A stretch of DNA of 63,896 nt, the filler included, from Folioceros fuciformis (lineage: Eukaryota), in NCBI GenBank assembly GCA_049999805.1. It is 5 parts of 4 records of this genome, joined end to end, with 100 filler letters (N's around TTAATTAATTAA, not from the genome) between each part and the next. Parts side by side here need not be neighbours in the genome. Positions count along the whole stretch, not along the records: positions 39,179 to 59,577 come from JBNGIO010006314.1; 4 more parts are not named here. One strand, given 5' to 3'. Every line of letters starts with the position of its first letter. Position 1 is the first letter of the stretch. Below, one piece after another: positions 1-63,896 of the stretch. The position numbers were made by a program, and so were the translations under genes. Below the pieces are notes generated by a model. It did not search any database and was not told where the DNA came from. It saw only the letters and a program-made list of their open reading frames with translations.

Positions 1-2567
1 TTGGGGAAGTTGGGGAAGTATTATCAATGCGCCTTAGCAGCACTTCTTACTTATTTTATCTTTGCCATATAATAACAAGGATGCAAGATGGCAGCTTTGG
101 CGAAGTTGGGGAAGTATTATTAGGCCCGCTCCTTTTGCTAAAGCCCATTGGCTTAGTCAGCACTTGTTACTTGTTACTTGTTTCATCTATGCCCTGCAGC
201 AACAAGGGTGCATATGCTAGCTCGGGGGGAGTATTATCAGGCCCGCTCCTTTTGCTAAGCCAACACTTGTGACGTATTTCATCTATACCCTATAGCAACT
301 AGGATGCAAGATACCAACTTCAAGGGAGTATCACTACCCATTTTTATGTAGACCATGATGCGTGGAAGAGCACATGAATGGTTTGCTTAACAAAGCGTAT
401 GATGCAAAGTATGAGGGTGTTTGTGTAAGGGGCTCCTTGGGATGGGGATCACTATGGTTTTATTATGTGATTTGTGCACCCGAGTTTGGCTCTCCGTAAA
501 CTATACCGTAACATCTGTTCACCGTACAATGATGTATAAATTACTGCAAAAGAAATTTATATAAGATTTATTTTTATACAGAGAAATTGAATACTAATTA
601 GAATGAAGCTATGTACATAAACTTCAGAGCGCAATGTGTGAGGTTCATGGAAGCAACTTGATTGAGACCTACGGCTGCCCCGATTACAAGATGTCGATTT
701 ATTTCGATTGAGGGCCGTACAACTTCCCTCCACGTTTTCCTGCCTATTTATTTCTCAGCCCATCGCGGCCTCCTCCTTCCACCAGTTGCGTGCTGTGTCT
801 ACCCTTGCGTTGGCGGAGAGGAGAGCGACTTCCATTCCACGACGTCGGGTGCAAGGCGCCAGCCACCAGGCACTGGGCGGGGAGTCCGTCGAGGTGGTGG
901 AGTGAAGTGTGTGGAGGAAGCAAGCATGAGTCAGGCGCCTTCCTCCGCATACGGCGCGTGGGCCGTGTATCAGGTCGACCGCTTGGGATCGCGGTTTGGG
1001 GCTTGTGCCTCTTGCCGTTGCCAGATGTTTTGCTTGCCACCTCCAAATTTGGTTTGTCCGGTTGGCTCATTCACGTTCCCAAAGCAGTGGCTGCTTCTGT
1101 GGGCACGATTTGGGCCCTGAGCTGACCTCTCACACACAGTAGTAGTGTGGCTGCGGAGGAGTTGTACATGTCTTGGGTGCCTGACTTGCATGCATGATGC
1201 TTTTGCGCCACACACGCTGTGAAGCGGTGGGTTTTTTGAAGCCGCCGTTGTCTGAGGAGTGATGCATTGGGTTTTTGCAGTTCTTTCACGGCGCGTATGA
1301 CCCCGTGAAAGCAGCCCACTGGAACGAATCGTCGGCCGCTGGAAAGAAGATGAAGAAGGACAAGAAGAAAGAGGCTAAGCCGAAAACCGTGGTAACGGGA
1401 AAATATTCGGCTCTGCAAATCCTCACTGCTGATGAGAATGAGCCTTCGATCGCGACCATGCACTCCGCCTGCTGTGTTGTGTTGCATCTTGGCAGGTTTG
1501 ATTTCGTTTATGTCCATGATCGAAGCTGACCACGGCCCCGTCGGATTCCCCGGGCCCGTTTGCAGAACGTGGAATTGCTCTGCCGAATGTGCTGCGAATC
1601 ATGCGCCAACAGAGTGAGGCGTGCTCTGGATAGCCACAAAGGTGAGTGAGTGAGTGATGTGGAGTAGAGCCAGCTGAACAGCAGCACAGCCGGCTATGTG
1701 TTGCACTGTGAGATATCCATGTATCGGCTCTTAACGCTCGTGTGCTCTTGTTTGGGCAGCCATCATCTCTCACACGGTGGACCTTGAGCAAAGCAAGGTC
1801 ACCGTGAGTGGGCACGATTTGAAGCCAGACGACGTGCTGTGGATGGTCACCACGGCTACAGGGAAGGTGGCGGAGTATTGGCCCAAGCCCAGCACGCGCA
1901 AGAGGAACAAACGCCAGACGAAGTGAGCAGCTCCATGAATGGAACACTTTGTGTAGGTCGAAGCAGTAGCGCCTACAGGGAACAGCCGGTTCCAACTTCC
2001 CGCCTCCCGACTGCCCGGGTACCGGTACATCAATTTGATAGCGGGAAACACACACAACTTGGGTACCGTGGTGACGGATGGATAGATTGATAGGTAGCTC
2101 ACCAAAACAGGGTTTAGTTTAGCCCTTGACAGGCTGAGTGTACAAACCATCAGACCATATTTTCTATATCTATATATTCTATTTCACAAATATATATTTT
2201 ATATGCTAGTTCCAGGGTCGACAGGTGGGGGTGCGTGACTTTCACATCCACAGCCCCCAGCCCCCCGTTACCAAGGAGTTTGGAGCTTGTGTTACATACA
2301 ACAAAACAAGTGCTGTCATCCACAGTCGCCACTCTGCTCTGCTGTACACGTCTATGGACCTTCTGCCAAGTCCATGGGCTGAAACACCACACCAGAAAGG
2401 GCGGCTGCGATTGCGTGCTTCTAAAGCACGTGCCAGCTCTGAGACATGCACAGACTGTGTCACACAGACTCACCAAACTCTGCTACAATCCGACATGTAC
2501 TGCACATCAGGCAGACTGCAAGTCCGGCACTGCGATGCTCTGCCATGACACACGGGAGGGGCCCGCC
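1..2567. repeat. Direct repeat, copy 1; no differences seen versus 11579-14145
   Basis: Sequence and ORF track recur at an offset of 11578 bp. Confidence 0.95.
926..1926 (+). CDS. Small heavy-metal-associated (HMA) domain protein, HPP-like, 133 aa (copy A1)
   Basis: Exons 926-973, 1281-1391, 1566-1641, 1760-1926 with GT-AG introns give MSQAPSSAYGAWAVYQ-FFHGAYDPVKAAHWNE...KTV-NVELLCRMCCESCANRVRRALDSHK-AIISHTVDLEQSKVTVSGHDLKPDDVL...QTK*. Has the HMA CxxC motif and VDxxxxKVTVxG; no C-terminal CaaX. Confidence 0.85.
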
Positions 2568-2767
2568 AGGGGACGGCGCCCCTGCTTCGAATTCTTCCAT
2601 GGCAGCAGAGCTGCCATCTGAAACCTGAAATTAGAGTGGCCCCTGCATGCCTGCAAAGCTGACACCCCAAATTTACCATTGCTGCACAGCTTGCAAGCTG
2701 GAACCCGATGGACCTCACCATGGCCGCATACCTGCAGTGCAATGCGACACCATGGCAAAATGCATCC

Positions 2768-2850
2768 ACCACTACCACTACCACTACCACTACCACTACC
2801 ACTACCACTACCACTACCACTACCATTACCATTACCATTACCATAACCAT
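2768..2850. repeat. (ACCACT)n/(ACCATT)n hexanucleotide microsatellite
   Basis: Directly visible; produces the poly-T/poly-V/GS ORFs in the track. Confidence 0.95.
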
Positions 2851-3489
2851 GGCTGCTGCATACCTCCGATGCTACACAGCTTGCGACCTCGATCCTAATC
2901 ACCCTTACCATAGCTGCATACCTGCAATGCGACACATGGCTTGCAATCTCAGACCACGATCTTACAATGGCTGCATACCTCCAACCGCAACAGGCTCTTA
3001 CCACATATATGTCGGCCCCATGCATACCTCCACCCTGCAACCGGCGGATAGGCTAACCGTGGCTGCATTGCTGCAACCTGCGAGACCTACGATGGCTGCA
3101 TAGCTGCTTGCAACCCACGGCTGTGAAATTCGTTCGTTACGTCCGCTTTGAAAGAAGTCCAGATTAACAGTCAACCACAGCATTGCCAGTGGCCCAGGTC
3201 CTCACAATGTCAGCCATCCAATTTGCAAGTACGCTGACCACAGTTCCGTCGAAGTAGGCATGCCGTGGTGAGCTGCAGCACCCACAATTTCAGATATCCA
3301 ACTCTTGGCGGATTCAGCGCATTGCGGTTTCCATTCCAGCCCTGCAACACACAAATGCATCACCAAGTTCAAGGACACTCAGTGCGCGGGAACTGCAGAC
3401 GCAAACAGAAATCTGGACATCCGCCAGTCATTCCTTGAGCCCAACACGTCCCGGAAATGAATTCGAAGTCATCACTCGGTACCTGAGGA

Positions 3490-3575
3490 ATGGTCCGAGA
3501 CATATTTCCAAGCTGGGGTCACCCAGCTTCCTCAGGTCTGTATCCACCACTCACGAAGTGAAATCTGCACAACCA
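3490..3575 (-). pseudogene. Second decayed copy of the HMA last exon
   Basis: tgtgcag|ATTTCACTTCGTGAGTGGTGGATACAGACCTGAGGAAG aligns to exon 4 of the 5631-6734 gene (tgtgcag|ATGTCTCCTCCTTCACTGTGGACAGAGAGCTGAGGAAG), with an in-frame TGA. Confidence 0.55.
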
Positions 3576-3591
3576 AAGCACAAGAGGACGA

Positions 3592-3961
3592 GTCCCCCGA
3601 AGTGCCAGACCTATGCACCACTGGCTGAGATCGAGGAAGCTCCACAACGTTGTCAATTTTAAGGGTGACTTCTCCCCCTTCTTCCCTAGCCTAGAGTCTG
3701 AATCTGCGTACCTGCAGTGCAACATGTCGCACAATAAGAATTCCGAACCCATCCATCGAACGTGCCGAAGTCTGCAGAATCGGACCGGTCCCCCGATTTG
3801 CCGGACCTAGGCAGAACTGGCTCAGATAGGAGAAGGCCCAGAAGCTTGCCACTTTTAAGAGTGCCTTGTCCCCTTTCAGCCCTGGAGTCTGAATCCTCAT
3901 CACTGCAGCGGAAAATCGCGCACAATGAGAATTTGGAGCCCATCCACCAAACGTGACGAAG
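3592..3961. repeat. Diverged tandem duplication, 2 x about 195 bp
   Basis: 3592-3770 and 3788-3961 share gtcccccga...gaccta...ttttaag...gagtctgaatc...cgcacaat...cccatcca. Confidence 0.75.
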
Positions 3962-4109
3962 CAGAGTGCAACCCTGCGAGAACTCAACCTCCAATTCCAC
4001 CGCGTCCGCCTTGCCAGTGAGGGGACGTCGAAGCGTCTTCTGGGGATCCAGTTACAAGTTTCAGCCCTGCAACAACACGCAAACGCGTGACCAAGTTCAA
4101 GGAGTCATC

Positions 4110-4740
4110 CAGGACATGTTTCCAAGGTGGAGTCACCGCACACAGTGACCGACCAATTCGTCAGCTCTGTATCCACCGTGAACGAGGTGAAATGTGCACA
4201 ACCGAGCGTCGGTATCATAATCAGGTGATGAGGAGAGGGATGCCTTTCGTTTCCAAAGCTGTTGGTGCTCCAGGTAACTCACCCGGAGTCGTCGAACAAG
4301 GGGTCGCTGGACTCACTCTCTTCTTACACGCCGCGGAACACATGAGCAGTTCTGAGCTCCTCAGTCTGCTCAGCATGCGGTGGCCCTCAGCTCTCAAAGA
4401 CGATGACAGCCGACGTTTGCGAGCGGGTTATGACGTTTCAGAGGGAAGTTCGGGGGAAGCAACTTCTCGAAACGACTTCACAACTCACCACGTGCTGACC
4501 TGGCCTTCCTGTGGCTAATCACACCGTCATGTCTGTCGTCGGGAGCGCGCAGCACGCACGTTGTCTCGTAAGGTCCAAAGTCGAACAGCAGAAGTTGATG
4601 GAATAACTCCGACGTCAGAAGAGCCTGACCCTGGAAATCGGGCTTAATTTGTGACACTTGAAGCGCTGTGGCAAGAGCAGCGCGCAGGCAGGCAATTGCA
4701 AGCTTATGAGGCAGGAAGAGGTATCGAGGGACAGCTATGC
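4110..4740 (-). pseudogene. 5'-truncated, frameshifted HMA pseudogene (paralogue of 5631-6734)
   Basis: Remnants of intron 1 (4650-4740 resembles 6340-6440), exon 2 (ends at 4489 with gtgagttgtgaa, acceptor lost), exon 3 (4283-4365, 83 nt, TEELR/LLMCSAACKKRV, frameshifted) and exon 4 (FTSFTVDTEL, acceptor cag changed to cac). Confidence 0.7.
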
Positions 4741-5630
4741 TTTGTACAAGTGGAAATCGAAAGGAAAGCATCCAGGTTGACAAAAACCTACAATCGAATC
4801 ACTGTTGGGATGCAGTGCTATCCATGCCTGGTATCCAAAATTCCACCGGCACCCTAACGCCTGTTGTAAGAAATCCCACCACGTCAGTGGCATGACGGCT
4901 GGGATGGGGATGCACATATGTGCTCCCATCCCTTCGCGATAAAGCCCACTCTTGAGTGGGATCCCTGTTGGCTTGAACATGCATTGTACGTACATACAGT
5001 AGTACGTCCTGCACCTAATTTAAAGCGCGTAGAGACAACGACATTGACTCCCCGAATCCGACGTGCACTGCAGGTTTGTCAGCTGTCACACTGCGAATGC
5101 GGCACAGCGGCAAGGGACTGGGGATGCTCTGGTCTCCCCTGCTGAAGGGTGGGGGGGGGAGGGGTGGCGGCATGGAAGGCGAAGGGGGCCCGCCGGGGAC
5201 GCCACTCCGAATTTACTACGTCTGCATAGCTGCAAACCTCCAATTTACTATGGTCGCATCTACTGGTGCAACCTAAGTGAGATTGATTACATTTCCGCTG
5301 TGAACAGAAACCCTGATTAGCAATGTCTGTCACCTACTACATCCATAGGCAGTTCACCAGCGTCCTGGGAATCGCATCCACCCCATTCGCAAGTAAGCTG
5401 ACTGCAGCTTCGTCAGCGTAAGCCCGGCCGGCAGCCCGTCGCGAGCGGCAGCTGCAGCAATTGGCAGACATGGAACCAGTGGAATTAGCTGATTGTGCGC
5501 AGACAGGTTTCCATCCAGCATGGCATGCGCAATCACAAGCAAAGCCAGATGCCAGATTTTCAAAGAGAGATGCGACACAAGGCAAAGGTGCGTGTGAGCA
5601 GCATATACATGGAGGCAAACAGCACAAGTT

Positions 5631-6734
5631 TCAATAACGGCACTCATTTCTCGAGTTGTGATCGCCCCTCCTGGAAACTGGCCATAAATCGGTAGTCCTC
5701 TCCGAGGCATTGCGCACGATCTTGAGCACTTCTGCAGCCCGCAAGTCCTCACCGCTTACAGTCACCTTCCTCAGCTCTCTGTCCACAGTGAAGGAGGAGA
5801 CATCTGCACAGCCAAGCGTCGCCATATGCAGGTAACGAAGCGATCATGAATTAGAGCGGGCCGGGACGAGCTGACCTTTAAGCTGTTATACCAAAACTAT
5901 CGGTGTCCCGGCTACTAGCTCACCGGAGTCTTGGGACAGAGCGTCCCTCACCCTGTTCTCGCACGCCTCGCAACACATGAGGCATTTCAGCTCCACCGTC
6001 TGCTCAGCACACGGCGGCACGGTCAGCTCTCAGGCTTTACAAGGAGCGCCCTTCACAATTGGACGGTCACAGTCAGCGTTTGCAAGCGGGATACGGCATT
6101 TCAGCCGGGAGCTGGAATTGAGCAAGCTACGTTTCTCAAGAGGAGTTCACAACTCACCACTGACTTGCTCCTCCTGTTGCCAGTGCTACCGGTGCCGTCG
6201 TACCTGTAGTCGGAAGCATATGGCTCATGCCAGCGCGCGGCGCGCAGGTCATCGCGAGGCCCATAGAAGAACTGCACAGATTTATGGAACGAGTCAGACG
6301 TTAGGAGGATCTGAGTCCCTGAAAACTGCTAAAAAATATGTCACACTCCAAATGGTCCGGCAAATGCAGCAGGCGCCGGGCAGACAGGCAGTTGCAAGCT
6401 TCCAAGGCAAGAACGGGGAAGGTGGGACATGTGCTAGCTAGCGCGGGACAGGACTAGCTATGTTGTTCAGGAGTGGAAGGGGGAACATTCAGCTGCCACT
6501 TCCACGAGGACGAAAACTTGTACCAGCATCCCACAGGAGGGCATTCAAGAGCCCCAAGGGCCCCGGGTGGAGAGGGGAGGCCTCGAAAGCAGGGCACCGC
6601 TAAAGCAAAGCAAAACAAAGCGCTGCCGCTATAGCCCAACCGTAGGAAGCCAAGACCCACCCGACCTTGCGCGCTGCTACAGGGATGGCACCCACCTCGT
6701 ACAGCGACCACGCCTCGCCATTGGCCTGACTCAT
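5631..6734 (-). CDS. Small HMA domain protein, HPP-like, 133 aa (paralogue B)
   Basis: Exons 6734-6696, 6271-6158, 5999-5924, 5803-5631 give MSQANGEAWSLYE-FFYGPRDDLRAARWHE...KSV-TVELKCLMCCEACENRVRDALSQDS-DVSSFTVDRELRKVTVSGEDL...NECRY*. Intron positions and phases match copy A. Confidence 0.85.
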
Positions 6735-6884
6735 TATCTCCCGATCCACGATAAAGTATCTCAACACGCTCGCGATGGCGGATGGCGAGAGGCTAGAGTG
6801 CAAGAGGCGAGAGAGCTTAGCGACAACGCCAAGCATATCAGCGACCGGAGCGGGAATGGAGGGAGGGATCAGTCCCTTCAAAAA

Positions 6885-7053
6885 GGGTAGGGAAGGGAAG
6901 TGCGAGCACTCTAGGTTCCCCAATCCCCCGAACCTCCGCTCCTTGTGACTCTTCCTTCGTAAAGCTATTATTTAGGGTTTAGGGTCCCTTAAAAGAAACG
7001 GGTAGGGAAGGGAAGTGGGAGCACTCTAGGTTCCCCAATCTGCCGAACCTCCC
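6885..7053. repeat. Short direct repeat (2 x about 53 bp) upstream of HMA paralogue B
   Basis: gggtagggaagggaagtg.gagcactctaggttccccaatc..ccgaacctcc at about 6885 and 7001; a TTTAGGGTTTAGGG telobox-like motif lies between them. Confidence 0.8.
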
Positions 7054-7199
7054 TCCTTCCTCCTCTTTAGGGGGACGGAAGTTTCCGGGAAAGAAATACA
7101 CCCTATCAATAGAGCAACCAGCTAGCAGTAGCTGGCCAGCTGCCGACTTCCTTGTCACACACTCTTCCCATTCCATCACACATCACGGTCATTACTTGG

Positions 7200-10100
7200 T
7201 GTAAGTGCCCTTCATAACCCTGACATGCTTGGTGGCGATAAAACCGAAGCTTTGAAGCCCTAACATGTTGGATGTTGACCAACACAAACCTTTGCTAGTG
7301 GATGCCGACGCATTGGTGCCAGTACCAGCACTTAGTGCTGGTGTAGGTGGATGATGCCAGTACCAGCTCTTAGGTGGATGATGCCAGTACCAGCTCTAAG
7401 TGTTGGTGGATGACCAGCTCTAAGTGGTGGTGGATGATGCTCGTACCAGCACCAAGTCCTGGTGGCTGAATTTGGTGGGTCGATGGTCTAATTCAATTTG
7501 GACTTGTACATATATGTTTAACTTTGTGTCAACAATCTTATCTTTGTAGAGTGGTGAGTTGCGTGCATGTGCTAGTCTATGAGTACGTATGCACTGCAAG
7601 CTCATTCATGGAAGAGCTTTCTCAATTTTTGTTCGACTCACACTTGAATTGAAGTTTCCGATGTACAATCTAGGACCTGTTTTCCTTGAATCGTGGCTTG
7701 CAACCTTTCTCTTTTCCTCCACCGTGGCTTGCAACCTTTCTCTTTTCCTCCACCGTGCCCTACTCCTTCCTTCCATTCCTTATTATACAATTTTCCTCCC
7801 TCCCCTTTATTGTACTTCCCTTTTTCTTGACTCTTGACTTTGGTGGGAAAGATGTGTAACTTTTCCTCATCTCATGAAAGAGAGACTTTCACTACTCACT
7901 CTTTCATTGCCTCAATTTGCACCATGCCCAATAGTGGGCTCAACTACAACTACATTTGTATTATGTAGCGACCTCCTAGGAGCCTAAATGTGAAGATACG
8001 CGTATAATAAGCACTTATGCAATTTCATTGAGCGATCGAGTTAACAAAAAAAATTAAAACATATATTTTCTTAAAGAAGATGGAGGAATCAGCCTTTAAA
8101 ATTCATTAGATTCAACCTAATAATTCCCTCGCACTTTGGTCATGTGACAACGTTTATTAAGCAAGTTTTATGATAATGACTCTAGGTTAAATTGCCTAAT
8201 CAATCTTAGCCTCATGAGGCTGTCTCTTGTCCTTTAAATTTTTCCCTATTGTGAAAGTAGGAGATAACGATGGAGTACAAAGCCGGAATGGTAGAGTCCT
8301 TCTCCAAGTATTCCTCATTCTCCCTTAATGTGTTTCTTTCATTCTCGAATGAAAGCCGTCAAGATCCGTGGAGTGTCACTTGCACACCTCCTTAGCTATT
8401 GAAGGCTTCTTCTCCCAAGCTGATCCCTCTTCCTCCAACTTGGCCCTTTCTGCATGGGCAACCTCTATGGCTAGCTTCGTGGACTTGACCACAACTTGGC
8501 TAGGGTCGTCCATTCTATAGCTACTAGGAGGACCTTATAAACTTTAGTGATGCTAAGTATGCACTTTCCAGATGGGCATTCGGAAAGTGCATACTCAGCT
8601 TCTACCTATAGCTCCACCATTTGAGCTCAAGTGGTGGAGTTCTATGCTGCCTTCCTTGGCCACTTCCTGGGAGATAGTCCATGCGAGCCCTTCTACTACT
8701 ACCGCCACTACCTTCTTGGTTGCCTCGAATGTTCTTACGGCTTATGCTCACACCGTCGAAATTATGTCTTATTAGAGTCCAACACATAGGCCTTGTGGAG
8801 CTGCTTTGGGTTCGATGTTGCACCCTTGATGAGCTCCTATGAGGTTCATGATCTTGGGAGGGTTACCTTCCTAGCCATAGCCTCATCCTCTGGCGTTGGG
8901 GTTGCCACCCGAACCCTCCCTGTTGGGGGAGATGGCAAACGAGAGGAGGCTTTCTTCTTCCTCTAGACCGCAAAGGGAATGCGGTTTAATGTGGGTATTG
9001 CTAGCTCCCTCCTACTCCTAGGAGCTAGTCTCACTTTGCCTTGAAAGCATCTTGCCGGACCTCTTCTAGCCAAAACGCTCATTGGGTGTACATGACGAGA
9101 GCCCAATTTGGTGCAATTGTGGCCCTCTCTTTCCATTTGCCTTAGGCCTCTAGGTGCGTAGTTAATGGCTATTCCAGATCTGGCGTAGCAGCTTCTGATG
9201 CAGTAAGTTACTCTAGCCATTAGTAGGTCGCTTGATGGTTAGATCGTGAATCAAAACCTACGCTTTTGCCATCTTTGGGGAGGATGTTGTCTACAGTTGC
9301 CTACCGTTGCTTAGGCACAACTGTTTTCTTCTTCTTGGCTGGCTTTTCCTCCCTCCCTAGCTCTATAGCCCTACTTGTGGCTTGGCTTAATCCATTCAAC
9401 ACCACTCGTGGATTGCCCCTTCACCACACTTTAGTGAGAGCATCATTCCTACCCTGACTACTTTCTCCTTTGGATCCTCTCCACTCTTCAAGTAGATGAG
9501 GATCAAAGTGAAGACGAGCAAGAGAAGGTTCTCCTGTTGGAAGCATTTTGTCTCCTTCTACATCCAAATTATGATCCCCAAGCCACACCCAATCCATCCT
9601 CTTAGAGCATCTGCACCGTCCATAAGGAGAGGTCGATCCTCAAGGTCCTACTATAGCCCATCTCCTCTTTGTGTACGTTCTCAACGGCCTGATGCAATTG
9701 AAAGTCTAACATGCGTGGAAGATACCGAGATGCCACTTCTCCATAAGATTGTCTGTTTTGTCTTAGACTATCCAACGCGCAAAATCAACATGGTACCTTA
9801 ATTACCTTGATGTTGCGCTATTCAAGAGGACATCAGTATGGACCCAAAGAGCTCGCAATGAGAACCTCAGCAGCTGCTTTGGGCCAAGAAGAGCACGCGA
9901 CAAGAGAGACTTACTCCCATAGGGAAACTACCTACCAGAGAGGGGGTAGGGAACCGACCTACGAGAGAGGGGGTAGGAAACCGACCTACTAGTGAACCAA
10001 CTTTTGTAAGTGTGCATTGACATCTTGGCGGGAGGTGGACATGCAAGTGCCTTTTTGTTGCCGATCGCACAGGTTTTTGTGGTGTCTAATTGGGAGTGTT

Positions 10101-12091
10101 GGATGTAGGGAGACAAGTAGTTGGATCGTTGTGCAAGGTGTTGTAAGGAGTCTTGTGAAGAAAGGGGTATTGGGTGTAGGTAGTTCGAAATCAATAGGAG
10201 GAGTACTGGGGTCCTTCTAAATAAAGGAATGGTGCCTTCCTACTGACTGGACGTGTCGTAGGATTGGTAGGTACGCGATTGTGAAGGTTGAGAATGTCGT
10301 AGCTGAATGATAAATGTAGGGAGAGGGAGCTGACCAGGCTCGAAGGGGGGCAATTCTGAGGAAGCCTACAACGATCGTGGGATTGATGTGGCCACGACAA
10401 ATGTGAGCAGGTGTCTGGTAGGGGTACCATACCTGCTCGCCCACAGAGCATAGAAGGGAACTCAGAAGCAAGGTAGCTCACACCTTTAAGCCCTGGAGGG
10501 ACTTGGGGCGAGAGAGGAAGGAAAGTAAGTTGACACCACACACGAAAGAAGGGGGCAGGCTGAGACACCTTAAGCCCTTGGGGGACTTGGGGCAAGAGAG
10601 GAAGGAAAGTAAGTTGACACCGCACACGAAAGAAAGGGGAAGGTTGAGGATGCTAGGAGCATAAGGAAGCAACGAGAGCGAAATGAGAATGGGGAGTCTA
10701 AGTAGTGAGGAGAAAGGGTTGCAATGGCTGCATGAGATTACTTCCATTGTGGGTGATGTTAATATGACGTATGTGCCCTAGTTCTAAGCCATTCTCTCCT
10801 AGTGCTTCTTTCTAGCGAAATGCCATCCCAAGCGATTGTATTACTGTCAATGGTGCATTTAAGTAGGCTCTTGTCACCATGCCTTGTCATCGCTGTGTCA
10901 TGCCTATGCTCAAGAGTACTTCGCTTCCCAGCTCTTTCCTAGGGCTTCTTTCCAGCGAAATGCCACCCCAAGTGCTTGTATTGCTGTCAATGGTGCATTT
11001 AAGTAGGGATCTTGCCACCATGCCTTGTCATCCTTGTTTCATGCCCATGCTCAAGAGTACTCACCTTCCCCTCTTTGGAGTATGCTTTGCTAATGCTTCT
11101 TTCTAGCAAAATGCCACCCCACGTGCTTTCATTATCGTCAATGGTGCATTTTGGTAGGCTCTTGCCATCATGCCTCATCATCAGCATGTCATGCCCACGC
11201 TCAAGAGTACTCCCCTCCCCTCTTTGGAGTATGCTTCAAGCTTCCGATAGCTAAGCTAGTGCTGTCTGTTGGTGAACCATCTAACAAGCTTGGACCAACC
11301 AGCTCCAACAAGGTCCATTGTAGCTAGGTGAACCATCCAACAAGCTTAGACCATCCACCTTCGACAAGGGCTATTGTAGCGAACTTTGACAAAGTCCACT
11401 TGTTAGAAATTCATTAGACTCTTGTTCCATGAAAGGCTCGATCCACATTATTAGGCCCGCTCCTTTTTTGCTAAGGCCCATTGGCTTAGTCAGCACTTCT
11501 TACTTATCAATGGGCCTTAGTAGCACTTCTTACTTATTTTATCTTTGCCATATAATAACAAGGATGCANNNNNNNNNNTTGGGGAAGTTGGGGAAGTATT
11601 ATCAATGCGCCTTAGCAGCACTTCTTACTTATTTTATCTTTGCCATATAATAACAAGGATGCAAGATGGCAGCTTTGGCGAAGTTGGGGAAGTATTATTA
11701 GGCCCGCTCCTTTTGCTAAAGCCCATTGGCTTAGTCAGCACTTGTTACTTGTTACTTGTTTCATCTATGCCCTGCAGCAACAAGGGTGCATATGCTAGCT
11801 CGGGGGGAGTATTATCAGGCCCGCTCCTTTTGCTAAGCCAACACTTGTGACGTATTTCATCTATACCCTATAGCAACTAGGATGCAAGATACCAACTTCA
11901 AGGGAGTATCACTACCCATTTTTATGTAGACCATGATGCGTGGAAGAGCACATGAATGGTTTGCTTAACAAAGCGTATGATGCAAAGTATGAGGGTGTTT
12001 GTGTAAGGGGCTCCTTGGGATGGGGATCACTATGGTTTTATTATGTGATTTGTGCACCCGAGTTTGGCTCTCCGTAAACTATACCGTAACA
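7200..12091. mobile_element. Degenerate repeat-rich transposon-like relic (possibly LTR retroelement-derived)
   Basis: No intact ORF; stop-interrupted coding-like remnants on the minus strand; several internal tandem arrays (7330-7450, 9925-9990, 10479-10635, 10802-11232, 11270-11390, 11450-11900); possible LTR-type terminus ...CCGTAACA at 12091 (and 513). No RT/INT motif recognised. Confidence 0.4.
10802..11232. repeat. Tandem array, 3 x about 140-150 bp
   Basis: aaatgcca.ccca...tcaatggtgcattt...ctcaagagtact recurs near 10817, 10957 and 11108. Confidence 0.85.
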
Positions 12092-25063: not shown

Positions 25064-28000
25064 ATGGCGCAACAGCAACAGACCTCGCGCCTTCATCGCC
25101 TCCTCACTCTGCTGGAGTGTATCCGCTCCGCTGCCTTTCTCTGTTTCTGTTGTGTCTTTCGTCTTCTCCTGTGTTGGTTGTGATTGTCTCCTGTGCTGAA
25201 GCCTCGGGCTTTAGGCTCCGCGGGATTTCTTTCCTTCACTCCTGGTTACAGCTGGATCAACGCCCGCCATCAGGAGAACTGCGGCACGCCAGATTGGGGA
25301 CATTGCCAAGCAGCATTCGGGGGAGCTCCCTCCCATTCTCAAGAAGGTTGGGACATCTGGTGACTTTGTCCGGGATTCAGCTGGGCTGGAGACAGGCCTT
25401 CCAGGAATTCCGGTTGGGCCAATGTGCATGTCTCCGCCTGCCCTTGCAGATTGGGATTCATTTTGTGCTTTGAATTGAATCCGTGGCTACAGGTGCGCAA
25501 ATTCCTTCGGAGTCATGAGTGGGAGACGCGGGTTGCTGCTGCACAAGCAGTTGGAGCCATTGCTGAGAATGTCAAGCATGTCACGGTTAAGGAGCTCCTT
25601 GCGATGGCCGAGGATGAGTTGTCAAAGGCCGGCTATCCTGGTGTTTGCCGGGGGACCCCGGAAACTGGCCTGGCCAAGACGAAATCATCAGCGTCTCTCG
25701 ACTTCAGCAGGTATTCGGGTAACCGGCAAGGGTTTTTCTTCCTCTTTCTGGTCTGCTGACTGATGTTGGAAGACTCATCGGCACGTGTTAATGCTTGCCA
25801 GTTTCGATATCCAGAAGGTTTTGGAATTTGGAGCATCCTTGCTCGCCTCCGGTGGTCAGGTATGTAACGATACAAGTTCGCCCTTCCGCCGAGGAGTGAC
25901 AGACTTTCATGCGCATGCGTCCGCACTGGCTATGCCTAGGTGTTGTGTGAGCTCGTGGCTGAAAAATTGCCGTGCGAGCTCCGTTCTGAGGGCAAAGTTT
26001 TCGGTTTCAGGAATATGACGTGGTAGTCGACAACAGCAAACCTCCCACAGAAAGGCTAGCCCTGCAGAAGAAGAGTCTAAACAAAAGACTGGGTATACAG
26101 CCTTTCTTAGACTGTCTGAACGGATCCGTGATGTCAGCCTCTGTACCATTTCCACTCGGATGAAGGCTTGCTAAGCATTGCATCCACATGGGTGCTTTGC
26201 AGGTCTGGATGTATGTGGGCGGTTCATGGATATTAATGATATCATCGGCGATGAAGACCTTGCTGTACACAAGAGTGCCTCTTCTGGCAATGGTGACCTT
26301 GATTCTGGAACTCGGGTCAAGCAGGAAGTGCAGTCTTTGGTTGCCGACATGGTTCCTGCCAATCTCTCCCGAACCATGAGTGCTAGAGAGAGAAACCAAC
26401 TGAAGCGCAAGGCCAAGGAGGTAGTGAGAGATGGCCCAAGCGAATGGGACGAGGGGCATGAATTGCACGAACAGCAGCCAAAGCGTGCTAAGGCTGTGCT
26501 GACCGACCAAGCACAAGGAGATAAGGTATGACCTTGAGGCAAGGAGTCTCTGAAACGTAATTCAGGTTGCTGGAGGGTTGTAGGAGGGATCAGAGAGGAG
26601 TTTAGAGGATGTGCTGGTGGGGTCGGTAATTTCATTTTGTCTGAAAGTTTGCTTGTGCCTACTGTTTGTGCAGGTTGTAGTCGAATCTGTCTTGGATGAT
26701 AGCCCCGCTGATTTGGATGGTGGTGGACACTGGCCATTCGAGTATTTTGTTGAGCTTCTAATGCATGACATGTTTGATCCCAGTGAGTGATAGTCTTTTC
26801 TGCTCTTGTCGGTGCCCTGTAAGCTGCTGAGTACTGATGCTAGAAAACGTTTCGATCAGTTTGGGAGGTGCGCCATGGGAGTATGATGGCACTGAGAGAA
26901 GTTTTAAGTGCCCAGGCAGGATCAGCAGCTGTCACAGCACCACAAGTCAATTCAAAAGTTGGAGTAACAGCTTCCCAGATTGAGAAGGACCTGCCAACCA
27001 CTGTGAACAGAATGAACATAGATTTGAATGTACATCTTTCAGCAGATGAAGAAATGGCGGACTCTAAGGATGGTAAGCAGGAGATCAAATCTCAGACTTC
27101 TGACGTAGAGCACAGTGGAAGTTGTGCAAGTCTTTTGGTTACGCCAAAGCCGGAGGCAATAGAGGAGGAGACCGGTTGTTGCACAGTCCCATCGTCTCGG
27201 TTTCCAGTAAATGGACGGGAGGTGAAGCCTGACCTGGATCTTAACTCAGGAGTGAAGCGTGAATCAGATTTGATAAAGCAGGAAAGCTTCTCCAAGGATG
27301 AGAACACATGGAGTCTAGTTGACAAAGTTCTTCTGGATGAGATCCCTGAAGATAGCCAGGCTCTGGCCGTGGTTACTGCAGCCGAGCAAGCCTGGGCCTC
27401 AAACCTGGAGTTTCTCCAAGACTGTGCAATTCGCTTGCTATGTATCTTTGCCCTTGATCGGTAAGCACATAAACCAATTCTGAGCTTCTGTCACCCTGTC
27501 AATTTCAAGCTTGCTGATCGGATTGTGTCTGCTGGATTGTGCAGCTTTGGAGACTTTGTGTCAGATCAAGTTGTTGCTCCAATAAGGGAAACTTGTGCTC
27601 AAGCTCTGGGAACAGTTCTGAAGCAAATGCCCCGCGTGTTGGTTCATGAGATACTCAGTGTTCTGTTGAAAATGCAGGTTTGTGAGTCTCATGTCCTTTG
27701 ATTCGGTACAGGTCTCTGCTGTCAATGTCTCTGACCTAAGCTATGCAATGTGGCTAGCAGGGACGCTCAGAGTGGGAAGTTAGGCATGGAAGCTTACTTG
27801 GCATAAAGTATCTAGTGGCTGTCCGGCAGGTAAGGTGCATAATAATGACGAGTTTGCTTCCTCTCTGAGCACCCCACATGTGTCGTGGTCACCAGGTGTT
27901 GGCTGTCTTGGTCGCCAGGTGTTGAATGTTCATTGCCTGTTTCCAGGAGATGGTAGCTCAGTTACTCCCTCGAGTTTTGCCAGCATGTATGGCTGGTCTT

Positions 28001-31000
28001 CAAGATTTTGATGATGATGTGCGAGCTGTAGCTGCCGAAGCGTTGACTCCTGCTGCAGGAGCAATTCTGTCCTCAGCAAGCAATTTGGTCTCTACAATTT
28101 TGTTTTCTCTTTGGGACATTCTTTTGGAGCTTGATGATCTCAGTCCATCAACCAGCAGGTAAGTTGCTGTAAGCATCAGATTTCTGCTGTCACCTTGTTG
28201 CAATGGCCTGACTGAATGGTAATCTGGTCCGCAGTGCAATGCACTTGTTGGCTGAACTTTACTCTCAGCCAGACGTTTTGCAAAAGGCTGTGCCTGAATC
28301 AAGGCCAGTTTTGGACTTGAATGATGATGTTCAGCCAGAAGATTCAGTGATTGAAACACGTCAGGAAGTGTCTGCTAGGGATCCTAACCTTCTGGCCACC
28401 CTTGTGCCAAGATTGTGGCCCTTTTTGCGACACAATATATCATCAGTTCGCCATGCAGCAATTCGCACACTGGTGAGCTGTGCATTTTTTTCGAGCGCCT
28501 AGACCATGATGCACTAGGCCGCCTGAAGTATATGTTGGCCGACCCCAGCATGGCTGTCCAAGTGTTCCAAAATATGTACCCTGATGTGATATGCTGATGT
28601 TTAGTTATATTGTAGTTTGCAGTCTTGTACCTGACAGTGCATGATGAATATGCAGGAAAGGCTGTTAGCAGCTGAGAGCAAGGGAGCTTTAGTGGAGTCC
28701 CAAGAGAGGTGTGAATGGGCTGTTCCAATTTTAGGTGATGCACTCCGGCTTGTGTTTCAAAACCTGTTGCTGGAAACAGATCAGGAGATATTGCAGTGTT
28801 CTGAACGAGTGTGGCAACTGCTGCTGAAGGTACACTTCAAGGCTCTCAGTCTCGTGTTTGAACCTGTGTGTACGCCCATGTTTGTTCCAAGTTTGTTTAC
28901 TTGCTTGGTCCGACAGTGTCCAGAACAGGAGCTCTCTGTAGCAGGTACCTTGTATTTTACATCATGGCTGAAGCTGGCAAGCACACCAATGAATGCACCT
29001 CTGGATAATTCTCTCATGTTTTTCCCGAAGAATGCAACCCAGAAGTCCAGTGTGAAGATGGAGGGAAGATCAAAAGGTTCCAAGGTTGGCCAGAGCGGAT
29101 TCAATGATGGCATATGTAAAGTGATTCTTGGTACAGAAGGTGAAAAGCATGTGACACATATGAGATTGGCTACGTCCTCAGCTTTAGGAGTCCTTGCAGC
29201 GAGCTTACCTCAGTCAGTGCTTGGAACAATAGTAGATGATGTCTCAGAGCTTTTGGCTTCTAACTCAAGTGTTCAGCGGCAGGTACACACAAATCTTTTG
29301 CACGTCTTGGACATTGAAGTGACTCCATTCTGTTCCAACATTATCTACAATGTTCTGTAGGTGGCTTCCATGGTGCTTGTGTCATGGTTCAAGGAGCTGA
29401 AAAGGATGAACGGCGAGGACAGCCTGTCTGGTGTTGAAGGATCTCAGAAATTGAGGGCTAGGATTTTAGAGCTTTTATCTTGTGGGGATGCAGCCAAACC
29501 CACGCCAGGCTCCTCTCTCCCATATTCAGAGCTATCCAGGACTTATGAGAAAATGAAGAATGACGCTGGGGCTCTTCTCAAGCATGTTGAAGGCTTAGGG
29601 ACCTTCAGTACATCCGTGATTGACAGCTTGCCAGCTGTAGATACATTGACTGCTGAAACAGCTATTGACATGGTTCTGAAGTTGGAGAGTCCACGTATGG
29701 AAAGCCCCCCAGAAGGCAAGTCAACCTCGACTGCTGACATTTTAGGCTTTTGTCGGCAAAGGCTCCTCTCTACAGCTGGCTACTTGAAGTGCTTGCAGGT
29801 TCTTGATTACCATCACCTTCTACAATAGTCTTTGTTTTGTTTTGGGCCAAAATTTTCCTTCATTGATTCTAGTGTACTTTCTGGTTGCTGCAGAGTAACA
29901 TGCATGTGAGCGTTCTTGCATCATTAGCAGGGGCTATTGTTTGGATGGGTGTTCTACCAGTGAAGCTCAATCCTGTTATACATCCACTGATGGCTGCGGT
30001 GAAACGAGAGCAGGTCAATTTCTTGCAGTAGTTCTGCTCAGAAGGTATGTTGCTATTTGATGTGAGAGCTCGTATGTTCCATGGGGCTTACCATGTAACT
30101 CTGTTGCAGGCTGAACTGTTGCAACAGCCTGCCTGTGTCGCCTTGGCGGAGGTTATTTTCCAATGTGTTGGCCGGAAGCCTAGTCCAAATGATAAGCTCA
30201 TAAAAAACCTCTGTGCACTTGCCTGCGCTGACACAATGGAGACACCTCAAGCATCCCAAGCAAATGCTGATAGCCTGCTGTTTGAAAATGGAGCTAACCA
30301 GTTGGAGAAAAGCTCTAATGATGGGAGGTCGAAGATTCAGACATCAGGTGCTGTGCATGAAGGTGTGAAGTTGGAAGGGGCGATAACAAGGCATGGTGCT
30401 GAGCTTGCCTTGCGAGCTCTTTCTAAAAAATTTGGAGACACACTTTTTGATAAACTTCCGAAGCTGTGGGGTTGCATAACGGAAGAGCTGGGGCATGGAG
30501 ATCCTAGTGCTATCAAGGGAGAATCAAGTACTGAACATTACTCTCAACTAACTTTCAAGGCAGAGCCCCAGGCATTGGTTAACAATCTCCAGGTATGACA
30601 ACCTGTACGCAATGTAATTGTCGATGTTGTTTGCCTTTGGTGTGGCTGGTTGCTTTTTGATGTGTTGTTACACCACTCTTTGTATGTTATGGGTGCAGAT
30701 TGTGAGATCAGTTTGTCCAGCACTGGAACAGTCATTGCAAGTGCGGTTACTAAGCCTCCTCCCAGCCATTTTCAGTTGCGTGCACCACCACCATGCTGCC
30801 GTCCGTCTAATGGCTGCCCGATGTCTTACTGCCATGGCAAGAACCATGACAGAGTCAGTGATGGCTGCTGTCTTGCTGGAGGCTGTCCCAATGTTAAGGG
30901 ATGCATTTTCTGTACATGCAAGACAAGGGGCAGGCGTGCTTGTGACAGCTCTGGTCGAAGGCTTGGGGCCAGAGTTGGTACCATACGCCCCCTATTTGAT

Positions 31001-34000
31001 TGTGCCTTTGCTTGGCTGTATGAGTGACTCTAATGAATATGTACGCCAGAGTGTGACTCACAGCTTTGCAGCACTAGTACCTCTGCTGCCTTTGGCCCGT
31101 GGGTTGCCTGCCCCCAAGGGTCTCAATGATTCTCACAGGCGCGAAGAGGACAATAGGTTTCTAGAGCAGCTATTAGACAACAGCCAAGTTGATGACTATA
31201 AATTGAGCATTCCTCTGAACGTTACACTGCGAAGGTGAATTTTATGTCGTGCTGTGTTTTGGGACTTCATTCCTGACTCCTCGGATTTTGTACTGAAGTT
31301 GCAGGGCATGTTGTGGGGCTCTACAGGTACCAGCAAGAGGGTATCAATTGGCTTGCCTTTTTGAAGCGATTCAAGTTGCATGGTATCTTGTGTGATGATA
31401 TGGGTCTTGGCAAGACTCTCCAAGCAACAGCAATAGTTGCTTCTGATGCTGCAGAGCAGGTTGCAGCACTTGCGGCTTCAAAGAAAGCAGGTGGTTTTGT
31501 TGCACCATCCCTAGTAGTCTGCCCATCTACCTTGGTGGGTCATTGGGCATTTGAGATTGAGAAGTTTGTTGGGAAGAGTTATCTCAATCCGCTTCAATAT
31601 TGTGGCTCCCCACAAGTGCGACAGCAGCTTCGTGGCCAGTTTAGTCAACATAATATCATTATAACATCCTACGATGTGCTGAGAAAAGATGTTGACTATC
31701 TGAGCCAACGTGTCTGGAATTACTTCATCCTGGACGAAGGTCATATTATCAAGAGCTCAAAGTCAAAGATCACACTTGCTGTAAAGAAAGTACAGGCTGA
31801 ACATCGCCTGATCCTCAGTGGCACACCTATTCAGGTATGAAGCAGAGGGTAACAGAACACTGTTAGTTATCCCGAGATAGGTTTGTGTCCTTTGAAAGAG
31901 GGGTTGGTCCAGGATGTCATGTTTTTTAGCGGCACTCTTACATTTTCCTTGATTCTGCTTACAGAATAATGTGTTGGAGCTGTGGTCGTTATTTGATTTT
32001 CTTATGCCAGGGTTTCTGGGCAGTGAGCGACAGGTAGTGGCTATCATGTGCTGAGTTAAGTGTACATGGGTCACGTTTTGGTTCTTAACAGCACCTGACG
32101 TGTTAAAGCTGATGTATGCTTACAGTTTTATGCAACATACGGGAAGCCATTGTCAGCCGCTAAGGATGCAAAAGCGGGAGGAACAGATTCAGAGGCTGGA
32201 TTTCTTGCCATGGAAGCATTGCACAAACAGGTTGGGTCAAAGTATGTTGAGTAAGATTGCTTCAATCGCTTCTCCTTCCAACCTTCTGAACGCTTTATGG
32301 CTTGGTTAAAAGGTTATGCCGTTCCTCCTCCGCCGCACCAAGAGTGAAGTCTTGGCAGATCTTCCTCCGAAGATCATTCAAGATCGCTACTGTGACATGA
32401 GTCCCCTGCAGCTTCGGCTCTATGAAGACTTTTCTAACTCTCAGTCTAAAAAAGAAGCAGGAACTGAAGCTGATGCTTACTTACATGATATTTCTAGTGG
32501 ACCAACTTCAGCAAGCAATCAGCCAACTCATGTCTTCCAGGTATGAAGGTGTCCGCGTGTCTCACATATTGGGTTTGTGCCATTTGATGTTGACCTGGTG
32601 TCTGTGATTATTTCAGGCTTTACAGTATCTGAAGAAGTTATGCAGTCACCCTCTTCTGGTCCTGGATGAGAGCCCATCCGAGTATGTTGCCTCTCTTCAG
32701 TGTCTGAAGGATCCTCGTGACAGGTCATCATTACATGAGTTGCATCATGCACCAAAGCTTTTAGCCCTGAAGGAAATCTTGGAAGAATGTGGAATCGGTT
32801 TGCCATCGGCTGCAGAAGAATCTCCTCTTGTTGCTGAGGGAGGTCAACACAGGGTTCTGATATTCGCACAACTGAAGGTAGTGTCCGATGACTGTTTGTC
32901 TAGGGGTAGCACAGTCTCTGCAAAAATTGTCTCTGATAGTTTGTCTCCCTAATTGCAGGCGTTCTTGGACATAATTGAGCGGGATCTGTTTCAGGCACAT
33001 ATGAAGGGGTACGTCATGATGTTTTCCAAGCTTATTTCCCTTTTTCCCAATTTGACAGAAAGTCGACTCTTCCTTTTTGTGTGTAGAGTGACACACTTGT
33101 TTTGCAAGCACGTTCCCCTTTTTTTCAAACTGACAGAAAGTTGACTGTTCCTTTTTGTATGTAGAGTGACATACCTGCGGCTAGATGGCTCAGTTGAGGC
33201 AGACAAGCGGTTTGAGATCGTGAAGACCTTCAATTCCGATCCGACAATCGACGTTCTTCTGTTGACGACTCATGGTGGGTTGAAACAAAGATGTTGCTAT
33301 GAATAACAAGCAAAACCAGACGTGACTAAGATCTGCTTCTCCCGTTTTCAGTTGGTGGATTGGGACTGAACTTGACAGCGGCTGACACGGTGGTATTTAT
33401 GGAGCATGACTGGAACCCAATGCGTGACCTTCAGGTCAGTGCCTACTGTGCCCTTAACAAGTTTGGGATGGCCATTTGTCATATGGGCGAGCTGACCCTC
33501 GAGGTCCTCTTGTCCCGAACAGGCCATGGATAGGGCTCATCGCCTTGGTCAGCGGAATGTGGTGAATGTACACCGACTTATCATGCGAGGAACGCTTGAA
33601 GAGAAAATTATGAGTCTACAACAGTTCAAATTGTCAATCTTCAACAATGTCATCACCGCGGAGAATGTGAGCCTGAGCCAGATGGACACGACAAGGCTGC
33701 TTGATCTCTTCACGGTGTCGGCTGATTCTGGAAAGGTGAGCCACCATGTTTTTCATGAGTCACCGTCACAGAACGTATAGCAGGCTGACAGCCTGTCACT
33801 GACTCTGGTCTTCAACTTTGTAGGTGAAGCCGGCAGGAAGGTCAGTAGAGGCAGAAGCAGAGACAGGAGAACTGTCAAGTGCTGCAGGCGGCGGCAAGGG
33901 TCTGAAAGCACTTCTGAACGGACTGGACGACCTCTGGGACCAGTCGCAATACACAGAGGAATACAATTTGAGTGAATTCCTGTCCCGTCTGAAGAGCTAG
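25064..34000 (+). CDS. BTAF1: TATA-binding protein-associated SNF2 ATPase BTAF1/MOT1 (multi-exon)
   Basis: N terminus [18 protein letters not shown]...[14 protein letters not shown] repeats; WEVRHG; SNF2 motifs [57 protein letters not shown]; ends [14 protein letters not shown] at 34000. Confidence 0.96.
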
Positions 34001-36599
34001 GGGTTGCAGTGCAGTTTTGAATAGATGTCCCTCTCATTTTTTATAGGGACGGTTCAGCAGGAACCGTTTCTCATGTGAATAAATCTGCCATATGGCAGTC
34101 TGCCGTTGTACATGAGCTTTGTTTTTATCTTTTCCATGCATACGAGGTAGTCATCCAAACATGTCGAAAGTGGAAGGAGTAGTGTGCGGGTGAATCTACC
34201 CAGCGGGTTCGAGCCCTGCCGTTCGTGCAAAGATTGTAGAACCCAAGATATTGTCCCCTTCCCCGATCAAAAGTATTTAAGGACATGAAAAGGCTAAGAT
34301 AAAGAAAAGGCTCCCTAAACAAGAGTGTACAAGGACCTACAAAGGCTTGGACATAAATAGGCTAGGAGAGCAGAAGAGTCCCCAAACAAGAGTGTACAAG
34401 GACAGGAGTAGGCTAGGATGAAGAAGAGTCCATGACCATAGTTAGCAACATCGAGTCGTGCTATAGCTTCTCAAGGGAACCTAAGACCTTGTAACCATTG
34501 CAAAGGAGGCATGAGTGTCCTAGTGTTGAAAAAAATGTTATTGAGTCTTCTACCTATTTAAGAGAGGGCTTCCTACTCTACATGCCCAAAATGAACCCCC
34601 CCATAAGGTAATGTCTTGGATTAAGACACCAGCTATGAAGTCAAGGCAAAGAGGATCCAACTCCCACGAAATGTAGCCTGCATCAAACATCTCCATGGTC
34701 AGCAATCTCAAAACACAACAAGAAGTGTAAAAGGCCTTAGCCCTAAAATATCCATAATACCTTGTTCTATATTGTGTAGATCAAATTCCGCACTTTTAAT
34801 TCAAAAGCTTCGAAGGAACCATTGTTCCATTATGGTAACCTCACTATTGTGCATAGCACAACCAAAAGATGCTTTAAAGCACTTTTCAATATCCCAACAC
34901 ATGTTAGTGTCCACTGTGAACCCGGCCCTGTGCTAAAGCTTTATCTGCAAAACTTTGCATAAATGCTAGGGGTCTTACTAGGACCCTTGAGATGTGGAAA
35001 CTTTGCAAAGAAGTGATATGTCTTCATGGCAACATCAACAAGGGTTGCATTTTTAATCTCAAAAATTTCATGGAAATGGCCTTCAATCTACGTCAACATG
35101 TAGGACAACTCCCTCCTGTCCCAACTTTAGACAACTTCTAGGTTGCCTATGACAATATGAGAGGCATGGATGCCCATAGCACCCACTCAAAATTCAAGCT
35201 GGGCATGGGCTCTTAGTATTTAGTCTAAGGGCGTGGCTCCTTTACTTTGAGAGGACCGGGTCATAGAAATAATAGGTTTTAGGATTAATGGTAATTATGT
35301 GTATTACTATTTTTGATAATACATACAATTGTAGAAAGATTCGAGGTTCCACTTGTGTATGGCCCTAGAGCCAATGACATTAGGGCCATAGACCAATTCC
35401 AATAGGGAGCGCTTGTGAGTTCTCTCTCTTCGTCTTCGTTTTTGTTTTTGAATCTTTTTTTTTAATACTTCGGGTTTGATCTCTTAGGTGTTTCTTTGTC
35501 TTCGAGTACTTTAAACATGTGCTAATATAGCCATCTAAAAGTCACTCTATTTCATTTGAAGGAATGAGACATATAGGGTAACTTCAATCAATATCATGTT
35601 GACTTGCAAGTCCAACAATGTTTGCTTGCCTCTTGCATGATCCATAGTGACAACAACAACTTCACCAAGACGACAACTCACAATCACTAAAACAACATCA
35701 ACAACAAGGAGTTGATAAGAATAAGCAATGGACCAACAAATTTTGTATTTTCAATCTTAATAATTTCATGTTAATGAATGAGACACACAACTGTCCTCTT
35801 CGAAAAATTATTGTTGCCACTGTTGTAGATTAAACTCTCCAAGAAAGCTTTACTGGACTTGCAAGTTTGCAAGACATTGATTTGCAACTACCACAACAAT
35901 AACAACATCAACATTGAAATTGGATGGAGGATTGCCTACTATTCATTTCACTTAAGAGTCCAAAACTAGTGCGGCTCTTCCCCAAGCTTTGCTGACTAAA
36001 CAACACTTCAAACATGTTCATAGATTGTCTCTTCATAGTGGACCATTGCAATGGATAGTGTTAGCCAAACACACTCATTGCCTGCGTTATGCATAGACAT
36101 ATTAGATCTATCAGATCGCTAGTTAGGTGGAGACCTTTCATTCACAAGTTACGGCAATACTTAATATGAGAGAGCGGCCATTTCAAGTTGAAAGGCATTA
36201 TTTTTGAAGTTGATTCGAATCAAATCGTTAAACATTCAGCACGAAATTGTGTGCCTGTTGTGGCCTATGCTAATCCCACTTCAGGACGAGATGCAGCACT
36301 CACACACATTTTCAGTTCGATCCTACGTAGATGGTCATTGTTTTCCCCGCACGGCCGGGAGCCGAAGCTTTGAAACAGGAGGAAAGCCCTCTAGTTGACG
36401 GACATCTTCGCCTCTCCAATTCCCCGAAATAGTGGAGCTCAAATTTTAAAAATCATTCGAAAAAGCTCTAAAGTGCCTACTTCCTCTATAACAAGTGTGT
36501 GCGTGTATCCGATATGCGTAGGGAGGAAGATATGCTGGCACAAAAGGCTGCCAGGCATACCTGTACAATGGCAAACTTAATACAGTGTCACTACAAAAG

Positions 36600-38984
36600 T
36601 CACACAAAAATGACCTCCAACTTGGGACAAGGATTTGCCTCCAGATATTCTTTCAAACTGTGTGTTGACCCAAACTTCCTAGAATACAACGCTTCTCTTT
36701 GCGTCAGTGCAAGAGGATAGATCCTATACACCTTCAGAATATTGTCACCTTGGATTCCTTTCGGCCGTTCAGACTTCCAAATTGGAACACGATGCAAGGA
36801 CTGGAACTTTGAAAGAACTGCCTGCTCAAGAGCCTCGACAGTAAGGTTGCTAGACCTGGCAAACATTGTGTTATATCGCACGTGTTACTCCATGACCCTG
36901 CACACCTGTATGAACAGCGAAAACAGAACTACCTGATAAAGATGGACTCCATTTCGAATCTTCCCCTCTCCCGCACAAAAATATGGTACACAGTGGTTGA
37001 CTTCTCTAGACACTGGCACAGCCGGTTCGCAGAGGCCAGTGAAATTGCTTCCTCCTGCAACCGGATCTTAGTTGCCAGATGGATACAAAGCCGACATGAT
37101 GAGTGCACTGCTGCCATGTCAACCAAGGCCTTGAAGGCGTCAGTCGGTCCATCAGTTTTCCAGCTGCAGAAATACGAGCCCACTATCAGCCATGAAAACA
37201 ATTCCACTTGTTGCTTCTTCTCTCACAAACTTCAGCAGTGCTGTCTATCTGGCACGCTGTGTTCCTTCACCATTGACATACCGTAACATTGCATCATAGG
37301 CAGTGGCATTTGATGCCAGATATTTGATGTACTCAGCCGCAACCTCTACGTCATCCTCCTCTTTGATGTGAATGAGGGAATTCGGCCCCGGTTCAAACTC
37401 ATGGATATTTGGTGCGCCCACCACGACTGGTACGGATCCTGGTAGACTCAACATTGCACTCAATTCAGAAAGCAGTCGATCTCATTTCCAGTCCCCAAAG
37501 GTGTTAACCAAGTCATGAAACTCTGGTTCCTGTGGATTTGTGAGCAAAAAACACTTATCAACCACGACAAACATGCGGCGGCCTCCCCACCCTTTTGGCA
37601 GAACAATTCTACTTCTGACACGCATCACCATCAGAGAGGAGAGAAAGAAAAAAGGTGTCAACAAGTAAACCAACTACCTGCAACAAGCGACTGCCAAAAC
37701 TTCTCAGTCACGTAATCCTCCACGTTTGAATTTTCAAAAGCCAGACTGAATTTGTAATGCCGGAGAGTCTCCAGTTTATTAACTCCTGACAGAGAAACAC
37801 GCGACATAAGGTATTGCCGGTAAGGAGGTGGCTCCTAGTAGATTTCAACGTTGTCTGATCCACACACAAGCAGACCTCTTTCGCCATGGTTGTGCAGACA
37901 ACCACCATAGGAGTCCACTGTAACACCCTTTGCAATAAGCCCTTGCAAAGCATTAAGACGAAAATTATGTGCCCCACAATTTGAAATGAAAGCTGCAGCT
38001 AGTGACCTTTCTGACTTGATCTGTACAGGTGACATCAGGTCATACTCTGCCCATGAGAAGTAACCTACAGGCACATCCGATGCAAGACTAGTCGTCATCA
38101 CAACATCAAATCCTTTCCTGCAAACCGCATGAAGCATGGGAATATGTTAAAATGACCTGCCCTTGCTGAACACACCAAAGAGGAAAGCACGACCACAACA
38201 GGGAATGGCCTGATAACATAATTCAGACCCTGAAGTACTTTCTACCTATGTGCCAACTCGACATCATTGTCTGGATAGTATGCTGATGACTCCATCGATC
38301 GGAGCACACGTGCTGCACCTGGACTATCGCGCCATCCAAACGTCGCATCTGGATTAACAAGATCCTGCAAGCCGCTTTTGAAAATACATGGCACTGCACA
38401 TGTAGGCCAGTCCTGAGAGGGCCATGGCATCAGTATCCAATTGTGGCCAAATACTCTGCAAACGGAACATACAGAAGCCAGTTGACACCGTAAAACACGA
38501 GAAGCCGTGAGAACTGGAACTCAGCACACACCTGAGTCTCCCCAGCTGCAACGAGAATTGGCCTCTCTGAAAAATCACGACGATGCTCCAACCTATCTGC
38601 CCTCTCCAGCTGCTCCTCACAGGTTTCACCGACTTCGTTCACGTTCCCGCCAGATTGTGACCCACCTTCACGTTTCCTGGTCAGCTTTAGTTGTTGCTCC
38701 AGCTCCATAGACTTGTCAGTCCATGAAGCGCCTTCCTGACCACTGGTTGCACTCCTCAGCCCAGAATTGGACACGGGATGAGGAGGTCCTACCGAGGAAC
38801 CATGGAACTCTGACATAGAGAGAGACCTCAGGGTATCCATTGATGTCACAACGAATGGGGAGTTCACAATATCCACTCTGTAGAGGAAGGTCAATTCAGT
38901 AACGATTATTGCAGCTACCAACCAGGCCCATCGACGGACTCCCCTTCCCCGTCCCATCAGAACAAGCCCTGCAGGTCCTGCCAT
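36600..38984 (-). CDS. FUT11: Glycoprotein core alpha-1,3-fucosyltransferase (GT10, FucT/FUT11-like)
   Basis: N-terminal transmembrane segment; [65 protein letters not shown] terminus [10 protein letters not shown]. Confidence 0.92.
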
Positions 38985-39178
38985 TGTACTAAATCAAGAG
39001 CCTATCAACCCACCCCCCCTCGCCCAATTTGCAATTCGCCATGCTACAATCCGTACAAGGCTAAGCTGTGCATCCTCTNNNNNNNNNNNNNNNNNNNNNN
39101 NNNNNNNNNNNNNNNNNNNNNNTTAATTAATTAANNNNNNNNNNNNNNNNNNNNNNNNNNNNNNNNNNNNNNNNNNNN

Positions 39179-42100
39179 CTTGCCTCTTCTCGCAGACCTT
39201 GTCTGCGGAAATAATCCTCCTCCGCTCGCAGCAGGGCGTCCACTTTCTTATCCACTCTAGTTCCCTTCTGCTTACTCACAGCCGCTGCTGCTTCCGCCTC
39301 TGCTTCGTCTACACGTCACAAAGAGCTAGCCTAGTCAGTTTCTCTCTCCATCCGAATTCCTACCCTTACGCACGTTCCAGAATTTGTCCCTACCTTCTTC
39401 TGAGTCAGAGATGTCGTCTTCGGAGCCGTCACCATCTCCATCGTCCTCATTTGTCCAGAACTCGCTGGCGGTTTGCCACCAATTAGCGTTGTTCTGATTG
39501 CTGGAGGATACCACCAGCTACGGATTATCTACTCGCGATCACATCCTCCGACATTACCTCATCCTGCAGAAGGCGCAAGAGGGGAACCTGAATACAATCG
39601 ACGCAGAAAGACTGCGCATATGGCTATTGTTCCGCTTTGCTTCGTCCAGTTCTTCGAGTAGTTCGCGGTTTCTCTTGGGAAACCTACATACGTCACAGGT
39701 CTTGTTGCACGTATCCAAGGAAACCTGAGACAATCCATCGGGCTTGGACAGGTAAACAATGGCTCCCTCAAGGACAGTGACACAACAGAATGTAGCACAT
39801 CCCGATTCTCACCTTCTCGCCAAAATGTGCTAGAACGTTTTGTCTTCGGCAGACTTTCTCCTCACAATAATTCACCATCTATAAGGACCGATTTATCAGG
39901 ACACCAAAAACTTCAACTTCTTCGTCTCTCAAGAAGGCCACATGCAAGTTAGTCCACGGACGACGGCAAAACTCTGTTGGAAAGCTGGAATGTTGCAGCA
40001 GATTACGCACCTGCGCAAGTGCCTCCAGAGCAGGATTCGGACCTGCAATTGATTTTGTTTTGCCGACTTTCTTCTTCGCAGCTTCTTTCGTCAGAATGAA
40101 CTCCTGAATCACCAAGAAAACCTTCAGCATGGCTGATGAAGTAACTTAAAATGGTTAAAGGGCACAATATATAGGAGCGAATGGAGTACCATAATCCTCT
40201 TGTCCTCAAGGCCATAGTAGAGAATACTCCTTGCAGGCTTTCTGTCCCGTCCAGCTCGGCCAGACTCTTGATAAAACCCTTCCAATGTCTTCGGGATATT
40301 AAAATGGCATACCAGTCGCACGTCTTTTCTGTCGATGCCCTGTGTCATTAAATACCAGAATCCACACGATAAGCCACACAAGCAGATCTGCAGGCTTCTA
40401 CACTGGACGTGTATTTCCAGCACTTTGGAAACGGAACATACCATTCTATAAAGAGGCGCCAGTGGTCGTAGATCCATGCCCACACAACAGCAATATATGT
40501 TAAGAAGAGTGATACTTCCAAGTGACCTTGCTGGACGTTGTCCGTTGGCAAGCACGAATGCAGATAACAGGATAGTGAATCAATGGCAGGTAGGAAAACG
40601 TTCAAAGGATTTGAAATCCAGGGAAACATTACATACAGACCCGAAAGCTACAGTTGCCACCATGACTGGCACTTTGCTGCTTGTCCACTCATCCAGTGAG
40701 CAACTTCGTTTATTATCGCTTAGACCTGCATGATACACTAGAGAAAGGAAACGAAAGTCAGCCATTCAGGCCACCATGAACTTTGGTCAAGAAGCTGCAC
40801 TTCCGCTGAAAGCTGAAGGACAAGAGCAGTACAGAGGTATAACAAATATGCAACCGCTGCACCTACCTCTACAAGCGATGCCATCCTTCAGCAGGCGGCT
40901 TCCAATATCATCACAACTAGCACGAGAATGACAATAAATAATGGCACACTCCTTGGGTGCTTTTCTCAACGTGTTCAACAAGTCCACATACGAATCTTTC
41001 AACACATCCTTATAACGAACTGAAAGAGGAGCAAAACAAGCCACAGACACAACAAGACAAGAGTTAAATCGAGGGCTGGCAGTATGCGACGTAGAGATAC
41101 TAGCCGTCACAAAAGAAACCAATACCTTCATAGAAAATATTGTGACGGTTGAATGAAGAAATAAGGACACGAGGCTCTCTCAAGCACAATGAAGTAATAA
41201 TATCCTTCTGGACTCTGTGGATCAATACCGCTGAAACAGTCACGAACCAAAACTTTTGAAAGGAAGAATCCTTTCCTCTACACAATAACAACTTGATTAA
41301 AGCCAGATAACGACAAGGCGGCATCCTAGCAGTAACCATGTGCTTGAAGCCAGATAACAATTATGCGACATCCTAACAAGATCGATTAAGATGGAATCAT
41401 TTGGGTCAGATGTTACTTTGCTGACGCTGTAGCAGTCAATGCCAACAAAGGAATGCCTGAAAGATTGTGCCGCAGAGAAGATAGCTTCCGATAACTGGGT
41501 CTGGTAGAAGCCAAAGTATTAGCGTCATACTCGTGTGCTAGCCTTGCCCGATGTAATTTCAACATGTTTGAAGAGAACGTAGGGCACATCAACCCTAAGA
41601 GACAGACCTGAAATCATGTCCCCATGAAGAAACACAGTGGGCCTGCACAATATCTCAAGAATTATCCGCAAATAGAGGTGAATACAAACGCCGAATGGGT
41701 GGCCAAGGGCTGCAATTCACTACCTCATCTATGGCGATGAGTGTCAACAAACCCCTGCGATGTAGCTTCTTCAACTTTGCAAGGAACCCAGCAGTGGCAA
41801 TCAGTTCAGGAGTCACATACAGGAGCCTCAACGATGGCTTGCCAGAGTCCAGCTCTTCATATATCTGATGCCATACACAACCCTTGCCTCACGAGACTGC
41901 CGAGCACAGTGGACAACATTTGAGCAACGTGACTAGCTAACACAACAGGGAGGTGGGGCTCTTCTAGGAGAGAGCATCGCAATTACCTTGGACTTTACAC
42001 CTTGACTCTGTGTTGACGACAGGTACTCTGCTGATATATTTTGTGCCTTGAGAGCTGCCACTTGACTTTCCTGCTCACCAAAATCCAACACACTAGTGCC

Positions 42101-42780
42101 ACAGATTTTGACAGACCTGCAGACTCAACTGGCAAGCTATCTCCCTCCCTCCTTCCCTCCCTCTCCAACCTCATTGCAACACTCTGAAAGGAATTCAAAA
42201 CGTAGGAGAACAAGCATACCATCAAAGCTGTGCCCAGAGCAGCAACCGTGGCATTCCACCAACCAACCCACAAAGTCTTTCAGTCTTACAGCCAGCAGAC
42301 TACACAAATTGCAAGAAAAAACTCCAAGCTAAAAGGGTTCAAGATCAGAGGCCCTCAAAATCAGTGAACTATACCTATCAACGGGGAAACCACAAGCACA
42401 ACCCCTGGTCTTGCCAATGCTGGTAATTCATAGCACATGGACTTCCCACCACCTGTTGGCATCAAGCACAGACAGTCCTCCCCTGCAACAAACACAGACG
42501 GCTTCAACAACCTCTTCAAATCGAACCCACAACCCAAGTTGTACTAAGGGCTCTACAAAAATCAACCTCAGATGAGCGTGAATAATTTCTGGCTCTCACC
42601 TGAGAGGACGGCTACGATGACCTCCAACTGCCTCCCTCTGAAGCTGGAATACCCAAAATGCTGCTGAAGCAGCACCAGCAGCTGGTCCTCATCAACACAA
42701 GATCCAGAATTCTTGCGGGTGCCTGCGGGCCCATCCTTGGCAGAGCTAACGGGGAGTACACCCTTCTTCATACTTTGCAT
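39179..42780 (-). CDS. RECQ3: RecQ-family DNA helicase, RECQ3-like (3' end runs into a gap)
   Basis: MKKGVLPV...[78 protein letters not shown]; Zn-binding [12 protein letters not shown]...CNKTCDVC. Confidence 0.93.
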
Positions 42781-43193
42781 GGGCTGCGTTCATCAACTCC
42801 GGTTATCGTGCAAAAATTCCGCTACCTCACATACGTACAGATGACGATGCCCTGACATACGGAAACTGCCATACCCCATGCCCGGAGAACGCAATACCCA
42901 GGTTAACCTAGATGGTATTTTAGTACCAGCCCGATTGATGCATGTATGGACAAGGTGGATAAGGGGCACGTGGTAAAATAAGGGTTCGACAAGCATGGCA
43001 ACGGAAATCCCGACGCCCATGTTAACGCATAACAAACTCAGAGTGGGGGTTTAACTGATGTACTGATTCACTGTTATGCTCTGATCACATCACGTCGCGG
43101 GCGCTGTTCTTGATTCTTCAACGCCCACGCTCGGCTTCCTCATTTTGTCTTTGCTCCCTATCACCCGCAGCACGCAATTGGCGGAGGCTGGAG

Positions 43194-44210
43194 ATGGCAG
43201 CCATGGCAGCGGCCTGCTCCTTAGCCCACTCCCCGTCTCCCTGTTGCCCCTCTCTCGGAGCGCTTCCGGCTAGACGGCAAAGTAGATTTCGAGCTGCGGG
43301 GCCCGGGAGGAGGGCGGGCATCCGAGGATCCGGTTGGTGGTCGTCGCTGTCTGCCTCCGCAGTGTACACGCTGCTTGGCTGTTGCATTGTTGCTGACGAG
43401 GGTGGCGTGGCCTGTGCACCAGCGACGTTGAGGATTGCTTTCCTCCCGTCTGTCCGAGCCGCGTCGTCTGAAGAATCCGCGGGCTCTGATTTATCGAAGA
43501 CGGCGGAGGGCTTCCTTGCCGATGTCAAATCGAAGGTGTGAGTGAAAACCAGCCACCGACGATCGTGGATGCCAATGTGCATTTGAAATTGGAGGCTCCC
43601 TGGGGGCCGTCCGTCATTTGCTGTGGTCTAGGGTGGAGTAGCTTTTTGCAAGGTGCTGAGGCACGGCCCTCAGAGTGTTGCTGCTGGATGTCCAGAAAGA
43701 TGCCGGTCTTGACGGATTGCATTTTTGCCTTTTCTGCTTCAGTGGGAGAGTGTGGACAACAAGTCCGCGGTGGCATTGTACGGCGGTGGTGCCCTGATTG
43801 GCCTCTGGTTGTCGTCCACCATCGTAGGAGCCATCAACTCCGTGCCCTTGGTGAGGCTTTCTTGTCCAGGCCAATGTCAGTGACGGTGTATGCTCCTGGA
43901 CTGCTGCCACTCTTCACGTTTTCCAGTACATCACTCTTGGTGCTTCTCCGCAGCTTCCAAAAGTTATGGAGCTCATCGGTCTTGGCTACACTGGCTGGTT
44001 CGTGTACCGGTATCTGCTCTTCAAGGTACTGTTCCGCATGTGGTACTTGGCAGTGGCCCGTTTTTCGTCCTGCGTGTGGTCTATGCCACATGAAGTGGTG
44101 GTGAGGTTACAATTGCGGGCCCGTTTTTCTTGCAGTCGAGTCGGAAGGAGTTGGTTGCAGACATTGAGGAGCTGAAAGGAAAGATCACAGGTGCCAACCC
44201 TGAAGAGTGA
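43194..44210 (+). CDS. CURT1A: CURVATURE THYLAKOID 1 (CURT1A-like), chloroplastic
   Basis: Transit-peptide-like N terminus; WESVDNKSAVALYGGGALIGLWLSSTIVGAINSVPL-LPKVMELIGLGYTGWFVYRYLLFK-SSRKELVADIEELKGKITG; stop at 44208-44210. Confidence 0.92.
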
Positions 44211-46223
44211 CTCGCTTTCTGGAGGTCAGGACGGCCCCGTTGGCTCCTGATCCTGTATTCTGTTAGGGTTCACATTTAAGTTATCATGGGCCTCATCCTG
44301 GCCTTGACCTCTAATCCTGGACTGTGAAATCACTGTTTCCCCTGACCTAGGGAGTGTATTGTAGCCATCAGCAACGTCGTCCTCCTTCACGGCCTCTCTT
44401 TTTCGAGCGGACTGCCAAGCGAAGATGAGAGCTGTGATAGTGATTGCTAGAGAGTTTGGATTTTTGACCTAGCTTGAGCGAGAGATTCCCTGCATGCGGT
44501 GCTTGTACAGGCTCGTAGACTCTTTGACCCCTGCAGATCCTGGGGAACGACTGACAGTAAACCATTGTGTGGACTGGGGTTCCACCTAGATTCGCCACCA
44601 CCCCAGGATTCAGTGGTTGCCGCTCCGCCAAGATTTGCCACCGCCCTGGGATTCATTGGTTGCCGCGCTACCAAGCGTGGCCTCCGCTACAGCGTTCATT
44701 GGTTACTTCGTAATTACGTTGATCAAATGGAAGTCCCAAAATAGAGCCCAAAGCTCCTGTTCGTACTAGTAGGTCTTTGTCGAATGTTCGGTTCCGACTG
44801 GGGATCCTTATCAGAAAGCACGAAGTTGCGGACATCCACCGGAAGACAATCTCATTGGCACTACTGACCCCCTGCCTCGCGAAGCTAACGTCCACCGGAA
44901 GACAACTTCAATGACACTATAGACCCCTGCCTACAACATCATCTTAGAGCACAATTCCACACCTCAAGCACCTATGGGAACTTGGAGTTATCGCCTTCCT
45001 TCACAGTAGTAGGATGACAACCTCACTACAAACTATTAAACTTTGAGTTATCAGCTTCCTTCAAAGTAGCATGGATGACAACCTTATCCCTCAACCCATA
45101 AAGCTACGACCTCGCGTATGAGGAAAAAGTTTTCGTCCACCATGTCTTCCGAAGAATCAGGCTCGCCAGCACAAATAAGCACCTAACTCACACCAGACAA
45201 GAAAAGGGACAAGAAACTAGCCAACGCTCGGCAGGACTACGGATCCCTCTAAAGCGGGCTTGCACCGAACCAAACATCTCGAACACTAAGCCCTAGACTA
45301 CCTACCACGCTCGTCGCGCCGGACCGCTGGCGAAACCCGACGCCGACCTCATGAGAGAAATCGGCAGCGACCTGGAAGGACAGGTTGGTGAAAACAAACT
45401 AGCGCCGGCCAGGGAAATCGGGAGAAAGCAGGGGAAAACCGGCGAACGCGGCGCTGGCTCCCCGTGTGCTCGCGATGCCGGCCCTCGGCCCCTGCCGTTC
45501 CTCACGACGTCGCGCTCAAGGTGCTCAACCGATTTGGCGCACATCGGCCAACATTGCATGACAACGATTGTCAAGGTCCCCAGCTACCGCAACTGCTGCG
45601 ACAGGGCCATCCTCCAAGTCTTTCAATGTTTCCCAGTCAGTGCTGACATCAAGAGGGACAAACAAGCCGAATATGTACGATTGAACAAGCACAAACCGGC
45701 GATGCATCTTGCTAAAGGCTAGGACAAAAATGAGCGTGAACCCCTAGGTGACGGGGCCCAGTGTTGCAGGCTGCATTGTGGCATGACCCCAATCCATGTC
45801 ATTTTGAGAACGTTGATTTCTATCCCTGTCATAAGCTTGAACGACACTAGAAATTCTAATCAAAACCCTCGACAAGTTTCAGCGATCCTAGCTGGGAAAC
45901 ACAAGGTGCCTTCGTTGGATGCTCTGGGGTCCGCAGTGTCGACTCTGAAGAAAGTTTGACAAGGAGACTAACATGGCTCTTGAGGTCAGCAGGTGGCTGA
46001 TGTGCACTCTGTACAGCCACCTACTTACCTCAAGTGCCATTAGTGACCGACAGGGACATGTCCCTTTCTCTTACCAACCTTCTCTTTTGTGACCACTGCC
46101 GGACCGAACACGTTTGCTTGTTGCATGTAGGTCACTGAGGACCGCAGATCAGGCATGTCGAGCATGTATATATGGCGCGTCAGGACAGAGATACCTGCAG
46201 AGTGTGATTCCCAGCCTGCCAAG

Positions 46224-48797
46224 ATGAAGGGGCAACAGTTGCTCATCACACTTCTTGCCATGTCCAGCCTGTGGAGTTCCTTGTACTCATTTCAGATTCT
46301 CGCACAGGGGACCGCGGATGCCACAGCTCTCCTGGAACTCAAGAGCTCCGTGGGAGATCCATTGGGAGCTCTGCGGAATTGGGAGCCTGCCAGGGCCGTT
46401 TGCACATGGTCCGGAGTGGGATGCGGTAATAGATCCCGAGTTGTGTCGCTGGACCTGCCTTTCAAGAATCTAAATGGCTCCATCCCGCCATCCCTCTTCT
46501 CAGCCTTGCCCTTCCTGTCTTATGTCAATCTGTCATCAAACCAGCTCGGCGGGCGCATCCCCGACGAGGTAGGCAACGCCACACGGTTGAAGCTGCTCGA
46601 TCTCGCTTCCAATCTTCTCACAGGATTCATGCCTGCAACCCTCGGAAACCTACGGGATTTGGAAATCCTGCGGCTATCACAGAACGATCTGTCGGGACCG
46701 ATTCCAGCAGAGCTGGGAAAGTGTGATAGGCTTGTGGAGTTGCAGATCGGAGGCGCTTCCACGGGAGGAAACAATGCGAACGGCATCAATGGGACTTTGC
46801 CCGCTTCCCTGGCCAACTGCTCGGCTCTGCAGGTTCTGAATGTCACAGCGACTCAAGTCACTGGAGCCATTCCGCCCGAACTGCTCACGCCCCGAGCAAT
46901 CACGGTGCTTGTGCTGAGGATGAACAATTTGAAAGGCAGGTTGGACCCTGGTTTGGGTAATCTGACCAGCCTGCGTGTTCTGGACTTGAGCTACAATGAT
47001 CTGGACGGCTCTATTCCTTCGGAACTGGGGTCGTTGGAGAATCTGGTGGAACTGCGGCTGGGAGCCAAGTCGTTCACATTTGCCTTTCCCAACGGGCAAC
47101 CGATCAACGAAAAGAGTCGCATCGCCGGTTACATTCCCCCAGCCTTAGGTCGGCTGCAAAGTTTGCAAGTGCTGGATTTGAGCGACACCGGGTTACATGG
47201 TAGTATTCCTGTCTCTATAGCAAATCTGACCTCCTTACAAGTTCTCCTTCTTCGTAACAACAATCTCACGGGTGACATTCCACCTGGCCTTCCTACCTCC
47301 TTAACAATGCTCGATCTTTCTCAAAACAAGCTCCATGGTCTGATACCTGCACAGCTGGGGAATCTGTCGCATCTGGTATCGTTGGATTTAAGCTTCAACG
47401 ACCTTTTCGGTCCTTTGCCGTCTGAAGTTGCACTTTGCAGGCAGTTGCAGGGATTGGTTTTCGGAGGTGCAGCCGATCAAGTCAGCAAGGCCGACATCAC
47501 TGGATCTCTTCCTGAGGGGTTGGGGTTACTTCCTCTGCAATATATCGCAATATATGCCGGAAGAATGGATGGCAACCTGCGACCTTTGATAAATTGTACT
47601 GCGATGTGGTCTGTTCTCGTTACAGAGAATGAAGTTCGCGGCCCAATTCCTCCAGAATTTGCAAACTTCACCCATCTAGTGTATTTGGCTGTGGCTGGCA
47701 ATGCCTTGGAAGGGTCCCTATCCGAGGTTGGATGGGAAGCTTTTCGCGCTTTGCGATACCTGGATCTGCAAAGAAACAACTTTACAGGTTTGATTCCAGA
47801 AAGCATGAGCCAGCTGGAGAACATGCAAGGGATCAATTTGTCCAAAAATAATTTCTACGGCAGCATCCCTCTCTCCATGAGAAACCTGTCGCAATTGGAA
47901 TGGCTAGTGATTTCTGACAACGCTTTCGATGGAGATGTATCGACCTTCTTTGACAGCGTGCATCCAGAAGATGGGCAGAGCAGTAACATCAAGGCTCTAG
48001 TTGGATCAAGAAATCGTTTTACAGGACAACTTCCCCAGTCCCTCACGGTATTCACTAACCTGCAAATCTTGGTGCTATCGGGCAACAGCCTAGAGGGTGT
48101 TATTCCTTCAAGTATTGTGGATCTCCCTAGCTTCCGGATGGAGAACGTAAGTGTCGATAATATTTTGAGAGGTGAGTATGCAGTTATAAACCTTGATATT
48201 AATAGCGGCCCGCGAAATTATTACTCATTCTCACTTGCTGTTACAGTTCTAGACCTGTCCCACAACATGTTCGTAGGAACTATACCAGAAAACATAGGTG
48301 AAATGCTGGGTCTGCACTTTTTGAATTTGTCTTCTAATCACTTGAGTGGTTCCATTCCAAGTTCTCTTGGTGATATTACTAACATTATAGAGTTAGATTT
48401 GTCTTTTAATAATCTATCTGATAATATTCCACAAGAGCTTGGAAAACTTACAAAACTAGCAACCTTTAATTTATCATATAATAACCTAACTGGACCAATT
48501 CCAAGTGGATCACAAATTTCTACATTCCCAAATGCTTTTCTTGGAAATACAAGGCTTTGTGGAGTTCCACTCCCTGAGGATTGCTCATTCACCTCCTCCC
48601 AATCAAATACTTCTGGAATAGAGGTGAAGGCATCTAACCAAGAATTTATATCATATGAAGCACTTGGTATTGGTTTTACAGTTGCTTTTATAGCTTGTTT
48701 ATACTATTTTATATATACAAAACATGGCTGGAACTATATTAAACCAAAGGAAGGAACATATTTGCGAACATATGGAGCATTCCAGGAAAAAGACTAA
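46224..48797 (+). CDS. LRR receptor-like protein (no kinase domain), intronless
   Basis: Signal peptide MKGQQLLITLLAM; LRRNT CTWSGVGC; more than 20 plant LRRs; island domain followed by 4 LRRs; C-cap GNTRLCGVPL; transmembrane ALGIGFTVAFIACLYYFIY; short tail with YGAF. Confidence 0.93.
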   Translation: MKGQQLLITLLAMSSLWSSLYSFQILAQGTADATALLELKSSVGDPLGALRNWEPARAVCTWSGVGCGNRSRVVSLDLPFKNLNGSIPPSLFSALPFLSYVNLSSNQLGGRIPDEVGNATRLKLLDLASNLLTGFMPATLGNLRDLEILRLSQNDLSGPIPAELGKCDRLVELQIGGASTGGNNANGINGTLPASLANCSALQVLNVTATQVTGAIPPELLTPRAITVLVLRMNNLKGRLDPGLGNLTSLRVLDLSYNDLDGSIPSELGSLENLVELRLGAKSFTFAFPNGQPINEKSRIAGYIPPALGRLQSLQVLDLSDTGLHGSIPVSIANLTSLQVLLLRNNNLTGDIPPGLPTSLTMLDLSQNKLHGLIPAQLGNLSHLVSLDLSFNDLFGPLPSEVALCRQLQGLVFGGAADQVSKADITGSLPEGLGLLPLQYIAIYAGRMDGNLRPLINCTAMWSVLVTENEVRGPIPPEFANFTHLVYLAVAGNALEGSLSEVGWEAFRALRYLDLQRNNFTGLIPESMSQLENMQGINLSKNNFYGSIPLSMRNLSQLEWLVISDNAFDGDVSTFFDSVHPEDGQSSNIKALVGSRNRFTGQLPQSLTVFTNLQILVLSGNSLEGVIPSSIVDLPSFRMENVSVDNILRGEYAVINLDINSGPRNYYSFSLAVTVLDLSHNMFVGTIPENIGEMLGLHFLNLSSNHLSGSIPSSLGDITNIIELDLSFNNLSDNIPQELGKLTKLATFNLSYNNLTGPIPSGSQISTFPNAFLGNTRLCGVPLPEDCSFTSSQSNTSGIEVKASNQEFISYEALGIGFTVAFIACLYYFIYTKHGWNYIKPKEGTYLRTYGAFQEKD

Positions 48798-48899
48798 AAT
48801 ATTTGTATACCTTAAATTCTTTTTTATATTAATGAATATTTTGTAGATTAAAATATGTGTTTATAATTGATATATAGATTATATAACCAAGTGATTGAT

Positions 48900-48965
48900 T
48901 GTATAACCAACTGGATAAGGGTCCTACTCTTAGCAGGTTCTGGGTTCAAATCCCACTGTGCCCAA
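48900..48965 (+). pseudogene. Degenerate tRNA-like sequence (pseudo-tRNA or SINE head)
   Basis: Box A-like TAACCAACTGG, box B/T-arm TGGGTTCAAATCCCA, ends GTGCCCA; anticodon arm shortened. Confidence 0.4.
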
Positions 48966-49127
48966 TCGGGAATATGTTCAATTCTCTCACGAGCGTGGCC
49001 ATGGTTGTGTTTTGGACCTTTGGGCGACTGGGGTCACCGTCATGTCTGTTCTTGTCCGAGTGGGGTCCCTGCTTCCAACTCTCATCTGTGGCCATGCTCA
49101 ACTCAAGCCACCTTGAACAAGAGGTGA

Positions 49128-49295
49128 CTTATTGTCACGGAACGATCTATCGGTATTGATTGCGGCATAGCTGGGGAATGTGTGAGAGGCTTGTTGAGTT
49201 GCAGATTGGAGACTCTTACACGGGAGGAAACAATGCCATCGGCGTCGGAGGGACTTCGCCAGCTTCTCGGGTTGCCGGTTCTGAATGTCACGGCA
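49128..49295 (+). pseudogene. Decayed duplicate fragment of the LRR-RLP
   Basis: Aligns to about 46672-46850 (gaacgatct.tcgg...gagttgcagat.ggag...cacgggaggaaacaatgc...ggttctgaatgtcac), with a stop and a deletion. Confidence 0.8.
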
Positions 49296-50466
49296 GGGAA
49301 TGATCTTTGCGAGCTCCAAGGCAGCAGACACAGGAAGTGGTGAACGTAGCAGACCTTTGTGACTCACAAACGTGATTCTAGGTTGAAGCCCCACACACAA
49401 CAGTCAGGAGCCGTTTATTTGGGTTCATCGCAACACCCGATACAAGACAGCAGCAATACTCTCCTCCAAACGCTCCGAAAACAAAGGACAAGAGAAGGAA
49501 ATTTTTTTACCTCCGGACCATAAACTGCAGATAGAACAAAGTGTGGAAGTGTAGTATTATGAAACAAGTATGAAATTCATGCTAAGAACAGTTTAGGAGT
49601 CCTTGGGGTACACAAATTCAGGCAGGCAAAACATGCTGTTCATTCGAGGGCAAAGCAGGCAATTACAAGGTAGCCAGCCACTCTCTGCCTTTGAATAATC
49701 CGCAAAGTTTACACTACTCCAAAAACATCCAAAAACGCACTAGTGATTTCACTTCTGATCTGCCAATGCCACACATTTTGCATGCACGGACGTCCACCAG
49801 GCAGTTTCCAGCCAACCTACTTGGGGCGGGTAGGAAAAAAGGAAATCAGCGAAGGTGAAGAATTCGATGTCCGCTCCGCAGATGCTACTTTGAGATGCCC
49901 CTGGCATTCCGAGTCGGAGTGGACATGCAGCATGCTAGTTTTCTGCCTGTGCGTTTCTTTCTCCTGTAGATGGAGACTCACGAATCATTAATTTCCACAT
50001 GTTCAAAGGTCACTGCTGGTATCTTTCGTTTCAACACACGAAGATGGTTTGCACAAGGCTTTCGAGGCGGTGCTCAAAACATCAGGGCACGCACAGCGCC
50101 TACCCCGAGACATTCGAAGACCGGCGTTGTGTGAGGCCGATATGGTGGTCAGCTTCTGTCTCCGCTTACTGCTTGTCTTATCTCTGGCCGTTTCCCTTCG
50201 ACCACGGGTGTTGCTCGTCAGACCTCCATCTTCTCCCCCTCGACTTCGTTTCTAGCTTAGTAGAAGTGCGTGGGAACACGGTTCAGGACGGTTTGATTAA
50301 GCTCTTGTTATTTGGCTACTTCATGATGCCAGGTTTCAAAAAAATCGCTGCTGCTAATGGCACTGTCAAGGCGCTCAATACACTTCCTCTGACTGATAGA
50401 CAAATAACAAACCCATGCCGGGAGAATCTGAATTCTGCGTCCTAGTTCTGAAAATGTGTTGCTGTT

Positions 50467-52942
50467 TCACAGACTCTCTGGAGATCCCCAACTCCTCGCA
50501 TGCGAAGGGGGTACCAGTTTCAGTTTCCGCATGTACTCAAAATAACTAACATCATCTGTTTGTATGAAGGATTGAGTCAACCTGGTACGTTGCTCTCCAG
50601 TTAAACTCTTAAGCTGGGGAAACCTCATTTCTTGTTCGTAAGAAGGATCCTTGTGCGCTGGTATCAACCTCGACTGCACATATCTTGCCTGCGAGCTTCC
50701 CTCCTTGAAGCAAAGGATTCGGGGGGCAGGAAAACGATGCTCGGAGAGCTCCTGCGCCAACGTTCTGCATGCTGCCAGAACCGCTGCACTTTGAGGCTCA
50801 CTCTTCGCGACTTCAGATCCCACCCAGATGAAAATATCAGTTCCATGGTCCAACACAATGGTAGCATCTGTCTGCATCGCCAAGTCATAGGCAGGCAATT
50901 CCTCAAATGTTCCCCCCTCGCAATGCATTAAGAGTCGAGGTGCCATCATCCGGAGGGCCAAGTCATAAGAAGCTTGTAAGAAGATGTTGGAAAGCACAAG
51001 TCTCTCGTCTTCATGGCCAACAATACAGCCCAGGAGAGGCCCTCTCCGCAAGTGAAACAGGAACTCGGGCAGTGCCGCAATCTCATTCGGAAAGCCTAAA
51101 AGACCGGAATTTGACATGTGCTTGCCAAACTTTGCGGCAATGTTCTTCAGTCTCTCGTCAACCGAAAGTCTGATATCCTTCGCATCCTGTGAGGTCTTGG
51201 CTTGCAGTACCATCTTCTTCGACAACACCACAGCTAACACTTCGTCGTCAATGCTCTGCAAGTATGTCGGTACGCTTGGAGTTGTGGGTAGTCTAATGGT
51301 GACAACCCGTGTCACGTTCTGTTGGTACATGTTAGTGTACCGAATCACAAACTGGAAATACAGATAGTCATCCTTCACGTTTTCCAACAGCTCCAAGGTC
51401 AAGGCAAATCCTTGGGTCTCCTCCATACTCACCATTTGGACAGCTAAAGCTGGATCCTTTCGAAACATTTCTCCAGTATCCTGTGCGGTCACTGCTTCTC
51501 CAGGACCGATGACCCTTGACACTGCCACCTCTTTGGAGCACCGCATTTCCAAAATCCCTCTAAACCCAGTCGCTCTCTTCACTGCTCTCTCCAGATTGAG
51601 ACCAAAGGTATCACCAAAATCGTCATGCACCACAAGCGCACCTCCGGATGCTTTCACCAGAGGCTGAACAGAGCATATGTTCACAGGGCATGTTCCAGCT
51701 GCCAACACGTCCACTGCTGTGTCCAAATGTCTCGCCTCCTGTCCAAGCTGCTCCATCTGCTTGATAGCCTTCCTCTTCATATACGAGTACGTGGACTGGT
51801 CTTCGGGCCCACACAGGCCGCCCACACCCAGAGTATTGGGTCCTCCAGCACAAACAATAACCCGACTGCTCCCGCCAGCCCTCTTCACAGACACCCTGGG
51901 CAACTCAGTAGACAGGCCCTCGATCAGCGTGAGGGCCACACGTACAGCAGTGCCCATACACCTATCCCTAACGAGCTCCGGAACATTCCCCTTGTAAGAC
52001 CTTAGAGACGAAACAATACCCTGAGCAATCGGCAGGCAGACATGTAGCGGAGCAAGGTAGACACCAGTGCCATAAATGAGCATCTTGAGCAACTCCTGAC
52101 TGGGAGGTGCAGGGCCGGGCAGCACATCCGCTGCAGCAAACCCTGCTTCCGACAGATCATAAACCGACACTGTCTTCCCATAAGTGATGATCCCAATCCG
52201 AGTCGAGTTCGGCAAGGAGTCGAGAAAATAATGCAGTGAGCTCTGCAGAAACGTGAGCTGCGATTCATCCACACACTCATCCACAATGATAACCACCGGA
52301 GCCGACATCGCCGAGTCCGCCACAGACAAGAGCCCTGAACCCCGAGTCCCAGGCTCCACATAGTCCACCACCGAGGCAGCCAGCTCGGGCCAGGTCTCCA
52401 TCTCCCCCAGAATGGAAGCCCTAAACTCCCTATCGAACCCAATGACCTTCTTGCACATGCAGCACACCCACTCGCTCACCCGCGGCGTCATGCTGCAGTA
52501 CAAATTGAGATAGGCCCCGCAGTTCTGGCACCNNNNNNNNNNNNNNNNNNNNNNNNNNNNNNNNNNNNNNNNNNNNNNNNNNNNNNNNNNNNNNNNNNNN
52601 NNNNNNNNNNNNNNNNNNNNNNNNNNNNNNNNAACTGGCCGTGTTAGCCACGCCCTTGTCCCTGATTACGGCCCGTGACGAGAAGAGAGCAAACAAGGAG
52701 GACAAGGAGACATCCGGCCCCGGCTCCTCTCCCGCTCCAGATCCATGAAAATTCTGCACGTCCCCTCCCACTCCATACCCGTTCCCGAACTCAGGCCCCT
52801 TAGAGAAGTCTGTGGAATGCGCATGCCCCGGCGGAGACGAGAGCTCCAGCACCGCATCCGCATCCGGCCCCACAGGGCTCCCGAACCACGTCCCCTCACC
52901 TCCTGCCGGGTAGGCCTCCGTCGGCCCAGCCGACGAGCCCAT
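50467..52942 (-). CDS. SEC23A: Sec23/Sec24-family COPII coat protein, SEC23A-type (spans gap 52533-52632; start uncertain)
   Basis: Zn finger CQNCGAYLNLYC...WVCCMC; trunk VVIIVDECVDE...GGPNTLG; gelsolin-like VLDHGTDIFIW; RFPAPRIL...EGSSQAR...RLIPAHKDP. Confidence 0.88.
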
Positions 52943-53794
52943 GCCAGCTTCAAAATCAGCTGACCGCGCAGCAGAATCAGTCACCCACGCTCCACCTCCT
53001 TACGGCAATCCATGCCCTGGAGAAAGGTATACTCGGCAGGATCCAAGCACCGAGTCGCACGCAACCCTGACCGGCCAGCTCGCTGACGGATCACCTGCCC
53101 GACATCCCTCGCCTCCGTCGCGATCCGCGCAGCAACCTCGCTCTCCTGCCTCGCTCCGCTTCCGAAGCATGCCGATCCCGATGTCGCGCAAAGTCCTCAT
53201 TTCTAGGGGACAAAAAAGGCTCTTTGGACCTTGTCTTGTGAAAACGGTTGTAAAACATCTGGCTTTCGCACCTCGAATGCGCACCTCCTCCAGTTGTCAA
53301 TCACAAGTCAAGTCGACTTACATTTGTTCTAGGTTCGATTGCGAGGGGGCATTATAAAACAGTCTTTTTTAGCGGAAATATTTTTTTAAGTTTTTTTCAA
53401 AGCCTGATTATGTAAGGCACGGGTTGAACATGTCGCTGGCTGGCTGAGTGGCTAAGTATGACATCACTGGCCTAAAAGATGGGTGAATTGTTAAGTATGA
53501 TAGCTTAAAAGATATTACGAGCAATTTCTTTGAGTAATAGTTTCTTAGCTTGACTCTTTGAATTCAAATGATCAATAATACAAAACTATAAAGAAATGTG
53601 GACTTACACATTATGAGAACATTGTAAGATCTGTACATTTTTTATCATTGAAAAAGAAATAGAAAGTTTCATCTTTTCTAAAGATTAAAGGAATAACATG
53701 AGAGAGCCGAAGGCCATAAGGGGTACTAGCTCTTTCGAACATCATTCTTATAAACTATCTAGTGTTCCTAAAATGTCATGATGTGGTGCCAAAG

Positions 53795-54375
53795 AGGTCG
53801 CTTGGCCAGCACTTGTTGTTGTTCCAAAATTGATTTGGCCAATGCTCTTTGCAAAGCAATATATACGCATTGTCAAAAGAAGCCACAATAGAAGAATAGA
53901 TACACATTGTCAAAAGAAGCCATGATAGAAGAAAGAGACCTGCGCTTGTTGTTGTTCTAAAACTGCGTTGGCCAATGCTCTTTGCAAAGCAATAGATACG
54001 CAATGTTAAAAGAAGCCACAATAGAAGAAAGAGGTGTTTGGCCTGCGCTTGTTGTTGTTCTAAAATTGCTTTGGCCAATGCTCTTTGCAAAGCAATAGAT
54101 ACNNNNNNNNNNTGTTCTAAAATTGCTTTGGCCAATGCTCTTTGCAAAGCAATAGATACACATCATCGAAAGAAGCCACAATAGAAGAAAGAAGCCACAA
54201 TAGAAGAAAGAAGCCACAATAGAAGAAAGAGGCGCTTGGCCTGCACTTATTGCTATTTTAAAACTGCTTTGGCTAATACTCTTTGCAAAGCAATAGATAC
54301 ACATTGTCGAAAAGAAGCTTTTGCAAAGCAATAGATACACATTGTCGAAAAGAAGCCACAATAGATAGAAGAAAG
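53795..54375. repeat. Satellite-like tandem array (about 100-bp composite unit)
   Basis: ttggccaatgctctttgcaaagcaatagatac and agaagccacaatagaagaa recur many times; internal 10-N gap. Confidence 0.9.
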
Positions 54376-54569
54376 AGGGTGAACACCATTCTTATGAGTA
54401 TGATAAACCTTGGCGCAATCTTTGATGAACATCTTTGATGAGCATTGTAAGATAGTTATTGAGTTTAAGATAAACTTGCACACTCCTTTGATGAACATTG
54501 TAAGATAGTGATTGAGTTCAAGATAGACTCCATCATGGTTAATAAAACATGTGCTTTAACCGAGCTATT

Positions 54570-54995
54570 ACATATAAGAAATTAGCAGGTTCTAAGTGGA
54601 CCTTTAAAATCAAATTAAAAGTAGATGATAGTATAGAAAGATACAAGGCCAGGTTAATGGCTAAGGATACTCACGACAACAAGGCTTTGACTATAATAAG
54701 CCACTTTAGCCTAGTCCTCAAAATGACTTTGTTTACTTTCTAAAAATATATATAACATTGTTTACACATCATGATCATGAACTAATGTAACTCGATGTTA
54801 AGACATCTTTTTTACACGGCCATCTTCATGCTCTTTATGAAGATTCAGCCCGGGGTATTTGAATCAAGGACATAGACATACACCTTTACAATACTTTTAA
54901 ATTACTCAAGGCTCTCTATGATCTTAAACAAAGTGCCATAAAATAATATGCCAAGTTAGATACTTGTCTTAATAAATTAGGATTAACCCAACTCA
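54570..54995 (+). mobile_element. Degenerate Ty1/Copia reverse-transcriptase fragment
   Basis: KWTFKIKLKVDDSIERYKARLMAK, LDVKTSFLHG, KALYDLKQ, with frameshifts and stops. Confidence 0.8.
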
Positions 54996-55670
54996 ACAGT
55001 GCTGGACATTTGGGTCCATGTGGACAGTCCACCGAAGTAACCTCTGACCCAAAGCTCCTAATTTTTTGAGGGGATTTCATACTACACGCAAACCGAACCT
55101 CAGCACCCCATTCCCGATATTATTAACGTCACTTTCAACACCACCGCATAGGGTGCCGCGTGCCGTATGAGAATCCTTCCCCGTCCTAGCATCTGAGGAC
55201 TTCACCAGTCCACCTGCAACAACCTGCGACTACTGAGAGTGACAAGCACAGCTTTCAAATCCCAGTTATAGCCCATGGCAGGCCCGCACCTCCTCGTCAC
55301 GCCTCGTAACATGCCAAATCTTCAGTCACACAGTCGTCCGAGCAGCAGCAGAAGTTTAGGTCAGACGGGGGAGAAGCTGAGAGCTCGCACCGCAAAATTC
55401 TTGTGCGGCGGGGATCACCTCAATTCTCCTCTCGTTTAATCTGTACAGAAACTGTCTAGTCCTTCATGGCCTCACTGGCGAACTCGGCCAGACAGACACG
55501 CATCCTATCCGACAGGTAACACTTGCACGCACAACCAGGAGGACTAGGTTGATCACGGTTGATGGAATGCGGCATCTGAACGGAGCTTTATGCGAAAACG
55601 TGGGCGGCGTTCGTTGTCAGGAGACAAGACAGCGAATACAGGAACTGGTGCATCCAAAATTGCTCTCCCT

Positions 55671-58463
55671 TTAAGCATTGTCTCCACATGAACAGAGACC
55701 GTTATGGAAATGGTGAACACTGTGGGCATCTCTCACGATGATGGTTCTCCCTTCGACCTTGGAAAGGACTTTAGTGCCACTATGGCAATCGTTGCACATG
55801 CGAAGGTTCTTAGAGACCAACAAAGTGGACCCGTCTGGAGTGTTGAGCAGGCCAAAAGCCAATGCTAGCTTCTCGGCGTGTCCGCAAAGAGCATCCTCCT
55901 TTTCCAACTCCGTTACTGGCTTCAGCACCAATTCGGTGTGTGGAACATGGCCTCGCTCCTTCAGTTGAAGATTAAGGCTCTTCAGTTTGGAATCGATATC
56001 GTCCCTGGCGTCGCCAACTGTGAATTCGTGCAGTTTGCTGTGCACCTCAATCCAGGCTTGAGCAGGTTTCTTCAAAGCGCCGGCACCCTTTCGCCTTTTC
56101 TCAATGTTGTCCACCTCCTCCCACATGCCAGCATTTGCGTAGGCGTTAGACATGAGCACATATGCAGCTGCTAATGTGGGTTCCAATTCCACTATACGGT
56201 CAAAGCACCTCCTCGCTCGATCCACATCCCCAAGGTTCTTGCAGGAACTGAGCAAAGTTCTCCACCCAACAATGTCGTGCTTAAAACTGGATGGTCGGCT
56301 TTGTAGACTTTCTTCTGCCTCATCCAACCGGCCTGACCGGCCAAAAAGATCCACAATGCAATTGTAGTGCTCAACAGTTGGAGAGATACCGTACTCTGTC
56401 TCCATGCTTTGAAAGTACTGGAGACCTTCATCCACCAAGCCCACGTGACTGCATGCATTGAGCAAACACACAAATGTTGCGCTATCAGGTTCTTGTCCTT
56501 GTTGAAGCATCTGTTGAAAGCATTGAATGGCAGTTCTGCAGCAGTTATGCCGACCAAAGCCATTCATCAAGGCATTCCACGTTACCACATCTCTAGTAGG
56601 CAGCCTATCAAAGACTGCTTGAGCTTCGTGTAATCTCCCACATTTTGCATACATGTCCACAAGGACACTTCCGATGAAAGCATCTCGTTCGAGTCCCTGC
56701 TTTCGAATTTCATCATGAATCTGCATGCCCTCTTGAATGGAACCAAGATTGCCACATGCTTTCAAGACGCAACCCAAGATGACATCGTTGGCTGGCAGCA
56801 TACCATCCTGTTGCAAACTCTTAAACAGGTCTAAAGTTTCTTGGAAACAACCGTGCTGAGCATATCCGGTGATCATGGCACTCCATGTCACAACGTTTTT
56901 TGCAGGCAACCCGTCAAAGACATTACGAGCATCCTTCAACCGGCCACATTTGGCATACATGTCCACTATCGAGTTCCCAACGAGAAGATCTACGTGGAAT
57001 CCGATGTCCACAATATGCGAGTGAATGTTCTTGCCCATTTCGGCGTCTCCTAAGCTGGCACATGCTTTCAGAACTGAGGCAAACACGATCTCGTCTGGCT
57101 TCACACCACTTTGTTGCATCTCCTCGTACAACTGAAGAGATTCTCTACCGAGCCCAAATTGTGCATACCCTGATATCATGGCACCCCATGTGACCACGTC
57201 CTTGGACGGCAACCTGTCAAATACACTGCGTGCCTCCTTCAAGCTTCCACATTTGGCATACATGTCCACCAGAGTGCACCCAATAACATCTGACTCCAAT
57301 CTCATTTTAAGGATTCGGTCATGAATCTGCCTGCCTGCCTGTAGTGCTCCAATGCTTCCACATGCTATCAGAGCGCTCACAAACGTAGCCGTGCTTGGAG
57401 TTAAGCCTTGCTCCTGCATGCTCTCAAACAGCTCTAGAGCAGCTTGACCAGCTCCATTCTGAGCATATCCTGCAATCATCGCACCCCATGTCACCACACT
57501 TCTGGACTGTAACCTGTCAAACACCCTGCGAGCAGACTCTAAGCTCCCACACTTGGCATACATGTCCACAAGAGTGTTTCCGACAAACATGTCAGTTTCC
57601 AGTCCCTTCTCTAGAATCAGCGCATGTGTTTGCTTGCCTTTTTGCACAAAACCAACCTCGGCACATGCTTTCAAGATGCTAACGAATGTGAATTTGTCCG
57701 GACCCAAGCCGTCCTGCTGCATGCGGTTACACAGCTCCAAGGCCTCCTGGCCATGGCCATGCTGAACATAACCTGCAATCAAAGCACTCCATGTCACAAT
57801 GTTTCTTGCTGGCAACCTGTCAAACACTGTACGAGCGTCCTCTAAGCTCCCACATTTGGCATACATGTCCACCAGAGTGCTGCCCACGAATATACTGGAC
57901 TCACAGCCACTATCCATGACAGCAGCATGAATGACTTTGCCAGCTGTCAAATTCCCTCTGCTCGCACATACTTTCAGAACAGCTGCAAATACAAAATCAT
58001 TTGGTTTCACCGACGATTGCTGCATAGCTTCATACAACTTGATCGCTTGTTCAGCTTCGCCATGCTCATGGTGAGCCGATATGATGGCAGCCCACACAAA
58101 TGTGTCCGGTGCAGGTAAACAAGCAAACGCTTGTTGTGCTTCCACCAAACTTCCAGAGGAAGAATACATGCGGATGATATGGTTACCCAGAAAATTGTTG
58201 GTCTGATAACCACATTTCACCACAAGGGCATGGAGGCGTCTTGCGGCTGCCCAGTTTTTCTGTGCCATGCATCCTTTCAGAACGCGATACAACATTTCAG
58301 TCGAAATGTGAACTTGCAGTCGCATAATCTCAAGCGCTTGCACAGCCTGATCAAGATGCCCCTCATCACACAGTTCCCTCCAGACTTCTGCCTCCAACCC
58401 TTTCGTTCTAACTGCCCCCCTGCAAGACACAGGCAATTGCAACGAGATGACCAAAAAACACAA
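55671..58463 (-). CDS. PLS-class PPR protein with E1-E2-DYW:KP domain (organellar RNA editing factor; 5' exon(s) unresolved)
   Basis: About 20 P/L/S motifs, E1/E2, KKPAQAWIEV, HAEKLALAFGLLNTP, KNLRMCNDCH, HHFHNGLCSCGDNA*. An acceptor tcttgcag near 58400 suggests an upstream exon. Confidence 0.95.
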   Translation of the reverse strand: MCFLVISLQLPVSCRGAVRTKGLEAEVWRELCDEGHLDQAVQALEIMRLQVHISTEMLYRVLKGCMAQKNWAAARRLHALVVKCGYQTNNFLGNHIIRMYSSSGSLVEAQQAFACLPAPDTFVWAAIISAHHEHGEAEQAIKLYEAMQQSSVKPNDFVFAAVLKVCASRGNLTAGKVIHAAVMDSGCESSIFVGSTLVDMYAKCGSLEDARTVFDRLPARNIVTWSALIAGYVQHGHGQEALELCNRMQQDGLGPDKFTFVSILKACAEVGFVQKGKQTHALILEKGLETDMFVGNTLVDMYAKCGSLESARRVFDRLQSRSVVTWGAMIAGYAQNGAGQAALELFESMQEQGLTPSTATFVSALIACGSIGALQAGRQIHDRILKMRLESDVIGCTLVDMYAKCGSLKEARSVFDRLPSKDVVTWGAMISGYAQFGLGRESLQLYEEMQQSGVKPDEIVFASVLKACASLGDAEMGKNIHSHIVDIGFHVDLLVGNSIVDMYAKCGRLKDARNVFDGLPAKNVVTWSAMITGYAQHGCFQETLDLFKSLQQDGMLPANDVILGCVLKACGNLGSIQEGMQIHDEIRKQGLERDAFIGSVLVDMYAKCGRLHEAQAVFDRLPTRDVVTWNALMNGFGRHNCCRTAIQCFQQMLQQGQEPDSATFVCLLNACSHVGLVDEGLQYFQSMETEYGISPTVEHYNCIVDLFGRSGRLDEAEESLQSRPSSFKHDIVGWRTLLSSCKNLGDVDRARRCFDRIVELEPTLAAAYVLMSNAYANAGMWEEVDNIEKRRKGAGALKKPAQAWIEVHSKLHEFTVGDARDDIDSKLKSLNLQLKERGHVPHTELVLKPVTELEKEDALCGHAEKLALAFGLLNTPDGSTLLVSKNLRMCNDCHSGTKVLSKVEGRTIIVRDAHSVHHFHNGLCSCGDNA

Positions 58464-59677
58464 AACGACTTAACAGCTCTAGCGTTCAGAGTCAAATTGT
58501 ATGCTCAAAGGTCTACCTGCTAGGCGACGTACAGTCCTGATCAGCAGCTGCATCGTTATGTGCTTTACATGACCCACCAGGGCTTACCCCATTTCCCAAA
58601 TGGTCAGCCGACAAACTCTCCCTGACTGCCTCAGGCGTGAACTCAGAAAACTTGGGCTTCTGTGGTGGTCACCCAACAATCAGCTGCCCCAGCAACACCT
58701 GCCAGTCCTCAGTGCCCTGAATAATTCAACTGAAACGTACCCCCATGCCACATGAAAAGCACAAGGAAACCAAAGTTACCTCGCAACCCTCATCAGCCAA
58801 CCACCGCGAAGGATGAAGCAGTAAATTCTGCCGCAAAGCCTCCCCAGCAAAAGACCCATCTGCACCTCACAATCGAAAGGTCAAGCTTCCCAGGACCGAA
58901 CCAGCAACCCACGAACAAACTGATCACATCCTGAATCCGGCACCTTACCAAGCCTATCTCCCAGCTTGCCTCGCTCAGGGGCAGGCCGTAAGCTTGATAT
59001 TCGCCGATACCACATTCCAGCCATGAGAACAGTCTTCTTCAATCTGAACGCCATCCAGAAGCGGGAGCGGCCCGACCAGTTGGAGCCCAACCGCTTTCTC
59101 GACTCGAACATCCACGTGCTAGGAACGCACCACCCGTTGCTCCTACTTGGGGAGGGAAGAAAAAAAGGGAATCAGTGCACAAGAATAATTCGCGTTTAAC
59201 GTTCAGAAAAGGTGACCATGTCTCGTTCCGCGATCATAGTGCAAAGTTGGGCCTCTACAGTTCGTTGTAGCCCCTCGCCTCGGCATGGTAGGTTGATCTT
59301 AGAGGTAACCCGGTTCGCACTGGCGGTTAGGATACGCCGGCTGTTACCGCCCCTCTTCTACTTTCGACAAGGCGGGAATGAAGACACGGAGACTGGTCGG
59401 AAGGAGGAGAGGGCGGACGCGAACATTAGGTGTTAGCCATCTTGGGAGATGGCAATGGCGATGGCCCCCGGGGCCTTGCTCTCCTTCCCGAGGGCGGCTG
59501 CAGCATTGAAGAAACCACTGCCATGGCGGGCGAGTTTCTCTTGCGGCTGTGCTTCGCCGGCTGCAGGGGAGCCGTCTNNNNNNNNNNNNNNNNNNNNNNN
59601 NNNNNNNNNNNNNNNNNNNNNTTAATTAATTAANNNNNNNNNNNNNNNNNNNNNNNNNNNNNNNNNNNNNNNNNNNN

Positions 59678-62061
59678 GTACCCTTGAGATATCGCAGTAT
59701 CCGCTTTGCCGCTGTCCAGTGCTGCTGACCGGGATTGGCTAAGAATTGTGAGACCACGGATGTCGAGAACGCAATATCAGGTCTGGTCCATGAACTGAGC
59801 CAGAGCAAGCATCCAACTAAGGTACGGTATGGAACACCTGCCATCTGATCTAGCTCAGCTTGGTCTTTGGGGCACTGATCTTTAGTTAGAAAAATTCCTG
59901 TTGCAGACGGGGTGGATACCGGTTTGGAATCCTGCATCTTGAATTTTTCTAATAACCTGTTAACATAATGTTTTTGGTGCAACATGATAGTGCCTGACTG
60001 CCTGTTAATTACAGCTTGCACTCCTAAAAAGAAAGTGCATGGTCCCATGTCTGTCATCTTGAATTCGGATGACAAGATGCGTTTTACTCTTTCTACAATC
60101 TGCATCGATGAACCAAGGATCAGAGTATCATCAACATATACTGCCAGGTATGCGAGTTCATCACCCTGTCTGTACACATATACGCTCTCATCTGATTCCG
60201 ATTGTGTGAACCCATGCTTAAGCAAGTGTGTACGTAGTCTTCTGTTCCATCTTCTAGGTGATTGCTTAAGACCATACTGAGTTTTCTTTAGCCTGCAGAC
60301 CCGGTTAGGGAATTTTTTACTGACAAAACCCTCAGGCTGTGTCATGTACACAGTTTCTTCTAATATACCGTTTAAGAATGCCGTTTGTACGTCCATCTGA
60401 TGGACATGAAAACCCTTTAAAGCTGCTATGGCCAAAAGTGTCCTAACAGATGAGGCCCGCACAACCGGAGAAAAAGTTTCATTGTAGTCAATGCCCTCTC
60501 GTTGTGAAAATCCTCAAACCACTAACCTAGCTTTAAAGCGAGAAGTGGATCCATCTGGATTAAGCTTGCGCTTGAAGACCCATTTATTCGATATTGGTGT
60601 CCTACCGTGAGGTAAGTCTTCAAGAACCCAGGTTTGATTTTCAATTAAGGAATTGTATTCAGAATTTATTGCCTCCTGCCATTTTTCTTTATCTGCTGAG
60701 GTAATGGCCTCCTGGTATGTTTGTGGCTCTCCCAGATCTGAAGCTGCCATAAAAACTTGTGTTAACAGAGCCGAAACTGGCAAATGACCCTCCATAGAGT
60801 AAGGCACCTCCTTCCACTCCAGAGGTGATGAAGTATGAGTTCATGAAGATCTACGCAACTGAGTCATTGCAGGTTCTTGTCTTTGCTCATGGCTAACGTT
60901 AGTAGTCACTTCTACCTGCTGACTCTCTACATCTGCTCCCACTGCTGAGAAATCCTCCTGATGTACATCTGAGTCATCATTATCTTGATAATTTGTGATA
61001 TCAAGCTGCTCAATTAAGCCATCTATGCCATCAGCCTGTTGGTGATCCAAATGATCATCTGTCTCGACGCTGAATTCCGTTAGCTGCTCATTTTGTTCAT
61101 ACTGTTCATCATAAAACGCAGTAAGTTCACTCTTTTCTAGATTTTCTTTATCAGACACCACATCCTGCTTCCCGAGTTGTGAAGCACCAGTGAGGACCGA
61201 TCTCTCATCAAATTTCGCAAAGCGTGCATGTGTTACTTTTCTTGAGCCCGGGTCATACACCTTATAACCCTTAACTCCTTCTGAATATCCGATAAATAGC
61301 ACTTGTTTAGCTTTATAATCCAGTTTGGTTCTAACTTCTTTTGGGATGTGTATAAAAGCTTTACAGCCGAATATTCTGAGATGAGATATAGTCGGCTTTC
61401 TCCCTGTCCAGCGCTCAAAAGGTGTTGAGTCCTTAAAGGCTACTGCTGGTAGTCTATTCTGAATGTAAGTGGCAGTGTGAACTGCCTCAGCCCAGTATCT
61501 CTTAGACAAACCAGACTGAAATAACATGGCTTTCGCTGCTTCCTGCAGGTACCTATTTTTCGACTCTGCCAAAGGATTCTGGGTAGAGGTATAAGGCACT
61601 GTAATTTGTCTGCTTATTCCAAGGGATCTACAATACTCTTGGAATTCTGTGCTGGTAAATTCTCCACCTCCGTCACTTCGTAGTACTTTCAATTTATTAC
61701 CAGTTTGTCTCTGAGAGTAATTGACATAATCCACGAATTTCTCAAAGGCCTGTGACTTGTGATGCAGAAAATATGTCATAGTAAAACGACTGTAATCGTC
61801 CACGAGCACCATGAAATATGACGCTCCTCCCAGAGATCTAACCGACATTGGCCCACATAAATCAGTATGCACCATATCAAGTGTTTTGGCTGCTCTATTT
61901 TGTTTATGTGGTATCTTAGCGTTTTGCTTGGGAAGCTTCGCATGTAAACAAGCCTCACATAGCACATCAGTCTCCTGCAGCTTCCAAGGTATGCCGTCTT
62001 GATATATATTACTGCCAACCATAGTACTTAACTTCTTATAATTTGGATGTCCCAGTCGACA
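59678..62061 (-). mobile_element. Ty1/Copia retrotransposon pol fragment (integrase-RT) with two nonsense codons
   Basis: RLGHP...CEACL, VHTDLCGPM, LRSDGGGEF, YWAEAV, KWVFKRK...KARLV, QMDVQTAFLNG, YGLKQSPR, YVDD. One reading frame with TGA at 60841 and 60514. Confidence 0.95.
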
Positions 62062-62161
62062 NNNNNNNNNNNNNNNNNNNNNNNNNNNNNNNNNNNNNNN
62101 NNNNNTTAATTAATTAANNNNNNNNNNNNNNNNNNNNNNNNNNNNNNNNNNNNNNNNNNNN

Positions 62162-63896
62162 GCAGGACCTGAATACCCAAGCAAAACTGCAGGTCACCTT
62201 GGTCAGTCATTTCAAATTCAGTACGAAGCATAGCCTTAACCTTGTCGAGCTGGTCGGTACTATTGCTCAAGAGTACACAGTCGTCGACGTAAAGAGCAAG
62301 TATAACAAACAGGGAACCATCAGCAAGGTTAAAGACATTAGTATCCGCAGGAGAATGCAAGAATCCAAGCTTGCGAAGGTACTTCATTATTCGTTTGTAC
62401 CATGCACGAGGAGACTGTTTAAGACCATATATTGTCTTCAACAGCTTACATACTTTCTTTGCAGTTTTAGGACTAATATAGCCCTGTGGTTGCTCCATAT
62501 ACAGGACCTCTTCCAGCTCACCATGTAAGAATGCAGTACAAACATCCATTTGTTGTACTTCGAGGTCATATTCTGCTGCCATAGCCAAAAGGACACGGAT
62601 AGATGGAGGTTTGACAATAGGTGAGAAAGTGTCACCGTAGTCAATTCCAGGAATTTGGAACCCCTAGCAACAAGTCGGGATTTATAACGGGCAATAGTCC
62701 CATCTGCCTGGAGCTTAGTCTTAAAGACCCATTTATAGCTTATGGGTTTTCTGCCCTCGGGCAAGTCCACCAGCTCCCAGGTATGATTTTTAATGAGGGA
62801 GTTATACTCATCGTCAATTGACTTCCTCCAGTGATGACCATCCGGCCCATTGATAGCCTCATCATAAGATTGTGGGTCTGGCCTCACATCAGGCACTGAC
62901 AGGTCCATGAGATGTGCTTGAGCTCCCCGACGATAGTCTATGGACTGATAGGGAGGTTCAGACCATTGCTCACGTGGTCGTCTTTCTCGTACAGGATAAC
63001 GTGGTTCAGGAACATTTTCCGCAGGGACAACCTCCTGAACTCCCACTGCTGGTAAATCATCTTGAGTGTCGTCAGAATCATGTGAGCCTTGCACAGAACC
63101 TGTTGAATCTGATCGTGCGTCCAGGTCATCAATAACACCTTGCTCAACATGAGGGTCAACACCATCGTCATCTGAGATGCTGTCGACATCCAGATCAGGT
63201 AACAGGTCTTCACCATCAGAGTGAGGGTAATTAACAGCTGGCTGAGGAAGAACCTGAACCGGTGGTGCAACTCCAATCACAGGTGGAGGAGGAACATCTG
63301 ATACACCTTTACTCCCACTGTCCTCGTCATTATAAGATTGTTGTTCAGAATCAACCAAAACTGGAATCTTGGTACCGAAGTATGCCTTCAGACACTGACG
63401 AGGTGAAGAGAGCTCATCGAAGGTAACACTCCTGGAGAGGACCACTCTTCGAGTTGCTGGCTCATACAATTTATAAGCTTTTGAGATTTCTGAATATCCG
63501 AGAAATAGCATAGGCCTAGCCCTGTCATCTAACTTGCGACGTTTCTGTTTAGGGACATAGGCATACGCTGTGGAGCCAAACACTCGCATGTGTAGCAAAC
63601 TCGGCTTCTTCTTCCAAAAAGCTTCGTAAGGAGTTTTACGGTAAGTACCCGATTCAAGATGTAAGCAGCTGTTGTAAGGGCTTCTGCCCAATAATGTTTT
63701 GGCAGAGCTGCCCAACCCAACATACTCCTAGTCATACCCATGAGGGTCTGATTTTTCCTTTCAGCCACCCCATTCTGTTGTTGTGTGTAAGGGATTGAGA
63801 GCTGTCTGATTATGCCATGAGCTTCAAAGAGGACATCATACTGGTGTCCTATGAACTCACCTCCATTGTCTGTTCGAAAACATTTCACCAGATTTC
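62162..63896 (-). mobile_element. Second, distinct Ty1/Copia pol fragment (integrase-RT), frameshifted
   Basis: FRTDNGGEF, QQNGVAERKN, KWVFKTK...KSRLVARG, QMDVCTAFLHG, YGLKQSPR, LYVDD; frame changes near 63640 and 62655. Confidence 0.93.

Follow-up and report, generated by a model that had tools for sequence, protein, structure and literature searches.

The locus raises two questions: whether a deaminase-like domain ending in the tripeptide DNA (Asp-Asn-Ala) belongs to a native U-to-C RNA editor, and whether this terminus sets it apart from the named subtypes of DYW:KP proteins. The domain was analyzed in the window, i.e. the whole stretch of 63,896 nucleotides including filler, and the features found are collected in Table 1. 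The span first singled out, 55671-56075, corresponds to residue 751 through the stop codon of a minus-strand reading frame. All motifs on which the original prediction was built (KKPAQAW, HAEKLA, CNDCH, HEFTVGD and CSCGDNA) were recovered on that strand. When the domain and the whole protein were used as tblastn queries against the window, only the gene itself was returned, and no further DYW or PPR genes were found there.

Table 1. Features of the PPR-DYW:KP gene and its 5' region. Coordinates refer to the window; residues numbered above 133, and those of the PPR tract, count along the protein, the others along the domain. PMC11845758 is cited for its accessible part.
Feature	Coordinates	Strand	Basis
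Main ORF, PLS-class PPR-E1-E2-DYW:KP protein	55671..58325	-	884 codons + TAA
TAA stop codon	55671..55673	-	translation; run contigs agree
Asp131-Asn132-Ala133, codons GAC AAT GCT	55674..55682	-	run contigs agree
CSCGDNA	55674..55694	-	motif, then stop
CSC: Zn2 ligands Cys127, Cys129	55686..55694	-	homology to OTP86 (PMC7611903)
CNDCH: Zn1 ligands Cys93, Cys96; Zn2 ligand His97	55782..55796	-	homology to OTP86 (PMC7611903)
Lys88 codon (protein residue 839)	55809..55811	-	motif; PMC11845758
HAEKLA: Zn1 ligand His65, Ala66, catalytic Glu67	55863..55880	-	motif; H and E invariant in alignment
HEFTVGD	56010..56030	-	motif
KPAQA box, KP signature in place of the PG box, Trp next	56055..56069	-	motif
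DYW:KP deaminase domain, residues 752-884 (133 aa)	55674..56072	-	Pfam, motifs, fold, tree
E2 motif, residues 719-751	56073..56171	-	Pfam match and parse
E1 motif, residues 685-718	56172..56273	-	PF20431 E_motif at residues 700-760; parse
PPR tract, residues 9-684	56274..58301	-	own anchor-based parsing; Pfam PPR families
Probable coding extension of main exon, upstream of first ATG	58326..58419	-	inferred
AG of consensus 3' splice site	58420..58421	-	polypyrimidine tract, then TTGCAG/G
Candidate first coding exon	58780..58859	-	ATG at 58859; donor GAG/GTAACT after 58780

Pfam assigned DYW_deaminase to residues 792-883 with an E-value of 1.8e-34, which excludes a chance match, and strong PPR and E_motif matches were obtained beside it. 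From KKPAQAW (residues 752-758) to the end, the domain measures exactly 133 aa. KP domains have been described as 132-133 aa long, with the KP pair, Ala or Cys after the His, Lys88 and M92 (PMC11845758, accessible part; PMC9478123). The domain agrees in each respect: it carries the KPAxA box, an HxE(x)nCxxC site with Ala66 where the PG type has Ser and with Gly64 just before it, Lys88 together with Met92, and no xHP insert. The full architecture likewise consists of PLS-type PPRs, E1, E2 and a C-terminal DYW-like deaminase. None of the four DYW:PG hallmarks (PG box, HSE, xHP stretch, DYW/DFW terminus) was present. The short region after HEFTVGD that had been pointed out appeared as a 4-residue gap relative to the PG-type synthetic PPR-DYW chain 9kfx_A, opposite its S-H-P-Q stretch. 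In a 60-row alignment H72, E74, K95, C100, C103, H104, H127 and C136 were invariant (numbering of a 140-aa query that begins 7 residues upstream of the domain). Lys88 is conserved in PG domains too and is thus necessary but not diagnostic. By every sequence criterion that was applied, the domain is of the KP type.

An AlphaFold2 model of the domain had a mean pLDDT of 89.9 and was confident up to the tail. It predicts a DYW deaminase fold with cytidine-deaminase core, gating domain and C-terminal zinc-bound strand. The best Foldseek matches were solved DYW domains, namely 9kfx_A (TMq 0.89, rmsd 1.5), OTP86 (7o4f/7o4e) and DYW1 (7w86), with E-values from 8e-18 to 9e-11 and TMq of 0.72-0.89. The zinc ligands, the catalytic Glu and the active-site Lys are shared with these DYW:PG structures, whereas the domain differs from them by the KP box, the Ala after His, the 4-residue xHP deletion, Met instead of Val before the first Cys and the absence of the terminal Tyr-Trp. 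The PDB copy searched yielded no DYW:KP chain; three distinct sequences were matched, all of PG type.

Phylogenetic trees were built without the last three residues, and rows were assigned to KP or PG by motif alone. In a quick tree of 168 rows the domain fell into a set of 53 rows (37 HAE, 11 HCE, 5 HSE) with an SH-aLRT of 98. A careful tree of 78 rows comprised this whole set and a random pick of 25 of the 115 others; it separated KP from PG with support of 100/93 and placed the domain on the KP side. There it was the earliest branch of a 17-row clade (99/94), within which the 134 columns resolve the branching order poorly. A separate branch was formed by rows having a C-E-H-A-E site and tails that end in F. 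As all 8 rows ending in DRH and 3 ending in GRP belong to the 17-row clade, the proposal of a DYW:KP domain closest to DRH is supported.

The reproducibility of the unusual ending was checked against contigs of the public runs X1, X2 and X3, which come from two studies, one of them possibly the source of the assembly itself. No other letters and no gaps were found in X1 record 1 over 55400-57276, X2 record 9 over 55400-55803 and X3 record 18 over 55576-55803, so that all three were identical across the last codons and the stop codon. A sequencing or assembly error behind the DNA ending was rejected given this agreement. The canonical domain length of 133 aa also argues against an error, which has practically no probability left. 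Contigs of a second organism (run X4) aligned to the gene with about 90% likeness among the matches listed; among these, one contig reached the stop region and lacked a single base at 55669, within the 3' flank.

The DNA terminus had been taken as remarkable and as the possible mark of a functionally distinct KP subtype. It was compared with the tails of 44 HAE-type domains sharing the 4-residue tail length. Among these, 26 different last tripeptides occurred, 20 of them only once, and DNA was one of the single ones (1 of 44), with no other sequence in the sets carrying it. Gly was present in 37 and Asp in 39 of the 44 tails, and the last two positions were nearly free, with entropies of 2.69 and 2.73 bits as against 1.10 and 0.59 bits in HSE/PG-type domains. 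A 'greater diversity in KP proteins' of the C-terminal triplet has also been noted (PMC11845758, accessible part; 2025). A distinct subtype would fit with the uniqueness of the ending, with the early branching of the domain in the DRH/GRP clade and with the fact that position 133 alters the reaction balance of the synthetic editor KP6. However, uniqueness is ordinary among these tails, the adjacent branches end VDH, DSP and DRY, and the branching order is the poorly resolved one mentioned above; as no group of sequences has the DNA ending in common, there is no subtype to name, and we consider this reading very improbable. Judged by its sequence, DNA is one more variant at two hypervariable final positions of KP domains, and the special status given to it did not hold. 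The conserved parts of the tail are retained, i.e. the Cys-x-Cys of the structural zinc, the Gly, and the predicted pair of Asp131 and Lys101.

The closest described relatives are the DRH subgroup of hornwort PPR-DYW:KP proteins (PMC9478123, which cites Gerke et al. 2020 for them). DRH-ending relatives showed 62-72% domain identity to the protein and share with it the PLS-E1-E2 architecture, the 133-aa domain, KPAxA, CGHAEKLA, KNLRMC, CxxCH...K and CSCGD. In contrast, the protein ends Asn-Ala instead of Arg-His after the Asp and has Trp after the KP box (KPAQAW), where most DRH relatives have Cys (KPAKAC). The hornwort GRP subgroup, from which the active synthetic editors KP2 and KP3 were designed (PMC9478123), has the clade and the core motifs in common with it. 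The protein, however, does not end Gly-Arg-Pro, and it keeps Asp131 and Lys101 (the Lys at CxxCH+4), whereas the three GGRP rows have Gly for Asp and Thr, Gln or Glu for Lys, in agreement with the reported replacement of this Lys in GRP proteins (PMC9478123). The best-studied U-to-C editor is the fern-based synthetic KP6 (PMC9478123; PMC11845758, accessible part; PMC11332814), whose residues were read off the published mutation names. Positions 64-133 map one-to-one onto KP6, since the distance from the His to the end is 69 residues in every HAE-type row. Length (133 aa), Lys88, Met92 and HAE are the same, while Gly64, Val113, Ala116, Val119 and Ala133 stand where KP6 has Glu, Leu, Asp, Ile and Phe.

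The PPR tract was parsed as L1-S1, five P1-L1-S1 triplets and P2-L2-S2, so that the whole protein reads (P1)-L1-S1-(P1-L1-S1)x5-P2-L2-S2-E1-E2-DYW. Motif lengths were 35/35/31, except for one 30-aa S1, one 36-aa P1 and the 34-aa S2, and several motifs had unusual position-5/last pairs. Read with the PPR code of Barkan 2012, Yagi 2013 and Takenaka 2013, the tract predicts the motif U,?,?,A,G,?,C,?,?,?,(G),?,Y,A,?,G,U,?,U for positions -22 to -4 counted from the edited base. Upstream of the main ORF the frame stays open to 58469 and contains no ATG; the probable extension of the main exon would complete the PPR motif that contains the first ATG. The X1 contig match ends at 58423, close to the 3' splice site, while the DNA runs continue through, a weak hint from one study and from a run regarded as RNA by guess only. 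The candidate exon further upstream is compatible in phase with the main exon and would encode an Arg/Leu/Gly-rich product without acidic residues; its assignment as first coding exon is speculative. A probable transcript contig spans the gene and looks spliced, again a weak hint, and the gene is intact and apparently transcribed. A Ty1/copia element is located directly upstream of it, and a Sec23-like gene borders it on the other side. This Sec23-like neighbour had its best named matches in liverworts (62-64%), a lycophyte (61%), a moss (60%) and seed plants (57-61%), with one further match at 77% among those listed; no fern was found in the best 120 listed. These matches and the placement in the DRH/GRP clade, which has been ascribed to hornworts (PMC9478123), lend indirect support to the hornwort-like host that had been suspected; they fit such a host but do not prove it.

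On the best explanation, the locus is probably a nuclear gene encoding a PPR-DYW:KP specificity factor for organelle RNA editing, and its host a seedless land plant, with a hornwort the most likely candidate. The PLS-type PPR tract would recognize a single organellar transcript or a small number of them, some 4-23 nt upstream of the pyrimidine to be edited, and the C-terminal 133-aa zinc deaminase-like domain would act on the target base. The reaction would most likely be U-to-C, by family membership, with Lys88 attacking the uridine C4 beside the Zn1/Glu67 centre as proposed for synthetic KP proteins, for whose U-to-C editing Lys88 was reported essential (PMC11845758, accessible part). Organelle targeting, the RNA target, the existence of catalysis and its direction are what we infer here, and a U-to-C activity of this particular protein would follow from its sequence relationships only. 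The accessible part of PMC11845758 calls the activity of natural KP proteins still unknown, and no report of an activity assay with a native DYW:KP protein was found in the titles and opening abstracts of the literature searched.

Synthetic designs give a mixed picture of the direction. Of seven designs in E. coli only KP2, KP3 and KP6 performed U-to-C editing (PMC9478123), and thus the DRH-based KP1 was not among the active ones; this counts against the best explanation, as the domain lies in the DRH/GRP group. For editing assays of this kind, proteinase K treatment ahead of RNA extraction is called for (PMC11845758). Reading the direction from the sequence was attempted and dropped: in KP6, E64G, L113V and F133H each shift activity toward C-to-U, while Ala116 and Val119 are states that shift it toward U-to-C, and the domain has Gly64 and Val113 together with Ala116 and Val119, so that the mixed states do not allow a direction to be read. 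That the protein is a KP-type editor working mainly or also as a C-to-U editor in vivo is an unlikely reading. In its favour, synthetic KP6 performs both reactions in human cells (PMC9478123; PMC11845758, accessible part), single changes suffice to tip it toward C-to-U and two of these states are natural here, KP1 gave no U-to-C editing in E. coli, and the Trp in KPAQAW resembles the PG-type xPGxSW. Yet Gly64 is common to the whole DRH/GRP clade, including the GRP type on which the U-to-C editors KP2 and KP3 were based, Lys88 is present, Ala116 and Val119 favour U-to-C in KP6, and according to the accessible part of PMC13386178 the KP subgroup is reported only in lineages with U-to-C editing.

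Alternatively, the gene could be a copy with weak or no catalytic activity. It would then be a specificity factor that depends on a separate deaminase acting in trans, or else a recent pseudogene or retrocopy within a very large gene family. The terminal aromatic residue or His of many relatives is absent. The final Trp of OTP86 is stacked against the Zn2 histidine, and the W960A mutant is less active (PMC7611903); the protein studied here ends in a small Ala, while the PG type needs the Trp for stability of the DYW motif (PMC7611903). The Ty1/copia element would also fit, as many hornwort PPR duplicates have flanking transposons (PMC13386178, accessible part), and so would the 30-aa S1 motif, the unusual position-5/last pairs and the lack of an ortholog in database searches, where the best domain identity was 73%. 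Against a weak or dead copy stand the intact ORF of 884 codons, the retention of every ligand of Zn1 and Zn2, of Glu67 and Lys88 and of the Asp131/Lys101 pair, the confident fold model, the weakly indicated splicing of the probable transcript, and small or odd last residues, which are common within the clade. We therefore hold a weak or dead copy to be rather improbable and retain the organelle editing factor of the KP type as the preferred reading.

The gene is an ordinary plant RNA-editing gene of the DYW:KP type, a family already known. On its own it has little importance, with many KP-type PPR genes per genome of a U-to-C-editing plant. A survey from 2026 counted members of the KP subgroup across 22 genomes of hornworts, 6 of lycophytes and 5 of ferns (PMC13386178, accessible part), and the gene may already be contained in its supplementary tables. 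As position 133 changed the reaction balance of KP6, residue 133 is worth attention, and because F133H shifts KP6 to C-to-U, Ala133 could give another balance or regulation than in His-, Pro- or Phe-ending relatives. That nature uses the final residue of KP domains to tune how much editing runs U-to-C and how much C-to-U is a long shot; if true, the natural terminus variants would be a ready-made panel on what sets the reaction direction. The DRH-like group is without a working synthetic representative, and a native member that is intact, apparently transcribed and equipped with a defined PPR tract would be a reasonable candidate for a test of native KP activity.

The minus-strand reading frame of 884 codons has the layout that is standard for plant organellar RNA-editing factors: in our own parse, an L1-S1 pair is followed by five P1-L1-S1 triplets, P2-L2-S2, E1, E2 and the terminal domain. 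Its Pfam matches are PPR repeats (E 5e-97) and an E motif (E 4.5e-14), and residues 792-883 match the DYW deaminase domain (E 1.8e-34). Besides this gene, no second gene of the PPR-DYW kind was found in the window, which is plant nuclear DNA and further contains an LRR receptor-like frame, a Sec23-family frame, an NPF/PTR2 transporter exon and Ty1/copia fragments.

All motifs named in the original prediction were found at their places in the frame. Counted from KKPAQAW to the C-terminus, the domain comprises 133 residues, the key ones being G64, H65, A66, E67, K88, M92, C93, C96, H97, K101, H120, C127, C129, D131, N132 and A133 (domain numbering). Compared with the PG-type chain 9kfx_A, four residues are absent, at the xHP stretch of PG domains. 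In the literature (PMC11845758, PMC9478123, PMC11332814), DYW:KP domains are recognised by Lys-Pro in place of Pro-Gly, by Ala or Cys rather than Ser following the zinc His, by a length of 132-133 aa without xHP, by M92 and by a C-terminus other than DYW; the window's domain carries every one of these marks. Its AlphaFold2 model, based on a 60-row alignment, was confident (mean pLDDT 89.9); the best structural matches were solved DYW domains, 9kfx_A (TMq 0.89) and then OTP86 and DYW1, and no KP-type chain was present in the PDB copy searched.

Trees were calculated from domains lacking the last three residues, because the terminus trait must not drive placement. By our own filter, 168 of 195 proteins had a complete domain and the other 27 were left out; KP and PG labels were assigned by motif. 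In a quick tree of the 168 rows, the window's domain lay within a 53-row set (SH-aLRT 98) of 37 HAE, 11 HCE and 5 HSE rows, the last with KPA-like boxes. These 53 rows, joined by a random pick of 25 from the remaining 115, entered a careful tree, in which the two sets were separated at 100/93; the 53-row set had been defined on the quick tree, and independent support is that of the careful tree only. Here the domain fell into a 17-row clade (99/94) together with all eight DRH-ending and all three GRP-ending rows, and with rows ending in DSP, VDH, DRY, HVV and MYC. Grouping with DYW:PG was thus not observed, and motifs and trees support both the predicted DYW:KP assignment and the closeness to DRH. 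The gene is a further member of the known DYW:KP kind.

Contigs of three public sequencing runs (X1, X2 and X3; two studies, one of them possibly that from which the assembly came) agree with the last codons, by which an assembly slip was ruled out. Tails were surveyed with the pattern HxE...CxxCH...H-6-CxC and a protein end within 12 residues; 180 of 209 proteins qualified, which are cluster representatives predicted from contigs or transcriptomes, so that some ends may be mis-called. A 4-residue tail was obtained for 44 of 49 HAE domains (Gly at position 1 in 37, Asp at position 2 in 39) and 113 of 116 HSE domains (Gly in 70, Asp in 102). Entropies at positions 3 and 4 were 2.69 and 2.73 bits for HAE, and 1.10 and 0.59 bits (Trp in 104) for HSE. 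The 44 HAE tails end in 26 different tripeptides (DRH 12, GRP 3, DRP 3), 20 of them singletons including DNA (Asp-Asn-Ala); two relatives end in DNH. The terminus, initially regarded as atypical, is therefore special in a trivial sense only. 'Greater diversity in KP proteins' is described for the C-terminal triplet in PMC11845758.

The conserved part of the tail is retained: the two structural-zinc Cys, the Gly and the Asp131/Lys101 pair. In OTP86 the counterpart of Lys101 hydrogen-bonds the tail Asp (PMC7611903). Unlike the window's domain, GGRP-ending rows have lost both partners, in agreement with the Lys replacement remarked on for GRP proteins in PMC9478123. In the GGRP-ending P0010, P0017 and P0053, loss of the tail Asp coincides with replacement of the Lys 4 residues after CxxCH by Thr, Gln or Glu; DRP- and ERP-ending rows retain Lys. 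These losses look like co-variation of a predicted hydrogen-bond pair.

Features of the window and contigs matching it
Feature	Positions	Strand	Remarks
PPR-DYW:KP gene ORF	55671-58325	minus	884 codons, TAA stop
X1 contig over gene end	55400-57276		0 differences, 0 gaps
X2 contig over gene end	55400-55803		0 differences, 0 gaps
X3 contig over gene end	55576-55803		0 differences, 0 gaps
Consensus acceptor	ending at 58420	minus	pyrimidine tract, TTGCAG/G
Possible middle exon	58699-58716	minus	18 nt
Candidate first exon	58780-58859	minus	ATG-to-donor, GAG/GTAACT, phase fits, good donor
POT/PTR2 (NPF transporter) ORF	16243-17664	plus	473 codons, full match
ORF without Pfam family at E 1e-5	20614-22524	minus	636 codons
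LRR receptor-like ORF	46155-48797	plus	uninterrupted 880 codons
Sec23-family ORF	50467-52491	minus	single 674 codons
100-N gap	52533-52632
Ty1/copia fragments	59626-63589	minus	RVT_2, integrase core, retroviral SH3-like
Gaps of one layout	14146-14245, 39079-39178, 59578-59677, 62062-62161		44 N + TTAATTAATTAA + 44 N

The first ATG of the PPR gene falls within a PPR motif, and the frame is open upstream to 58469 without ATG. The X1 contig matches to 58423 and then departs, with no X1 cover over 58424-58500, through which the DNA runs X2 and X3 continue. X1 may therefore derive from RNA, and the gene would then be transcribed and spliced; the hint is a weak one, from a single study with a guessed library type. 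The candidate first exon encodes a basic stretch with zero acidic residues, as expected for a targeting peptide. Since four extra letters in the X1 contig better fit an alternative donor at 58699, there may be a small middle exon.

The Ty1/copia fragments, interrupted by N runs, are located immediately upstream of the PPR gene. The Sec23-family frame encodes trunk, beta-sandwich and helical domains and lacks the Sec23/24 zinc finger PF04810, which is present in every listed homolog (691-1040 aa); the N-terminal part that it lacks could be encoded by another exon past the 100-N gap. In the LRR receptor-like frame, LRRNT_2 and many LRRs occur together with a signal-like N-terminus and, at the C-terminus, a stretch resembling a membrane span; a kinase domain is lacking. 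A 349-codon frame without family match overlaps the NPF frame in another frame. The 12-mer TTAATTAATTAA has stops in all six frames, and the four gaps that contain it look like a scaffolding linker, not biology; further N runs comprise two of 100 N and two of 10 N.

Reports of the KP subgroup are limited to hornworts, lycophytes and ferns (PMC13386178); PMC9478123 assigns the DRH and GRP subgroups to hornworts and describes the KP proteins of tracheophytes as a cluster of their own. The best named matches of the Sec23-like neighbour were liverworts (62-64%), a lycophyte (61%), a moss (60%) and seed plants (57-61%), almost equidistant; one further match reached 77%, and no fern was named among the 120 matches listed. 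A hornwort-like host, as predicted, fits the DRH/GRP placement, these matches and the tight gene spacing across the window, but is not proven by them.

By homology, the PPR tract would read organellar RNA so that the active site receives the base 4 nt downstream of the S2-bound nucleotide. Under the PPR code, the P and S motifs predict the pattern U,?,?,A,G,?,C,?,?,?,(G),?,Y,A,?,G,U,?,U from -22 to -4; several motifs carry uncommon residue pairs in our parse. In the model for KP domains, Lys88 attacks uridine C4 next to the Zn/Glu centre, with a Schiff base as intermediate (PMC11332814), and all residues required are present here. According to PMC11845758, K88 substitutions convert synthetic KP editors into C-to-U editors and the activity of natural KP proteins remains unknown; no assay of a native KP protein was found in the literature searched by titles and abstract openings. 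Among seven synthetic designs, only the GRP-based KP2 and KP3 and the fern-based KP6 are given as U-to-C active in E. coli in PMC9478123, so the DRH-based KP1 was inactive there, and support for U-to-C function is weakest in the DRH-like group. KP6 is shifted toward C-to-U by E64G, L113V and F133H, the last being the sole reason for interest in the terminal residue, and toward U-to-C by L6C, D116A and I119V. The window's domain has Gly64 and Val113 from the C-to-U side and Ala116 and Val119 from the U-to-C side; because these point opposite ways, the editing direction is not predictable from sequence. An editing function of the gene is a reasonable prediction; for native KP proteins as a whole, too, it stands at the level of prediction.
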